A stretch of DNA of 64,000 nt from an uncultured virus (IMG/VR IMGVR_UViG_3300028593_001674) (Duplodnaviria > Heunggongvirae > Uroviricota > Caudoviricetes). The DNA lies in IMG/VR virus record IMGVR_UViG_3300028593_001674. One strand, given 5' to 3'. Position numbers and translations under genes: made by a program. Below are positions 1 through 64,000 of this stretch, one piece after another. The notes beneath the pieces were generated by a model. It did no database searches, was not told the DNA's origin, and saw nothing but the letters and a program-made list of their open reading frames with translations. The number at the start of each line of letters is the position of its first letter. Position 1 is the first letter of the stretch.

Positions 1-4
1 AATA

Positions 5-493
5 TCACACTCCTAAAATCTGCCGTCTCACCCAACCTGCCTCCAGCACATCATAGACATACTGATTTGGCGTGCCTTCTTCAAAATATTTGATATTATC
101 TCCGCCAAGCATCTCAACCGCAAAAGCACCGACTGCTCCGGAACGTGACTGCCCGGCATAGCAGTGAACCAGCAGTGTATCAACCGATTTATGTGCAAGA
201 ATAAACCCGATGATCTGGTCTGCCATCTCATCGTTGAACAGAACAGATCCCTCTACCTCTGTCACGATATCATCAAACATCAACGTAATAACGCCCTTGC
301 AGAACTGATTTTCTGTAAACTGCACACCAAAACCGCCTGTGTGACTGTCCTGAATGGAAATAATAGCGTATGTATCGGTCAATGCTCCCTGCTCCGCAGC
401 TTCGGCAGCCATGCCGAATGGATAGTAATGCTCCATAACATAGTCGAAAGCTCCGTGAACGGATTTTACGAGGACTCTTTTCAACGTATTCAC
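5..493 (-). CDS. protein tyrosine/dual-specificity phosphatase-like protein
   Basis: HCYAGQSRS matches the HCx5R phosphatase loop. Confidence 0.75.
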   Translation of the reverse strand: MNTLKRVLVKSVHGAFDYVMEHYYPFGMAAEAAEQGALTDTYAIISIQDSHTGGFGVQFTENQFCKGVITLMFDDIVTEVEGSVLFNDEMADQIIGFILAHKSVDTLLVHCYAGQSRSGAVGAFAVEMLGGDNIKYFEEGTPNQYVYDVLEAGWVRRQILGV

Positions 494-732
494 GCTCCCT
501 TTATATTGATGACAATACTACAGATCCATAAGTGAGATATCCGCATGAATTAACCGGACTTACATTTTCAATCAAACAAGCATGTACGTTTTTTGCGGAT
601 TCGCTGCGGATCTTTGTCACGCATCATTATGTTGCATTGTGTTTAATCCACATTGCCGGTCGAACGCCTACTTCTTCTCCATCTGCACATTGATTACATT
701 CACACTCCTTGGCAGAGAGAGTTATTATAACT

Positions 733-761
733 ATTATAACATATCTCCTTCGGAATATCAA
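733..761 (-). promoter_or_regulatory. sigma70-type promoter facing the phosphatase gene
   Basis: minus strand TTGATA-N17-TATAAT with extended -10 TG. Confidence 0.55.
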
Positions 762-772
762 GATATAAGTAA

Positions 773-1781
773 ACGTGAGTTCGATGAAAAAGATAGAAAA
801 AACCGTGGAAATCTGTTATAATGAGAATAACGACAAACTCAAAGGAACAGAAAGGCGGTTTTTTCTATGGAGCAAATAGCAATATTTTGTGATACAGATG
901 ATTTTTGCAAGGCATATGAGGAATATTGCAGAAATAAACTTTTGATGGATAAAGAAGAAGTTGTACCCAGAACAAGAATGTCATTAAGTGAAATTATGAC
1001 AATACTGATTATGTATCATCTGTCGGGTTATAAAAATTTTAAATGGTATTATACGAAGCATGTAATGGTACATCAGAGAAAGGATTATCCTGATATTGTA
1101 AGTTACAACCGGTTTGTAGAAATTATGAAATTTGCACTTGTTCCACTTATATTATACACCATAAAGGCACGTTTTGGCAAGTGTTTAGGAATATCTTTTG
1201 TTGACTCCACTCCTTTAAAAGTATGTGATAATCACAGAATACATAATCATCGTGTTTTCAGTGAATATGCAAAAACAGGAAAAAGTTCTATGGGCTGGTT
1301 CTATGGTTTTAAATTGCATCTGATTATCAACGATAAGGGTGAGATCCTGTCTTTCTGCCTTACTTCGGGTAATGTGGACGACAGAAACGAAGCTGTGATG
1401 GATTCGCTGACTAAAGAAATATTTGGAAAACTTTTCGCTGACAGAGGCTATATTTCTCAGAAGCTGTTTGAAAAACTTCTGAAAAAAGATATTACGCTTG
1501 TCACCAGAGCAAAGAAAAATATGAAAAACAAGCTTATGGATTTACAAGACAGACTTATGCTTCGCAAACGTGCTGTCATTGAATCTGTAAATGACTTTCT
1601 GAAAAATATCTGTGATATAGAGCATTCCAGACATCGCAGTGTAACCAATTTCCTTGTCAATCTGGTTTCTGCTCTGGCTGCTTATTCCTTTCTGCCTAAA
1701 AAGCCTTCTGTCTGTTCTGATTCTAATATTCAGGATGGCTTTTTATGCCTCTTTGACTAATTTTTTCTGTCGAACTCACGT
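773..1781 (+). mobile_element. IS982-family insertion sequence
   Basis: terminal IR ACGTGAGTTCGA (773-784) / TCGAACTCACGT (1770-1781), flanked by direct repeat TAAGTAA (766-772, 1782-1788). Confidence 0.9.
867..1760 (+). CDS. IS982-family DDE transposase
   Basis: FVDSTP, GWFYGFKLHL, LFADRGY, RAVIES motifs. Confidence 0.9.
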   Translation: MEQIAIFCDTDDFCKAYEEYCRNKLLMDKEEVVPRTRMSLSEIMTILIMYHLSGYKNFKWYYTKHVMVHQRKDYPDIVSYNRFVEIMKFALVPLILYTIKARFGKCLGISFVDSTPLKVCDNHRIHNHRVFSEYAKTGKSSMGWFYGFKLHLIINDKGEILSFCLTSGNVDDRNEAVMDSLTKEIFGKLFADRGYISQKLFEKLLKKDITLVTRAKKNMKNKLMDLQDRLMLRKRAVIESVNDFLKNICDIEHSRHRSVTNFLVNLVSALAAYSFLPKKPSVCSDSNIQDGFLCLFD

Positions 1782-1829
1782 TAAGTAAGCTCCGTTCCTG
1801 GTTTTCCATATACAAAGAACGAAGCACTC

Positions 1830-2465
1830 TTATTGTGCCGACTTCTCCCAGCACATCTCGGTTAATCCCTTTCTGCTCAACTCCTCCGGATTCCCGTCCG
1901 GTTTGATCCATGCCAGAACGTCCTCTCTCTCAAGAATCAACGGCATCCTGTCATGAAGCCCTCGCAAGTCACCGACAGCATCCCTCGTGATCACCGCAAA
2001 CACGGGTACTTGAATGCCGCCTCGTTCCTCAATACGGTACAATCCGGCAAGCAGCGTAGAATCAGCACCTTTTGGCTGTATCATGTACTTATCGCCAACT
2101 TTAGACTTCTTCCCGTCAGGACTTCTGAAGTGTTCCCACTCATAATACCAACTACAGGGTATCACGCATCGCCGCCGAAACCATGAGTCCTTCCACATCT
2201 CTTTCTGACTTGCTGTCTCAATGCGGCAGTTGACTATCGGCGCATTGGTTGCTTCGTGACTGAATCCCCACAGCATCGGGAACACCGCAGGCTTGCCGTC
2301 TTTGTTGGGAGCAAGCACTGCTGCAACATCGGTCGGACGTATCTCTCCGGACATGGTCAGCGGTTTGCCGAATTTTACCATAATGTCGCCCGCAAGCTGT
2401 GGACGTTGTGCCCGTGTAATGATTGCATGATATTGGTGTGGCTCAACGTGAAAGCGTGTACACAT
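1830..2465 (-). CDS. SOS response-associated peptidase (SRAP/YedK family)
   Basis: N-terminal MC, NCRIET, RRCVIP..YYEW, HDRMPLIL. Confidence 0.88.
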   Translation of the reverse strand: MCTRFHVEPHQYHAIITRAQRPQLAGDIMVKFGKPLTMSGEIRPTDVAAVLAPNKDGKPAVFPMLWGFSHEATNAPIVNCRIETASQKEMWKDSWFRRRCVIPCSWYYEWEHFRSPDGKKSKVGDKYMIQPKGADSTLLAGLYRIEERGGIQVPVFAVITRDAVGDLRGLHDRMPLILEREDVLAWIKPDGNPEELSRKGLTEMCWEKSAQ

Positions 2466-2491
2466 GAGATTCACTCACCTTTCAATGATAA

Positions 2492-2734
2492 TCAGCCTGT
2501 CATCAGCTTTTCTATGATTTCAGAATCTACATCAGCACCATACCGTTCAAAATAGTCTATAATATCCTGCTCCGAGCGAACAAACTCTGCAAAACGAAGC
2601 TTATAAGCATGCTTATCGTAGAAGCCAATCGTTTTCTCGCCTGTGCAGATACTTGATTCTACACGAATATCTTCCGCAGTAAATGGTTCAGGTATCGGCT
2701 GAACAGCTGCTTTATGTTTCTTGAAAAGGCTCAT
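2492..2734 (-). CDS. small hypothetical protein
   Basis: 80-aa ORF overlapping the tdk stop, SICTGEKTIGF. Confidence 0.6.
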   Translation of the reverse strand: MSLFKKHKAAVQPIPEPFTAEDIRVESSICTGEKTIGFYDKHAYKLRFAEFVRSEQDIIDYFERYGADVDSEIIEKLMTG

Positions 2735-3288
2735 GAATTTATCTTCCTTTCCTTATAGTGTTTTCTGCACAGTGCCGTATAGCTTTCATTGCCGCCAAGC
2801 TGTACTTGTTCGCCCTCTGTGACCATCTGCCCATTCAGTATTCGGGCATTGAAGTGAGCCCGTTTGCCGCACCAGCATATCGTCTTGATCTGCTCTATAT
2901 CATCAGCAAGCTCCATAAGCCGCTTTGATCCGGGAAACAGTTCACTTCTGAAATCTGTACGCAGACCGTAGCAGATAACTGTTATATTATGCTTATCTAC
3001 CAAATCACTGAGCTTGTCAATGACATTTGGTGCAAGGAACTGTACCTCATCCACGATGACAGCATCGTAATGCTCGCCGTTGTAGTTTGTGAGGAAATCC
3101 TCTGCATACTCGCAATCTGCTTCTATGCCGATGCGAGAGTGAACGACTTTTGCGCCATCCCTGTCCTCGCATTTCGGCTTCAGCAGTACCACTTTCTTAC
3201 CCTTTTCAAGGTAGTTATACCGCACCATCAGCGCATTTGCAGTCTTGGAGCTGCCCATTGCACCGTATCTGAATATCAGTTTTGCCAT
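2731..3288 (-). CDS. tdk: thymidine kinase
   Basis: YGAMGSSKT P-loop, VDEVQF, YGLRTDF, C-terminal Cys Zn ligands. Confidence 0.93.
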   Translation of the reverse strand: MAKLIFRYGAMGSSKTANALMVRYNYLEKGKKVVLLKPKCEDRDGAKVVHSRIGIEADCEYAEDFLTNYNGEHYDAVIVDEVQFLAPNVIDKLSDLVDKHNITVICYGLRTDFRSELFPGSKRLMELADDIEQIKTICWCGKRAHFNARILNGQMVTEGEQVQLGGNESYTALCRKHYKERKINS

Positions 3289-3293
3289 TTGCT

Positions 3294-4175
3294 TTACTCC
3301 TCATCATCTTCGTGCATGGCTTCATAATGCTCTGCATCCTGCTCACTGGCAATTGATGCCGGATCCAGAATACCAAGTACACGACCAATCAGAATAACAC
3401 TGTCAAAATCAGTAAATGTCATGATATCGTAGTCTTCATTTAATGAGACCAGACCTTCTTCATCGTATACTTTTATATATGTACTATTGCCGATAGCAAA
3501 AGCACCGACCTCGCCGTATTGCAGCTCCGGACATCCGGGATATTTCTCCACAAGAACAAGATCGCCGTCATGATACTCCGGCTCCATACTGTCACCATTG
3601 ACTGGGAATACAAGATCTGCCTGCCGTATCGCTGCATTTGTATTTGGATACAGATAGATCGGCGTTCCGTGATCCTCAAACTCCGCACCGCCGTCAAAGC
3701 CTGCCGCAAGCCCTTTATCGCAGCATATCAGTTTGATGATCTCCGGGAAGTCGCCTGTACTCTCTGCCGCTTCAAGGGAGGATAGCAGACCGTCCATTGC
3801 AATCTGATGCGGATATGACAGCCTACGGTATCGTTCTACCATAGTTTTTTCCTTATCAGTATAGGTTTCTCGCCTGTCATCAATGCCATACAGCTCGTAC
3901 AGCGTGATACCAAGTACCTCGCAAAGCTTAGGAACAACGCTGAAATCCGGACGCGTTCGTCCGTTCTCCCAGTTACTGATTGCATTAGAGGTCACACCGA
4001 TTCTCTCGGCTATCTCCTTTTGTTCCTTGCCCTTACGCTCCCTGTAATATTTGATACGACCTCCGACCGCATGAGCGTCCTTACGATGAGCAGGATCAGA
4101 GATATTACTCTTTTTACCTGGGGACTCCTTGCCGCCGTGTGAAATTAAGATATTGGGTTTCTTTCGCTGCTTCAT
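3294..4175 (-). CDS. XRE HTH / S24 peptidase (CI/LexA-like) repressor
   Basis: HTH ISNWENG; AAG cleavage site; GDSMEP Ser and YIK Lys. Confidence 0.85.
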   Translation of the reverse strand: MKQRKKPNILISHGGKESPGKKSNISDPAHRKDAHAVGGRIKYYRERKGKEQKEIAERIGVTSNAISNWENGRTRPDFSVVPKLCEVLGITLYELYGIDDRRETYTDKEKTMVERYRRLSYPHQIAMDGLLSSLEAAESTGDFPEIIKLICCDKGLAAGFDGGAEFEDHGTPIYLYPNTNAAIRQADLVFPVNGDSMEPEYHDGDLVLVEKYPGCPELQYGEVGAFAIGNSTYIKVYDEEGLVSLNEDYDIMTFTDFDSVILIGRVLGILDPASIASEQDAEHYEAMHEDDEE

Positions 4176-4624
4176 AATAAGCTCTCCCTTCAACAAAAAA
4201 TTGAATAACTGAGATTGTCAATGCTCAAATCAAACAAATATTCTTCTTGAATTCTGTACAACCCTACAAAGTTTATCAAAGACTTTTCAACACTGAAAAT
4301 TTTAGATGTGCGAAAAATGCCGTATCTGGTACATCTTAGACTATATTATAGCACATAAACGGTGTTTTGTCAATAGGAAAACACACTTGAAATTCGTTTG
4401 AAAGTGTGATATAATAGTCTTGTTGGTATTCCGCCTATGGGAAATGATACCCAAAGCGGAGGTGCAGTGTGTCAGCCTTCGGTGTGTGGCTCGCCAGACT
4501 GTTGGTCAGAGTACCAACTTTCGCAATCAACCCACTTTGCCATAAATAAAGAGAAAACAGAAAGTCAGAGCATAAAAGGAGCAGAGGATACAAGAAGTTG
4601 CGATAAAAGCAGGAGGGCTTGTAA

Positions 4625-6592
4625 ATGACTATATACTTAAACAGGGGACCATTTCTTAACATCCCTGACGCACTCCACATCGGACAGTACAAGATTATCA
4701 GGAATCCTGACTGGGACGGAACATTGCCGGATATCATCACATTCACAGATTTCTTGAAATGGAATTACACGCTCGATTATGGACGGTATATCCGTGAGAC
4801 TCACAAATACGGGGTGCTTCCACTGCCGTGGGGTGTACCCGGAAATGCAGCGATTGAGAATGTTATCATTTCAGAGGGATACTATGATCGGATAGACCAC
4901 TTCTCTTTTAATATGTATGTGATCTGCGAGGTATACTTCGTATTGAACGGTTACAGCCAATGCCAGCGGTATGTTGTCTATGGCAAATATGTATCCGGCG
5001 GCGGCTCGAATTTTCTTATAGGAATCGATCTGTATGACGGAAAGTACATCCGGCTTAAAAATCCGCTTGACGACTGCCTTGTGCCGATAATGAACAAGAA
5101 AAAGTACAGCGAAATCGCCAAAGAGATGATAGAGGAGTTTTATCCTTATGAGATAACTGCTCCCTGTCGGATCAATGTCTACGCTCTTGCAAGAGCAATG
5201 GGGTTGGATATAAAATACGCCCGGCTGTCGAAGAACGCCAAGGTTAAGGTGAGATCCAAGCTCATTTTTGATAGACGCGATGTTATTGTTTACGATGAAT
5301 ACGGGAACGAGAAGATAATAACGATCACAAGACCAACAATTTTTGTCGACGAATCTATCAAGAGCAGAGTCGAAGAGTACAGTGCGATCCTGCACGAATG
5401 TGTCCATGCATATCTCCACAACCTGTTCTATGAGCTTCAAAGCCATTATCGCAGGATGATCAATGCCCAGATCCCTGAATTCAACGATTATGGATATTCC
5501 AAAACAAATCGTGCTTCTATAAAATGGATGGAAATTCAGGCTAACTCTATTCCACGATACATCCAGATGCCGCCGGAACAGACCGAAGAAGTTATACTTG
5601 ATTTCTTTGACAGTTTGGTTGGCGAGCCTGACTGGGAGGACTATAGACATCTGATAGATCATGTCAAAGGAAAATTCGGCACAGCACGGAACACTGCAAA
5701 GAGAATGATCGCAGAGCTTGGCTGGAAAGAAGTTCGGGGTGTATACGTTTACAATGTTGCCGGATATGTTGATGATCATGATATAGACTATGATTTTCCC
5801 GAAGATCATACCTATACACTGACGCTGCGCCATATTTCGGAAATTATGGAAATCAGCGATGAATTTACCGATCTTGTAAATTCTGACCGTTTTATTTATC
5901 TGGACGGTCATGTCATTCTGGACAGCGATAAATATGTTGAGCGATTTAACGATCACCCACTTAGATTGAGTGAATATGCTCGCCGGCATATGTCGGAGTG
6001 CTGCCTTGCTTTTAAAATAAATTACGACGATCCCGACTACGACTATACTTTCGGAGAACTGCACAAAGACGACTTAGCACCAATTGAGAACAGAGAGGCT
6101 AATGAAGAACAGATTCGCAGAGTATTAGCTGAGTTTGAAGAGACGGAGAACGAAAATGTGAAACTTCATAAGGTGCCGACAGTCAGTCCCTTTGGACGAG
6201 CAGTACAGTTCCATATGGAAAGATGCAATGTAACTGAGGATGATGTTGCTGAACGCAGCGGTCTGGGCATAAACACTATATCCAATATGCGCAGCGGAAA
6301 ACGAGTTAGACTGGAATCGGTACTTGCCTTCTGTGTGGCTCTTGAACTGGAGGAGGCATTCCGCAGTGATCTTATGGAAAAGGCTGATGTCAAATTCAGC
6401 GCAAAAAGCAAGGCTCACAGGTTCTACCAGACGATGTTAAAATTGTGCCCCGATGCAAATGTATTCCAGTATAATCAGATGTGTGAGGCAGCAGGAGTCA
6501 GACCGTGGACGAAAGAGCGCCAACAGCAAAAGAGAAATACACAGAAAAAATACAGCAACACAACATCACCCAATGCGATCCTCGCTTCGTAA
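4625..6592 (+). CDS. ImmA/IrrE-like metallopeptidase fused to a C-terminal XRE HTH
   Basis: HECVH (HExxH) followed by EIQAN; C-terminal VAERSGLGINTISNMRSG helix-turn-helix. Confidence 0.7.
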   Translation: MTIYLNRGPFLNIPDALHIGQYKIIRNPDWDGTLPDIITFTDFLKWNYTLDYGRYIRETHKYGVLPLPWGVPGNAAIENVIISEGYYDRIDHFSFNMYVICEVYFVLNGYSQCQRYVVYGKYVSGGGSNFLIGIDLYDGKYIRLKNPLDDCLVPIMNKKKYSEIAKEMIEEFYPYEITAPCRINVYALARAMGLDIKYARLSKNAKVKVRSKLIFDRRDVIVYDEYGNEKIITITRPTIFVDESIKSRVEEYSAILHECVHAYLHNLFYELQSHYRRMINAQIPEFNDYGYSKTNRASIKWMEIQANSIPRYIQMPPEQTEEVILDFFDSLVGEPDWEDYRHLIDHVKGKFGTARNTAKRMIAELGWKEVRGVYVYNVAGYVDDHDIDYDFPEDHTYTLTLRHISEIMEISDEFTDLVNSDRFIYLDGHVILDSDKYVERFNDHPLRLSEYARRHMSECCLAFKINYDDPDYDYTFGELHKDDLAPIENREANEEQIRRVLAEFEETENENVKLHKVPTVSPFGRAVQFHMERCNVTEDDVAERSGLGINTISNMRSGKRVRLESVLAFCVALELEEAFRSDLMEKADVKFSAKSKAHRFYQTMLKLCPDANVFQYNQMCEAAGVRPWTKERQQQKRNTQKKYSNTTSPNAILAS

Positions 6593-6665
6593 GCAAACTA
6601 TCATTTCACATTGATGGCAACGTTTAGGAATGAATATTAACACAAATGACGGTTTTACACTGTTT

Positions 6666-6692
6666 AAGGAGGCTTTCGAGCCTCCTTTTTTT
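6666..6692 (+). terminator. intrinsic terminator
   Basis: AAGGAGGCT-TTCG-AGCCTCCTT then T run. Confidence 0.8.
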
Positions 6693-6984
6693 ATGTCCAG
6701 ACGCACTTTTCCAGGACTCAAAAATATTTTTTCTGTAGCTCCCATCAAACTTGGGAGAAATTTGACTTGTTTTCACATTATAATCATATTTCAAACACAT
6801 AGTCAACATTAAATTTAGCTATTTTCAACTACTGATGAAATACAATCCGTAGAATATATTGACATAGTTTACAAAAAGCACCTCCCAAGTTGTATCTATT
6901 CAGTTATCAGAAGAATTCTGCTAAAATAGAAATACAGTCAAGGACATGAAATTTCTCCTCTGTGACTGCGAAACAACACCTCAA

Positions 6985-7327
6985 AGCCGGATGCATACGG
7001 CAGCGGATGTTCATACAGCACTATTTCCCCATAGCCACAGCTATACCCTGTGGGCGATAGACCAAGCTGTATGTTCTTCCTCCGTATGCATCCGGCTATT
7101 TTTCGGCACATAGTACGGATTAATTCAAGTAAAATCATACATTTGTTAGTCAGGGTGCACACTGGCGGACAGATGCTCATAGCGGATATGAAATTCCTCA
7201 CACGGCTATATTTAGCCGTTTGTGATAGTCATATTCGTATGGACATCTTCTGCCTGTGCGCCTTTTTCGTGCAGCGGTGAGTTCTGTGGGCATCTTCCGC
7301 CTGATGTGTTCCTTGAAGAAAGGAACG
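6985..7327 (+). ncRNA. putative structured leader RNA upstream of the sigma-like gene
   Basis: 16-bp perfect inverted repeat 6985-7000/7082-7097 with nested stems; second long stem 7164-7254; hairpin over the RBS. Confidence 0.4.
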
Positions 7328-7330
7328 ACT

Positions 7331-8113
7331 ATGGAAAAGATGGATATCACTGCTAAAACCACACTCGGCGAACTGCTTGCTATCCTCGGTTTGAAGCCTG
7401 GTCAGAAGAAAAAAGGAAAGACACCCACACGATTAAAGCTGACCACATCCGAAGAACCACTTGTGCAGGTTTACGGCAGTACGCTGTACGCAAGCGGATA
7501 TGCTCTCTATGAAAATGGTCTGGGCAGACACTCAGTCATCTGGTTGCCGTACTGCACGAATTTTACTTACTACTTCAATAAACTGCGTGATGCGGAGAAG
7601 GACTATCTGAGGGAAAGTGCGGAAGTACCTGACAAAGCCCTTTTGGAGACTTCTTGGGCAACGATAGTAACTTTATTTGGTGAGGAACGTATCACGCAGA
7701 GTATGAATCGCGGATTTGGTAATGCTGATCCCTCGGCAGATGGTGACTCCATAGATGAAGAAAACGAGAACGAGCCGGAAGATGAGGATATGGAAGGAAG
7801 AAATTTCGTCTGGGATGATGAGACACTCGGCGTTGATCCGCTGGATGCTGTTATTCGCAGGGAGAATCGTGAGGAGATGCTGGCGGCAATGACGGACAAA
7901 CAGCGTGAGGTGTTCGTTCTTTATCATAAGTACGGCTGGACACAGCAGAAAATTGCAGATACGCTCGGAATTTCCAAGATGTCTGTTTGCGAACGTATGA
8001 AGCAGGCAAAAAAGCAAAACGAGAGCCTTTGTAAGCAAAAAATTTTTTTGATAATTTTTCTTTTGACCCCTTACAAACACCCCTCTGAAACGGTATATAG
8101 TAGAGGCTCTTGA
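7331..8113 (+). CDS. sigma70 region-4 domain protein (phage sigma-like regulator)
   Basis: MTDKQREVFVLYHKYGWTQQKIADTLGISKMSV region-4 HTH; AAGGA RBS. Confidence 0.75.
   Translation: MEKMDITAKTTLGELLAILGLKPGQKKKGKTPTRLKLTTSEEPLVQVYGSTLYASGYALYENGLGRHSVIWLPYCTNFTYYFNKLRDAEKDYLRESAEVPDKALLETSWATIVTLFGEERITQSMNRGFGNADPSADGDSIDEENENEPEDEDMEGRNFVWDDETLGVDPLDAVIRRENREEMLAAMTDKQREVFVLYHKYGWTQQKIADTLGISKMSVCERMKQAKKQNESLCKQKIFLIIFLLTPYKHPSETVYSRGS
8066..8103 (+). promoter_or_regulatory. 38-bp repeated motif, copy 1 (putative phage promoter)
   Basis: ACCCCTTACAAACACCCCtCTGAAACGGTATATAGTAG; one mismatch to the copy at 20963. Confidence 0.6.
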
Positions 8114-8202
8114 AAGACCTCTCACAAGAAAACGGCTGCGATGACCGCCGTGACCGACCACATCTATATTGGTCTATTACCATAACCAGAAAGGAAATGC
8201 CT

Positions 8203-8541
8203 ATGAACCCAAACAGAATCCCGAAACACTGCTATAACGGCAGCAATACAAAGAACTGCAAGGTACAGCAGACTGCTGATAAGCTCCACGAAGATGAAAC
8301 GCTGAAAATGCTAGAGAAAAAGATTGATGCAGGAGCTGCTCATATCGGGCTGGTGATTGCCGACATCTTTACATTTCTCACCAAATCGGCGGCGATGCTT
8401 CCAGATATGGAGCTTCACACGGAACTGATTGACCTAACAGCAGATGACAACGGAATTTCCGTGTACATCAGGCGTTCAGACAGCACTGACAATGAAAATT
8501 ACGATGATGAAGAGGAGGAACTTTTGTATGACGGAGACTAA
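8203..8541 (+). CDS. hypothetical phage protein
   Basis: ORF with AAGGA RBS, acidic tail. Confidence 0.55.
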   Translation: MNPNRIPKHCYNGSNTKNCKVQQTADKLHEDETLKMLEKKIDAGAAHIGLVIADIFTFLTKSAAMLPDMELHTELIDLTADDNGISVYIRRSDSTDNENYDDEEEELLYDGD

Positions 8542-9019
8542 AAAGACACCGGAGCCCATTCCGGTAGATGCCAAGAAGCTGATCGATGGACTCGGTACGA
8601 TCTTCGGCGGCGTCATCCAGCTTCTGGCGGCGACTGAACCGAGCATCGCAAAAGAGCTGTCAGATATGGCAATCAATGGTGTAAAGACACCGCCCAATCC
8701 TGCCCCGGCAGAAACTGCACTGAAAGATTTCAACCCCGATGACTTTGAGGAGATCCTCGCTGCTGATGACCTGCCGTGGGATACGGAGCCGGAACAGCCG
8801 AAGGAGCAGCCCAAGAAGAAAGCGACTCCGAAGAAAAAGCCGGAACAGACAGCCCTTTCCCCTGACGATCTGATCCGTGTGGTGACACAGAAAATCAAGA
8901 AAGACCGCAGCAACAAGGAAAAGGTGCTTGCTCTGCTGAAATCCTATGGAGCAACGAAAGTCAGTGACGTTCCTGCGGACAAGTACGAAGCGTTCCTTAC
9001 CGATTTGTCGCAGCTTTAA
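8528..9019 (+). CDS. conserved phage protein preceding DUF2800
   Basis: C-terminal LLKSYGATKVSDVPADKY motif; position in the PolA module. Confidence 0.65.
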   Translation: MTETKKTPEPIPVDAKKLIDGLGTIFGGVIQLLAATEPSIAKELSDMAINGVKTPPNPAPAETALKDFNPDDFEEILAADDLPWDTEPEQPKEQPKKKATPKKKPEQTALSPDDLIRVVTQKIKKDRSNKEKVLALLKSYGATKVSDVPADKYEAFLTDLSQL

Positions 9020-9033
9020 ACGGAGGTGTTGCA

Positions 9034-10279
9034 ATGCCGGATACTCATGCTCTTTTGAGCGCATCCAGTTCAAAACAGTGGCTGCATTGTCCGCCGTCAG
9101 TCCGCTTGCAGGAGGGTTTTCCAAATGAAAGTTCAGTCTATGCTGCTGAGGGCACGTTTGCCCACGAGATCTGCGAATACAAGGTGAAAAAGTATCTGCA
9201 CCAACGTGTAAAACGCCCGCAGTCCGAAGAATACGACACGGAGGAGATCGAGCAGATAACGGATATATACGCTGAATTCGTCATTTCAATCATTGAGAAG
9301 ATGAAAGAAAATGGCTGCGAGCCGCTTGCCTTTGTGGAGGAGCGTGTGGATTACAGTCACATTGCCCCTTCCGGCTTCGGTACGGCAGATATGCTCATCA
9401 TCGGCAAGGATGAGAACGGCAAAGGACTGCTTCATGTATGTGATTTCAAGACGGGCAAAGGCGTGTTTGTGGACGCAGACCACAACAGCCAGATGATGCT
9501 CTATGCGCTCGGAGGTTTAGCCGCCTATGGCTTTTTGTATGATATTGAGATCGTACGTATGAGCATCATTCAGCCCCGCCTTGACAATATATCTACATTT
9601 GAATGCAGCGTGCGGGAACTGGAAGAATGGGGCGAAAGCATTAGACCCATTGCCAAACTCGCATATGAGGGCAAGGGTGAGCAAAAGCCCGGTGACTGGT
9701 GTCGTTTCTGCCGTGCAAAGCCTGTATGTAAGGCTTGCGCCGATGAAGCGCTTGCCTTGTGTCGTGAGGATTTCCTCGACCTTGATGCCGGAGCGTTCGA
9801 TACTGCGGAAGAAAGCGACACGACTGCACCCTATGAAGCAGATACACATACCGCCGTTTTCAAGCAACCGGGACTTATCCCAATCAGTGAGCTTGCGGAG
9901 ATTCTGCCCACGCTGAACAGGATTTCCTCATGGATAGAAGCGGTATTTGCTTTCGTTTCATCAGAAGCAATCAACCACGGCGTACCTATTCCAGGCTACA
10001 AGGTGGTTGAAGGACGCAGCAAGCGTATATTCACAGACACAAAGGCAGTGGTCGATACAGCTGTTCAGAATGGTTACACCGACCTTTACAAGCAAACGCT
10101 CATCACGCTTACGGAATTTGAGAAGATGATGGGCAAAAAGAAATTCAATGAGCTGCTCGGTGAGTATGTGGCAAAGCCCCCCCGGAAAGCTGGCACTTGT
10201 GCCGGAGAGTGATCCGAGAGAGCCTGTCGATCTTACAACACCAAGTCAGGAGTTTTCTATCCTTCCTGACGAAGAATAA
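9034..10279 (+). CDS. DUF2800 PD-(D/E)xK (Cas4-like) nuclease, frameshifted near the C-terminus
   Basis: HALLSASS..WLHCP, GTAD, DFKTG, CRFCR; removing one C from the C7 run at 10177-10183 restores KPPGKLALVPESDPR..PDEE* ending at 10279. Confidence 0.8.
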
Positions 10280-10298
10280 AATTTTTGGAGGTATTCAT

Positions 10299-10880
10299 AT
10301 GGCAACTAATAACACAGCACCCATAACCAAAGTTATCGTTCCCTGCCGCATTTCCTTTGCGAATATCTGGGAGGCAAAGTCGATCAATGGCAGCGAGGAA
10401 AAGTTTTCCGTTTCCTGCCTGATTTCCAAGGACGACAAAGCAACCCTCGTCAAGATAAAGAAAGCAATCGAGGCTGCAAAGGAAGCAGCAAAGGAAAAGA
10501 AGTGGAACGGCAAAATTCCGCCCAATCTCAAAATGCCCATGCACGACGGCGATATTGACCGCCCAGACGATGGGAACTACACAGGTCATTTCTTCTTCAA
10601 CGCTACATCTAAGGACGCTCCGCAGATCGTTGACCGCAAGGTTCAGCCGATTCTTGACCCGATGGAGTGCGGCAGCGGCGACTACTGCAATGTAAGCGTG
10701 AATTTCTACGGCTTTGCGGCATCCGGCAATAAGGGAATCGCAGCAGGTCTCCAGAACATCCAGCTTGTCCGTCATGGTGAGCGTCTTGCAGGCAGACCTA
10801 CCGCAGCATCCGACTTCGTGGAGATCGAGGGCGCGGACGAAGATATTATGGACGATGATGATATGGATTTCCTGAACTGA
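10299..10880 (+). CDS. DUF2815 single-stranded DNA-binding protein
   Basis: RISFANIWE, GNKGIAAGLQNIQ, acidic C-terminal tail. Confidence 0.85.
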   Translation: MATNNTAPITKVIVPCRISFANIWEAKSINGSEEKFSVSCLISKDDKATLVKIKKAIEAAKEAAKEKKWNGKIPPNLKMPMHDGDIDRPDDGNYTGHFFFNATSKDAPQIVDRKVQPILDPMECGSGDYCNVSVNFYGFAASGNKGIAAGLQNIQLVRHGERLAGRPTAASDFVEIEGADEDIMDDDDMDFLN

Positions 10881-10886
10881 ATGACT

Positions 10887-10908
10887 AAGGGAGACGTTTC
10901 TCCCTTTT
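10887..10908 (+). terminator. terminator-like hairpin after the SSB gene
   Basis: AAGGGAGA-CGTT-TCTCCCTT followed by TT. Confidence 0.55.
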
Positions 10909-10931
10909 ACATACACAAGGTGGTGATTTTA

Positions 10932-13802
10932 TTGAGCAGACGTGTACTTTCAATCGATTTAGAAACGTATAGCGATGTAGATCTCGTAAACTGCGGTGTT
11001 TATAGATATGTTGAGGGTGACTTTCATATTCTGCTGTTTGCTTACGCTTTTGATGATGAAGATGTGCAGTGTATTGATCTTGCCTGTGGTGAGAAATTGC
11101 CGCAGGAAGTTGTGAATGCAATTTTTGATGACAATATTATAAAATCTGCATGGAACGCACAATTTGAGCGGACTTGCTTATCAAAGTATTTCGGAACACA
11201 GCTTTCGCCGGATTCATGGCAATGCACAATGGTCTGGGCAGCGAGTTTATCGCTTCCGCTAAAATTAAAACTTGCGGCACAGGTGTTAAAAACAGGAGAA
11301 CAAAAAGATGATGCAGGTGAACGGTTGATTCGATATTTCTCTATTCCATGCAAGCCCACAAAATCCAATAGCGGCAGGACGAGAAATCTTCCCGAACACG
11401 CTCCAGAGGACTGGCAGACTTTCAAAAGCTATTGCATTCAGGATGTGCGGACAGAACGTGACATTCGTAAACGGTTAGAGAGTTTTCCAATGTTACCGCA
11501 GGAATGGGATTACTACCACATGGATCAGCGAATTAATGACCGTGGTGTACTAATTGATAAAGAACTGGTACAGCAGGCTATCATCTGCGACATGATGCTG
11601 TCCGAAGAAATGACGAAAAGAGCCTATGCTTTGACTGGTCTTGAAAACCCAAATTCCGTATCACAGTTGAAAAAATGGCTTGATGAACGTGGAATATCCG
11701 TTGATTCACTTGGCAAGAAAGATGTTGCATCACTCATCGCTGATCTGGACAAGCACAGTATCGATTCCGAAGCTCTTGATATGATGAAGCTGAGATTACA
11801 GATGGCGAAATCCTCCGTCAAAAAGTATCAGGCGGCAGAACGTTGTATTTGCAATGATGGCAGAGCGCATGGGTTATTCCAATTTTCCGGTGCAAATAGA
11901 ACCCAACGTTGGGCTGGGCGTTTAATTCAATTACAAAATCTGCCTCAGAACCATATCTCTACGCTTGATGAAGCAAGAGAGCTTGTAAAAATGGGCTGTT
12001 TCGATATGATTGAAACGCTCTACGGCAACACGCCGGACATTCTGTCGCAACTTATCCGCACCATGCTCATTCCGAAAGAGGGCTGCGAATTTATCGTAGC
12101 AGACTTTAGTGCTATAGAAGCTCGTGTACTTGCGTGGCTTGCCGGAGAACAATGGCGGCTGGATGCTTTTCAGCGTGGTGAGGATATCTATTGTGCATCG
12201 GCATCAGAGATGTTTGGAGTGCCGGTAGTGAAGCATGGGATTAACGGAGAATTGCGCCAGCGCGGAAAGGTTGCCGAGCTTGCCTGTATCGCAGAGGGAC
12301 AGCTTGTTCTGACCAATTACGGCTTAGTGCCAATTGAAAATGTAACAACAGACATGAAAGTCTGGGACGGAGAGGAGTGGGTACAACATGATGGTGTCGT
12401 ATTCAAAGGAGAAAGAGAAGTTATCACTTATGACGGACTTACAGCAACCCCCGACCATCTCGTCTGGGTTGAGGGTAAACATTCCCCGATACGCTTTGAA
12501 AATGCCGCCAGAAGCGGAGCGCATCTCATACAAACCGGAGATGGTAGGATTTCAATACGGATGGGCGAAAATTGTAAATTCAGAATTCCGATGGGTAACA
12601 AATTGTCGATGTTATGTGGAAGTAGAATGTGCAGATTGTGGCAAGAGAAGATGGACAGATTATTATGCTCTCCGACGTGGAAAACCGAAGCATTGTCCAG
12701 AATGCAAAAAAGTTCCAAAGTGGCTGAGGTTTCGCCTAAAAGTGGCAAAGCATCGTTGCGACAATCCAAACGATCCCACATACAAAAATTATGGTGGACG
12801 TGGCATTCGATTCGATTTTCCAAGTGTGCAAGCAGCAGGTATGTGGATTATCAAAAATTTAGGGATCCCAGAGAGGGAGCTGGAATTAGATCGCATCGAT
12901 TGCAACGGAGATTATGCACCAGGCAATATTCGATTTGTTACAAAACAAGTCAATGTAGGAAACAGAAGAATTACAGTTTTAAGCAGATTCGAGCAAAAAT
13001 ACTGGCCTTACTCGTATCATGTAGTTTGCAGGAAATTAACGCAAGGTATGACAAGAGAAGCTATTATAGAAGAGGCAAAGAAGGCTGTAATAGAACATCG
13101 ATCCGGATGGAAGCTGATAAGTGCAAGGCTCGACTTTATGACATACGAAATGCCGGACGACATCATCGTTTTACCGTATCGGGAAAACTTGTCCACAACT
13201 GCGGATATGGGGGCGCAAGCGGCGCATTGATCTCAATGGGTGCATTGGATATGGGACTGAAAGAATCGGAACTGCCCGACATTATTTCCTCTTGGCGTGA
13301 AGCAAACCCAAATATTGTGAAATTCTGGTATGCCGTAGAGAAAGCGGCAATTGAGACGGTAAAAGATCACAATGATAGAACGGTTGGGCGAATCGGGTTC
13401 CAGTTCTCAGCAAATACACTCTGGATCGTGTTACCGTCAGGACGCAGACTTGCATATATCAAGCCGAAGCTACAGCCGAACCGTTTCGGTCGCATGTCAC
13501 TTACCTTTGAGGGACTTGGAGCAAACAACAAGTGGACGCGTGGTGAGACCTACAGCGGCAAGCTGACAGAGAACATCACTCAGGCAACTGCCCGTGACCT
13601 GCTTGCAGAAGCTATACGTCGCATGGAGCTTGCAGGACTGGATATTGTCGGTCATGTGCATGATGAGGTGATATTGGAAGTACCGAAGGACAGTATCACC
13701 GTTGACGAGGTATGTGGCATTATGAATCATAATCCGAAGTGGGCTGACGGCTTACCGCTTTCCTCCGCAGGATATACAGGGAACTACTATTTCAAGGACT
13801 AA
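10932..13802 (+). CDS. family A DNA polymerase with intein
   Basis: DLET exonuclease motif, DFSAIEAR motif A, KVAELA/CGYG motif B split by the intein, HVHDE motif C. Confidence 0.93.
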   Translation: MSRRVLSIDLETYSDVDLVNCGVYRYVEGDFHILLFAYAFDDEDVQCIDLACGEKLPQEVVNAIFDDNIIKSAWNAQFERTCLSKYFGTQLSPDSWQCTMVWAASLSLPLKLKLAAQVLKTGEQKDDAGERLIRYFSIPCKPTKSNSGRTRNLPEHAPEDWQTFKSYCIQDVRTERDIRKRLESFPMLPQEWDYYHMDQRINDRGVLIDKELVQQAIICDMMLSEEMTKRAYALTGLENPNSVSQLKKWLDERGISVDSLGKKDVASLIADLDKHSIDSEALDMMKLRLQMAKSSVKKYQAAERCICNDGRAHGLFQFSGANRTQRWAGRLIQLQNLPQNHISTLDEARELVKMGCFDMIETLYGNTPDILSQLIRTMLIPKEGCEFIVADFSAIEARVLAWLAGEQWRLDAFQRGEDIYCASASEMFGVPVVKHGINGELRQRGKVAELACIAEGQLVLTNYGLVPIENVTTDMKVWDGEEWVQHDGVVFKGEREVITYDGLTATPDHLVWVEGKHSPIRFENAARSGAHLIQTGDGRISIRMGENCKFRIPMGNKLSMLCGSRMCRLWQEKMDRLLCSPTWKTEALSRMQKSSKVAEVSPKSGKASLRQSKRSHIQKLWWTWHSIRFSKCASSRYVDYQKFRDPREGAGIRSHRLQRRLCTRQYSICYKTSQCRKQKNYSFKQIRAKILALLVSCSLQEINARYDKRSYYRRGKEGCNRTSIRMEADKCKARLYDIRNAGRHHRFTVSGKLVHNCGYGGASGALISMGALDMGLKESELPDIISSWREANPNIVKFWYAVEKAAIETVKDHNDRTVGRIGFQFSANTLWIVLPSGRRLAYIKPKLQPNRFGRMSLTFEGLGANNKWTRGETYSGKLTENITQATARDLLAEAIRRMELAGLDIVGHVHDEVILEVPKDSITVDEVCGIMNHNPKWADGLPLSSAGYTGNYYFKD
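12285..13199 (+). mobile_element. intein in PolA (305 aa)
   Basis: starts CIAEGQLV, block B TPDH, ends GKLVHN followed by extein Cys. Confidence 0.92.
12502..13230 (+). CDS. HNH-type homing endonuclease in an alternative frame inside the PolA intein (start codon uncertain)
   Basis: CADCG/CPEC Zn motifs, HRCDNPNDPTYKNYGGRGI, LDRIDCNGDYAPGNIRF. Confidence 0.8.
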   Translation: MPPEAERISYKPEMVGFQYGWAKIVNSEFRWVTNCRCYVEVECADCGKRRWTDYYALRRGKPKHCPECKKVPKWLRFRLKVAKHRCDNPNDPTYKNYGGRGIRFDFPSVQAAGMWIIKNLGIPERELELDRIDCNGDYAPGNIRFVTKQVNVGNRRITVLSRFEQKYWPYSYHVVCRKLTQGMTREAIIEEAKKAVIEHRSGWKLISARLDFMTYEMPDDIIVLPYRENLSTTADMGAQAAH

Positions 13803-13842
13803 GGCGAATTTTTAGTACAACGCAACGAAAGGAATTAAGCAT

Positions 13843-14073
13843 ATGAGCAGAACGTACAAAGACCGAAAGGGCTATAAATCAAGAAAAAGGCAGAATAATC
13901 GCATGAACATCCTCAACCACAGCCGTGGCTCTTATGAGGATTACGATCACACCGATCAGGAGCTGTATGTGTACGACCAGTGCTGCGAAAACTGCTGTTA
14001 CTGCGGATATTGCTGTCATACACCGTATCCGTCTGGGTGGTGCGAAAATTGGAATGACGGAGGTTATCGTTGA
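13843..14073 (+). CDS. small Cys-rich hypothetical protein
   Basis: AAGGA RBS; stop overlaps the next start. Confidence 0.5.
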   Translation: MSRTYKDRKGYKSRKRQNNRMNILNHSRGSYEDYDHTDQELYVYDQCCENCCYCGYCCHTPYPSGWCENWNDGGYR

Positions 14074-14516
14074 GAGAATATGTTGTCGAGAACGAGTTTG
14101 TGAAGGCAGTTAAAGCCGCCGGAGGTGCAGCGTACAAGCTTACATCACAGACAGCAAACGGACTGCCGGACCGACTTGTTCTGTTCTTCCCTGCAAAAAC
14201 GGTATTCGTAGAACTGAAAGCACCGGGAAAAATGATGCGTCCGCTTCAAAGGAAAAGGCGGTATCAGCTCATGAAATTGGGATTTCCGGTCCTGTGCATT
14301 GACCGCATAGAACAGGTACAGCCATGCATTGAAGCAATATTAAGCTGGACTCCCGGTACAACCTTTCCGGAGGGTATCGGGGCGAAAATTCCTGATCTGG
14401 AAGTGGTAATGTTGCCTGCGGATATGGACGATTTCGGAGAGATACTTGAACCGATAGATCCGGACTATCTTGCAGAGTTCTATGAACTGGGTGAGGATGG
14501 TGATTATAATCAGTAA
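14070..14516 (+). CDS. VRR-NUC domain nuclease
   Basis: GLPDRL, FVELKAPG. Confidence 0.85.
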   Translation: MREYVVENEFVKAVKAAGGAAYKLTSQTANGLPDRLVLFFPAKTVFVELKAPGKMMRPLQRKRRYQLMKLGFPVLCIDRIEQVQPCIEAILSWTPGTTFPEGIGAKIPDLEVVMLPADMDDFGEILEPIDPDYLAEFYELGEDGDYNQ

Positions 14517-15147
14517 ATTTATTGATTTGACAGGAAGGAGATTCGGAAAGTTACTGGTACTCAAAATTGACGAAAGCACTTCCGATGATTTAAAGAATTG
14601 CTCCTGGATTTGTCAATGCGATTGTGGCAATCAGATAATTGAAACAGGTCGCAATTTAAGACGGGGTCACAAAAAATCTTGTGGATGCTTACGAAGTCCA
14701 CACGGATATTCACAGACACCAGAATATAGTTCATATCAAAAAATGATTAACAGGTGCTATAATCCTGATTTTGAAAAATATCAGTACTACGGCGGTCGAG
14801 GGATAAAAGTTTGCGAAAGATGGTTTAATGATATAAATGCGTTTATGGAGGATATGGGAAAAATGCCATCTCCCGAATGGTCATTAGATCGAATTGATGT
14901 CAATAAGGATTATTCCCCTGAGAATTGTCGCTGGGCTAATAAGTATACTCAAGCCCGAAATAAGAGGGTGCAAGCCCGATCGAGAACAGGCGTTACTGGG
15001 GTAGTTCCTGGAAATGGTGGATATGTTGCGACCTTGAGGTGTAATGGACACCTAAATTATCTTGGAACATTCTCAACAGTTGAAGAAGCGCAGATTGCAA
15101 GAAAAGTAGCTGAAGAAAAATATTGGAAGGATGGTGATACATCTTGA
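14497..15147 (+). CDS. free-standing HNH/AP2 homing endonuclease
   Basis: DLTGRRFGKL, CQCDCG, YGGRGI, LDRIDVNKDYSPENCRW, AP2 YLGTFSTVEEA. Confidence 0.85.
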   Translation: MVIIISKFIDLTGRRFGKLLVLKIDESTSDDLKNCSWICQCDCGNQIIETGRNLRRGHKKSCGCLRSPHGYSQTPEYSSYQKMINRCYNPDFEKYQYYGGRGIKVCERWFNDINAFMEDMGKMPSPEWSLDRIDVNKDYSPENCRWANKYTQARNKRVQARSRTGVTGVVPGNGGYVATLRCNGHLNYLGTFSTVEEAQIARKVAEEKYWKDGDTS

Positions 15148-16511
15148 AGTTTATACCACACGACTATCAACGATACTGTATCAATTATATCGAAAGTCAT
15201 CCAATCTCAGTGCTTCTGCTAGATTGTGGACTTGGTAAGACAGTTATCACGCTTACGGCTATTCGCAATCTAATGCTTGACTATCTGAAAGTTTCAAAAG
15301 TTCTTGTAATTGCGCCCCTTAGAGTAACAGCAGTATGGAAAACTGAAATCGAAAAATGGGATCACTTGAAGAATCTTGATGTATCAGTTGTAGTTGGATC
15401 TGTAAAAGAGCGAACAGCATCATTAAACTGCAACGCCCTTATTTACGCAGTAAATAGAGAGAATGTCAAATGGATCGTGGAGTATTATGAGAAAAATGGT
15501 ATGCGCTGGGATTTTGATATGGTTGTGATTGATGAACTGTCATCCTTTAAAAATCATAAGTCACAACGCTTCAAATGGCTACGGAAAGTACGACCGTTTG
15601 TATGCCGTTGGGTCGGACTTACAGCTACCCCCACAAGTAATGGTCTTATGGAACTTTGGAGTGAAATCGGCATCCTTGACGGCGGCGAACGGCTCGGACG
15701 GTTTATCGGCAGATTCAGAGAATCCTATTTCAAGCCAAGCAGTATGAATCCATCAACCGGTGTTGTGTTCTCCTATGTTCCCCGACCCGGAGCAGAACAG
15801 CAGATCTATGAGAAAATTTCGGATATCACAATTTCCATGAAAGCACTTGACTATCTGGATATGCCGGAGTGTATCTTCGTTAATCACGAGGTTGAGATGA
15901 ATGCTGCGGAGCGAAAACTGTATGATCAGCTAAAGCATGATCTCATTATTCCTCTGAAAGACGGAGATATTGATGCTGCCAACGCAACTTCTCTCTCCAA
16001 CAAACTGCTCCAGATGGCGAACGGTGCTGTGTATGACGAAAACAAAGAAGTACGTCCGATCCACAGCCGTAAGCTGGAAATGCTGGAAGATCTTATCGAA
16101 TCCGCCAATGGTCAGCCTGTGTTGATCGCATACTGGTTCAAGCATGACAGGGCAAGAATTATGGAGCATTTATCGTCCTGCGGCTATGCTCCAAGGGATA
16201 TTAAATCGTCCGAGGATATTCAGCAGTGGAATGAGAGGAAGATTGCTGTTGCTCTCATACATCCAGCATCGGCAGGACATGGTTTGAATATCCAGTCCGG
16301 CGGTCATATCCTGATTTGGTACGGACTCACATGGAGTCTGGAACTGTATCAGCAGACCAATGCAAGGCTATGGCGACAGGGACAAAAATCGACAGTCACC
16401 ATTCATCATATTGTCTGTAAAGATACAGTCGATGAGGATGTTCTTGCTGCTCTCGCCAATAAAGATGTCACGCAGGAAAAGCTCATCGCAGCGGTCAAAG
16501 CTTGTCTTTGA
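15144..16511 (+). CDS. SNF2-like helicase
   Basis: GLGKT, DELS, GLTATP, GHGLNIQ, ARLWRQGQ. Confidence 0.9.
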   Translation: MKFIPHDYQRYCINYIESHPISVLLLDCGLGKTVITLTAIRNLMLDYLKVSKVLVIAPLRVTAVWKTEIEKWDHLKNLDVSVVVGSVKERTASLNCNALIYAVNRENVKWIVEYYEKNGMRWDFDMVVIDELSSFKNHKSQRFKWLRKVRPFVCRWVGLTATPTSNGLMELWSEIGILDGGERLGRFIGRFRESYFKPSSMNPSTGVVFSYVPRPGAEQQIYEKISDITISMKALDYLDMPECIFVNHEVEMNAAERKLYDQLKHDLIIPLKDGDIDAANATSLSNKLLQMANGAVYDENKEVRPIHSRKLEMLEDLIESANGQPVLIAYWFKHDRARIMEHLSSCGYAPRDIKSSEDIQQWNERKIAVALIHPASAGHGLNIQSGGHILIWYGLTWSLELYQQTNARLWRQGQKSTVTIHHIVCKDTVDEDVLAALANKDVTQEKLIAAVKACL

Positions 16512-16610
16512 AATGACGACAATTTGGCGACAAATAGTTACGTCACAAAAGTTACAGAAAATGCTGCAAAACGGTTACGCCCGTTCCGGCAGCTAACGGA
16601 GGTGAAATTT

Positions 16611-17141
16611 ATGGCTCGTAAAAACAGACGAATGAAAAACGAATATCGCAAGGGACTCGGCTTTGATCCGAGGAAGTATATCACGGCATCGGCACAGCAT
16701 ACGCCTTCACTTTATCAGTTCAAGGTAGACAGCAGGATTCCACAGCGGGGTGAAGTATGGTTTGCAGACCTCGGCAGACATCCTAACAGCAGTGTACAAG
16801 GCGGATGCCGTCCTGTTATTATCCTCTCCAATAACATTGGCAACGCCCATGCAGACACGGTAAACATTGTGCCAATGACAAGACATCTGAAAAAGCCGGA
16901 GCTGCCTTGTCACAAGGAGATCAGTCCTGATGACATCACAGACAAGCAACAGCTTCTTGAGACGTCCATGATCCTTGCAGAGCAGATTACAACAATAAGC
17001 AAGTATGCTCTGCGGAATTATGCCGGAAGAATCACAGATTCTGGCGTGCTGTCACGAATTGAGCAGTCCGTTGCTTCACAGCTTGGAATAGAAACGCTCA
17101 TCAAGAAGAAGGAGGAAAACCCATGCCAGTCAATTTCGTAA
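16611..17141 (+). CDS. PemK/MazF-family protein
   Basis: RGEVWFADL, QGGCRPVIILSN, LAEQITTI. Confidence 0.8.
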   Translation: MARKNRRMKNEYRKGLGFDPRKYITASAQHTPSLYQFKVDSRIPQRGEVWFADLGRHPNSSVQGGCRPVIILSNNIGNAHADTVNIVPMTRHLKKPELPCHKEISPDDITDKQQLLETSMILAEQITTISKYALRNYAGRITDSGVLSRIEQSVASQLGIETLIKKKEENPCQSIS

Positions 17142-19555
17142 ACATCCCCGATGCTCTGAAACAAAATGCATCGTTTTGTGTGTGGAAAATGGAGAAACGC
17201 AGCGGCAGACCTACTAAAGTGCCGTATAACCCCAAAACCGGAAACATGGCGAAAACTAACGATCCCTCTACTTTCGCTGACTTCAACACAGCAATGAAAG
17301 CCTACGCTATAGGCGGCTGGGACGGTATCGGCTACAGAGTTTCCGAGGGTATCGGTGCGATCGACATAGACCACTGTATCCGTGAAGATGGTTCACTCAA
17401 CGATGTCGCAGCATCCATTCTCGGCATTTTCTCTACTGCATATTTTGAGAAATCTCCCTCCGGAACAGGTCTGCGTGGTTTCTTCAAGCTATCCCCGGAC
17501 TTTGCCTATGATAAGACCGTTTACTACATCAACAACCGAAAGCATGGTCTGGAGGTCTATCTGCCGGGAACAACGAACCGCTTTGTGACGGTAACAGGTA
17601 ATGTCTACCGCAGCGGTACTGTTGAACGAGATGACGATGCTCTCAAAACAGCCCTTGATACATTTATGAAGCGCAGCATCCGTATATCTGCGAAAACTAT
17701 CGAAGCTGCGTCATATCTGGACGATGACGGTGTCATCGCTCATGCTTTAGCATCGGAATCCGGCGATAAATTTAAAGCACTCTATGAGGGCAGATGGGAA
17801 GAAGGCTACAACTCCCAGTCCGATGCGGATATGGCGTTTGTGTCCATGCTCTGTTTCTGGTGTGGCAACGTCGAGGAGCAGATCGACCGTATCTTCCGCA
17901 GCTCAGGTCTTATGCGTGACAAGTGGGATCGCAAGACTGGTGATGCTACCTATGGGCAGATCACGATCCGCAATGCTGTCGCTACCAATTCAGCAATCTA
18001 CACTCCGATTGCTGATTCTTCTGCCGAGGATGATTTTGACTCTCTCGATGATGAGACTTTGGAAGAACACGCAAGTTTCCGTCCTGACCTCTCCCGCATT
18101 ACACTCACACTTGATGAGATGCAGCCTCATACAAACCCACGTTACCAGCGTGATGAGATCGGCATCGGTAACGCTTTCGCCGACTTCTTCAAGCCCATTG
18201 CAAGATTTAACGGTGACCGCAATGTCTGGTATGTCTATGACGGCAATGTCTGGCAGCCGGACGAGAACGCCCTCGCTGTAGCGGAGCTTGCAAAGTATCT
18301 TGCAGACCTGCTGTATACTTTTGCACTGCAGATTAGGGATGAGGACACTCGCAACCGCTATATCAAACGAGTACAGAAGCTCCAGATGCGGAAGAATCGG
18401 AAAACGATGATAGAGGATGCAAAATCAGTACACCCGATCAGAATGTCTGCGTTCGATGCGAATGTCTATCTGCTGAATCTTGAAAACGGCACGCTTGACC
18501 TGAAAACTATGATATTCCATGAACATGACCCGAATGATTTTATTACAAAAATCAGCCACATCAATTATGATCCGAATGCCATCTGTCCCAGATGGGAACA
18601 GTTTGTTGACGAAGTTATGGTCGGACGAAAGAATGTAGCTCGCTATCTTCAGAAGGCGATCGGCTACTCGCTGTCTGGTGACACATCTCTGGAATGTCTC
18701 TTTATTATGTTCGGTCCTACAACCAGAAACGGCAAGACCACCACCATCGAAACGATCCTGCGTGTTATGGGGGAATACGGTCGTTCTGCAAAGCCGGATA
18801 TGCTTGCTACAAACTATTTCCGTGGACAGTCCAACGGCTCCTCGGATGATGTCGCTCGCCTTGCGGGTGCGAGATTTGTAGGCATTTCCGAAATGGAGCA
18901 GAAGCTCACCATCAATGCCTCTCTGACAAAGCAGCTCACCGGTAATGGATCTATTACAGCTCGTTTTCTGTACGAGGGCTATTTTGAGTTCCATATGCAG
19001 GCGAAGATCTTCATAGATACCAACCATCTGCCCAATGTCACTGACCGTACTCTGTTTGAATCCGGCAGACTGAAAATCATTCCGTTCACCCGGCATTTTG
19101 AGGATCACGAGCAGGATAAGACGCTGAAGACTACACTGATGCAGCCGGAAAACCTTTCCGGCATCCTGAACTGGTGCATCGAAGGGTATCGACTGTATAA
19201 GGCGGAGGGACTTGATGAGCCGGAAGAAGTGAAGGCTGCGACTGAGGAGTATCGTGTGGAATCCGACCGTATTGCCCAGTTTATGCGGCAGTGCTTGAAA
19301 AAGGAAAAGGGCTCGGAGATCAAGGCTTCCGCTGTTTACAGTCACTACAAGACGTGGTGCAGCGACAATGGATGCAAGTATGAGAGTTCTCAGAATTTCT
19401 ATAAGCGGCTCTCTTTGGAGTACCTGATTGTCAAACGCAGACCGTGGAAACAGACTACGACCGGCAACATGAATCCGCTGTCACTTGTAAACGATGCCGC
19501 TTGGGTAAGCGGCGAAGAGCCGGGAATGGATCTCGTGCCTTTGGACGATGAATAG
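17123..19555 (+). CDS. primase-polymerase fused to an SF3/D5 helicase (NrS-1/P4-like)
   Basis: DIDHC, SPSGTG, SQSDAD..FRSSGLMRDKW, GPTTRNGKTT Walker A. Confidence 0.88.
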   Translation: MPVNFVNIPDALKQNASFCVWKMEKRSGRPTKVPYNPKTGNMAKTNDPSTFADFNTAMKAYAIGGWDGIGYRVSEGIGAIDIDHCIREDGSLNDVAASILGIFSTAYFEKSPSGTGLRGFFKLSPDFAYDKTVYYINNRKHGLEVYLPGTTNRFVTVTGNVYRSGTVERDDDALKTALDTFMKRSIRISAKTIEAASYLDDDGVIAHALASESGDKFKALYEGRWEEGYNSQSDADMAFVSMLCFWCGNVEEQIDRIFRSSGLMRDKWDRKTGDATYGQITIRNAVATNSAIYTPIADSSAEDDFDSLDDETLEEHASFRPDLSRITLTLDEMQPHTNPRYQRDEIGIGNAFADFFKPIARFNGDRNVWYVYDGNVWQPDENALAVAELAKYLADLLYTFALQIRDEDTRNRYIKRVQKLQMRKNRKTMIEDAKSVHPIRMSAFDANVYLLNLENGTLDLKTMIFHEHDPNDFITKISHINYDPNAICPRWEQFVDEVMVGRKNVARYLQKAIGYSLSGDTSLECLFIMFGPTTRNGKTTTIETILRVMGEYGRSAKPDMLATNYFRGQSNGSSDDVARLAGARFVGISEMEQKLTINASLTKQLTGNGSITARFLYEGYFEFHMQAKIFIDTNHLPNVTDRTLFESGRLKIIPFTRHFEDHEQDKTLKTTLMQPENLSGILNWCIEGYRLYKAEGLDEPEEVKAATEEYRVESDRIAQFMRQCLKKEKGSEIKASAVYSHYKTWCSDNGCKYESSQNFYKRLSLEYLIVKRRPWKQTTTGNMNPLSLVNDAAWVSGEEPGMDLVPLDDE

Positions 19556-19599
19556 TGATTGACCTACGGTCGATGAATAAGCTGAAAAGTGCCTATCTT

Positions 19600-19740
19600 C
19601 TTATGTTTTCTATTATATATTTATACTATATTCTTTTATATGTAGCAAATGTAGCAAATGAATATATAAATATTACTATAAAGAAGAATATAGGAAAAGT
19701 TATGTAATGGAATGCTACAAGTGCTACAGGAATAAGAAAA
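19600..19740. repeat. AT-rich region with inverted tandem heptamers (putative replication origin)
   Basis: TGTAGCA at 19641 and 19650; TGCTACA at 19713 and 19722; directly after the primase gene. Confidence 0.55.
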
Positions 19741-19848
19741 GTGAAGTAATATCGATAAATAACTGTGGACATCTGTTGCAAATGCCTACTTTGTGACTGC
19801 TACAAGCGTGGCATGGGCAACAGGTGTCAAGGTATGGAGGTAAAGATA

Positions 19849-20937
19849 ATGAGAATTATTACAAGCGAACAGGTATCCGCAGGACATCCCGACAAGATCT
19901 GTGACCAGATCGCTGATGCTATCGTGACCGACTGCCTGAAAAACGATAAGAGCAGCCGTGTCGCTATTGAGTGCCTTTTCAAGAACAGAAATCTCATCAT
20001 CGCCGGTGAACTGACAAGCACACATGAGCCGGATTACAAGGCGCTGGTACAGCAAGTGTTCGACCGCATCAATGGCAATGGCAGTGATGATGCCGGACTT
20101 GACTACAAGCTGGATTTCACCGCCGATGATCTGGATATTGCTGTTCTGGTAGATCGCCAAAGCAGTGACATTGCTCTCGGTGTGAATACAGGCGGTGCAG
20201 GAGATCAAGGTATGTGTTACGGTTATGCTACAAATGAAACGCCGGAGCTGCTCCCGATCCCGTATGTGCTTGCCACAAGATTTCTGGAACATCTCAAAGC
20301 CTATCCCTGCCGTATGCTGAAAGCAGATGCAAAGGCGCAGGTCAGCTACGACTATGACAGCGGCAGGATCACTACATTTCTCTGCTCGGTGCAGCATATT
20401 CGTGATATAGAGGTTGAGGATTTCCGCAGCATTATCGAAAATATTATGATTCGCACAGCTACTGAGTACGGGCTGAATACCGATTTCGTAAAACTGGTGA
20501 ATCCTACAGGCAGATTCGTACTCGGCAGTTCCTTTGCCGACTGTGGTGTGACAGGACGCAAACTCGCCTGCGATACCTACGGCGGCATTGGTCATATCGG
20601 CGGCGGAGCGATGTCCGGTAAGGACCCGTCTAAGGTTGACCGCAGCGGTGCGTATATGGCGAGAAAAATTGCGAGAGATATCGTCAGCGCCGGATATGCG
20701 GATAAAGCAGAGGCACAGATTGCGTATGCTATTGGTGTAGCTAAGCCTGTGTCCATCTATGTGGAGACCTTCGGTACAGAGCATCAGGATGCGGAGTTCA
20801 TCAACCAGTATGTCCGTGAGAACTACGACCTCACGCCGAGAGGAATTATTAAGAGCCTTGGTCTTCTCGATGTGGACTATAACAAGGTTTCAGCTTATGG
20901 GCACTTCGGTAAATTTGGGCTTCCGTGGGAGAAATAA
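19849..20937 (+). CDS. metK: S-adenosylmethionine synthetase
   Basis: GHPDKICDQI, GAGDQG, GGGAMSGKDPSKVDRS, YGHFG. Confidence 0.95.
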   Translation: MRIITSEQVSAGHPDKICDQIADAIVTDCLKNDKSSRVAIECLFKNRNLIIAGELTSTHEPDYKALVQQVFDRINGNGSDDAGLDYKLDFTADDLDIAVLVDRQSSDIALGVNTGGAGDQGMCYGYATNETPELLPIPYVLATRFLEHLKAYPCRMLKADAKAQVSYDYDSGRITTFLCSVQHIRDIEVEDFRSIIENIMIRTATEYGLNTDFVKLVNPTGRFVLGSSFADCGVTGRKLACDTYGGIGHIGGGAMSGKDPSKVDRSGAYMARKIARDIVSAGYADKAEAQIAYAIGVAKPVSIYVETFGTEHQDAEFINQYVRENYDLTPRGIIKSLGLLDVDYNKVSAYGHFGKFGLPWEK

Positions 20938-20962
20938 AAAATTTTGAAGAATTTTTTCAAAC

Positions 20963-21000
20963 ACCCCTTACAAACACCCCCCTGAAACGGTATATAGTAG
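20963..21000 (+). promoter_or_regulatory. 38-bp repeated motif, copy 2 (putative phage promoter)
   Basis: ACCCCTTACAAACACCCCcCTGAAACGGTATATAGTAG. Confidence 0.6.
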
Positions 21001-21107
21001 GAGGCGATGTTCAGAGCCGATCAACCACATATTTATTAAAACCATCTGCGACACTGACAGCCCAATTTCTATAATTCAATACAAAAATCTGACAGGAGGA
21101 GAAGCCA

Positions 21108-21467
21108 ATGCCCAGCAGACCAAAGACACCATGCCGACATCCCGGATGTGCAGCGCTCGTTCCCTACGGTACGAAGTATTGTGACAAGCATCGTTCTCTC
21201 CATCCGGAGGACACACGCTCCGCAGACAGCCGAGGCTACGGCAGGGCATGGAACAAAGCACGCAAGCGTTACCTTGAAACGCATCCTCTATGCGTGGAGT
21301 GCATGAAGCGTGGACGCTATGTTAAGGCGACTGATGTGGATCACATCAAACCGCATCGAGGCGACAAGATACTCTTTTGGAATCAAAGCAACTGGCAAAG
21401 CCTCTGTCATTCTTGTCACAGCATAAAGACACGAAACGAGGATCACACCCCTGAGTACAAATACTGA
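21108..21467 (+). CDS. packaging-associated HNH endonuclease
   Basis: PLCVEC, VDHIKPH, NWQSLCHSCH. Confidence 0.88.
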   Translation: MPSRPKTPCRHPGCAALVPYGTKYCDKHRSLHPEDTRSADSRGYGRAWNKARKRYLETHPLCVECMKRGRYVKATDVDHIKPHRGDKILFWNQSNWQSLCHSCHSIKTRNEDHTPEYKY

Positions 21468-21499
21468 CCATTTGAACTTGCAGTACGATTGTGACTCAG

Positions 21500-21610
21500 G
21501 GGCATATCTATAGGGGGCTGAGGCAGCCGCCGGGGGCGGGTTCGCTTTTACAGGCGAAAGCAAACAGAAGACCGTCGCCCCCTCTCGTGTGAAAATTCGC
21601 AAATTTGAAG
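21500..21610 (+). other. candidate cos/packaging site
   Basis: GC-rich G-run/C-run segment right after the HNH gene, where cos lies in HK97-like phages. Confidence 0.3.
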
Positions 21611-21886
21611 GATCCCGGGGCATGGGATCCTGCTAATGGTGGGAGTTTCCGATTTGCAACACCAGCAGAAATGTAGAATTTCCGCACCTTTCCCATTATC
21701 ACCGTGGAAAACTACACACTGTTAAACAGCATGCGTTTCGTTAATTTTCAGTACGAAAAAAAGGTGGTTTTTCACGCAAAAAACAATAAAAACGGCACTT
21801 TTTTAGCACTTAACCGCATTTTTCCTTGCAGTCTTGGCGGAGCCCCTTGTGGATACCGCTAACCGCATAACATCGACAGTTTTGAG

Positions 21887-22213
21887 GTGATACAGTTGAC
21901 CGAATCTCAAAAATTACAGGTGCGGGCAATGCGTATGCAGGGCATCGGATACAGAGCTATTGCAAAGGCTCTCGGACTTAAAATCAATCAGGTGCAGCTC
22001 TTCTGCAAGGCTCACGGTCTTTCTGGTTCCGCTGACCTTGTGAAACTGAATTACCCCATCTGGTGTGAACAGAATAACCACTGTATCTTCTGCGGCAGAA
22101 AACTTCAGCAGCCGACAACTGGCAGACGCAGACGCTTCTGTTCCGGAAGCTGTCGTACAAAATACTGCGTTATGAAGAAATCGGAAGCCCCTGAAAAAGA
22201 AATGGAGGACTGA
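21887..22213 (+). CDS. HTH plus Zn-finger DNA-binding protein
   Basis: GYRAIAKALGL; CIFCG; RRFCSGSCR. Confidence 0.65.
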   Translation: MIQLTESQKLQVRAMRMQGIGYRAIAKALGLKINQVQLFCKAHGLSGSADLVKLNYPIWCEQNNHCIFCGRKLQQPTTGRRRRFCSGSCRTKYCVMKKSEAPEKEMED

Positions 22214-22215
22214 CT

Positions 22216-22389
22216 ATGCACATTGCAGCCTTATGCCTGACATACATGATGCTCGTTATCCTGATTCATGCGATCTGGATAACATCAATCATCAAGTCTG
22301 ATGGCAAATGCCACTATAACGACTGCGGTCACTGTCCGTATGACGGCTGGTGTCCAATACAGGAGGGAGATACACATGGAAACAAGTAA
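22216..22389 (+). CDS. small membrane protein with Cys-rich tail
   Basis: 57-aa ORF with GGAGG RBS; hydrophobic N-terminus, CGHCPYDGWC. Confidence 0.45.
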   Translation: MHIAALCLTYMMLVILIHAIWITSIIKSDGKCHYNDCGHCPYDGWCPIQEGDTHGNK

Positions 22390-22645
22390 CAGCAGAACAG
22401 CGGGGGCGGTTATTGCACCGAAGACAAACGATGAGATCAATCACCCTGCCCACTATACCGCCGGCGGCATCGAGGTCATCGACTTCCTCGAAGCGTGGGA
22501 CTTACCTTTCCACCTTGCGAACGCGATAAAATATATCTGCCGCGCAGGTAGGAAAGATAAGAACAAGACCTCAGAGGACCTTCGCAAGGCAATCTGGTAT
22601 ATCAACCGCTACATTGACTTTCTCCTAAAATCGGGTCAGAAATAG
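22376..22645 (+). CDS. DUF3310 (SaV-like) protein
   Basis: INHPAHY, NAIKYICRAG, EDLRKAIWY. Confidence 0.85.
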   Translation: METSNSRTAGAVIAPKTNDEINHPAHYTAGGIEVIDFLEAWDLPFHLANAIKYICRAGRKDKNKTSEDLRKAIWYINRYIDFLLKSGQK

Positions 22646-22687
22646 GAAAAAACAAATTCATTAGGAGAAAGAATAGGAGAAAGGCAC

Positions 22688-23167
22688 ATGACTCTTACAG
22701 AAAACTTCATCCGTGAAGCAATACACCTCGACAGCGGTGCTGAGATCATGTACGGCACTGATGAGGTATATGATACTTACCCATGCCGCATTCCAACTGT
22801 GGAATTTCAGCTCATAGCAACGGACGCACTTGTCGAGGTCGCTGACTGTATCCGCCTTGAAAAGGGATACAAGCCCATGCACCCGAGAGACGGCAGGACC
22901 GATGATGTAGACACTGACGGTTTCTATGACTTCTACATTGGCATATCAAAACTGCCGAACGAAAGTGTAGATGTACAGCTTGACAGCAGCATCACCTTCA
23001 TTGTTGTCAATTCCGATTCCGATGATAACGAGGATATGTACGGCATCGAGCTGACAGACTCTGAAGTTGAATATGTGCTGGCTGTACTTGAACAGCAATG
23101 CAGGAAGTATGAGAGCAAGACTTGTGCGCAACTACTTGATGAAGCAGAGAGGGAGATGATAAATTGA
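22688..23167 (+). CDS. hypothetical acidic protein
   Basis: ORF coupled to the nrdD start. Confidence 0.55.
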   Translation: MTLTENFIREAIHLDSGAEIMYGTDEVYDTYPCRIPTVEFQLIATDALVEVADCIRLEKGYKPMHPRDGRTDDVDTDGFYDFYIGISKLPNESVDVQLDSSITFIVVNSDSDDNEDMYGIELTDSEVEYVLAVLEQQCRKYESKTCAQLLDEAEREMIN

Positions 23168-26100
23168 GAATTATCAAACGGAACGGATGTGAAGTTCCCT
23201 ATGACTGCGAAAAGATAAGAGCCGCAATTACAGCGGCGAATGCAGAGGTTGATGATAAAATCAGCGATACTGTTATCGGCTTTATTGTCGGGAATGTAGA
23301 AAAGCGGTGTGAAGCCCTTGCAAGACCTGTCCATGTCGAAGAAGTCCAGGACATGGTACTCGATGAACTTGACAATGCCGAAGCGTACAAACTTGCACGC
23401 CATTACAGCGAATACAGACTGCTGCATGAACAGCAGCGCAGGATGAATACCACGGACGGAAAGATCCTGAGCCTGCTCGAACGCAATAATGAGGAAGCCA
23501 AACAGGAAAACGCCAACAAGAACCCGATCATCAACAGCACACTCCGGGACTATATGGCGGGTGAGGTCAGCAGAGACATCTGCCGTCGATTTCTCTTTCC
23601 GGAGGATATTATCTCTGCCCATGATGATGGTATCATTCATTTACACGATCTGGACTACATCGCAGAACCGATGCACAACTGCTTTAGTGGAGCCACTCGT
23701 TTCATAACCGATAGAGGTATACGACAGTTCAAGGAGTTTCGTGATGGTGACTCTGTATATGTTAAAGATTTGAATGGAGATCTCAGACTTGCTACCATTC
23801 ACACATACGGAAAGAGAAAAATGCAGAAAGTAACTCTTCAAAACTGCCGTATGGAAAGAACAGTAGTATGCACAGCAGACCACAGATGGCTACTAAAGGA
23901 CGGCACGGTTACAACATCACTAAAAGTTGGCGATGTTCTAATCGGACTTAAAGATTCAACCGGATATACGATAAACAGCTACGAAGAGGCATTTGCTTTC
24001 TGTATTGGTTTCATTGTCGGAGACGGCTGCGATCATTCTCAAGAAGGATGGTGCGGACAGACACAGGTGCGCCTATGCGGAAGAAAAAATGTCTACAAAT
24101 GGATTTTCGACATGGCGGGTTTTTCATCATATCAGATTAGAGAAAACGGTGACCATTTAATGCGACTTCGTGGAAAGCTGAAACAGGATTTTTTGAATGG
24201 TAAGGGATGGCGGTTTATGCCTGTTCACCTAAAGGCATTAGCTTTTAAGGGATATTATGCAGCCGATGGTGCGATTAACTCAAATCGTGCATCAACATGC
24301 GATGAACGTATAATGGAATTCATTGAGGAAACTTCAGGCATAGCGGGATTCTACATTTCGAGTAGAAGCACAACCGTTCGAGATACACTGTACAAAGATA
24401 ATCACAAGCTAACCACATACCATTTTGTAAAATATAATCCCGTTAATCAAATGTGGAAAGTAAAATCTATCGAATCCTATAATCATCGTTCCAAAATGCT
24501 CTGCTACTGTGTTGAGGAACCAGTAACGCATAGTTTCACATTGGATGGTGGTATTGTGACTGGGAACTGCTGCCTTGTCAATCTGGAAGATATGCTCCAG
24601 AACGGTACGGTGGTATCCGGCACGATGATCGAAAAGCCGCACAGCTTTTCCACTGCCTGCAATATCGCAACGCAGATCATTGCGCAGGTGGCATCAAACC
24701 AGTATGGCGGGCAGACAATTTCTCTTGCACACCTTGCTCCTTTTGTGGATATCAGCCGACAAAAAATCAGAGCAGAGATATTCGAGGATGTAAACTGCGA
24801 TTGCGGATGTAAGCTGAGTGACGAAGAACTGGATCATATCGTGGAAAAGCGTGTGCACCGGGAAGTCAAGCGTGGGGTGCAGACCATTCAGTATCAGATA
24901 AATACACTGCTCACGACCAATGGACAAACGCCTTTCGTGACGGTATTCATGTATCTCGATGAAGTTCCGGAAGGACAGACCCGCGATGACCTTGCAATGA
25001 TTATCGAGGAGACTCTGCTCCAACGCATTGAAGGTGTCAAGAACGAGAAAGGCGTGTGGATCACACCGGCTTTTCCGAAGCTGATCTATGTTCTCGATGA
25101 GGACAATATTTCTTCGGAATCAAAATATTACTATTTGACAGAACTTGCGGCAAGATGTACAGCAAAAAGAATGGTTCCCGACTATATCTCCGCCAAAGTT
25201 ATGAAAAAGCTGAAAGGTGATGTGTACGCCTGCATGGGCTGCCGATCATTCCTCACGCCGTCTGATGAACACAAGTATTACGGCAGATTCAATCATGGCG
25301 TTACCACGATAAACCTTGTTGATGTCGCTTGCTCTTCCGGCGGTGATGAAGACAAGTTCTGGCAGCTACTCGATGAACGCTGTGAACTGTGTTTTAAGGC
25401 TCTGATGTGTCGCCACAACCGTCTGAAAGATACGCCGTCCGATGTTGCTCCGATTTTATGGCAGAACGGTGCGCTTGCCCGACTCGGAAATGGTGAAGTC
25501 ATTGATGATCTGCTGTATCACAATTACAGTACGATCTCACTCGGCTATGCCGGAATCGCAGAAATGACCTACCGCATGAAAGGCCGCTCCCATACAGAGC
25601 CGAAGGGAAAAGAATTTGCACTTGCTGTAATGCGATTTCTGAACGATAAGTGCAAGAGTTGGCGTGAGAAAACCGGCATCAGTTTCTCGCTGTATGGCAC
25701 GCCAATGGAAAGCGTCACCTACAAATTTGCACAGTGCTTACAGCGGCGATTCGGTATCATTCCTCATGTAACGGACAAAAGCTACATCACCAACAGCTAT
25801 CATGTTCATGTGACTGAGCCGATCGATGCGTTCAGCAAGCTGAAATTTGAAGCGGAATTTCAGGAATTATCTCCCGGCGGTGCGATAAGCTATGTGGAGG
25901 TTCCGAATCTCCAAAACAATATCCCTGCGGTACTGTCGGTCATGGAATTTATCTATGAGAATATAATGTATGCCGAGCTGAACACGAAATCAGATTACTG
26001 TCAAGCCTGCGGATTTGACGGCGAAATCGGCATTGTTGAGGAGGACGGCAAGCTGATATGGAAGTGTCCCAACTGCGGAAATCGTGACCAGCGGACAATG

Positions 26101-26193
26101 AATGTATGTCGGCGAACCTGCGGCTATCTCGGCACGCAATACTGGAATCAGGGCAGAACCGCTGAAATCAAGGATCGGGTGATGCACCTGTGA
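23164..26193 (+). CDS. nrdD: anaerobic (class III) ribonucleotide reductase with intein
   Basis: ATP-cone IIKRNG, HLHDLDY, MGCRSFL, RRTCGY glycyl-radical motif. Confidence 0.95.
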   Translation: MRIIKRNGCEVPYDCEKIRAAITAANAEVDDKISDTVIGFIVGNVEKRCEALARPVHVEEVQDMVLDELDNAEAYKLARHYSEYRLLHEQQRRMNTTDGKILSLLERNNEEAKQENANKNPIINSTLRDYMAGEVSRDICRRFLFPEDIISAHDDGIIHLHDLDYIAEPMHNCFSGATRFITDRGIRQFKEFRDGDSVYVKDLNGDLRLATIHTYGKRKMQKVTLQNCRMERTVVCTADHRWLLKDGTVTTSLKVGDVLIGLKDSTGYTINSYEEAFAFCIGFIVGDGCDHSQEGWCGQTQVRLCGRKNVYKWIFDMAGFSSYQIRENGDHLMRLRGKLKQDFLNGKGWRFMPVHLKALAFKGYYAADGAINSNRASTCDERIMEFIEETSGIAGFYISSRSTTVRDTLYKDNHKLTTYHFVKYNPVNQMWKVKSIESYNHRSKMLCYCVEEPVTHSFTLDGGIVTGNCCLVNLEDMLQNGTVVSGTMIEKPHSFSTACNIATQIIAQVASNQYGGQTISLAHLAPFVDISRQKIRAEIFEDVNCDCGCKLSDEELDHIVEKRVHREVKRGVQTIQYQINTLLTTNGQTPFVTVFMYLDEVPEGQTRDDLAMIIEETLLQRIEGVKNEKGVWITPAFPKLIYVLDEDNISSESKYYYLTELAARCTAKRMVPDYISAKVMKKLKGDVYACMGCRSFLTPSDEHKYYGRFNHGVTTINLVDVACSSGGDEDKFWQLLDERCELCFKALMCRHNRLKDTPSDVAPILWQNGALARLGNGEVIDDLLYHNYSTISLGYAGIAEMTYRMKGRSHTEPKGKEFALAVMRFLNDKCKSWREKTGISFSLYGTPMESVTYKFAQCLQRRFGIIPHVTDKSYITNSYHVHVTEPIDAFSKLKFEAEFQELSPGGAISYVEVPNLQNNIPAVLSVMEFIYENIMYAELNTKSDYCQACGFDGEIGIVEEDGKLIWKCPNCGNRDQRTMNVCRRTCGYLGTQYWNQGRTAEIKDRVMHL
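23680..24567 (+). mobile_element. intein in NrdD (296 aa) with LAGLIDADG-like endonuclease
   Basis: CFSGAT start, CTADHRW, IGFIVGDG and GYYAADG, ends IVTGN followed by Cys. Confidence 0.9.
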
Positions 26194-26657
26194 ATTACTG
26201 TGGTTTGAAGAAAACGGATATCGCCAACGGTGAGGGTGTGCGTGTATCGTTATTTGTCTCCGGCTGTCGGAATCACTGTGTCGGCTGCCATAACCCCGAA
26301 GCGTGGGATTTTTCCTACGGTCAGCCGTTCACGATAGAAACAGAAAATGAGATCATTGAAGCCCTGCGTCCTTCATGGATTCAGGGACTTTCTGTTCTCG
26401 GCGGTGAGCCGTGTGAAGAAGAAAATAAAAAAGTATTGATTCCGTTTCTGAAACGAGTCCGTGAGAAATTGTCGGAGAAAGATATCTGGCTGTACAGCGG
26501 ATACACTTACGAGCTGCTGCAAAGCGATGAAATCTTGCAGTATATAGATGTACTGGTAGACGGTCCGTTTCTCTTGGAGCAGAAAGACATCTCACTTGCT
26601 TTTCGGGGAAGCAGGAATCAGCGGATCATTAAATTGAAAAATGGAGGTATGAGATGA
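26190..26657 (+). CDS. nrdG: anaerobic RNR activase (radical SAM)
   Basis: CRNHCVGC, GGEP, FRGSRNQRII. Confidence 0.93.
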   Translation: MNYCGLKKTDIANGEGVRVSLFVSGCRNHCVGCHNPEAWDFSYGQPFTIETENEIIEALRPSWIQGLSVLGGEPCEEENKKVLIPFLKRVREKLSEKDIWLYSGYTYELLQSDEILQYIDVLVDGPFLLEQKDISLAFRGSRNQRIIKLKNGGMR

Positions 26658-27925
26658 AAACAGCAGAACTGCGAATGATTCCTGTCTCGGAGCTGAAGCC
26701 TGCGGAATACAATCCAAGAAAAAAGCTGAAGCCCGGCGACAAGGAATACGAAAAAATCAAAAACAGCATCGAGGAATTCGGATTTGCCGATCCGCTTGTT
26801 GTCAATGCGGACATGACCATCATAGGAGGACATCAAAGATTATCAGTGGCGATGGCACTCGGCTACACTGATGTGCCCTGTGCGGTGGTCGATGTAGATA
26901 AAGTCCGCGAAAAAGCGCTGAATATTGCGCTTAACAAGATCACGGGAGCATGGGATGAAAACATGTTGGCTGAACTGCTTGAAGATATCCAGAACAGTAA
27001 TTTTGACCTCGGCAAGACCGGATTTGATCCGCCGGAGATCGAACAGCTTTTCAATCAGGTGCATGACAAGCAGGTCAAAGAGGACGGATTTGACGTTGAC
27101 GAGGAACTGAAAAAGCCGACCTTCTCCAAGCCCGGCGACATATGGTATCTGGGACGGCATCGTGTTATCTGCGGCGACAGCACTGTTGCGGAGACATACA
27201 CAAAACTGATGAACGGGCAAAAAGCAAATCTCGTCCTGACTGATCCGCCTTACAATGTGGACGTTGAGGAGACTGCCGGTAAGATCATGAACGACAACAT
27301 GAGCGACGGCGATTTCTATAATTTCCTGCTTGCCGCCTATAAATGTATGCACGAGAGTCTTGCCGATGACGGTAGCATTTATGTGTGGCACGCCGATACC
27401 GAGGGGCTGAACTTCCGAAAGGCTTTCAAGGACGCAGGATTCCAGCTTTCCGGCTGCTGTATCTGGAAGAAGAATTCACTGGTTCTCGGCAGGAGTCCGT
27501 ATCAGTGGATCCATGAACCGTGCCTGTTCGGCTGGAAGCAGAAAGGCAAGCACCAGTGGTATTCCGATCGAAAGCAGACTACTGTCTGGGAATACGACAA
27601 GCCCAAGAGCAGCCCGGATCACCCGACTACAAAGCCGATCACACTCATGGCATATCCAATCAAAAACAGCACCATGACAAACGGCGTCGTCCTCGACCCG
27701 TTCCTCGGAAGCGGCTCAACGCTGATCGCCTGCTGTGAAACCGACCGCATTTGCCGGGGTATCGAGCTTGATCCTAAATTTGTGGATGTCATTGTTAATC
27801 GTTTCCGCAGTTGGTGCGAGGAAAAACAGACTGTAGCTGATGTATATGTCATTCGTGACGGTCAGAAGTTGACCTACGAGGAAGCCCTTGCAGAAATGCC
27901 GCAGGACGGTGATGTCAATGAATGA
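26654..27925 (+). CDS. ParB-like domain plus N4/N6 DNA methyltransferase
   Basis: YNPRK..GGHQR; TDPPY; HPTTKP; DPFLGSGS. Confidence 0.9.
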   Translation: MKTAELRMIPVSELKPAEYNPRKKLKPGDKEYEKIKNSIEEFGFADPLVVNADMTIIGGHQRLSVAMALGYTDVPCAVVDVDKVREKALNIALNKITGAWDENMLAELLEDIQNSNFDLGKTGFDPPEIEQLFNQVHDKQVKEDGFDVDEELKKPTFSKPGDIWYLGRHRVICGDSTVAETYTKLMNGQKANLVLTDPPYNVDVEETAGKIMNDNMSDGDFYNFLLAAYKCMHESLADDGSIYVWHADTEGLNFRKAFKDAGFQLSGCCIWKKNSLVLGRSPYQWIHEPCLFGWKQKGKHQWYSDRKQTTVWEYDKPKSSPDHPTTKPITLMAYPIKNSTMTNGVVLDPFLGSGSTLIACCETDRICRGIELDPKFVDVIVNRFRSWCEEKQTVADVYVIRDGQKLTYEEALAEMPQDGDVNE

Positions 27926-28721
27926 GCAGAAACCTATACTTCATGTAGTCAGCTTTAGTGGAGGTAAGGACTCAACAGCCATGCTTCTTAAAATGCTGGA
28001 ACTTGGTATGCAGATTGATGTGGTATTATTTTGTGATACCGGTCTGGAATTTTCACAGCTTTATGAGCATATGCACAAAGTCGAGGAAAATACAGGCATA
28101 AAGATAACAACTGTTAAGAGCGATTACAGTTATGAATACCTTATGTTCGACAAGTCCATCAAGCGTAAAAAGCCGGAATTGCAAGGCAAGACCGGATTTA
28201 GCTGGGCAGGTCCGCTGATGCGGTGGTGTACCAATCTTCTGAAAACAGTACCTCGTGAGAAATATCTCCGTGAGCTGAAAAAGAAGTACGATGTGATCGA
28301 ATACATCGGCATTGCCGCTGACGAAACGGAGCGTATCACTCACAAATGTAACAGCCGTCCCAACGTCCGCCTGCCGCTTGTAGAATGGGGCATGACCGAA
28401 GCAGACTGTCTTGCTTACTGCAAAGAGCACGGCTACGACTGGGGCGGACTGTATGAAAAATTCGGACGTGTATCCTGTTGGTGCTGTCCCCTGCAGCCGT
28501 TATCGGAACTGCGGATTCTCTATTATGACTTCCCCGATCTCTGGAAACAGCTCAGAGAATGGGACAATAAAACATGGCGCACTTTCAAGCCCGGATGGTC
28601 AGTCCGGCAGCTTGAGGTGCGCTTTGATTTTGAAAAAGAGTGGCAGAACTGCGGAAAACAGCGCGGCACTAAGGAGTTCCGCAAAGAGCTGAAAAAGAGA
28701 TTGGAGGGTGTTAATGAATGA
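27918..28721 (+). CDS. PAPS-reductase-family (PP-loop) protein
   Basis: SFSGGKDS, DTGLEF, RWCT..LK, RVSCWCCP. Confidence 0.85.
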   Translation: MNEQKPILHVVSFSGGKDSTAMLLKMLELGMQIDVVLFCDTGLEFSQLYEHMHKVEENTGIKITTVKSDYSYEYLMFDKSIKRKKPELQGKTGFSWAGPLMRWCTNLLKTVPREKYLRELKKKYDVIEYIGIAADETERITHKCNSRPNVRLPLVEWGMTEADCLAYCKEHGYDWGGLYEKFGRVSCWCCPLQPLSELRILYYDFPDLWKQLREWDNKTWRTFKPGWSVRQLEVRFDFEKEWQNCGKQRGTKEFRKELKKRLEGVNE

Positions 28722-29499
28722 TGTAAAATGTGAATTGTATCACGATAATTTTCAAAATCACCGCCGATACAATTTAGCTCCTGCACAACTCATCATTGCG
28801 GATATTCCGTACAACATTGGAACTGATTTCTACGCAAGCCGTCCTGAGTGGTATGTGGACGGCGACAATCAAAACGGCGAAAGTGAAAAAGCACACAAAG
28901 CGGCGTTCAATACGGATTACAGCTTTAATATTGCGGAATTCATGCACTTTGCGTCCCGACTGCTCAAAAAAGAGCCGTCCAAAGGCGAAAAGGACGCTCC
29001 CTGTATGATAGTTTTCTGTGCATTTCAGCAGATACCCTTGATATTGAATCAAGCTGAAAAATACGGCTTCAAAAAATATCAGTTTTTGGTGTTCACAAAG
29101 AAAAGTTCACCGCAGGTGCTAAAGGCAAATATGCGAATCGTTGGAGCAACAGAATATGCCCTTGTTCTCTATCGGAATAAACTGCCGAAGTTCCGAAATA
29201 CCGACGCGGACGGTAAGCGGCACATGATCCTCGACCACTTCAATTGGGAGCGTGACGGCAAAGAGATCCCGAAAATACATCCAAGCCAGAAACCGATCAC
29301 TGTGCTGAAACGCCTGATCGAAATATTCACCGATCCGGGTGACGTGGTGATCGATCCCTGCGCCGGTTCAGGCTCTGCACTCAGAGCCGCAAGAGAACTG
29401 GGGCGGCATAGCTACGGATTTGAAGTAAGCAAGGAATTTTACACAAAAGCCTGTAAGCAGATGCTTGCAGAGAACAGCGGAGGGAATGAAAATGAATGA
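28714..29499 (+). CDS. N4/N6 DNA methyltransferase
   Basis: DIPY, HPSQKP, DPCAGSGS. Confidence 0.88.
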   Translation: MNDVKCELYHDNFQNHRRYNLAPAQLIIADIPYNIGTDFYASRPEWYVDGDNQNGESEKAHKAAFNTDYSFNIAEFMHFASRLLKKEPSKGEKDAPCMIVFCAFQQIPLILNQAEKYGFKKYQFLVFTKKSSPQVLKANMRIVGATEYALVLYRNKLPKFRNTDADGKRHMILDHFNWERDGKEIPKIHPSQKPITVLKRLIEIFTDPGDVVIDPCAGSGSALRAARELGRHSYGFEVSKEFYTKACKQMLAENSGGNENE

Positions 29500-30256
29500 A
29501 ATTGCAATCGTTGTCAGTTATGACAATGAAAAACCGACAGTCAGCGGTCGTGAGCTGCACAAGGCTCTCGAAATAGAAACACCGTACAGAATATGGTTTC
29601 CGAGAATGTGCGAATATGGGTTTACAGAAAACATCGACTATACCCCGTACAAATTTGTACACCCCCAGAATCATCAGGAAACAACCGACCACCAACTCAC
29701 TATCGACATGGCAAAAGAGCTGTGCATGATTCAGCGGACAGAAATCGGCAAGAGATGCCGTGAATATTTTCTGCGCATCGAGCAGCAGTGGAACAGCCCG
29801 GAAGCTGTCATGGCGCGAGCCTTGCAGTTTGCGAATCAGCGATTGGAGCTTATCATGGAGCAGAACAGTCAACTGCTTGAAAAGAGTGTTGTGCAGGAAA
29901 AACTGATCGAGGAAATGCAGCCGAAAGTAAGCTACTGCGATATTGTGCTGAACTGCAAAGAACTTGTTACTGTAAACTCCATTGCTAAAGACTATGGCAA
30001 ATCGGCTGTCTGGCTGAACAAGTGGCTGCACGAGCATGGTATTCAGTACAAGCAGGGCGAGGTTTGGCTGCTGTATCAGAAATATGCGGGTAAGGGCTAT
30101 GTCAAATCCAAAACGACCACATTTATCGGAACTGACGGCGGTCAGCACGCAAAATCGCATACTTACTGGACGCAACGGGGCAGGATTTTCCTTTACGAGC
30201 TGCTGAAGGAAAACGGCATACTGCCGCTGATCGAGCAGAACCATGACGAAGCGTGA
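29492..30256 (+). CDS. phage antirepressor (AntA N-terminus, KilAC C-terminus)
   Basis: VSGRELHKAL, IDMAKELCM, IAKDYG, TYWTQRGR. Confidence 0.88.
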   Translation: MNEIAIVVSYDNEKPTVSGRELHKALEIETPYRIWFPRMCEYGFTENIDYTPYKFVHPQNHQETTDHQLTIDMAKELCMIQRTEIGKRCREYFLRIEQQWNSPEAVMARALQFANQRLELIMEQNSQLLEKSVVQEKLIEEMQPKVSYCDIVLNCKELVTVNSIAKDYGKSAVWLNKWLHEHGIQYKQGEVWLLYQKYAGKGYVKSKTTTFIGTDGGQHAKSHTYWTQRGRIFLYELLKENGILPLIEQNHDEA

Positions 30257-30449
30257 ATGTGCGGTCATAACCGCTTACACAGATATTTCCATGCTGCAAG
30301 GCAGTGATCTTAAATATCTGTACGACTATCTGTCGGGACTTATCGGCAGACCGATCTATTCCCATGAAATCCCCACGGTTTGTATGCAGTTCAAGGAGCA
30401 GATCAGGAAAGATTTTATCGATCTGTGCAGGAATGCAGCCGATGAGTGA
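30243..30449 (+). CDS. small hypothetical phage protein
   Basis: ORF overlapping both neighbours. Confidence 0.55.
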   Translation: MTKRECAVITAYTDISMLQGSDLKYLYDYLSGLIGRPIYSHEIPTVCMQFKEQIRKDFIDLCRNAADE

Positions 30450-31074
30450 TCTTATAAAAAGTATCGGCTACGACCAAGGCGAGATCCTTCGCAACATTCT
30501 AAAACTCCATGTGCCGGAGGGAAAGATCGACTGTGATCCGACTTTCAGCACTGGGGCTTTCTACAACGGAACAGGCATTGCTATTCCGCTGTACCGATTT
30601 GATATTTCTCCGCAGCGGAGCGATGTAGTACAAGCAGATGCCCGAAATCTTCCGCTTGCAGACAGCAGTATTTCCTGCATGATGCTCGATCCGCCGTTTT
30701 TAGCGACAAAGGGGAAATCACTGAGAAGCGGTAAAGGCAATATCATCAACAGACGTTTCGGTGTATATCCTGATGAGAAGAGTCTGCATCGGTGTTATGA
30801 GGAGATGCTTGCGGAAGCGTACAGAGTACTGAAACCGGACGGCATTCTGATCTTCAAGTGTCAGGATAAGGTCAGCAGCGGCAAGCAGTATATGAGTCAT
30901 GTGTATATCATAAACGAGGCGGTACGGATAGGCTTTTACCCAAAAGACTTGTTTATCTTGCTTGCAAAAAGCCGTCTGGTAGCCGGTTGGCAAAGAAATC
31001 AAAAACATAGCCGAAAGTATCATAGTTACTTTCTGGTATTTCAGAAAAATAACAGGCGTATTGAGTACGTCTGA
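30442..31074 (+). CDS. small N6/N4 DNA methyltransferase
   Basis: DPTFSTG, DARNLP, DPPF, RVLKPDG. Confidence 0.8.
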   Translation: MSDLIKSIGYDQGEILRNILKLHVPEGKIDCDPTFSTGAFYNGTGIAIPLYRFDISPQRSDVVQADARNLPLADSSISCMMLDPPFLATKGKSLRSGKGNIINRRFGVYPDEKSLHRCYEEMLAEAYRVLKPDGILIFKCQDKVSSGKQYMSHVYIINEAVRIGFYPKDLFILLAKSRLVAGWQRNQKHSRKYHSYFLVFQKNNRRIEYV

Positions 31075-31087
31075 GTTTGGAGGTAAA

Positions 31088-34000
31088 ATGGAACAGAATA
31101 AACTGACGCTTGGCAGCCTGTTTGACGGCTCGGGCGGATTTCCACTTGGCGGCATTCTTGCCGGAATAGAGCCGATTTTCGCATCAGAAATTGAACCTTT
31201 TCCAATTCTAGTCACGCACAAACGACTGCCGGGCGTAAAGCACTACGGCGATGTATCCAAACTCAGCGGCACAGAGTTGCCACCGGTGGATATCATCACG
31301 TTCGGCAGTCCATGTTTTCCAGAGGGTACTCTTGTACTGACTGATGAAGGGTATATGCCAATTGAAGAAGTTACAGTTGGTATGAAGGTTCTCACACATA
31401 AGGGGAGATGGAAAACCGTAACTGCTGCCGGTGCAAAATACGGAGAGACTGTTCTACTAAAGGGTAACCACTATGGCTTGGAATGCACAAAAAACCATCC
31501 GATTTACAGCAGCGGTGAAAAAAAGTTTTTTCCCCAGCTTGGAAATGGAAAACGAGGAAATTACACACTGTTGACTGATAAAAAAGAGTGGGTAGCGGCA
31601 GAGCAGATGAAAGGTAGACTGTGGGCAGTTCCACATCATATCGATAGTCTGCCTATTGCCTCGCCTGTGTATTCAGGCTCATGGCGACAGAAAACCATGC
31701 CAGAACTGTCAGACAGCTTGTTCTATTTTGTTGGCAGATGGCTCGGTGACGGATGGGTATGCAACGGTCAGCGATCAGGTCGTCCTGCAGGAGAAACTTA
31801 CGGTAAAATATATCTGTGTGATTCTCTCGATAAAGAAAACGAACTGATCAGTACAGTTCGTACAGTTACCAAGAGGTATACGGTCTGCCATGAAAAAAGT
31901 ATAGTCAAGGTATCATTTGTCTCACAGGTTTTTGCTGAATGGCTGACAGATAATTTTGGTGAGTATGCATCAGGCAAAAGAATGCCCGGATGGGCGTTTG
32001 GTATGCCGTTCTCCTATAAACAGAGCTTGCTGAAAGGTATCATTGATTCTGACGGAAGTCCCGTTGCCGGAAAAGATAACTGTCACAGAATCTCAACTAT
32101 CAGCAAAGCTCTTGCAGAAAGTGTCCGCCTTCTTGCAGAAGGTCTGGGATACTCAACAACTGTTTTTAAGAGCGTAGTCGATAAAACAAAGAAAATCGAA
32201 GGTAGGATCGTAAATCAGCATGACTACTATACTGTAGCAGTGACGAAAGAAGGCAGGCGGAAACATCTGACAGACAGTTTACACGGCTGGTATCGAGTGC
32301 GGAGCGTATATCCGACTCATAAAGCAAAAGTTGTATACAATCTGACTGTGCAAGATGACAACAGCTATATCGCAGATGGTATCGTTGTTCATAACTGTCA
32401 GGACCTGTCTATCGCCGGAAAACGTGCAGGAATTCACGGCAATCGGTCAGGATTGTTCTTTCAAGCAATCAGAATCATCAAAGAAATGAGGAATGCTACA
32501 AATGGCAAATATCCAAGATACGCAATCTACGAAAATGTCCTTGGTGCCTTCTCCTCAAACGGAGGAAATGATTTCAAAGCTGTCCTCGAAGCAGTTATCG
32601 GAGTTAAAGAAGAAGGGATCGAGGTGCCTCCGCCTAAGAATCACCGATGGCCGAAAGCGGACGTATATCTGGGAGACGGATGGAGCGTGGCTTACCGAGT
32701 TTTCGACGCTCAATACTGGGGCGTCCCCCAGCGAAGATCAAGAATCTACCTTGTCGCAGATTTTGCTGGCGGAAGTGCCGGAGAAGTATTATTTAAGTCC
32801 GAGGGCGTGTCTGGGTATACTCCGCAGAGCTTCCGTTCGTGGGAAGGAGCTGCCGGAGGTGCTGAAGAAAGCTCTGGAACGGCAGGCAGGCGGTCTGACG
32901 CTGGAGATAGAACCTACTGCCTGAATACACAAGGCAACAGCGGTGTTGGCATCACCGAAGGCAAGTCGCTCGCATTAGTCTCGCAAGACCATGGCAATCA
33001 TCCGGCGGTACTTCATGCCGCAGGCTTCTCCACGGAACACAGCGCAAAGGCGCGGAGTATCGGCTATGAGGAAGAAGTATCTCCGACTTTGAGAGCCGGT
33101 GTTGTTCCGGCAGCGCTTTCCGTGGAAAATCATCCGACAGACGGTCGGGTGAAGATCCGTGAGGATAACACCTGCCAGACACTTTGCAGCAGAGCCGGGA
33201 CAGGCGGCAACAATGTACCGCTTGTGGCTGAACCAATCACGCTGAAAATACGCTGCGGTAAACCGGGTGGTGGGAAAGGAGCGCAGGTCACTTATGATAA
33301 GTCATCAACATTGTCAACAAACAACGACCAGACGCTATTTCAGCCCGAAATAAAGGCATTCGGTGTATGCAGTAAGCATTCCAATGCGATGATGTCGGAC
33401 AACCCGCACAGCGGTTTTTATGAAGCGACCACAAGCAGAACCCTTGACCAGAGCGGCGGAAACAGCGTCACATCGAATCAGGGCGGAATCTGTGTGGTTG
33501 CACCTGCGCCAGAAACCTACGATGTACGTTTCACATCGGACGGCACGAAAAACGCAAGAGGTCACTGCTATCCTACAGAAATCTCACGCTGTCTCGATAC
33601 AAGCGAAAGCAATCCCGACAGCAACCACGGCGGTGTATGCGTGGTCGCTCTCGAACCCGGTGCGGCATCGAGAGTCGGCGGTCATATCTACAGCGACGGT
33701 AAATCCGGTACGCTCCGAGCCAATGCAGGAGATAATCAGCAAGCTGTCATGATGCCGGAGACTTATTCGCTGCAAGGCTCGATGATAGGTCGTGCAGATA
33801 AAAACGGCCCGCAGGGTGACGGTATTAATAAAGATGTGTGCTTTACCTTAAACTGTGCAGATCATCACGCAGTTGCGGCACCGGCTGATTCCTCCTATAC
33901 AATATCCCGTGACAATCACTTCGCTGTTGCCGAAGATGTATCTGTAACGGCAGTGGCAAGAGGTCCTGCAACTGTGGCGCACCCGGAAGCCGACCACTAC

Positions 34001-34465
34001 AGCACAAGCAAAAATTCTCATCACACCGTTGCCGCACATGAACAGGCAAATACACTGGTCGCATCGGACTGGAAAGATCCTCCGCTTGTCAACGATACGC
34101 CCAATCAAGAACCGGCATACATCGTCCGCAGGCTAACTCCGGTGGAATGTGCAAGATTGCAGGGCTTTCCCGACTGGTGGTGTTCTGATCTCGCAATTTC
34201 CGATCCTTCTGATGATGAAATTGCATTCTGGACGGAAGTCTGGGAAACTTGGCGCAGCCTCACAAATCCCAATGGCAAACCAAAAACGGAAAAGCAGATC
34301 AGAAAATGGCTGGCTGATCCGTATACGGATAGTGCGGAGTATAAATTGTGGGGAAATGGAATTTCATTGCCGATAGTTTTTTTCGTTCTATCCGGTATTG
34401 TTTGGGCAGCGAATGCAGCAAATTGTGAACGAACTGATACTATGTTATTTTCCGAATTCACATAA
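31088..34465 (+). CDS. C5-cytosine DNA methyltransferase with intein and long variable region
   Basis: SLFDGSGG, GSP/CQ, ENV, QRRSRI, RRLTPVECARLQGFP, LWGNG. Confidence 0.92.
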   Translation: MEQNKLTLGSLFDGSGGFPLGGILAGIEPIFASEIEPFPILVTHKRLPGVKHYGDVSKLSGTELPPVDIITFGSPCFPEGTLVLTDEGYMPIEEVTVGMKVLTHKGRWKTVTAAGAKYGETVLLKGNHYGLECTKNHPIYSSGEKKFFPQLGNGKRGNYTLLTDKKEWVAAEQMKGRLWAVPHHIDSLPIASPVYSGSWRQKTMPELSDSLFYFVGRWLGDGWVCNGQRSGRPAGETYGKIYLCDSLDKENELISTVRTVTKRYTVCHEKSIVKVSFVSQVFAEWLTDNFGEYASGKRMPGWAFGMPFSYKQSLLKGIIDSDGSPVAGKDNCHRISTISKALAESVRLLAEGLGYSTTVFKSVVDKTKKIEGRIVNQHDYYTVAVTKEGRRKHLTDSLHGWYRVRSVYPTHKAKVVYNLTVQDDNSYIADGIVVHNCQDLSIAGKRAGIHGNRSGLFFQAIRIIKEMRNATNGKYPRYAIYENVLGAFSSNGGNDFKAVLEAVIGVKEEGIEVPPPKNHRWPKADVYLGDGWSVAYRVFDAQYWGVPQRRSRIYLVADFAGGSAGEVLFKSEGVSGYTPQSFRSWEGAAGGAEESSGTAGRRSDAGDRTYCLNTQGNSGVGITEGKSLALVSQDHGNHPAVLHAAGFSTEHSAKARSIGYEEEVSPTLRAGVVPAALSVENHPTDGRVKIREDNTCQTLCSRAGTGGNNVPLVAEPITLKIRCGKPGGGKGAQVTYDKSSTLSTNNDQTLFQPEIKAFGVCSKHSNAMMSDNPHSGFYEATTSRTLDQSGGNSVTSNQGGICVVAPAPETYDVRFTSDGTKNARGHCYPTEISRCLDTSESNPDSNHGGVCVVALEPGAASRVGGHIYSDGKSGTLRANAGDNQQAVMMPETYSLQGSMIGRADKNGPQGDGINKDVCFTLNCADHHAVAAPADSSYTISRDNHFAVAEDVSVTAVARGPATVAHPEADHYSTSKNSHHTVAAHEQANTLVASDWKDPPLVNDTPNQEPAYIVRRLTPVECARLQGFPDWWCSDLAISDPSDDEIAFWTEVWETWRSLTNPNGKPKTEKQIRKWLADPYTDSAEYKLWGNGISLPIVFFVLSGIVWAANAANCERTDTMLFSEFT
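31313..32395 (+). mobile_element. intein in the C5-MTase (361 aa) with LAGLIDADG endonuclease
   Basis: CFPEGT start, CTKNHP, VGRWLGDG and KGIIDSDG, ends IVVHN followed by the catalytic Cys. Confidence 0.93.
32502..32924 (+). CDS. alternative-frame polypeptide nested in the C5-MTase gene (putative second subunit)
   Basis: LSQILLAEVPEKYYLSPRACLGILRRASVRGKELPEVLKKAL; GAGG 10 nt before ATG. Confidence 0.55.
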   Translation: MANIQDTQSTKMSLVPSPQTEEMISKLSSKQLSELKKKGSRCLRLRITDGRKRTYIWETDGAWLTEFSTLNTGASPSEDQESTLSQILLAEVPEKYYLSPRACLGILRRASVRGKELPEVLKKALERQAGGLTLEIEPTA

Positions 34466-34521
34466 AGTTATCATGTAGAATAATAACAGATTTCTGCCAG
34501 ATATTTCGTCATATGTCACAC

Positions 34522-34550
34522 TTGCAATCTGTGGAAAAACGAGTTAATAT
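34522..34550 (+). promoter_or_regulatory. sigma70-type promoter, cassette 1
   Basis: TTGCAA-N17-TAATAT. Confidence 0.45.
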
Positions 34551-34598
34551 GTGATTACGGAAACGCCGCAGAGACGGCAAAAAAATGGAGGTAATCAC

Positions 34599-35240
34599 AT
34601 GAATATCGAATTCAATCTCACAGGTGAAGATCGCAAGAAACTGGTTAGAGCAGTCAGCGAAATAATCGGGATTCCTGCCGAATACCAGTATATGCCAACC
34701 TGTGCATACAGCATCGGCGAGCATTACACCATCACCAAAGACGGTACACTGATTATCAGCGATGATGCGGACGAAAAGGAAATCAGCAATCTGTTATCAA
34801 AGCTGGAACAGCAGGGCTATTCTGCGGCATCTGACAACGCAAAGCTTACCGTTCAGATGCCGCGGGATTCCCTTGATGAAAGAACGCTGAACAGAGTCCG
34901 TCGGATTCTTGAAAACAAGGGGGAACTTTTCAAGGCGGCATTTCAGACAGACAGCCTTGAAATAGAAATCAGCGAAAAATCGGTAGATTTCCCTTGGTTC
35001 ACGGCTGAACAGGACGGCGATGCAGATGCCTACTGCACCTTTATTTCGATGCTCTGCGAATTTGCAAGAAATTTGAATCGCATCAACAACAAGCCCGATA
35101 CAAGCGACAATCTAAAGTACGCATTCCGATGTTTTCTGCTGCGGATGGGTATGATCGGGACAGAGTTCAAGTCAGCAAGAAAAGTGCTGCTCCGAAATCT
35201 ACCGGGAAGTTCGGCGTTCAGACATATATCGGCTTCTTGA
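34599..35240 (+). CDS. conserved prophage protein (often labelled virulence-related)
   Basis: RKKLVRAVSEI, FPWF, KYAFRCFLLRMG..ARKVLLRNLPGSSAF. Confidence 0.7.
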   Translation: MNIEFNLTGEDRKKLVRAVSEIIGIPAEYQYMPTCAYSIGEHYTITKDGTLIISDDADEKEISNLLSKLEQQGYSAASDNAKLTVQMPRDSLDERTLNRVRRILENKGELFKAAFQTDSLEIEISEKSVDFPWFTAEQDGDADAYCTFISMLCEFARNLNRINNKPDTSDNLKYAFRCFLLRMGMIGTEFKSARKVLLRNLPGSSAFRHISAS

Positions 35241-35378
35241 ACACCCTTGGGGCGAATTTTTAATAGAGAACGCTCCTCCACTTTACTACATTTTACCATA
35301 GAAATGCAAGTATTGCAAGTGTGTATTTACACCAGACTTTTGGCGAAATACAGCCAAAAAGATTGTGTAGTAATGGTA

Positions 35379-35407
35379 TTGATTTATCCTCTGAAAGACG
35401 GTAATAT
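35379..35407 (+). promoter_or_regulatory. sigma70-type promoter, cassette 2
   Basis: TTGATT-N17-TAATAT. Confidence 0.45.
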
Positions 35408-35465
35408 GTTACTACCGAAAGGGAAAAAAGCCCTGAAAAACACCGAAATTACGGAGGAAAATACA

Positions 35466-36408
35466 ATGAACGAAAAGACAAGAATCCAGATTGAGAACCT
35501 CAAGAATCAGACAATCGGAGTGGAGATTGAGATGAACCACATCACCAGAAAAAAGGCCGCACAGGTTGCCGCCGACTTCTTCGGAACAGGCAGATTTGAG
35601 GATACGGCAAGAAGAAACGGCTACTACACTTGGTCGGCTTGGGATTCGCAGGGCAGAGAATGGAAGTTCCAGCGGGATGTTTCAATAGCAGGTCCCGACA
35701 GCGAAAAGTGCGAGCTGGTAACTCCGATACTTCACTACGAGGACATCGAAATCTTGCAGGAGCTTGTGAGAAAACTTCGCAAGGCAGGAGCAGTCAGCCA
35801 CGCAGGAATAGGGGCTGGGGTTCATTGCCACATCGGAGCAAAAGGACACACCCCGCAGAGCCTCAGAAACCTTGCCAACATCATGGCAAGCCACGAAAGG
35901 CTGATCGCCGACGCTTTGAAAATAGACCAAGGCAGAATCAACCGCTACTGCCGAACGGTAAACCCCACTTTTATAGAACAGCTCAACAAGAAAAAGCCTT
36001 CCACAATGGCACAGCTTGCGGACATCTGGTACACGACAAACAACGCAGACTACGGCAGAAATCAACACTACAACGACAGTAGATATCATATGCTGAATTA
36101 CCATGCAGTATTTACAAAATCCACAATCGAATTTAGGTGCTTTAACTTCGACAAGCCTGCTGATGGCAAGAAAAACGGACTTCATGCAGGACAGCTCAAG
36201 AGTTGGATTCAGCTTTGCCTTGCACTTTCTGAAATGGCAAAAGAGGTCAGAACGGCAAGCCCTAAGCCACAGCAAACCGAAAATCCGAAATTCGCAATGC
36301 GGACTTGGCTGATACGGCTTGGCATGGTTGGCGAGGAATTCGCTACGGCAAGGGATTTTCTTACAAAAAAACCTCGACGGCAATGCCGCATGGAGATACG
36401 GAACATAA
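35466..36408 (+). CDS. amidoligase (COOH-NH2 ligase type 2), frameshifted near the C-terminus
   Basis: GVEIE, DVSI, ELVTP, GVHCHIG, TIEFR; removing one A from the A7 run at 36365-36371 gives LTKNLDGNAAWRYGT*. Confidence 0.8.
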
Positions 36409-36500
36409 CGCAAAGGGACAGCCTTTTGCAACCTTAAAATGCCGCCTACGGGCGGCTTAGGGTGGTGAAAGGGTATTCCTTTCGGAAAGGAAGTATCACG

Positions 36501-36953
36501 ATGAAAAAATATTATCTTGCCTACGGTTCAAACCTTAACATTCAGCAGATGAAGTACCGCTGCCCCGATGCAAAGCCTATCGGCACGACATTCATCAAGG
36601 GCTACGAACTGCTGTTCAAAGGCTCGAAAACAGGCTCTTACCTCACCATTGAAAAGGCTGAAAAATCCAAAGTTCCCGTTGCTGTCTGGGAGGTTTCGGA
36701 AGCCGATGAACGCCGCCTTGATGTCTACGAGGGCTGCCCGAATTTCTACTACAAAACGGAAATGGAAGTCACCGTAAACCGCCGAAAAATCAAGGCTTTT
36801 GTGTACATCATGCACGAGGAAAGACCGATAGGAATTCCGAGCAGTTCCTACATCAGAACCTGCGTTCAGGGTTACCGTGATTTCGGTTTCCATTTGAAAC
36901 ATTTGAGGCTTGCATTTGATATCAGCGAAAGGGGTGCGAGAGATGAAAAGTGA
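36501..36953 (+). CDS. gamma-glutamylcyclotransferase family protein
   Basis: YLAYGSNL, LDVYEG, AFVYIM. Confidence 0.88.
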   Translation: MKKYYLAYGSNLNIQQMKYRCPDAKPIGTTFIKGYELLFKGSKTGSYLTIEKAEKSKVPVAVWEVSEADERRLDVYEGCPNFYYKTEMEVTVNRRKIKAFVYIMHEERPIGIPSSSYIRTCVQGYRDFGFHLKHLRLAFDISERGARDEK

Positions 36954-37143
36954 TATCAGAGAACCGAGATTCTGCCCGAAATGTGGATGCAGCTACACGG
37001 AGCATCCTGCACTTTCCAGAGTGGATAACGAAGCCCTAATTTGTACTGATTGCTCAACCCGTGAAGCACTTGATGCCATCGGAGTTTCCACTGAGGAACA
37101 GGAGAAAATTATCAGCATCATTCATCGAAATTACGCTGAATAA
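36943..37143 (+). CDS. small Zn-ribbon protein
   Basis: CPKCG, PALSR, CTDC. Confidence 0.6.
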   Translation: MKSDIREPRFCPKCGCSYTEHPALSRVDNEALICTDCSTREALDAIGVSTEEQEKIISIIHRNYAE

Positions 37144-37354
37144 TCGCCACTGAGCCGCCACGTTGCCGCACGTTCGCCGTTCTGATTTTCCTCGCAAAGT
37201 TACCCCATACGCAGAACGGCGGCACACGGCACGTTTGTGTGGCTGTTGTGGCAAGGCATAAACTACACAATTATGATGTCTGTTTTTCCTCGATATTTCA
37301 TTGATTTTAGCCGCTTGATAAGTGTAAAAAACTATGGTAATATACACACAACGG
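37143..37354 (+). repeat. structured intergenic repeat, copy 1 (long hairpin plus promoter)
   Basis: aligns with 37792-38005; TTGATA(37315)-N17-TAATAT. Confidence 0.8.
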
Positions 37355-37398
37355 CAGCGGAGAACCGCACCGAAAAAACGAATTTGGAGGAAAATCAC

Positions 37399-37743
37399 AT
37401 GAAAACAATTGAACTTTTTGAAAAGGCAATGACTGAGGGAAACGAGTTCTTCAAGGAGAACAACATAAACCCTACGCTTTTCGCAGCCTACAGACAGCAG
37501 AAGGACAGCGGTAACGAGCTGATTGACTTCTCCGAGGTTATCTGGACACAGGACATTGAGCCAATCAGCGAATTTTTCAAGGCACAGGGCATTACGGAAT
37601 TTACGATTTCAAGCACCTTCAGCAGCCTGATTGAAACCCTCGCAGCCTTTGAAAAGCAGGGATTCTGCATGAACGGACTGACCGAGGTCAGGGCAAACTA
37701 CACCGACTTCACCACAGGGGGAAAGAAAATTATTCCCGCATGA
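37399..37743 (+). CDS. hypothetical phage protein
   Basis: GGAGG RBS; EFTISSTFSSL. Confidence 0.65.
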   Translation: MKTIELFEKAMTEGNEFFKENNINPTLFAAYRQQKDSGNELIDFSEVIWTQDIEPISEFFKAQGITEFTISSTFSSLIETLAAFEKQGFCMNGLTEVRANYTDFTTGGKKIIPA

Positions 37744-37766
37744 AACTGAGCTGAAGCAACGAGCCA

Positions 37767-37787
37767 AGGGGCGGAACTGCCGCCCCT
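37767..37787 (+). terminator. GC-rich hairpin ending the cassette
   Basis: AGGGGCGG-AACTG-CCGCCCCT. Confidence 0.5.
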
Positions 37788-37791
37788 GATT

Positions 37792-38005
37792 ATCGCCCAC
37801 CAGAGCCGCCACGTTTGCTCACGTTTGCTGTTTTAATTTTCTCCGCAAAGTTATCCCTTTTGCAAAACGGCGGCACACGGCGCATTTGTGGGGCTGTTGT
37901 GGCAAGGCATAAACTACACAATTATGGAGTCTTTTTTTCACGATATTTCGTTGATTTTAGCCGCTTGATAAGTGTAGAAAACTATGGTAATATACTACAC
38001 AACGG
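37792..38005 (+). repeat. structured intergenic repeat, copy 2
   Basis: aligns with 37143-37354; TTGATA(37965)-N17-TAATAT. Confidence 0.8.
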
Positions 38006-38050
38006 AAGGCAAGAAGCCTACCAAAAAACAAATTTCAGGAGGAAACAATT

Positions 38051-38320
38051 ATGAAATGGGAACAGGTTACAACAATGGAGCACCTTTGGAGCAACGGATG
38101 CAGCACGCAGGGTGCGGTGCTGAAATACGGCGACAAAGTTCTGGTGGCAGGGTTGACCCACAGAGGATTTGAAGCCGCCATTTACGAATTCATCGAAACG
38201 GAGGAAGAGACTGGTCTTTCCTACATCGAATGCCGTCTGAACCTTAGAACGACCGCACCGACACCCTTTGATGACGGCGGCGATGCAATGAAATGGTGCT
38301 TCGATCACCTGAACGACTAA
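38051..38320 (+). CDS. hypothetical protein
   Basis: AGGAGG RBS, own promoter. Confidence 0.65.
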   Translation: MKWEQVTTMEHLWSNGCSTQGAVLKYGDKVLVAGLTHRGFEAAIYEFIETEEETGLSYIECRLNLRTTAPTPFDDGGDAMKWCFDHLND

Positions 38321-38423
38321 GGCAATGGGGCTGAAAAATGCCCCTTTTCCGCTTTCTTTCAATGGTGTATATCACACAATAAAATGAGCTGATTTTCCCC
38401 GATTTTTCTGTACTTTTAGCCGC

Positions 38424-38452
38424 TTGCTATTATCCTCAAAAGACGGTATACT
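38424..38452 (+). promoter_or_regulatory. sigma70-type promoter, cassette 5
   Basis: TTTTAGCCGC then TTGCTA-N17-TATACT; upstream decamer shared with both repeat copies. Confidence 0.55.
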
Positions 38453-38505
38453 GTGTATAACGCAAGGGGGAAACCCAAGCGAATAAATTTTTGGAGGACA
38501 CGAAA

Positions 38506-38685
38506 ATGAACAAGAACATCGAGAAGGCACTGGAGAAAATCGCAATGGAAGAAAGCTACAGCATCGAGATAAGAGGAGGACTTGACGCACGTGACAACGA
38601 TGAGGATGATTTCAAAGAGATCAGCGTGACAGCGCTCCAGAGAATGCTCGAAAGAGCCTACCAACTGGGCAAAAACAGCAAGTAA
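38506..38685 (+). CDS. small hypothetical protein
   Basis: GGAGG RBS; LDARDNDEDDFKEISV..LERAYQLG. Confidence 0.65.
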   Translation: MNKNIEKALEKIAMEESYSIEIRGGLDARDNDEDDFKEISVTALQRMLERAYQLGKNSK

Positions 38686-38814
38686 CCAGACCGCCGAAAA
38701 TCACGGCAGCCCTTCGGGGCTGTCTCTCGTACTGCCGTTTTTCGTTTCCTCCGGCAGTACAATTCCTGCCGATTTTTCGGCTTATCTTTGTGTAGATTAT
38801 GATTCCAAAATGAC

Positions 38815-38843
38815 TTGCTATCCTTGCTTTTTTATGGTAAAAT
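38815..38843 (+). promoter_or_regulatory. sigma70-type promoter with no downstream ORF
   Basis: TTGCTA-N17-TAAAAT with extended TG. Confidence 0.5.
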
Positions 38844-38910
38844 ACATTACAATGGAAGAGCAATCTCAATTAAAAAAATCGCCCTAAGGGGCGTTCAAAA
38901 ATAACGTTTC

Positions 38911-38936
38911 AGACCTGATTTTTCAGGTCTTTTTTT
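38911..38936 (+). terminator. intrinsic terminator before terS
   Basis: AGACCTGA-TTTT-TCAGGTCT-TTTTTT. Confidence 0.7.
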
Positions 38937-38969
38937 ATTCTAAAAATCTCATGAAAGGAATGATGCCGT

Positions 38970-39440
38970 GTGGCTGTGAGAGGAAGAAAACCCAAACCTA
39001 CCGCCATGAAAGAACTGGAAGGCAATCCGGGCAAGCGACAACTAAATGCATCCGAGCCGAAGCCAGTAAAAAAAGCCCCGCCCTGCCCGAAATGGCTTGA
39101 ACCCGAAGCAAAAAAGGAATGGCGCAGGCTGTCAAAGCAGCTTGAACAGATCGGCGTTCTGACCGAGGTCGATCAGGCGGCATTTGCGTCCTATTGTCAG
39201 GCATATGCCCGTTGGAAGGAAGCCGAGGAATTCATGACGCAGCACGGCACTATCGTCAAAACGAAATCCGGCTACTGGCAGCAAGTTCCGCAGGTATCCA
39301 TCGCACAAACTTATCTGAAAATCATGAATAAGATCGCAGAGCAGTTCGGACTGACACCGGCGGCAAGAAGCCGTATCACTGCCGGTGCGGAGATGAAGGA
39401 CGCTTCCGATGATATGGAAAAACTGCTCGGAGGTGGATAA
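38970..39440 (+). CDS. terminase small subunit (P27 family)
   Basis: RGRKPKPT, GNPGKR, FGLTPAARSR. Confidence 0.92.
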   Translation: MAVRGRKPKPTAMKELEGNPGKRQLNASEPKPVKKAPPCPKWLEPEAKKEWRRLSKQLEQIGVLTEVDQAAFASYCQAYARWKEAEEFMTQHGTIVKTKSGYWQQVPQVSIAQTYLKIMNKIAEQFGLTPAARSRITAGAEMKDASDDMEKLLGGG

Positions 39441-42106
39441 TGGCGAGAACCGCAAAAGCAAGAGAAAGACCGAAAAATTATCCGAAGCTGACAGACTACA
39501 ATCCCTCACGCTTCATGCTGCCGGATTCGCACTACGATGCAGAAAAGGCAGACAGGGCTGTTCGTTTTATCGAAAACCTCTGCCATACCAAAGGTCGCTG
39601 GGCGGGTAAACCGTTCTGGCTGCTGCCTTGGCAGGAGCAGATCATACGGGATATTTTCGGTATCGTCAAGGAGGATGATACACGGCAGTTTCGGACGGTG
39701 TATGTCGAGATCCCTAAGAAAAATGGAAAACAGCTTGCATTGGATACACCTATCCCGACTCCGCAGGGATTCACCAATATGGGTGACCTGAAAGTCGGTG
39801 ATACTGTATTTGACGAAAACGGTAAGCCGTGTCATGTCATTGCGAAAAGCCCTGTAGATGATACGGAACAAGCGTATAAGTTGACTTTCAAGGACGGCAG
39901 TTCGATCATTGCAGGAGAACGGCATTTGTGGAATTGCCAGTATATTTACGGAAAACGCAGAGATGTCCTGTGGACAACGGGTGAAATATATCGCCGAACG
40001 ACGGAATATAGGGAACGGTTTTCTGACAGACCGCAGGCATTCAGAGATTCACTTATCAGAATCCCTGTTTGTGGTGTGCTTCAAACAACAAAGGCTGACC
40101 TTCCCGTTGATCCATACCTTTATGGCTACTGGCTCGGAAACGGCAATGCAATGAAGCCGGAGATCACGATAAGAACGGAGGATGTTGATGATGTAATATC
40201 GTTTATCCCGTATAAGCCACACAATCGTTATCCGCAGAAATGCGGCGGCAGCGAAATTGTAAAATACAATGAGCTGAAACCAATATTGCTGGATTCATTT
40301 CGTGAAAAGAGAATCAGACCTGAGTATCTGAGAGCATCAGAACCTCAGCGATGGACGCTCCTACAGGGGTTAATGGATTCAGATGGCTGCATAGGTGAGC
40401 GTAAGGGTCAAAGTGTATATGTTACCACATTGCAGGATCTTGCGCTATCTGTCCGAGAACTGCTGTAGTCACTCGGAATCAAAAACGCAGTCAAATGCGA
40501 ACCTTCTACGCGGCATGGTTGGCCTACCGGCGAAATACTGTATATCATTCGTTTCACCACTTTCGATAATCAGCCAACAACAAGACTGATAAGAAAAGGT
40601 GTAAGATCACGCATGAGGACAAGAGATACACGTTCCTGCTATCATTATCTGCTGGATATTCAACCTTTGGATTATCCTGTGAAGATGCAGTGCATTCAGG
40701 TGGACAGCCCAAGTCATCAATATCTCGCAGGTACTTCAATGATACCTACGCACAACAGTGAGCTTGCCGCAGCGATAGCGCTGTATCTGCTTTACGCCGA
40801 CAACGAGCCATCCGCCGAGGTATACGGTGCGGCAGCAGACCGTCAGCAGGCTTCTATCGTGTTTGAGGTTGCAAAGCGAATGGTAGAATTAACGCCTGCG
40901 CTCCTGAAACGCTCCAAAATTATGGCGGCAACAAAGCGGCTTGTGAACTACAGCAATGTGGGATTTTATCAGGTTTTATCGGCGGAAGTCGGAACAAAGC
41001 ACGGTCTGAATGTATCTGGGCTTGTTTTGGATGAGCTTCATGTGCAGCCTAATCGAAATTTAGTGGATGTTCTCACAAAAGGTTCCGGCGATGCACGTAC
41101 TCAACCGCTGTACTTTCTTATCACAACTGCCGGAACTGACAGGAATTCTATCTGCTTCGAGTACCACACAAAAGCGCAGGATATTCTGAAAGGACGGCGC
41201 ATTGATCCGTCTTTTTATCCGGTTATTTATGGGCTTGATGACGGCGACGACTGGAACGCAGAAGAATCGTGGTACAAAGCAAATCCCTCGCTGGGTCATA
41301 CTATCACAATTGACCGTGTGCGGGATGCGCACCGTGAGGCACTCACAAATCCGGCGGAAGAAAATGTATTCCGTCAGCTTCGTCTTGATCAATGGGTTGG
41401 CAGTTCAGTTGCATGGATTCCGGAGCATATTTACGACAAAGGAAATATTCCGATTGATTTGGAATTGCTCCGTGGGCGAGAGTGCTATGCAGGACTTGAT
41501 CTTTCCAGCACAAGTGACATAACCGCTTTTGTACTGGTGTTTCCACCTCTCCACGAGGGTGATAAATACATCGTTGTTCCTCATTTCTGGCTGCCGAGGG
41601 ATACGCTCAACCTACGTGTCCGCAGAGATCACGTTCCCTACGATGTGTGGGAGCGAATGGGACTTTTCCACATCACAGAGGGCAATGTTGTGGACTATAA
41701 CTTCGTGCGAAAAACGGTCAACCAACTGCATGAGATCTATAACATCAAAGAAATCGCAGCAGACCGCTGGAATGCCACACAGCTAATTACCGATTTACAA
41801 GGCGATGGATTTACCGTTGTTCCTATGGGAATGGGCTTCAAAGATATGTCGCCGCCGATGAAAGAGCTGTACAAGCTGCTGTTAGAGGGAAAATTTATTC
41901 ACGGCGGCAATCCTGTTTTGCGGTGGATGGCTGGAAATGTTGTTGCGGAAATTGATGCGGCGGAAAATATCAAGCCGAGCAAGAAAAAATCCACTGAAAA
42001 AATAGACGGCATTGTGGCATGGATCATGGCGCTTGATCGCTGTATCCGTCATGAGATGCAGGGCAGCGTTTATGATGATCCCGACCATGATCTGGTCATT
42101 ATTTAA
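39440..42106 (+). pseudogene. terminase large subunit with intein; in-frame TAG at 40466-40468 inside the intein
   Basis: IPKKNGK/SE Walker A, LDELH, ITTAG, GLDLSST, KIDG; both ORF pieces in the same frame. Confidence 0.85.
39731..40756 (+). mobile_element. class-3-type intein in TerL with LAGLIDADG endonuclease, interrupted by a stop
   Basis: starts with Gln (QLALDTPIPT); HLW, MQCIQV, PTHN followed by Ser; GYWLGNG and QGLMDSDG. Confidence 0.88.
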
Positions 42107-42119
42107 GGAGGGCGATAAT

Positions 42120-43418
42120 ATGGGATTTATGAGTTGGCTTGGATTCGGAAAGCCGAGAGACGCGCCGAAAATCCCCGATATTTCGGACAATGTCCGTGAT
42201 TCGGGTAATCTGTTTGTTTTCGGCATGACGCACAGCGGTGAGCGTGTGGACGAGCGAACTGCAATGCAGATCGTAACCGTTTATGCCTGCGTCAGACTGC
42301 TCTCAAATACGATCGCAGGACTTCCCCTGCACCTCTACAGATACACCGGCAAGGGCGAGGATAAGGAGTTAGCGTTCGATCATCCGCTATATAAAATTTT
42401 GTATCGTCAGCCCAATCCCGAAATGAGTTCCTTTTCATTCTGGGAGGCTCTGATGTGCCATTTATTGCTGTGGGGTAACGCCTATGCGCAGATCGTCCGG
42501 GACGGCAAAAACGGCATTTTAGGGCTGTATCCGCTGCTGCCGGAGAATGTGGAGATCGACCGTGACAAAAATGGAAACCTATTCTACACTTACCACGCTT
42601 ACACAGACGAAAAGCCCGGCGAGCATGACAAGGACATCATTTTTCAGCGTGATGAAATTCTTCACATTCCGGGTTTGGGATTCAACGGACTGGTGGGATT
42701 TTCGCCCATTGCCATGATGAAAAATGCGCTGGGTTCGGCAATGGCAGTGGAGCGATACGGCAATGCTTTCTTCAAAAACGGCGCGCAGCCTGCCGGAGTT
42801 CTGGAGCATCCGGGGGTTCTCAAAAATCCTGAGAAGATCAGGGAGAATTGGTCACGAGTTTACGGCGGTGCAAGAAATGCTCATCGCATTGCAGTTTTAG
42901 AGGAGGGCATGTCCTACAAACCGATCTCACTTCCGCCCGAAGATTCGCAGTTTTTGTCGACTCGTGAATTTGACGTGGAGGAGATCTGCCGTATGTTTCA
43001 GGTACCGCCCCATCTGGTGCAGGACTTGAAACGCAGCACTTTCAACAACATCGAAAATCAAGGCATCGCATTTGTGCAGTATTCCTTGATGCCGTGGATC
43101 ATCCGCATTGAAAAGGGCATTATCAAAGATCTGCTTTTAGAGGAAGAACAGGATATTTACTTTCCAAAATTCAACGTGGACGGACTGATGCGCGGCGACT
43201 ATCAATCCCGCATGAACGCTTATGCGATCGGTGTGGGAAATGGCTTCTTTTCGCCAAATGATGTGCGCCGTCTTGAAAATATGGATTTGATTCCCGACGA
43301 ACAGGGCGGCAATGATTTCTACCTCAACGGGAGCTACAATAAATTGCAGGATGCGGGTGCGGCATATGCCGTAAATCAGCCGAAAACAAACGATAATACG
43401 TCAGAAAATGAAGAATAA
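42120..43418 (+). CDS. portal protein (HK97 family)
   Basis: VYACVRLLS, LLWGNAY, GFSPI, ICRMFQVPP. Confidence 0.93.
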   Translation: MGFMSWLGFGKPRDAPKIPDISDNVRDSGNLFVFGMTHSGERVDERTAMQIVTVYACVRLLSNTIAGLPLHLYRYTGKGEDKELAFDHPLYKILYRQPNPEMSSFSFWEALMCHLLLWGNAYAQIVRDGKNGILGLYPLLPENVEIDRDKNGNLFYTYHAYTDEKPGEHDKDIIFQRDEILHIPGLGFNGLVGFSPIAMMKNALGSAMAVERYGNAFFKNGAQPAGVLEHPGVLKNPEKIRENWSRVYGGARNAHRIAVLEEGMSYKPISLPPEDSQFLSTREFDVEEICRMFQVPPHLVQDLKRSTFNNIENQGIAFVQYSLMPWIIRIEKGIIKDLLLEEEQDIYFPKFNVDGLMRGDYQSRMNAYAIGVGNGFFSPNDVRRLENMDLIPDEQGGNDFYLNGSYNKLQDAGAAYAVNQPKTNDNTSENEE

Positions 43419-43431
43419 TGGAGGAGATAAT

Positions 43432-44334
43432 ATGCAGAAATTCTGGAACTGGATCCACGATGACAGCGGCGGCAGGGTTCTCCGCCTTGAAGGACCTATC
43501 GACTCGGAGTCGTTCTGGGGCAATGAGATCACGCCGCAGGATTTCCGTGACGAGCTGTACGCAGAGGAGGGAGACATCACTCTTTGGGTCAACTCGCCCG
43601 GCGGCAACGTTTTTGCGGCAGCCGAAATTTACACGATGATTCGGGATTATCCGCACAAGATCACTGTGAAAATTGCAAGCATCGCAGCATCGGCAGCAAG
43701 CGTGATCGCAATGGCTGGAGATACCGTGCAGATGTCACCGATAGCTTTGTTAATGGTGCATGATCCGTCCACAATCGCTATGGGAAACGCCAAGGACATG
43801 GAAAAAGCAATCAGCACTTTGAATGAAGTCAAGGAGAGCATTATCAACGCATACGCCGCAAAGACGGGACTTTCCCGAAGTAAAATTTCAAAGCTGATGA
43901 GCGATGAGACATGGATCAATGCGAAAAAAGCTGTGGAGTTAGGCTTTGCGGATGAAATTCTCTTTGACGAAAAATCGAAAGAAAAGCCCGATGATGAGCC
44001 GGAAGAACCCGACAAGCCGGATGAGGAAGGCGGTGACGATGAAGGAGATGAAGAGAAAAAAGAACCTGACAAGGAGAAGAAGCCGTTTAAGTTGGACACC
44101 GATGCCCTTTGGCAGTACAGTACCCGTATCATGGGACAGACCATTCTGGGAAAAATCGGCGCATACTGCAAAAATCCGGACGAAAACAACAGTGCCGATA
44201 ACACGCCGAAATCTTCCGAGAAAGGGCTGACTGTCACAATGCCGGATATGCCTGTGATCGGCATGGACGGCAAAACTGCTGACGGCTCTATGCCGTATGA
44301 AATTCTTAGGAAACAGCTTGCTTTCATGAAATAA
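43432..44334 (+). CDS. ClpP-like head maturation protease
   Basis: NSPGG, AASAAS, MVHDP, ETW..AVELGFAD. Confidence 0.92.
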   Translation: MQKFWNWIHDDSGGRVLRLEGPIDSESFWGNEITPQDFRDELYAEEGDITLWVNSPGGNVFAAAEIYTMIRDYPHKITVKIASIAASAASVIAMAGDTVQMSPIALLMVHDPSTIAMGNAKDMEKAISTLNEVKESIINAYAAKTGLSRSKISKLMSDETWINAKKAVELGFADEILFDEKSKEKPDDEPEEPDKPDEEGGDDEGDEEKKEPDKEKKPFKLDTDALWQYSTRIMGQTILGKIGAYCKNPDENNSADNTPKSSEKGLTVTMPDMPVIGMDGKTADGSMPYEILRKQLAFMK

Positions 44335-44389
44335 GCGGGCTGTTATTTTTATGCGATACCGGAAAATTCCGGAGAAATGGAGAAAAGAT

Positions 44390-45613
44390 ATGAGCAAAAT
44401 TATGGAACTTCGCAGCAAACGAAATACCCTGTGGGAGCAGACAAAGGACTTCCTTGAAAAACACCGTGGCGAGAACGGTCTTGTGGAAGCTTCCGCTGTC
44501 GAGCAGTACAACAAGATGGCAAGTGAGGTGCAGGCTCTCGGCGCAGAGATCGAGCGTCTGGAACAGCAGGCTGCCGTGGATGCTGCGCTTTCTGCACCAA
44601 CTTCAAAACCTGTCAACAATGCGCCCAATCAGTCTGCATCCAAAGCGGAGGGAACTGCAAGTGACGAGTACAAAAACGCCTTCTGGGATATGATCCGCAA
44701 CAAGGGAGATCAGTTCGCCGTCCGCAATGCCCTTTCTGTCGGCGAGGACACCGAGGGCGGCTACACTGTTCCCCCGGAGTTTGAACGCCGTCTGATTCAG
44801 GCTCTTGAGGAAAACAACATCTTCCGCCAGATGGCGACTGTCATCAAGACAAATTCCGGCACTCGCAAAATTCCTATCGCCAACGATACGATGGAGGCCC
44901 AGTGGATCGACGAGGGCGAGGAGATTCCCGAAACTGATACAAAGTTCGGACAGACAACCCTTTCCGCTTACAAACTGGGTACGATGATCAAGATCAGTAA
45001 CGAGCTGCTGCACGATTCCGCTTTCGACCTTGCAAGCTATATCGCCACTCGTTTCGGCGTAGCAATGGGAAATGCGGAGGAGCGCGCATTTTTCACAGGT
45101 GACGGCGACAAAAAGCCTCTCGGAATCCTTGCGGAAACAGGCGGCGCAGAGCTTGGTGTAACTTCTGCATCTCAGACGGCGATCACTTTTGATGAGATTT
45201 TCGACCTCTACTACAGCCTGAAATCGCCCTACCGCCGCAATGCGCAGTTCATCTGTAACGAGACGCTTCTTCTCCAGCTTATGAAGCTGAAGGACAAAAA
45301 CGACAACTATATTTGGAAGCCCAGCCTTGATATCGCCAAGCCCGATACCATTCTCGGCAGACCTGTCCACACCAGTTCCTTCATGCCCACAGTCGGCAAG
45401 GGCGAGCGTGTTCTTCTCTTCGGCGACCTGAAAAATTACTGGGTTGCCGACCGTCAGAACCGCACCTTCCGCCGCCTGAACGAGCTGTATGCACGCACAG
45501 ATCAGGTAGGCTTTATGACGACTCAGCGTGTGGACGGCAGGCTGATCCTGCCTGAATCCGTTAAGGTTCTGAAAATGGCAGGAAGTAAGGCGACTACAGG
45601 CGGTACAACCTGA
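44390..45613 (+). CDS. major capsid protein (HK97 fold)
   Basis: GGYTVP, ISNELLHDS, GDGDKKPLG, LKDKNDNYIW, RVDG. Confidence 0.93.
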   Translation: MSKIMELRSKRNTLWEQTKDFLEKHRGENGLVEASAVEQYNKMASEVQALGAEIERLEQQAAVDAALSAPTSKPVNNAPNQSASKAEGTASDEYKNAFWDMIRNKGDQFAVRNALSVGEDTEGGYTVPPEFERRLIQALEENNIFRQMATVIKTNSGTRKIPIANDTMEAQWIDEGEEIPETDTKFGQTTLSAYKLGTMIKISNELLHDSAFDLASYIATRFGVAMGNAEERAFFTGDGDKKPLGILAETGGAELGVTSASQTAITFDEIFDLYYSLKSPYRRNAQFICNETLLLQLMKLKDKNDNYIWKPSLDIAKPDTILGRPVHTSSFMPTVGKGERVLLFGDLKNYWVADRQNRTFRRLNELYARTDQVGFMTTQRVDGRLILPESVKVLKMAGSKATTGGTT

Positions 45614-45631
45614 TAAGAACGGAGGGCAGCT

Positions 45632-45910
45632 ATGAGTTTGCTTTCACTGCCGGAAACGAAAAATTATCTCCGTGTTGACAACTGTGAGGATGACAAGCTC
45701 ATCCTCACGCTGATCGACACTGCGCATCGGCTTGTAATGGATGTGGGGCGCATGGACGAAAAGCAGCTTGCAGAGAATGAGGAAACCTCACGTCAGGCTA
45801 TGCTTTACACAGTTTCCTACCTCTACGAAAACCGAAATACTGCGGATTTTCACAAGCTGACTCTCACCTTGCGTTCCATTTTATTTGCACAGCGTGAAGG
45901 AGTGATTTAG
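45632..45910 (+). CDS. head-tail connector (gp6-like)
   Basis: KNYLRVD..DDKLI, YLYENR. Confidence 0.88.
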   Translation: MSLLSLPETKNYLRVDNCEDDKLILTLIDTAHRLVMDVGRMDEKQLAENEETSRQAMLYTVSYLYENRNTADFHKLTLTLRSILFAQREGVI

Positions 45911-46263
45911 TGGAAATCGGGAAATTAAATCAGCGTATCACGATTTTAGCGCAATCGACACATGTCGATAACATTGGAAATCACAAGGCTCAGTGGGAGG
46001 AATTATTCTCCTGCTGGGCTGCTGTTTCGGTGAAAAACTCGGCTGAAAATTCCGATAACGGCACTACAAAAGAGGTGCAGACATTGCAGTTTATGATCCG
46101 GCAAAATAATATGACAATGGGAATTACTACAACTGCAAACCGCATTTCTTTTCGTGGTATTCTGTATGATATTATCGGAATATCGCCAAATTATGAGTAT
46201 CGTGATTATCTGAAAGTCACTGCAAAAGCAAGGAAAGCAGGTGCTTCTGATGACCAGTATTGA
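45910..46263 (+). CDS. head closure protein
   Basis: IGKLNQRITI; synteny. Confidence 0.8.
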   Translation: MEIGKLNQRITILAQSTHVDNIGNHKAQWEELFSCWAAVSVKNSAENSDNGTTKEVQTLQFMIRQNNMTMGITTTANRISFRGILYDIIGISPNYEYRDYLKVTAKARKAGASDDQY

Positions 46264-46618
46264 CGATATGGCTGATGAAATTATGAAAGGCTTACAGGAA
46301 TATGCAGACCTTGCGGATACTGCCATGAAAAAGGCAGTCCGCAAGACTGCCACATCTGTTAAAAATGAAATTTCTGCAAATGCTCCGAAACGAACAGGAA
46401 AATATGCGAAAAGCTGGACGACGAAAAAAGTCAAGGAGAATAGCCATTCTCTTGAAATTACCGTCCATTCCAAAGACCGCTATCAGATTGCACACTTACT
46501 CGAAAAGGGACACGCTAAGCGGAATGGTGGACGAGTTGCAGGCAAGCCGCATATTGCTCCTGCAGAGGAAAACGGAGTAGATTTATTGGAATCGCTCATT
46601 GAAAAGGAGTTGTCATGA
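46250..46618 (+). CDS. HK97 gp10-like tail completion protein
   Basis: APKRTG, HLLEKGH, PHIAPA. Confidence 0.85.
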   Translation: MTSIDDMADEIMKGLQEYADLADTAMKKAVRKTATSVKNEISANAPKRTGKYAKSWTTKKVKENSHSLEITVHSKDRYQIAHLLEKGHAKRNGGRVAGKPHIAPAEENGVDLLESLIEKELS

Positions 46619-46932
46619 GTTACGAAGAAATCAACGAAATGATGCTTGAAATGGGGCTGCCCTTCGCATACCACCATTTTGCCGAGGGCGAAAGTCCGAA
46701 GCCGCCTTTTCTGATTTTTCTGTCACCGGGCGAGCATACTTTTTCGGCGGATAATCGGATGTATCACAGCTTCAAAAAGCTGGATATTGAACTGTATACC
46801 GATGAAAAATCTCCCGAAACAGAGGCGGAGATCGAAGCTGTTCTGCGGCATCATCACATTTTTTACAACAAAACCGAAACATGGATCGCATCTGAAGAGA
46901 TGTATGAAGTGTTATACGAAATGGAGGTTTGA
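46615..46932 (+). CDS. tail terminator-like protein
   Basis: synteny; FSADN, IELYT. Confidence 0.65.
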   Translation: MSYEEINEMMLEMGLPFAYHHFAEGESPKPPFLIFLSPGEHTFSADNRMYHSFKKLDIELYTDEKSPETEAEIEAVLRHHHIFYNKTETWIASEEMYEVLYEMEV

Positions 46933-46935
46933 GCT

Positions 46936-47532
46936 ATGGAAAAAAATAAGATCAAATTTGGTCTGAACAGAGTGCATTGGGCGAAAATTTTGTCTTATGA
47001 TGAAGATGGAATGCCTGTATATGCTGCGCCGGTCAGGCTGCCCGGCGCTGTATCGCTAAGCATTGACGCAAGCGGCGAAAATGAGCCGTTTTTTGCCGAT
47101 AATTGCGTGTATTATATGTGCAACAATAATTCCGGATATGAGGGGGATTTGGAGATTGCCCTCGTAACTACTGATTTTGCAACGGAAATCCTGGGGCAGA
47201 AACTGGACAGCAAGGGCGTTCTTGTGGAAAGCAATGATGCGGAAGTTGCCGAGTTTGCGTTGTTTTTCGAGTTTGAGGGCGACAAGCATAAGATTCGCCA
47301 TGTGATGTATCGTTGTTCTGTGGCGCGTCCTGCAACGGAATCTGCAACTACTGAGGATTCCAAGGAAGTAAAGACGGAGTCCCTGTCGCTGACCGCTTCG
47401 GCTCTCGAAAATGGGCTTGTAAAGTCAAAAAGCTGCGAGGCAACGGACAAGACGGTTTATGATAACTGGTACAAATCTGTCTATATTCCGACTTTTTCAA
47501 CCGCTAAGACGCCTGCCAAAACAACATCTTAA
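46936..47532 (+). CDS. major tail protein
   Basis: IKFGL..VHWA, FFADN, GYEGDLE, FALFFE. Confidence 0.88.
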   Translation: MEKNKIKFGLNRVHWAKILSYDEDGMPVYAAPVRLPGAVSLSIDASGENEPFFADNCVYYMCNNNSGYEGDLEIALVTTDFATEILGQKLDSKGVLVESNDAEVAEFALFFEFEGDKHKIRHVMYRCSVARPATESATTEDSKEVKTESLSLTASALENGLVKSKSCEATDKTVYDNWYKSVYIPTFSTAKTPAKTTS

Positions 47533-47544
47533 TGGAGGTACAGT

Positions 47545-47925
47545 ATGGCTATCAAGAAAAATATTATCGTAGACGGAATCGAAGTACCGTTCAAAGCGAG
47601 CGCCGCTGTGCCTCGTCTTTATCGTCTGAAATTTGGTCGTGATATCTATAAAGATTTTGCTTCTTTGCAGAAAAATGTCAAAGAGGGTGATGAGGAAAAC
47701 TCCACGCTTGACATTGAAAGTCTGGAGGTTTTTGAAAATATAGCCTTCGTAATGGCGAAACACGCAGACCCGGAGAACGTTCCCGATAATCCCGATGACT
47801 TTTTGGAGCAGTTCAACACGTTCAGTATTTATGAAATTCTTCCGCAGCTTATTGAATTGTGGGGACTGAATACCGCCACGCAAGTGGAATCTAAAAAAAA
47901 CATCGCAAAACTGACCGCCCGATGA
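47545..47925 (+). CDS. tail assembly chaperone (G)
   Basis: synteny; ends near the slippery A8C run at 47893-47901. Confidence 0.75.
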   Translation: MAIKKNIIVDGIEVPFKASAAVPRLYRLKFGRDIYKDFASLQKNVKEGDEENSTLDIESLEVFENIAFVMAKHADPENVPDNPDDFLEQFNTFSIYEILPQLIELWGLNTATQVESKKNIAKLTAR

Positions 47926-48086
47926 CGACTCCGCTTTTCCTCCTGAGATGCAAACAGCTCGGTCTTTCGATGACCGAGCTTGATTTGCTGACAATTGGTT
48001 TGATTAATGATATGTTCAGTGAACGTGAGCGAGATGATGAAAAATGGAGCATTCTTGCAGATCAGGATGCGATGGACAAATTTTAG
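47901..48086 (+). CDS. tail assembly chaperone GT extension (-1 frame)
   Basis: -1 frame HRKTDRPMTTPLFLLRC..QDAMDKF* is open from the slippery site. Confidence 0.65.
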   Translation, partial: HRKTDRPMTTPLFLLRCKQLGLSMTELDLLTIGLINDMFSERERDDEKWSILADQDAMDKF

Positions 48087-48115
48087 AAATATATCAACCA
48101 ATAATCTTATATTTT

Positions 48116-48385
48116 TCATTTATCTCCATAATGACCACGGCAACTGACAATATAAATTCTGTCACCTTCGACATGATATACAAGGCGATCCTTTTCATTA
48201 ATTCGCCGACTAAATTCTCCATGTAGATTATTTTTCAAAGCTTCAGGCTGACCAATACCATCAAGACATCCATTTCTCTCTATATCCTTGATAAGCTGAT
48301 TAATACGTTTCAGTGTCTTTTTGTCTTGTGCCTGCCAGTAAAGATAATCTTCCCATGCGTCATCTGACCAGATTTTTTCACTCAT
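48116..48385 (-). CDS. Txe/YoeB-family toxin
   Basis: AWEDYLYWQ..KRINQLIKDI, PEALK, SRRINEKDRLVY, RGHY. Confidence 0.92.
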   Translation of the reverse strand: MSEKIWSDDAWEDYLYWQAQDKKTLKRINQLIKDIERNGCLDGIGQPEALKNNLHGEFSRRINEKDRLVYHVEGDRIYIVSCRGHYGDK

Positions 48386-48647
48386 CTTCCACCTCAATCA
48401 ATTCATGAGCGGTACCCTTTCCGTCACGAAGTTCCTGAACTGCTTTCATGATATGTGCTTGATTTGCTTCGCTGTAAAAGGGATCAGCGGACTGAGAAAT
48501 CTCAAACGGAATGCGGTGTTCACGCAGAACGGCTTTTACAAAAAGGTTGATAGCAGCGGATGTGTTTAATCCTACATCAGAGCAAAAATTATCAAATGCC
48601 ATTTTATCATTCTCGTCAATGCGAGCAGAGATTGTTGCTTGTGCCAT
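48378..48647 (-). CDS. RelB/DinJ-family antitoxin
   Basis: ISARID, GLNTSAAINLF, IPFEI; overlaps the toxin start. Confidence 0.88.
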   Translation of the reverse strand: MAQATISARIDENDKMAFDNFCSDVGLNTSAAINLFVKAVLREHRIPFEISQSADPFYSEANQAHIMKAVQELRDGKGTAHELIEVEDE

Positions 48648-48758
48648 ATTAGCAACTCCTTTCAGTATTATTCTTGCTTCTATTATACCACTATTGTATG
48701 CAAATTGCAAGCGTTTGTATAACAATTTTAAAATTTTTTTGAAAAGAGGTGACCCACC

Positions 48759-51700
48759 ACGGCAAACAGAATAAAAGGGATAACCGTTGAAATAGGCGGC
48801 GACACAACTAAGCTCTCTAAAGCTCTCGAAGGTGTCAACAAAAACATTAAAAACACCCAGACTCAGCTAAAAGACGTAGAAAAGCTGCTGAAACTTGATC
48901 CGACCAATACGGAACTTTTATCGCAAAAACAGAAACTTCTTGCAGATACAATCGGCTCAACTAAAACCAAACTGGAAACTCTGAAAACCGCCGCAGAACA
49001 GGCAAATACGGCACTCGCAAACGGCGACATATCGCAGGAACAGTATGACGCTTTACAGCGAGAAATTATTGAAACGGAAAACGAATTGCAGCGTTTGCAG
49101 AATGAAGCTGAGAAGTCAAAAACGGCGCTCGTTAAAATCGGTGAAGCCGGAGAAGTTCTGCAAGATGTGGGCGATAAGATCAGCGGCGCAGGCGAAAAAT
49201 TGCTCCCAGTAACCGCAGGTGTGACTGCCCTCGGAACTGCTGCTGTGAAGACCGCCTCTGATTTCGATTCTGCCATGAGCAAGGTCGCCGCTGTTTCCGG
49301 TGCTACCGGAGAGGACTTGCAGGCACTCCGTGACAAGGCTCGTGAGATGGGCGCAAAGACCAAATTTTCGGCATCCGAAGCCGCCGAAGCGATGAACTAT
49401 ATGGCGATGGCGGGCTGGAAATCAGGCGATATGTTGTCGGGAATCGAGGGCATTATGAACCTTGCCGCCGCAAGTGGTGAAGACCTCGCAACAACCTCTG
49501 ACATTGTTACAGATGCATTGACCGCTTTCGGCTTAACCGCCGATGACAGCGGTCATTTTGCTGATGTGTTGGCGGCGGCAAGTTCTAATGCAAATACAAA
49601 TGTGTCAATGCTCGGCGAATCCTTCAAATACTGCGCTCCGATTGCCGGTGCATTGGGATTTTCCTGCGAAGATACTGCCGAGGTCCTCGGACTTATGGCG
49701 AATGCCGGTATAAAGTCTACGCAGTCCGGTACGTCTATGCGCTCCATTATGACGGCGCTTTCGGGCGATGTCAAATTCTGCTCCGACGCATTCGGTGAAA
49801 TGGAAATTGCCACTTCAAATTCTGACGGTTCAATGCGTGAATTGTCCGATATATTGGCGGATTGCCGTGTTGCTTTCGATCAGATGTCAGAATCAGAAAA
49901 AGCATCAGCAGCACAGTCTTTGGTGGGCAAAAATGCCATGTCAGGATTTCTCGCTCTCATGAATTCCGCACCTGCTGACATCGAAAAACTATCTGGAGCG
50001 ATTGACAACTGTGACGGCACATCGCTCCGCATGGCAGAAACGATGCAGGATAATCTTGGCGGTCAGCTTACTATTTTGAAGTCGCAGCTTGAGGAGCTTG
50101 CTATTTCTTTCGGCGAAATCCTGATGCCTGCCATTCGTGAAATTGTGGCGAAAATCCAAGGATTTATCGACAAACTGAATCAGCTTGACCCGGCAACAAA
50201 GGAAACGATTATCAAAATTGCTCTGGTTGCGGCGGCTCTCGGACCTCTGCTGATCGTGGTAGGCAAAACCATTTCAACGGTCGGAAGCCTGATGACCTTT
50301 ATCAGCAACGTTCCCACGATGATCGCAGGTGCAAAAGCTGCTTTTGCAACTTTAAGCGGTGCGATTGGTGGGATTTCCGCACCCGTGGTTGCCGTTGTTG
50401 CAGCGATTGCTGCACTTGTGGCGGCTTTCGTGCATCTGTGGAATACTAACGAAGATTTCAGAAACAGCATCATTGCGATTTGGGAGAAAATCAAGGCTAC
50501 GTTTTCAAATCTGACGCAGGGAATTGTTGACCGTCTGAACGCTCTCGGATTTAATTTTGAGGATTTCGGCGATTTGGTACGGTCTATATGGCAGGGATTG
50601 TGCGATATTCTTGCACCGTGGTTTGAGGGCGTTTTCACCTATATTGCGGAAACTTTTGATGTTATCGTTGATGTGATTCTCGGCGTTCTGGATATTTTTA
50701 TCGGGTTGTTTACTGGCGACTGGGAGCAGATGTGGAGCGGTATCAAGGGCATTTTTGTCGGAATATGGGACTACATCAAAAATTGCTTTTCCAATATTCT
50801 GAATACCCTCGAAGGTATCGCAGATGTATTTTTTGGTTGGTTCGGAACATCATGGAGCGAGGTCTGGACGGCAATCAAGGACTTCTTCGTTGGAATCTGG
50901 AACAGTATCAGCAATTTTATTACGAATATTTTTACAGGAATTCAGACGTTTTTCACGACAATATGGACTGCGATTAAAGATTTCTTTGTCGGTATCTGGA
51001 ATACGATATACAGCTATATTTCGGAGAGAATCACGGCAATTCAGACTGTTATCACGACCGTGTGGAACGCCATTTCTACGGCAATATCCACGGTATTAAA
51101 TACTATCTGGACGGCTATCAGCACGGTCTGGAATACTATTTATGAATTTATTTCTCCTCTTTTGGAGGCTTTTCGTTATCTGTTTGAAACCATTTTTCAA
51201 GCGATCCATATCATTATCAGCAATGTTATGGACTGGATCTCCGAAAAGATTCAGACTGCTTGGAATGCTATAGTTGGCTTTGTTACGCCGATTTTAGAGG
51301 GTATCAGAACTTTCTTTGAAACGATATGGAATGCGATCTCAACGGCGATTTCTACGGCTATGGACACTATTTATAGTGTAGTTTCTACTGTATGGAACGC
51401 CATTTCCGGCTTTATTTCGGGAATTCTGAACTCTATCTGGTCGGTGATTTCTTCCGTCTGGAATACAATTAGTGGTACAATTTCAGGCATTTTAAATGCT
51501 ATTTCAAGCACTGTTTCAAATATCTGGAATGCTATCAAAAACACTATCACAAACGTAATGAACAGCATCAAAACAACTGTATCTAACATTTGGAACAGTG
51601 TAAAATCGGCAATTTCTAACACAATCACTGGTATCAAAGATACAATCGTGAATGGTTTCAATAATGCTGTGAACTTCGTGAAAAATCTTGCTTCCGAGGC

Positions 51701-52931
51701 GTGGAACTGGGGTGCGGATATTATAAACGGCATTGTTGAGGGAATAAAATCTAAAATTCAGGCTGTTGCCGATGCTGTAACGGGTGTTGCGGATAAAATC
51801 AAAAGTTTCCTGCATTTCTCTGTGCCTGATGAAGGACCTTTGACCGATTTTGAATCTTGGATGCCGGACTTTATGCAGGGACTTGCTGACGGTATTTCGG
51901 CAAATGCAGGAATGGTAAGCGATGCTCTCGGCACGTTCGGAACGAATATTACAACGGCTCTGACTGAAACTTTCCAGACAGCAATGTCCAATATCGTAAC
52001 GACTGTGCAGACGTTTATGGAAAACACGCTGACGGAAGTTACAACTGTCTGGAATAACATCAAAACGAATATGGACACTGTTCTCGCAGGTATCGGAAAT
52101 GCCGTAAAATCGGGATGGGATTCAATCAAGAATGTGATTTCTACAGCGATAAACGGCATTAAAAATGTTATTTCAACTGTGTGGAATGGAATCAAAACTT
52201 TCATTTCTGACGGTCAGTCAAATATGAAAAACACGATTACTTCCACTTGGAGCAGCATTTCTGACGGCGTGAAAAATACTGTAAATTCGGTAAAATCTGC
52301 CGTTTTCTCCGCTTGGAACGCCATGCCCGATGCGGTTCATGGAGCTATGAACAACGTCCGTGATACCGTTTTCAATATCTGGGATAATGTGAGAAGCGGC
52401 GTGTGGGATAGGCTCGGCGGCATTCGTGACGCTGTTTCTGATGGGCTTAATTCCGCTGCGGAATGTATCAGGAACATCGTAAATTCCTCGTGGCAGTGGG
52501 GTTATGACCTTATGCAGAATCTTATCAACGGTATCCGATATATGATTGGAGATCTTATCAATACGGTTGCTGATGTGGCAAATTCAATCTGGGAATATCT
52601 GCATTTTTCCGTTCCCGAAAAAGGTCCTCTGACGGATTTTGAAAGCTGGATGCCGGACTTCATCGGCGGTCTTGCTGATGGTATCAACAAAAGCAAAAAG
52701 CTGATTTCTAAGGCTGTAGAGGGCGTTGCTGATGCAATGCAGATGACTTTGGATTCCAACATCGGACTGAACCTTGACGGAATTTCTTCACCCATGAAAT
52801 ACGAAAATCCTGCCGGAACGGTTATCAATAATTATGACAACAGCCGGACAGTAAATCAGACGAATAATTCGCCGAAATCGCTGTCACGGCTGGAGATCTA
52901 TCGGCAGACACGGAATGCGTTGATAACGTAG
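48759..52931 (+). CDS. tail tape measure protein (TP901-type core); expected start codon reads ACG
   Basis: GAGGTGA RBS then ACG-GCA-AAC-AGA-ATA (ANRIKGITVEIGG), open and in frame with the 49086 ORF; Trp-periodic repeats. Confidence 0.88.
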   Translation, partial: TANRIKGITVEIGGDTTKLSKALEGVNKNIKNTQTQLKDVEKLLKLDPTNTELLSQKQKLLADTIGSTKTKLETLKTAAEQANTALANGDISQEQYDALQREIIETENELQRLQNEAEKSKTALVKIGEAGEVLQDVGDKISGAGEKLLPVTAGVTALGTAAVKTASDFDSAMSKVAAVSGATGEDLQALRDKAREMGAKTKFSASEAAEAMNYMAMAGWKSGDMLSGIEGIMNLAAASGEDLATTSDIVTDALTAFGLTADDSGHFADVLAAASSNANTNVSMLGESFKYCAPIAGALGFSCEDTAEVLGLMANAGIKSTQSGTSMRSIMTALSGDVKFCSDAFGEMEIATSNSDGSMRELSDILADCRVAFDQMSESEKASAAQSLVGKNAMSGFLALMNSAPADIEKLSGAIDNCDGTSLRMAETMQDNLGGQLTILKSQLEELAISFGEILMPAIREIVAKIQGFIDKLNQLDPATKETIIKIALVAAALGPLLIVVGKTISTVGSLMTFISNVPTMIAGAKAAFATLSGAIGGISAPVVAVVAAIAALVAAFVHLWNTNEDFRNSIIAIWEKIKATFSNLTQGIVDRLNALGFNFEDFGDLVRSIWQGLCDILAPWFEGVFTYIAETFDVIVDVILGVLDIFIGLFTGDWEQMWSGIKGIFVGIWDYIKNCFSNILNTLEGIADVFFGWFGTSWSEVWTAIKDFFVGIWNSISNFITNIFTGIQTFFTTIWTAIKDFFVGIWNTIYSYISERITAIQTVITTVWNAISTAISTVLNTIWTAISTVWNTIYEFISPLLEAFRYLFETIFQAIHIIISNVMDWISEKIQTAWNAIVGFVTPILEGIRTFFETIWNAISTAISTAMDTIYSVVSTVWNAISGFISGILNSIWSVISSVWNTISGTISGILNAISSTVSNIWNAIKNTITNVMNSIKTTVSNIWNSVKSAISNTITGIKDTIVNGFNNAVNFVKNLASEAWNWGADIINGIVEGIKSKIQAVADAVTGVADKIKSFLHFSVPDEGPLTDFESWMPDFMQGLADGISANAGMVSDALGTFGTNITTALTETFQTAMSNIVTTVQTFMENTLTEVTTVWNNIKTNMDTVLAGIGNAVKSGWDSIKNVISTAINGIKNVISTVWNGIKTFISDGQSNMKNTITSTWSSISDGVKNTVNSVKSAVFSAWNAMPDAVHGAMNNVRDTVFNIWDNVRSGVWDRLGGIRDAVSDGLNSAAECIRNIVNSSWQWGYDLMQNLINGIRYMIGDLINTVADVANSIWEYLHFSVPEKGPLTDFESWMPDFIGGLADGINKSKKLISKAVEGVADAMQMTLDSNIGLNLDGISSPMKYENPAGTVINNYDNSRTVNQTNNSPKSLSRLEIYRQTRNALIT

Positions 52932-52983
52932 AAAGAAGCGATTTTTGTCGCTCCTTCGGCTCTGTAAATTAGAAGTCGTGAAA

Positions 52984-53421
52984 CTATTCAAGCCATTGAA
53001 TAAACGCTGTTTTATCTGTACTGTTATATCCCGCGCGGCTATAAAATTTAAATGTCGTTTCTTCCTTTGAACCAGTAAGTAACATCATTTTATAACAATT
53101 TGCTTTTTTTGCTATTTCTTTAGCATAATTAAGGCACTCTGTTGCATATCCATTTCCACGATATTTTTCATGTGTAACAACATTTTCAACAAATGCATAT
53201 GGTCTGACATTTCTTGTTAAGTTTGGAATAATCACACATACGCAAGAAGAAACAATTATACCATCTATCATATTAACGATAATATGATGATTTTCATCTT
53301 GGATAATAGTACTCCATGTTCTTTTTAAATGCTCTGTCATTTCTGGAATAGACTTTTCATGTAAATATAAGTATAATTGTAATAATCCATTTAATTCATT
53401 TTCAGCAATTTCTCTAACCAT
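52984..53421 (-). CDS. GNAT acetyltransferase (moron)
   Basis: VENVVTHEKYRGNGYA acetyl-CoA motif, FYSRAGY; AT-rich; opposite strand. Confidence 0.88.
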   Translation of the reverse strand: MVREIAENELNGLLQLYLYLHEKSIPEMTEHLKRTWSTIIQDENHHIIVNMIDGIIVSSCVCVIIPNLTRNVRPYAFVENVVTHEKYRGNGYATECLNYAKEIAKKANCYKMMLLTGSKEETTFKFYSRAGYNSTDKTAFIQWLE

Positions 53422-53509
53422 ACGGCATCTCCCTATATTTCGATTTATACAGTTACAGTATACCACATTTCCTCGAAAAAGTCAATCTGCTGAAAGGAGA
53501 TTTTATCCC

Positions 53510-54361
53510 ATGCACTTCACCCTAATTCTTGCAAACGAAACTGGCGACCAACTCAATCTGACCACCACTTCCAACAGGTATATGACCTCCGAAATTGACG
53601 GTTTGTATCCGCCTGCCGGAACGATAAGCACATCGACTTATGCAGGCATGAACGGCTCATATCTCAACAACGCTTTCATTGAAAAACGTAGCCTTGTGAT
53701 TACTTTTCAGATGCGTGGGGTTGGCATTGAAAAGCGGCGGCACGAGCTGTACAAAGTGATCAAGCCGTCACGATATATCAAGATTTACTATCAAACAGCG
53801 AATATTGATGTGTACACCGAGGGCTATGTAGAAACCTGCGAAGTGCAGAATTTCGAGCAGTTCACAAGCGGACAGATCAGTATTATCTGTCCTGATATTT
53901 ACTGGTACTCGACAGAAACACAAATTGCCGAATACTCGCAGATTTTCGGAGCTTTTCATTTCATTTTTCCCGATGATGACAAACCCTTTCCGCTTGGAAA
54001 ATACAACACGCAGAATATGATGACGATTCAGAATGACGGTGATGAAACGGGCTTCACACTTGAGATTAGCGGAGGACCTGCAAAAAATCCGACTCTGTAC
54101 AACGCCGAAACAGATGAATATGTGCAAATTCTCGGCGATATTGAGGAGGGTGATATCATAAGAATCACCACAAAAACAGGCAATAAAACGGTCACTCTGG
54201 AGCGTGAGGGCGTGCAGGAGAATATCATCAATCGTCTTGTGTCAGGTTCAACATGGCTTACCTTACGTGAGGGTGAAAATAAATTTTATCTCCGTGCGGC
54301 AAATGGACTGCGAAATTTAAAAGTCCGATTGATTCACCGCAACGCATATTTAGGAGTGTGA
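53510..54361 (+). CDS. distal tail protein (Dit)
   Basis: follows the TMP; CPDIYWY, LREGEN. Confidence 0.8.
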   Translation: MHFTLILANETGDQLNLTTTSNRYMTSEIDGLYPPAGTISTSTYAGMNGSYLNNAFIEKRSLVITFQMRGVGIEKRRHELYKVIKPSRYIKIYYQTANIDVYTEGYVETCEVQNFEQFTSGQISIICPDIYWYSTETQIAEYSQIFGAFHFIFPDDDKPFPLGKYNTQNMMTIQNDGDETGFTLEISGGPAKNPTLYNAETDEYVQILGDIEEGDIIRITTKTGNKTVTLEREGVQENIINRLVSGSTWLTLREGENKFYLRAANGLRNLKVRLIHRNAYLGV

Positions 54362-54364
54362 AAA

Positions 54365-55477
54365 ATGCAGATTGAAATTTACAAAATGACAGCGAATGAA
54401 AATACTCTGGCGATAACGCTTGAAGCAATCTGCGACAGTTTTTCAAGTCTTTTGTGGGATGTGGAATATTACTCCTGCGGCGTATTTGAAGTATATATCG
54501 CCGCAAATCCACGAAACATTGAGATTTTCCAGACTGGAAGAATTGTCGGCAGAGATGATGACAAGGAGCATTTCGGACTGATAGAATCCGTTAAAATCGA
54601 AACAGACGCAGAAAACGGCGACTACTTGATTGTGGGTGGTCGCTTTTTGATGTGCCTTTTGGAACGCAGAATAATTTATCCGACTTTGAGTTTTACAACC
54701 GAAAAGACATATGCGGAAATTGTGCATACCGCCGTTATAAATAACGCCATAAACGCTGAAAACAGGACGATTCCGGGACTTGCTCTTGGTAATGTTTCCG
54801 GCAGTTGTTGGGAACAGAAAACCAAATTACAGGTCAGCTACGATAATCTGATGCGGTGGATTTACACCATTTGTGAGAAAATCAACGGTACGGCAAATAT
54901 TCGTCTTTCCAAAATAAACGGCGAACAATATGAAATGCTCCTTGACCTTTCCGAAGGTGCTGACAGAAGCATTTTGCAGGAAGAAAATCCGCACATTATC
55001 TTTTCAGATGGATACACAAATCTGCTGTCGTTCACATATTCCTCTGACATTTCAGTACAGCGGAATTTTGCCTATGTTCTGGGGAAGGGCGAAGGTGAAG
55101 AACGAAGGAGAACAACATACTTTGACGGTGACGAGCCTTCATTTTTAGAGCGTTACGAGGTATATGTAGATGCTAAAGATATGGCGGACGAGCAACAGGA
55201 AAATGGCGAATCTAAGCCGATTTCAGAAAATGAATACATTGAACTGCTGAAAGAACGTGGAAAGGAAAATATTGTTCAACCGCTGACAGCATCGGAATCG
55301 CAGATCGCAGTGCAGTCCACGCAGTTTCGGTATAACACAGATTATTTTGTCGGCGATTATGTGACCGTGGAGCATCAGCGATTTGGCTTGATACAGCCGA
55401 AAATACAGCTGATTGGCATGATCGAGAGCTTCGACCAAAATGGTCGCTCACTTACACCAACATTCAGGGAGGTATGA
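54365..55477 (+). CDS. tail/baseplate hub protein (Gp37-like)
   Basis: YYSCGVFE, GKGEGEER, EVYVDAKD, DYFVGD. Confidence 0.75.
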   Translation: MQIEIYKMTANENTLAITLEAICDSFSSLLWDVEYYSCGVFEVYIAANPRNIEIFQTGRIVGRDDDKEHFGLIESVKIETDAENGDYLIVGGRFLMCLLERRIIYPTLSFTTEKTYAEIVHTAVINNAINAENRTIPGLALGNVSGSCWEQKTKLQVSYDNLMRWIYTICEKINGTANIRLSKINGEQYEMLLDLSEGADRSILQEENPHIIFSDGYTNLLSFTYSSDISVQRNFAYVLGKGEGEERRRTTYFDGDEPSFLERYEVYVDAKDMADEQQENGESKPISENEYIELLKERGKENIVQPLTASESQIAVQSTQFRYNTDYFVGDYVTVEHQRFGLIQPKIQLIGMIESFDQNGRSLTPTFREV

Positions 55478-55481
55478 TTTT

Positions 55482-56837
55482 ATGGCATTTTCATTTGGAT
55501 TTTTCAATTCTAAAGGATTGGACAGAACCTACACAGCGGAGAATTTCTGTGATTATCTTGGCAGCGTTATTTGCAATGGCATTCAGGATAATTACGGCGA
55601 CTGCTTCAAATTGACGGCTGCGGCAACTGGTCTGAAAGTTACTGTTGGACGTGGAAAAGCGTGGATAAATGGGCATTACTTCATCAATGACGCTCGCTAC
55701 AGCATTGATTTGTCAGGATATCAGGATGAATCGCTGCCAAGGTATGTGGGGATTGCAATTTACCTTGACACAACGGAATCCGTCCGAAATGTATCGCTGA
55801 AACTGTTTCCGGGAACGCCTGCGGAGAATCCTGCTTTGCCTACAATTCCGCAGGACGATGACCATGTGCGACTTCTGATGTATGCGGTGCGGCTTAATGT
55901 CGGGGCAACTTCTCTGACAGAGCGTGACTGGTACGATTACCGTGAGGATTCCAACGTTTGCGGCTATTGCAGGTGTATTTTAGGCAAGTGCAAAGTGTCC
56001 GAAATTATGGACGCTTACGATAAAAACAACCGACTTCTGGAATCGTTGCAGGAGCAAATCGGTGAACTTTCGGAGCGTATAAGCAGTATCACGGGTGAAA
56101 TTTCAGACATTGGTCAGATAGGAGAAAACGCCTATTATACGCAGTATTCTGATGGTACGCTTAGTATCAGCGGAAATGGCGCAACAAATGATTACACAGG
56201 ATTTGCGATTCAGCTTGGATATTCTGACGAGCCTGATTCGCCGTTTTATGAGAATGACAGCATTCAAAAGGTTAAACTTTCAAGCGGAATAACGGCTCTT
56301 GGAAACTGGCTGTTTGCGGCTTGCTTTAACCTTGAAAATATCGTATTGCCGAGGAATCTGGAACGCATCGGCGATCTGACCTTCAACCGTACAGCGATAA
56401 AAACCATTGAATTTCCTGCATCACTCACAACAATTGGTGTGGGAGCGTTTACAGCTTCCAAGCTTGAAAATGTGTATATACCTGCAACGGTAAAAAATTT
56501 CGGCAGATATGCATTTTTTCATTGCGAGTCACTGACCAGCGTCAATATTCAGTGCGAAAAAACAGGATCTATTGCGTTTTCCGGCTGCATTTCGCTGACG
56601 AATGTCACGATTGGAATTGGCTGTAAATATATTGCGGATTCGTGCTTTGTTTACTGCGATAGTCTGCGGAAAATTACGTATGAGGGTACGCTTGCACAGT
56701 GGGCGGAGGTCAGAAAAGGAAATCTCTGGGACGGTCACGGCGGCGTTCAGGAATCGGTGCTTGAAAGGATCCGGTGTACCGACGGTTTTATGGAATATGA
56801 TGCAGAAAACAAAGTATGGAACGAGGTGAAGAACTGA
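55482..56837 (+). CDS. baseplate/tail protein with BspA-type leucine-rich repeats
   Basis: FFNS..DRTYTAE and GKAWING N-terminal domain; LPRNLERIG, FPASLTTIG..AF repeats. Confidence 0.75.
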   Translation: MAFSFGFFNSKGLDRTYTAENFCDYLGSVICNGIQDNYGDCFKLTAAATGLKVTVGRGKAWINGHYFINDARYSIDLSGYQDESLPRYVGIAIYLDTTESVRNVSLKLFPGTPAENPALPTIPQDDDHVRLLMYAVRLNVGATSLTERDWYDYREDSNVCGYCRCILGKCKVSEIMDAYDKNNRLLESLQEQIGELSERISSITGEISDIGQIGENAYYTQYSDGTLSISGNGATNDYTGFAIQLGYSDEPDSPFYENDSIQKVKLSSGITALGNWLFAACFNLENIVLPRNLERIGDLTFNRTAIKTIEFPASLTTIGVGAFTASKLENVYIPATVKNFGRYAFFHCESLTSVNIQCEKTGSIAFSGCISLTNVTIGIGCKYIADSCFVYCDSLRKITYEGTLAQWAEVRKGNLWDGHGGVQESVLERIRCTDGFMEYDAENKVWNEVKN

Positions 56838-58450
56838 TGTGGAAATTCCTTGTAAAACAGCAGAAAATTGAGGTTCTGGAACGTGAAGTGATAGCCGACC
56901 ACCAGATCGCATTTGTCAACCTGAAATTTACCTTTGACGGCGACTGGAAGAAGTTTCACAAGGTGGTGCAGTTTTCGCAGTGTGATGAAGTTTACAGCAT
57001 TGTTCTGGGATTTGACGGAACTTCTTGTAAACTGCCGTCTGAGCTTCATGCAGGCGCGGTGAAGATGTCTATTTTCGGATATGATGCGGAATCGGATACC
57101 ACAGTGAGAGCAACGACTGTTCCGATTACCTTGAATATTCGTGAATCAGGATTTGTGGGCGATGATGATACGCCGATTCCGCCAACGCCCGATTTGTACA
57201 AACAGCTTTTACAGAAAATTGCGGAGATTCAGTCAGGTGCCAATGGAAAAGATGGGCTTTCGGCTTATGAAATTGCAAAAGAAAATGGATTTGTGGGAAC
57301 GGTTTCAGATTGGCTTGAAAGTCTGAAAGGTGCGGACGGTTTGCCGGGTAAGGATGGTGCTGATGGACGTGACGGTAGGGACGGTAAAGACGGGGCAGAC
57401 GGGCAAAATGGTGCTGACGGTGAAAATGGTCTATCCGCATATGAGTTGGCTGTACAGAATGGCTATACGGGAACGGTAGAGGAATGGCTACAATCCATTA
57501 CTCCCGATTTATCACCGTATATCACAAGGGTTGAGGTTCTCAAAATCGTTGATGACAAGGTTCATTCTTCCGCACCCGACCTCTCGCCATACGTCACCAG
57601 AGTGGAGACTCAAAAGCTTGTCGAATCGAAATTTCAGACGGTGGAATCAGATTTGATCGCTTTAGAAAATACTGTAAGTACTGAAATTCAGGCGGTCAAG
57701 GATTCGGTCGAGCCTGTTGTGTCTCAGGCACACTGGCATCATAATCTCACATTACTGAACAGCTTAACGTCTGCAAAAATTGCAAAATGGGATAAAATTT
57801 CGGATATTGAAACTGAATTGCAACAATTGCGTGATTCTACGCAGTACGATCAACAAAATCAGAATGATTCTATTTTGATTCTTGAAAATAGGATTGCTGT
57901 CTTGGAATCGCAGATTGCAAGCGCAAACAATGGATATACCGTGCTTTTCGAGAATGGTACGGATGCCATTCGTGTGTACGGCTATTATATCGGACTTGTT
58001 CTCAACGGCGGCTTTTTCACAATGGAGCATTTTGCGGAACAGTATACACATTTCAGTTGTCCTGACAACCATTATGCGATGTACTACGGACAGGAGGACT
58101 TCAACTGGGATGCACAGATACTGACTTGCGTTGAAAAGCGACTTAAATTGGATGAAAACAGCAAGATCCAGTTCCGCTATACTTCCGGTGCAACAGAGGA
58201 CGGCGAACTATATCTTATTACACCGCCCGGCGGAAAAATCGATGTTCCTATCACTCTGTATGCAAGGAGTGAGATCGATAATGGGCGTGCAATTCAGCTT
58301 GACTTCCAGTGGCTGCAAACGGAAAAGTTTATCACAACGGAGACAGACTGCACAGGTATCACAGCCGGCGAATATTACCTTGCATGGGTTGGCAGGAGCA
58401 ACAACACACATCCAACGATTCAGAGCGTGAAAGTAAAGGAGAGTGTCTGA
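56837..58450 (+). CDS. tail fibre-like protein with collagen repeats
   Basis: GADGLPGKDGADGRDG.. Gly-X-Y run bracketed by two GLSAYE.A..NG motifs. Confidence 0.7.
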   Translation: MWKFLVKQQKIEVLEREVIADHQIAFVNLKFTFDGDWKKFHKVVQFSQCDEVYSIVLGFDGTSCKLPSELHAGAVKMSIFGYDAESDTTVRATTVPITLNIRESGFVGDDDTPIPPTPDLYKQLLQKIAEIQSGANGKDGLSAYEIAKENGFVGTVSDWLESLKGADGLPGKDGADGRDGRDGKDGADGQNGADGENGLSAYELAVQNGYTGTVEEWLQSITPDLSPYITRVEVLKIVDDKVHSSAPDLSPYVTRVETQKLVESKFQTVESDLIALENTVSTEIQAVKDSVEPVVSQAHWHHNLTLLNSLTSAKIAKWDKISDIETELQQLRDSTQYDQQNQNDSILILENRIAVLESQIASANNGYTVLFENGTDAIRVYGYYIGLVLNGGFFTMEHFAEQYTHFSCPDNHYAMYYGQEDFNWDAQILTCVEKRLKLDENSKIQFRYTSGATEDGELYLITPPGGKIDVPITLYARSEIDNGRAIQLDFQWLQTEKFITTETDCTGITAGEYYLAWVGRSNNTHPTIQSVKVKESV

Positions 58451-58914
58451 TGAAAGAAAATATTTGTACTATTTTAGGCTTGGCAGGCGGCTTTATTGCC
58501 GCACTGCTTGGAGGGTGGGATTCCGCATTGGCAACACTTATCATTTTTATGGCGATTGATTTTGTAACAGGTCTTATCGCCGCGGCAATGGGAAAATCCA
58601 AGCACAGCAAGTCCGGCAAACTTAGTTCAAAAGCCGGTTGGGTGGGACTTGCAAAGAAGTTCTGCATTCTGCTCATGGTTGTGGTTGCTGTCAGAATGGA
58701 CATTCTGATCGGCACGACATATATCCGTGATGCGACCTGTATCGGCTTTTGCGTCAATGAGCTGCTGTCAATTATCGAAAATACAAGTTTAATGGGCTTA
58801 CCCTATCCGGATTCAATTAAAAAAGCAATTGAAGTTTTGCAGAAAAAAGCAGGCAGACTTGATGACGAAATTCAGGAAATGATCGATGAATTGGAGGAGG
58901 ACAAAAATGATTAA
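58450..58914 (+). CDS. holin (phage holin 4 family)
   Basis: LGGWD, IDFVTG, NELLSIIEN. Confidence 0.9.
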   Translation: MKENICTILGLAGGFIAALLGGWDSALATLIIFMAIDFVTGLIAAAMGKSKHSKSGKLSSKAGWVGLAKKFCILLMVVVAVRMDILIGTTYIRDATCIGFCVNELLSIIENTSLMGLPYPDSIKKAIEVLQKKAGRLDDEIQEMIDELEEDKND

Positions 58915-60112
58915 AACCTACAAATACAGCGACAATACACAGCTTTCACCGCATTTCAATGCAAGAGAATTCAAATGCAAATGCGGTAAGGAGCATAATT
59001 TTCAGGTAAGTACCGAGCTCGTGGACAAGCTGGAAAAACTCTATGAAAAACTGGACTGCTCAAAAATTATTGTAACATCAGGATTCCGCTGTGCAGAGCA
59101 TGATAAGAATGTCGGTGGAACTGGAACAGGACAGCATACCAAAGGTACTGCTGCTGATATTTGCTGTTATGGTCAGGACGGGCAGCCGATTTCCAGTAAG
59201 ACTGTTTGCTGTACGGCACAGGATATCGATTTCATGGGCATTGCAAACATCGACAGCAAGTATATTTACACCCATGTGGACGTGCGTACTGCTTCAAAAT
59301 GGTACGGCGATGAAACAAAGGGAAATAACTCTGTGACAAGCGATTTTCACAGCTATTTCGGTATTCAGAAAGGCAATGAAAACTCTATGAAAGGCATTGA
59401 TGTCAGCGTTCACAACGGCAGCATTGATTGGCAGAAAGTGAAATCTTCTGGCATTGATTTTGCAATTCTTCGTGCAGGCTACGGCAGGGAAATTTCCCAG
59501 AAAGACACACGTTTCGAGGAGAATTACAAGAATGCAAAATCGGCAGGAATCCCGATCGGAGCATACTGGTACAGCTATGCAATGTCAGAAGATGAAGCAA
59601 GACTGGAAGCGGATGTTTTCCTGTCTGTTATCAAGGGTAAGCAGTTTGAATTTCCGGTTTATTTCGATGTGGAGGAGAAAAAACAGTTTGATCTCGGCAA
59701 GGAAAAGGTTTCTGCTATTATGCGTGCTTTTCTTGAACGTATTGAATCCGCAGGCTATTTTGTCGGGCTTTACGGCTCTGCATCTTCCCTCACAACGCAT
59801 ACCGCTGATGATATCAAAAACCGCTACACGATCTAGCTTGCACACTGGATTGAGAAAACAAACTACAGCGATTCGTATGCTCTGTGGCAGTATTCGGATA
59901 AAGGCACTGTTTCAGGAATCAACGGCAATGTTGACCTTGATATTTGTACCACTGATTTTCCGTCGATTATCAAGGCAAATAGGCTGAACGGTTTCGGAAA
60001 ATTCCACACTCCTGAACCCGAAAAAATTCCCACGCCTGAACCTGATAACAAGGTGAATGTCACTGTTCAGATCGGCGGCGATAACTACAAAGGGACGCTT
60101 GAAAAGGTGTGA
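58907..60112 (+). pseudogene. endolysin (M15 peptidase plus GH25 muramidase) interrupted by TAG at 59834-59836
   Basis: SGFRC..H..AAD..HVD; GIDVS, FDVEE; frame continues LAHW..WQYS..VDLD to TGA at 60112. Confidence 0.85.
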
Positions 60113-60119
60113 TTTTATG

Positions 60120-60152
60120 GGCAGGAGTGTAAAATCTCCTGCCTTCCCTTTT
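60120..60152 (+). terminator. hairpin after the lysis cassette
   Basis: GGCAGGAG-N8-CTCCTGCC then pyrimidine run. Confidence 0.5.
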
Positions 60153-60181
60153 GTATGTATAGCAATAGAGGGAGGTATGCT

Positions 60182-60574
60182 ATGACGATTAATCAAAAGC
60201 TGAAAATCGACCAGATGAAAGAAAACGGTCAATCCCTGCAATCCATCAGCGAGGAACTTAATATATCCATTGGCACAATAAAATCATATTTATCCAGAAA
60301 AAGTTCTGCTGTGCGATGCGAATATTGCAGACAGACCATTCACCAGACAAATCACGGTAAAAAGAAACGATTTTGCAGTGACCGCTGCCGCATAAATTGG
60401 TGGCGTGAGCATTGTGAAAGCTCCAATAATTCACTTGAAAAAATTTGTCCGATATGCAAGAAAAAATTCTTCTCATATCCAAGCAAGAGACAAATTTACT
60501 GCTCCAAAAAGTGTTCAGGAAAGGCAAGGTGGGCTGATGTATCGCAGAATTATGATGTATCAGATAATGGCTGA
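60182..60574 (+). CDS. HTH plus Zn-finger DNA-binding protein
   Basis: ISEELNISIGTIKSY; CEYC, RFCSDRCR, CPIC, YCSKKC. Confidence 0.7.
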   Translation: MTINQKLKIDQMKENGQSLQSISEELNISIGTIKSYLSRKSSAVRCEYCRQTIHQTNHGKKKRFCSDRCRINWWREHCESSNNSLEKICPICKKKFFSYPSKRQIYCSKKCSGKARWADVSQNYDVSDNG

Positions 60575-60701
60575 TATTCTCAAAAGCTGGCTGAAATCCG
60601 GTGCGATTTCAAAAAAGGAATACAACCAAATGAACACAAAAATAGCCGAAAAATACGGCATATCTTTGTCAGGTATATTCGTTGATAATTCTGCGGTTTA
60701 G
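60537..60701 (+). CDS. small SHOCT-like protein upstream of the recombinases
   Basis: LKSGAISKKEY..KY. Confidence 0.6.
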   Translation: MYRRIMMYQIMADILKSWLKSGAISKKEYNQMNTKIAEKYGISLSGIFVDNSAV

Positions 60702-60733
60702 AGTTATTATGGTAGCTGAAAGGAGAGGTTATC

Positions 60734-62053
60734 ATGCAGCGATCGATACAAAAAATTGAACCCTCTACAGCTTCCCTACCACAGCTGCTCAAAGTTGCGG
60801 CTTATGCACGAGTTTCCAGTGGAAAGGACGCAATGCTTCACTCTTTGTCAGCACAGGTCGGATACTACACTGAATTAATTCAAAGCAATCCAGAGTGGCG
60901 ATTCTGCGGTGTTTACGCTGATGAAGCACTGACAGGAACAAAGGATAATCGTGAGCAATTTCAAATAATGCTTGCGGAATGCAGAAAGGGAAACATCAAT
61001 CTCATTATCACAAAATCTATCAGCAGATTTGCCCGAAATACCGTCACGCTTCTGGAAACTGTCAGAGAGCTGAAAGAGCTGGGAGTTGGCGTTCTGTTCG
61101 AGGAACAGAATATTCACAGTCTTTCTTCTGATGGAGAATTGATGCTTTCTATCCTTGCAAGCTACGCTCAGGAGGAAAGCTACTCCGCAAGCGAGAATCA
61201 GAAATGGCGGATTCGCAGGAATTTTGAGGAAGGAAAAATCAGCAGTATCCGAATGCTCGGCTACAAAAGGACTCCCGATGGCAGTCTTGAAATCATTCCC
61301 GAAGAAGCAGAAACGGTACGGCTGATTTTCAACAGCTATCTGTCGGGAATGGGGAAACAGACTATTGCCAATATGCTGAACGAAATGCAGATTCCAACGA
61401 TAAACGGCTGTGAATGGACGGCTGAGGACATCCGCAGGATTCTGAAAAATGAAAAGTATGCCGGGAATATGCTGCTGCAAAAGAAATTCCGTGAGAATCA
61501 CCTGACCAAGAGAACGCTTAAAAACGACGGAAAATTGCCGCAGTATTTTGTAGAAGAATCTCATGAGCCGATTATTGAACAAGGTATTTTTGAAGCTGTT
61601 CAGAAGCATTTGCAGGATCAGAGAGAACACTATTCTGCATCAAAGCCTGCCGGGATTTATCCATTTACAGGCAAAATTCAATGCCAGTGCTGCGGTAAAA
61701 ATTATCGTAGGAAAACAACTGCGACAGGTGTTGTCTGGATTTGCGCTACATACAACACAAAAGGCAAGAAGTACTGCCCAACAGCAAAGCAGATTCCCGA
61801 AAATACGTTGATTTCTGTTTGTTGCGAGGTGCTTGGAGTGGATAATTTCGATGCAGATATTTTTGAAAATCAGATTGAAAAGATTATTGTACCTGCACCA
61901 AATGAACTGATATTTATTTTTCATGACGGACATCAGATTTTTGCGAACTGGAAAGACCGTTCACGTTCTGAAAGCTGGACAGATGAAATGAGAGAAAATG
62001 CCGCAAAAACCACAAAAGAAAGGCGATGGAAAAATGGCAAAGCAAATAACTAA
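60734..62053 (+). CDS. large serine recombinase 1
   Basis: AAYARVSS, KSISRFARN, CQCCG Zn ribbon. Confidence 0.93.
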   Translation: MQRSIQKIEPSTASLPQLLKVAAYARVSSGKDAMLHSLSAQVGYYTELIQSNPEWRFCGVYADEALTGTKDNREQFQIMLAECRKGNINLIITKSISRFARNTVTLLETVRELKELGVGVLFEEQNIHSLSSDGELMLSILASYAQEESYSASENQKWRIRRNFEEGKISSIRMLGYKRTPDGSLEIIPEEAETVRLIFNSYLSGMGKQTIANMLNEMQIPTINGCEWTAEDIRRILKNEKYAGNMLLQKKFRENHLTKRTLKNDGKLPQYFVEESHEPIIEQGIFEAVQKHLQDQREHYSASKPAGIYPFTGKIQCQCCGKNYRRKTTATGVVWICATYNTKGKKYCPTAKQIPENTLISVCCEVLGVDNFDADIFENQIEKIIVPAPNELIFIFHDGHQIFANWKDRSRSESWTDEMRENAAKTTKERRWKNGKANN

Positions 62054-63611
62054 AATTCCTCCAAGGCTGAATCCTGCCACTTTTGTACCAATTGAAAGTA
62101 TCACAAAACGCAGAGTTGCAGGCTACGCACGAGTTTCAACCGATTCTGAGGAACAGAAAACCTCCTACGCTGCACAGGTGGATTATTACACCAAGTACAT
62201 CAAAAGCAGAGCCGACTGGGAGTTTGTTGGTGTTTACACTGATGAGGGCATTAGCGCAACGAATACCAAGCACAGAGAGGGATTTAATCGCATGATTTCC
62301 GATGCTTTGGATGGAAAAATCGACCTTATCGTCACCAAGAGCGTGAGTCGTTTTGCCCGAAATACCGTGGATTCTCTTACTACAGTACGCAAATTAAAAG
62401 AGAAAGGCATCGAGGTCTATTTCCAGAAGGAGAACATCTACACTCTTGATTCCAAGGGCGAATTGTTAATCACAATTATGAGTTCACTGGCACAGGAAGA
62501 ATCACGTTCCATCTCCGAAAATGTTACATGGGGACAGCGGAAACGCATGGCTGACGGTAAGGTCTCGCTCCCCTACGGTCGTTTTCTCGGATACCGAAAA
62601 GGAGAAAATGATGTGCCTGAAATTGTGCCGGAGGAAGCCAAAATTGTGCGATATATCTACAGAAATTTTATGCTGGGCAAAACTCCTCATAACATTGCAG
62701 AGGAATTAACCTTGCAAAAAGTTCCGACTCCGGCAGGCAAAGAAGTGTGGTCTACATCAACTATTGAAAGCATTCTGACAAATGAAAAATATCGTGGTTC
62801 GGCACTTTTGCAGAAGAAATTCACCGTGGACTTCCTGACCAAAAAGCAGAAAATCAATGAGGGCGAAGTCGCTCAATATTACATTGAGGATAGCCATGAA
62901 CCGATTATCCCACCCTGTGAATTCGAGTTAGTTCAAGCTGAATTTCTGCGTAGAAAACGCATCGGAAGGAGCTACAACAGTAAGAGCATTTTTACTGCTC
63001 GACTTGTTTGTGAATGCTGCGGCGGATATTTCGGCTCGAAAGTGTGGCATTCTACCAGCAAGTATCGCAGAACGGTCTGGCAGTGCAATCATAAATTCAA
63101 AAACGGTGAAAAATGCACAACACCACATCTCTACGAGGAACATATCAAGGATAAGTTTCTGATTGCCATGAACAGCATTCTTGCGAACAAAGATGAGATT
63201 ATCGAAAACTGCATGATGCTCAGTGAGGATTTTTCCCATGATGATAAATTGCAGGAAAAAATTGATTGCATCGAGCTTGAAAAAGAAGCTGTTTCCAAGA
63301 AAATCAGGCAGCTGATTCAGCGGCACAGCATAAAGCCGATGAAAGCGGAAGAATATTACAAGCAGTGCGATATTCTCAATAATGAGTATAACGCTCTGGA
63401 AGCAAAAGAAGCTCCGCTTCTCCGGAAAAAAGAAGATATGCTTGTCAAGCGGAAATTTATACTTAACTATGTCGAGATGCTTAAAACGCAGGATTGTCTG
63501 ATAACAGAATTTTCCGAGACTTTATGGCTGAAATCCATTGACCATGTGACTATCTGCACAAATGGCGATACGGTTTTCTGTTTTAAGGATGGGACGGAAA
63601 TTAGAATTTGA
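62034..63611 (+). CDS. large serine recombinase 2
   Basis: AGYARVST, KSVSRFARN, CECCG, coiled coil. Confidence 0.93.
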   Translation: MAKQITKIPPRLNPATFVPIESITKRRVAGYARVSTDSEEQKTSYAAQVDYYTKYIKSRADWEFVGVYTDEGISATNTKHREGFNRMISDALDGKIDLIVTKSVSRFARNTVDSLTTVRKLKEKGIEVYFQKENIYTLDSKGELLITIMSSLAQEESRSISENVTWGQRKRMADGKVSLPYGRFLGYRKGENDVPEIVPEEAKIVRYIYRNFMLGKTPHNIAEELTLQKVPTPAGKEVWSTSTIESILTNEKYRGSALLQKKFTVDFLTKKQKINEGEVAQYYIEDSHEPIIPPCEFELVQAEFLRRKRIGRSYNSKSIFTARLVCECCGGYFGSKVWHSTSKYRRTVWQCNHKFKNGEKCTTPHLYEEHIKDKFLIAMNSILANKDEIIENCMMLSEDFSHDDKLQEKIDCIELEKEAVSKKIRQLIQRHSIKPMKAEEYYKQCDILNNEYNALEAKEAPLLRKKEDMLVKRKFILNYVEMLKTQDCLITEFSETLWLKSIDHVTICTNGDTVFCFKDGTEIRI

Positions 63612-63631
63612 ATATTACAGAATATCGATAT

Positions 63632-63671
63632 GGGGCATCCTGATTTTTGTTTCAGGATGCCCCGATTTTTT
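63632..63671 (+). terminator. intrinsic terminator after the recombinases
   Basis: GGGGCATCCTGA / TCAGGATGCCCC stem then T run. Confidence 0.75.
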
Positions 63672-63682
63672 GTAATTCTAAG

Positions 63683-63812
63683 CAAAGAAACGGTAAACTC
63701 CAAAGAAACGGCAAACATGCAACCACCCCTAAAAAATGCAACCATAGGTGCAATCGTTTCGTTGTACTCTGCTATCGTTTCGTTGCTCTTATTTTTCTGT
63801 ACAAAGAAACGA
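63683..63812. repeat. direct and inverted short repeats at the prophage right end (candidate att region)
   Basis: CAAAGAAACG at 63683, 63701, 63802; ATCGTTTCGTTG at 63753, 63774. Confidence 0.55.
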
Positions 63813-63877
63813 TATACCCCTCCCCTATCGTTTATTTGAGTTCTTGAAACAACGATGTTTCGGCGTTTTTGGCAAAA

Positions 63878-63916
63878 TAAAAAACGCAACGATTTTTGTA
63901 TCAATCGTTGCGTTTT
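63878..63916 (-). terminator. terminator downstream of the tRNA
   Basis: AAAACGCAACGAT / ATCGTTGCGTTTT stem. Confidence 0.65.
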
Positions 63917-63920
63917 GATA

Positions 63921-63996
63921 TGGTGGAGCATAGGGGATTCGAACCCCTGACCCCCACACTGCCAGTGTGATGCGCTCCCAGCTGCGCTAATGCCCC
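63921..63996 (-). tRNA. tRNA-Ala (GGC)
   Basis: GGGGCATTAGCGCAGCTGGGAGCG...CT-GGC-AG...GGTTCGAATCCC...CTCCACCA, 76 nt with CCA. Confidence 0.95.
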
Positions 63997-64000
63997 GAAC

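Follow-up and report, generated by a model that had tools for sequence, protein, structure and literature searches.

Fractured genes, in which split inteins carry a free-standing homing endonuclease (HE) gene between their two halves, are said to have been described by Dassa et al. in 2009. A further arrangement is the intein whose HE is read in a different frame from the host protein. Some actinobacteriophage inteins contain an endonuclease VII-like HE in reading frame 3 (Gosselin, Arsenault and Gogarten, bioRxiv 10.1101/2025.01.02.630785), and the authors propose invasion by a free-standing HE, with free-standing relatives in phage genomes. A cyanobacterial dnaX intein carries an out-of-frame LAGLIDADG HE (Phillips, DeSimone and Gogarten, bioRxiv 10.64898/2026.09.14.751524), which, according to that preprint, was first noted by Gorbalenya in 1998 (NAR 26:1741). 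In the two preprints, the orientation of the dnaX HE is given as antisense in the former and as a +2 ORF in the latter. A hidden HNH insertion of the ShiLan type is also described in phage methylases (Arsenault, Gosselin and Gogarten, Genes 2025, PMC11855218). As a kind, out-of-frame HE inteins are already published, though only recently described (Gorbalenya 1998; Gogarten-lab work of 2025-26), and the preliminary description of the present locus agreed with the literature in tracing reports of them to actinobacteriophages. The family-A DNA polymerase (polA) case addressed here is a new and abundant member of that kind, and its nuclease family and host gene differ from those published.

The window is the whole 64,000-nucleotide stretch analysed, from an uncultured Caudoviricetes virus (IMG/VR IMGVR_UViG_3300028593_001674), and all the features discussed lie on its plus strand. 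The polymerase precursor is encoded by an ORF at 10881..13802 (973 aa, frame 0), which is stop-free through the intein. Pfam DNA_pol_A covers residues 242-466 (E 1.2e-20), while phrog_17 matches residues 20-470 and phrog_10285 residues 774-973. The Pfam and PHROG homology stops at 466-470 and resumes at 774, and the gap in PHROG homology is exactly residues 469-773. The intein, 305 aa in frame 0, occupies 12285..13199 and is inserted as KVAELA/C...HN/CGYGG, at a site that we take to be polymerase motif B. It starts with a Cys at 12285 (CIAEGQ...) and ends with LVHN at 13199. The N-terminal splicing region (12285..12566), conserved to about residue 94, bears Cys1 and a TPDH at 12447-12458, presumably block B (Thr-x-x-His). 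It is followed by a frame-0 linker of about 187 aa (12567..13127), which is stop-free, lacks protein conservation and is predicted to be unstructured, and then by the C-terminal splicing region (13128..13199; ARLYDIRNAG.HHRFTVSGKLVHN, with invariant R283...N305).

The splicing residues are retained across relatives. The intein begins with Cys1 in the window and in each of the other 22 rows examined; C1, T55, D57 and H58, among others, are invariant in 12/12 sequences, and the intein C-terminus reads HN/C in 23/23 rows and HN/S in L040, where the nuclease is in frame +2. The C-extein +1 codon (13200..13202) encodes Cys solely in alleles with the insert, and empty alleles have Leu: the insertion point reads KIAELALGYGG in relatives that lack the intein, and Javan100 and NatCom_21982 read AELALGYGG with no insert. 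Judged by its motifs, the intein is of class-1 type, and we infer protein splicing from the intact motifs together with a site in an indispensable polymerase motif of a conserved replication gene. The frame-0 intein has no Pfam match at E<=0.1, HINT and intein models included; its sole PHROG matches, phrog_26005 (unknown function) and phrog_93, lie at residues 17-65, which is the N-terminal splicing part. The AF2 model of the frame-0 intein has pLDDT <50 over residues 84-305, shows no secondary structure in the middle and leaves the splicing halves unassembled.

In the central ~560 nt of the intein, no domain is recognisable in the polymerase frame; the +1 frame encodes an HNH-like protein. 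The +1 ORF (12388..13230, 280 aa as the longest ATG-to-stop form) shares its 5' end with splicing block B, and its 3' end with the C-terminal splicing region and 31 nt of the C-extein, its stop codon being 13228-13230. It matches phrog_374 'HNH endonuclease' (E 4.7e-18), and its protein is 33% identical over 129 aa (E 3e-15) to that of a free-standing paralogue of the same nuclease family, located 1.3 kb downstream at 14470..15147 (phrog_374 E 2.9e-72). The preliminary description had proposed normal splicing ends around a middle without a recognisable domain in the polymerase frame, and a +1 ORF of HNH type, related to the free-standing gene, that runs past the intein into the extein. These points held. 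It had also placed the end of the intein at 13230, which is in fact the stop of the +1 ORF.

The +1 protein contains a four-Cys zinc-ribbon-like motif (12628..12705; C30, C33, C52 and C55 in the numbering of the 229-aa form), of which C30, C33 and C52 are invariant and C55 occurs in >=90% of rows. Its HNH-like core (12718..12975; YKNYGGRGI ... LDRIDCNGDYAPGNIRFVTKQVNVGNRR) is predicted to fold as beta-beta-alpha. AF2 gives pLDDT ~85 for residues 1-140, with strands at 115-118 and 130-133 and a helix at 135-142 in the core (pLDDT ~80-88). The HNH labels come solely from PHROG families: the protein matches no Pfam family at E<=0.1, HNH models and Endonuclease_7 included, and in 5 phage records PF13392 (HNH_3) misses the genes of this family, even though in 3 of those 5 it does find canonical HNH_3 genes elsewhere. 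By hhalign, the core aligns weakly with HNH_3 proteins (probability 24%), with D-R placed on D-H. Arg118, invariant in 19/19 sequences, falls on the catalytic His (the general base) of the HNH_3 'DH', and Asp117, Asn129 and Asn141 align with the metal or structural residues D, N and N. Of these, D117 and N129 do not vary and N141 is shared by >=90% of rows; Tyr125 is invariant in 19/19 sequences. Foldseek found no match to the +1 protein in the PDB at E<=1e-3. The best nuclease match in a wide structure search, a weak one, is PacI (3m7k_A), at Z 5.2 against the tool's stated noise of 7-8, with an rmsd of 3.2 and 75 residues aligned. The name HNH comes with a caveat, the Pfam HNH models being unmatched and an Arg standing in the place of the catalytic His.

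Dual coding was examined in an alignment of 17 full-length sequences, about 65% identical in DNA and drawn from isolates' prophages and from metagenomes. Synonymous shuffles of the +1-frame codons were made over 597-609 nt, 3000 for each sequence. Over the middle of the intein, the polymerase frame contains 0 stops in 17/17 rows versus 5.1-16.4 expected from the shuffles, and only 0 to 4 of the 3000 shuffles per sequence leave it stop-free. The third frame, which serves as a control, contains 6-20 stops versus 7.8-17.2 expected. The dual-coding pattern exceeds chance. The +1 frame is itself open over 220-233 codons in 16/17 rows. The most variable codon phase is the third position of frame 0 up to ~12465, the third position of the +1 frame over 12465-13140, and that of frame 0 again from ~13143. 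Among 9 chosen pairs, pN/pS in the middle region is 0.12-0.46 for the +1 frame versus 0.94-2.39 for frame 0, and the relation is reversed in both splicing regions, where frame-0 pN/pS is 0.08-0.40 (over 12285-12434) and 0.05-0.26 (in the C-terminal region). The pS of the +1 frame in the middle is 0.66-0.84 in 8/9 pairs and 0.17 in the closest pair. Purifying selection acts on the +1 frame in the middle region and on frame 0 in the two splicing regions. These results bear out the earlier proposals of a dual-coding middle, constraint on the +1 frame and stop avoidance in frame 0.

The arrangement is widespread. Across the intein, polA is open in each of the four phage records that were examined (Streptococcus phages Javan101, Javan255 and PhiSdyV1524, and Gardnerella phage vB_Gva_AB1), and a full +1 ORF of 259-269 aa is present in three of them; of 24 IMG/VR loci, 16 have a full HNH match over which polA stays open (>=895 aa). 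In the 17 full-length homologues whose inteins were measured, the length is always 309 aa, with no indel, compared with 305 aa in the window. One collected locus matches the window without a difference over the intein and 60 nt per side, and contigs (as distinct from raw reads) from three other runs, covering parts of 12200-13300, show 0 differences and 0 gaps. With independent contigs free of indels, and with every homologue examined having its nuclease out of frame, neither of the two outcomes named beforehand as fatal to the proposal, compensating indels or close homologues with an in-frame nuclease, was found. In terms of abundance, 429 database proteins match at E<=1e-3 as do, at E<=1e-30, 122 representatives of 50% clusters; the nuclease superfamily has 80,612 representatives at E<=1e-3. 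For the seven polymerase-embedded cases that were inspected in phage records of GenBank, the annotation is a 'DNA polymerase' feature alone or nothing.

Full, mini and empty intein alleles co-occur among related phage polymerases. Six different internal deletions have produced mini-inteins of 131-168 aa in which polA is still open. Because these deletions leave the polA frame intact, the frame-0 middle is a dispensable linker, as the suggestion of a tolerated off-frame linker had it. With the frame-0 linker dispensable and selection acting on the +1 frame, the nuclease ORF must therefore be translated apart from the splicing frame. All the mini-inteins found here keep both ends of the HNH ORF; they are deletion derivatives and therefore not ancestors. 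The 25 sampled +1-nested members form one clade (SH-aLRT 98), which includes proteins <=50% identical whose N-termini resemble the +1 translation of intein block B. In relatives from Salmonella, Vibrio and EBPR phages, a nuclease of the same family lies in frame +2. Three polA inteins with this arrangement have 0 polA-frame stops each versus 5.6 (L033), 3.9 (L034) and 1.6 (L040) expected, the stop avoidance of L040 being not significant alone (P=0.12). In the HNH tree, the branching order of the +1 clade, its +2 counterpart and the free-standing genes is not resolved. The earlier interpretation is partly supported; its direction of evolution, with a free HNH gene entering a mini-intein, is shown neither by these mini-inteins nor by the tree.

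We put at roughly 85% the probability of dual coding in which the polymerase is spliced and the +1 protein is made on its own. In this mechanism, a mobile intein in a phage replicative polymerase would encode two proteins in two frames of its central DNA. Ribosomes on polA would translate the N-terminal splicing region, a meaningless linker of ~187 aa and the C-terminal splicing region, after which the splicing halves would come together, cut out the entire insert and join the polymerase parts as AELA-CGYGG; the sole requirement on the frame-0 linker would be the absence of stop codons. The same mRNA would be read in +1 from an internal start, most likely the ATG at 12430..12432 (giving 266 aa), else that at 12541..12543 (MVGFQYGW; giving 229 aa). 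The first is present in 14/17 rows, lies one codon later in 1 more and is missing in L007 and L013; an SD-like GAG-G stands ~9 nt upstream in 14/16 rows with Glu there, against a baseline GAG use of 21-60% in the exteins of the same genes, and the window's own motif is weak (GAGAAG). The second is present in 15/17 rows (ATT in L008 and L009), but a GGAG abuts it directly, which makes the spacing unusable, and distant relatives have Q, L, T, R, A, E or I in the place of its Met. None of the start codons is shared by all 17 aligned rows. The product, a zinc-ribbon and HNH-like protein of 229-266 aa, would recognise and cut intein-less polA (AELALGYGG) in co-infection, and repair would copy the intein in, which is homing. 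We infer internal initiation, nuclease activity and homing.

Several other readings were weighed against the one given above. That compensating sequencing or assembly indels shifted an in-frame endonuclease domain is an almost negligible prospect, for which no support was found, and it is already contradicted by 17 independent full-length homologues, from prophages of isolates and from metagenomes, that share the frame relation, by the identical contigs of other runs and by a frame 0 that specifically avoids stops. The +1 ORF could instead be a decaying, unexpressed relic of a former invasion, with the polymerase frame alone mattering; some copies are indeed broken (L004 has an internal +1 stop, and there are the six deletion forms), yet this is very improbable, being already contradicted by the selection in the middle region at high pS, by a +1 frame that stays open at ~65% DNA identity and by 309-aa inteins without indels. 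Equally slight is the chance that the insert is not spliced and persists as a loop which the polymerase tolerates, in the way proposed for ShiLan. The missing Pfam HINT match and the unassembled AF2 splicing halves speak for such a loop, whereas the invariance of Cys1, TPDH, the terminal His-Asn and the +1 Cys, the strong purifying selection on the frame-0 ends and the restriction of the +1 Cys to insert-bearing alleles speak against it, and a 305-aa insert in motif B would be unlikely to leave the polymerase active.

Programmed ribosomal frameshifting near 12430-12540, yielding a PolA-N/intein-N/nuclease fusion with no separate initiation, has somewhat more in its favour. The +1 frame is constrained already upstream of Met 12541, frame-0 synonymous diversity drops from 0.61-0.94 to 0.26-0.56 over 12435-12540, neither candidate ATG is universal, and databases contain DNA-level variants encoding such fusions. 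However, neither a slippery sequence nor a stimulatory stop is seen to be conserved in the alignment, the fold computed from the alignment over 12470-12560 reaches just -3.9 kcal/mol with a covariation term of 0.04, an upstream in-frame ATG lies in the open +1 frame in 17/17 rows, and five fusion proteins with five different switch points look like broken alleles or assembly errors; we consider frameshifting improbable. The function of the +1 protein is a separate matter, and we lean towards an active homing nuclease. It might instead be a sequence-specific DNA-binding protein or a nickase helper which has lost the catalytic His, with mobility supplied by another enzyme, or which has been co-opted, as the Arg at the His position in 19/19 sequences, the unmatched Pfam HNH models and the weak structural matches could suggest. 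Such a role is unlikely, if worth keeping in mind: the Arg is common to the whole superfamily, including free-standing genes annotated as HNH endonuclease, that superfamily is very large (80,612 representatives) and occurs in typical homing-endonuclease contexts, and Asp117, Asn129 and Asn141 keep their alignment with the HNH_3 residues. In addition, PacI is an active beta-beta-alpha-Me nuclease which uses a Tyr as general base (PMC4081073), and Tyr125 is invariant here. Dual coding would be unaffected if the +1 protein were a DNA-binding protein or nickase helper.

The locus extends out-of-frame HE inteins beyond actinobacteriophages and cyanobacteria to a new setting, the replicative family-A polymerase of Streptococcus and Gardnerella prophages and of environmental phages. 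It also provides an unusually clean dual-coding dataset, with 17 indel-free sequences, a sharp wobble switch, a built-in control frame and six natural deletion mutants, and it contains a nested gene that annotation pipelines miss. Two questions are raised, namely how an ORF nested inside a translated gene is initiated, and whether a beta-beta-alpha-Me nuclease can work with an Arg for the catalytic His. Only tentatively, and at less than even odds, we suggest that out-of-frame nesting is a long-term selected state of the whole His-less HNH-like clade and not a transient step to an in-frame fusion or a split intein. If this is true, the nuclease gene, by overlapping the two splicing regions, would have its fate and translation bound to the polymerase mRNA, and the frame-0 linker would be a natural stretch of ~190 codons selected purely for the absence of stops. 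On this view, a second clade has met the same need in frame +2, likewise at this site of the polymerase.

Regarding the known systems, the nuclease resembles HNH_3 (PF13392) in its predicted beta-beta-alpha fold and its aligned Asp, Asn and Asn, and departs from it in the unmatched Pfam model, the Arg for His and the low hhalign probability; it shares with PacI (PMC4081073) the lack of a His general base. In common with fractured genes, a free-standing type of HE gene occupies the linker position, as in the proposed path of HEs invading mini-inteins; there, the host gene is two ORFs joined by trans splicing, whereas here polA is one ORF in 17/17 rows. Like the ShiLan insertion, the polA intein presents an out-of-frame HNH with zinc fingers within a stop-free host ORF and poses the same translation question, but ShiLan has no detectable splicing domain and its insertion is thought to be retained in the protein, while here full class-1 splicing motifs flank the overlap (PMC11855218). 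Mini-intein alleles stand beside the full form, as for the dnaX intein; that case is cellular, in the dnaX gene and with a LAGLIDADG HE, and the present one is a phage polA with an HNH-like protein. The polA intein is also like the actinobacteriophage inteins of the 2025 preprint, where the HE likewise lies on the sense strand, out of frame, at the position of an in-frame HE, and the in-frame translation is structureless. Four differences stand out. The nuclease belongs to another family (no Endonuclease_7 Pfam match at E<=0.1), and its frame is +1, or +2 in the relatives from phages of Proteobacteria, instead of frame 3. The host gene is a family-A polymerase, where the 2025 preprint has 'DNA polymerase' among the hosts of its non-canonical inteins and, in its list of intein hosts, names Pol III alpha. 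Finally, the hosts of the polA intein are Streptococcus and Gardnerella phages and phages of wastewater and soil metagenomes, not actinobacteriophages.

The family-A DNA polymerase gene polA is a single open reading frame of 973 aa on the + strand (10881-13802), whose polymerase homology falls into two blocks, residues 20-470 and 774-973, with a gap between them. The Pfam model DNA_pol_A (E 1.2e-20) stops matching at residue 466, and PHROG places phrog_17 over 20-470 and phrog_10285 over 774-973. The intein begins with Cys at 12285 (CIAEGQLVLT...), carries the TPDH of its N-terminal splicing motif, block B, at 12447-12458, and ends with ...FTVSGKLVHN at 13199, where the extein resumes with Cys-Gly-Tyr-Gly-Gly. 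The empty alleles of Streptococcus phage Javan100 and Oscillospiraceae phage NatCom_21982 read KIAELALGYGG at the intein site, and the insertion point therefore lies between Ala and the following residue, a Leu when the allele is empty and a Cys when it is occupied. In the polymerase frame (frame 0), the insert has no Pfam match at E<=0.1, and its PHROG matches are restricted to residues 17-65. The +1 frame of the same strand contains an ORF of 280 aa (12388-13230), whose PHROG matches are to families labelled HNH endonuclease (phrog_374, E 4.7e-18) and which shares 33% identity over 129 aa (E 3e-15) with the free-standing paralogue at 14470-15147. The preliminary description had proposed an intein with an HNH gene in an overlapping frame, running past the intein end into the extein. 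This observation is right and robust, and the +1 stop lies 31 nt past the intein end. Dual coding of the central DNA of the intein is strongly supported.

The arrangement is shared with related phages. Polymerase homology was found by blastn in 104 phage records, and the match crosses the intein in seven of them at ~65% identity. Four phage records were examined closely (Javan101, Javan255, PhiSdyV1524 and Gardnerella phage vB_Gva_AB1); all four annotate polA as a single CDS of 960-967 aa, and three contain a +1 ORF of 259-269 aa coding for a clear homologue, with an internal stop in the fourth. In Streptococcus phage PhiSdyV1524-fexAoptrA (L004), the nested ORF stops after 197 codons (polA CDS nt 1502-2095) and polA is open, which looks like a nuclease gene beginning to decay. 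An IMG/VR scan with the +1 protein gave 24 loci, of which 16 keep the polymerase frame open (>=895 aa) across a full-length +1 match, two of these, L005 among them, at 100% identity to the +1 protein of the window. The alignment used for all counts covers the intein and 60 nt to either side of it in 17 rows, namely the window and 16 homologous loci (L001-L004, L007-L009, L011, L013-L015, L017-L021). Omitted were L005 (DNA identical to the window over this stretch), L006, L010 (rearranged upstream), L012 (of the same structure when checked separately), L016 (C-extein frame break), L022 and L023 (truncated), and L024-L028 (deletion forms). In the rearranged locus L010 (2383-3702), other sequence takes the place of the N-extein and of most of the N-terminal splicing region, and a sigma-70 region-4-like ORF is joined in frame with the nuclease ORF; P0059, a database protein of 306 aa with PF08281, shares this architecture.

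Two trivial explanations of the overlap can be weighed against these data. The sequence might contain compensating indels that displace an in-frame nuclease, an error raised in the preliminary description as one that would undo its case. The window intein differs from its homologues by deletions of 3 nt and 9 nt. The intein is 309 aa and free of indels in all 16 aligned homologues, and contigs from three further public runs (X4, X5, X6), which are assembled contigs and not raw reads, cover 12200-12999 and 13007-13300 with 0 differences and 0 gaps. The off-frame +1 ORF in the homologues and the identical contigs rule out an assembly error. The polymerase frame might alternatively be open by chance. 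In each row, the +1 codons were shuffled synonymously 3000 times over 597-609 nt, from which 5.1-16.4 polymerase-frame stops are expected; none occurs in any of the 17 rows, and only 0-4 of the 3000 shuffles per row leave the frame open. The third frame, serving as control, contains 6-20 stops, matching expectation. A chance open frame is thus ruled out.

Selection divides the intein by region. Mean pairwise diversity by codon phase in 60-nt windows is highest at the frame-0 third position up to ~12465 (0.39-0.61), at the +1 third position over 12465-13140 (0.32-0.67 through 13083, and 0.20 in the last window), and at the frame-0 third position again from ~13143. Frame-0 wobble diversity is low (0.12-0.25) at 12465-12555 and 13083-13170, so both frames are constrained there. 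The same division appears in pN/pS, calculated for nine hand-picked pairs spanning 63-94% identity out of 136 possible. Over 12285-12434, the values are 0.08-0.40 for frame 0 and 0.65-2.57 for +1; over 12541-13082, they are 0.94-2.39 and 0.12-0.46; over 13143-13199 plus 60 nt of extein, they are 0.05-0.26 and 0.81-2.58. The +1 frame is constrained in the middle, where frame 0 remains without stops, as had been anticipated for a dual-coding stretch. The AlphaFold2 models agree with this pattern: the +1 protein, numbered in its 229-aa form from 12541, is predicted with pLDDT ~85 over residues 1-140 and a disordered tail (187-229) that overlaps the C-terminal splicing region, and for the frame-0 intein pLDDT stays below 50 from residue 84 onward, its middle lacking secondary structure.

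Deletion forms show that the frame-0 linker is dispensable. In six related polymerases (L024, L026, L027, L028, NatCom_29429 and Javan422), the intein at this site has been reduced to 131-168 aa, with polA open in all six. Five of these arose by internal deletions with differing breakpoints, and the sixth, NatCom_29429, is more diverged. Both ends of the +1 ORF are recognisable in four of the internal-deletion forms, and only the 3' end in L026. In terms of the homing cycle, the mini-inteins resemble products of decay, and not ancestors. The earlier suggestion that a free HNH gene invaded a mini-intein is a plausible hypothesis.

Two start codons of the +1 ORF come into consideration, and the one at 12430 is favoured, with a probability of roughly 0.6. 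This ATG comes from the Tyr-Asp/Glu-Gly codons just 5' of block B and is present in 14 of the 17 rows; it lies one codon downstream in L011 and is missing from L007 and L013, both of which have other upstream ATGs. Of the 16 rows that bear Glu ~9 nt upstream, 14 use the codon GAG, which creates GAGG; with close relatives counted once, this holds for 10 of 12 lineages, against a GAG share of 21-60% among Glu codons in the exteins of the same genes. A binomial estimate for this excess is ~0.003 against a frequency of 0.4; the codon in the window itself is GAA. Database gene calls are mostly of 270 aa, corresponding to the 12430 start, and reflect gene callers only. A start at 12541, the Met of MVGFQYGW, is possible and the less likely of the two. 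It is ATG in 15 of 17 rows (ATT in L008 and L009), its sole SD-like GGAG directly adjoins the ATG, and more distant relatives have Q, L, T, R, A, E or I at the position. An RNA structure upstream of ATG 12541 was considered and rejected (consensus -3.9 kcal/mol, covariation absent).

A scan of 12000-13400 gave four promoter-like sites against 2.3 expected, none of which precedes the +1 ORF on the + strand; it detected no terminator. One RNA run (X9) has a contig over 12200-12411, which is no proof of transcription because RNA libraries can contain DNA. A search for longer, in-frame versions gave seven matches, of which five (P0271-P0275) are PolA-N::HNH hybrids, each of which leaves frame 0 for +1 at a different point and terminates at the HNH stop. 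These are probably frameshifted alleles or assembly errors; none of the five returns to frame 0, an absence that is weak evidence in a search for longer proteins.

The +1 protein contains a four-Cys motif and the core YxNYGxRGI...LDRIDxxGxYxxGNxRF...N..N.R. Pfam and NCBIfam gave nothing useful for it, and PF13392 (HNH_3) left the genes of its family unmatched in five phage records, finding canonical genes in three of them. A profile-profile comparison with five canonical HNH_3 proteins aligns LDRID...GN...N..N on iDH......eN...N..n with a probability of only 24%. It puts Arg118, in 19 of 19 sequences, at the position of the catalytic His. Two tests of HNH membership, a curated profile match and a catalytic His, were therefore negative. 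In a wide structural search, PacI ranked first among the nucleases (Z 5.2, rmsd 3.2 Å over 75 residues), with a score below the noise level of the tool. The HNH-type enzyme PacI is assigned a Tyr general base in place of His (PMC4081073), and Tyr125 of the +1 protein is invariant. Foldseek of the model against PDB found nothing at E<=1e-3, and a PDB sequence-profile search with the family gave only a chance-level match (E 0.47). The ESM Atlas neighbours are viral clusters, some with I-HmuI_NUMOD-like, NUMOD1 or NUMOD3 domains, which are a lead only. The profile-profile alignment and the PacI match may point to a distant relationship with HNH enzymes. By its context, this putative nuclease family would act like a phage homing endonuclease.

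The family is abundant. In the 90% clusters, 429 proteins are related to the +1 protein at E<=1e-3; the best 120 of these show 50-83% identity, contain no Pfam domain and lie mostly on ~1-kb contigs. A profile search of 50% clusters gave 80,612 matches at E<=1e-3, 10,236 at 1e-10 and 122 at 1e-30. Thirteen of the more distant proteins have starts such as MTDLQQ..., MTALPQH... and MDRLPPH..., which look like the +1 reading of block B, and eight of these have ...ESMTS, or a sequence close to it, near the C-terminus. These termini suggest that the distant relatives (P0124-P0160) may be nested in inteins too. Scans with single distant relatives gave no match in viral contigs (P0134/P0133), metagenome contigs (P0129) or genome contigs (P0124).

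A tblastn of phage records with a distant relative located the family within annotated polymerase genes of Salmonella virus VSe103 (L033) and EBPR siphovirus 2 (L034), and in the unannotated Vibrio phage 97.13 (L040). In all three, a polA intein contains the nuclease ORF in frame +2; GenBank gives 'DNA polymerase' only, or nothing. Two of the three share the ELA|C/S insertion site of the window; in VSe103 the intein sits a few residues upstream of it. Frame-0 stops number 0 in L033, L034 and L040 against 5.6, 3.9 and 1.6 expected (P <1/3000, 0.0013 and 0.12). A tree of 35 sequences (12 close +1, 13 distant, 3 +2 and 7 free-standing; multi-repeat proteins omitted) places the 25 rows of the +1 group in one clade (SH-aLRT 98) and the three of the +2 group in another (SH-aLRT 99). 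The branch relating both to the seven free-standing genes has SH-aLRT 88 and a length of 0.086 and is drawn open, so the tree leaves independent and single capture undecided. Salmonella phage SAP012 (L035, 3001-3555) has an unannotated free-standing member between an intein-less polymerase and a VRR-NUC-like gene, an order resembling 13802-15147 of the window, where ORF 14070-14516 (phrog_93 'endonuclease', E 5.4e-20) overlaps at its 3' end the start of the free-standing gene at 14470.

The gene content of the window is that of a temperate siphovirus-like phage, with repressor, exonuclease, Gp2.5-like SSB, polymerase, helicase, primase, NrdD, methyltransferases, terminase, portal, capsid, tape measure, endolysin and two serine integrases. 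Within a C5 cytosine methyltransferase (31061-34462, 1134 aa) lies a canonical intein, read in frame, with Hint_2 over residues 84-126, both LAGLIDADG_3 and Hom_end over 320-398, and Intein_splicing over 367-445. The Pfam NRDD model matches two separate parts of NrdD (23164-26190, 1009 aa), whose in-frame insert of ~300 aa has a GFIVGDG motif and ends resembling those of an intein, and is probably a canonical LAGLIDADG intein. The terminase large subunit (39413-42106) is a single reading frame broken by one in-frame TAG (40466-40468) within an intein-like insert with LAGLIDADG-like motifs (...LLQGLMDSDGC...) and the end ...IPTHN|SELAAA; this could be a broken intein, a split intein, read-through or an error. 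With polA, the phage therefore carries at least four intein-type inserts.

In full-text literature searches, no paper came up that describes this nuclease family nested within an intein of a family-A polymerase, and none that reports the Streptococcus, Gardnerella or Jerseyvirus cases; the supplementary tables of the 2025 survey may list related cases, and one Jerseyvirus paper treats inteins and homing endonucleases in general terms only. Inteins with an off-frame nuclease are a kind already in print. The dnaX intein has an out-of-frame or antisense homing endonuclease (Gorbalenya 1998, as cited in later papers; Phillips et al. 2026, bioRxiv 10.64898/2026.09.14.751524), and methylases have an unspliced out-of-frame HNH (Arsenault et al. 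2025, PMC11855218). Actinobacteriophage inteins carry antisense LAGLIDADG and VSR-like endonucleases and a frame-3 endonuclease VII-like one, for which invasion by free-standing homing endonucleases has been hypothesised (Gosselin et al. 2025, bioRxiv 10.1101/2025.01.02.630785). Beside these systems, the polA intein of the window is a new, abundant case of a recently recognised kind.
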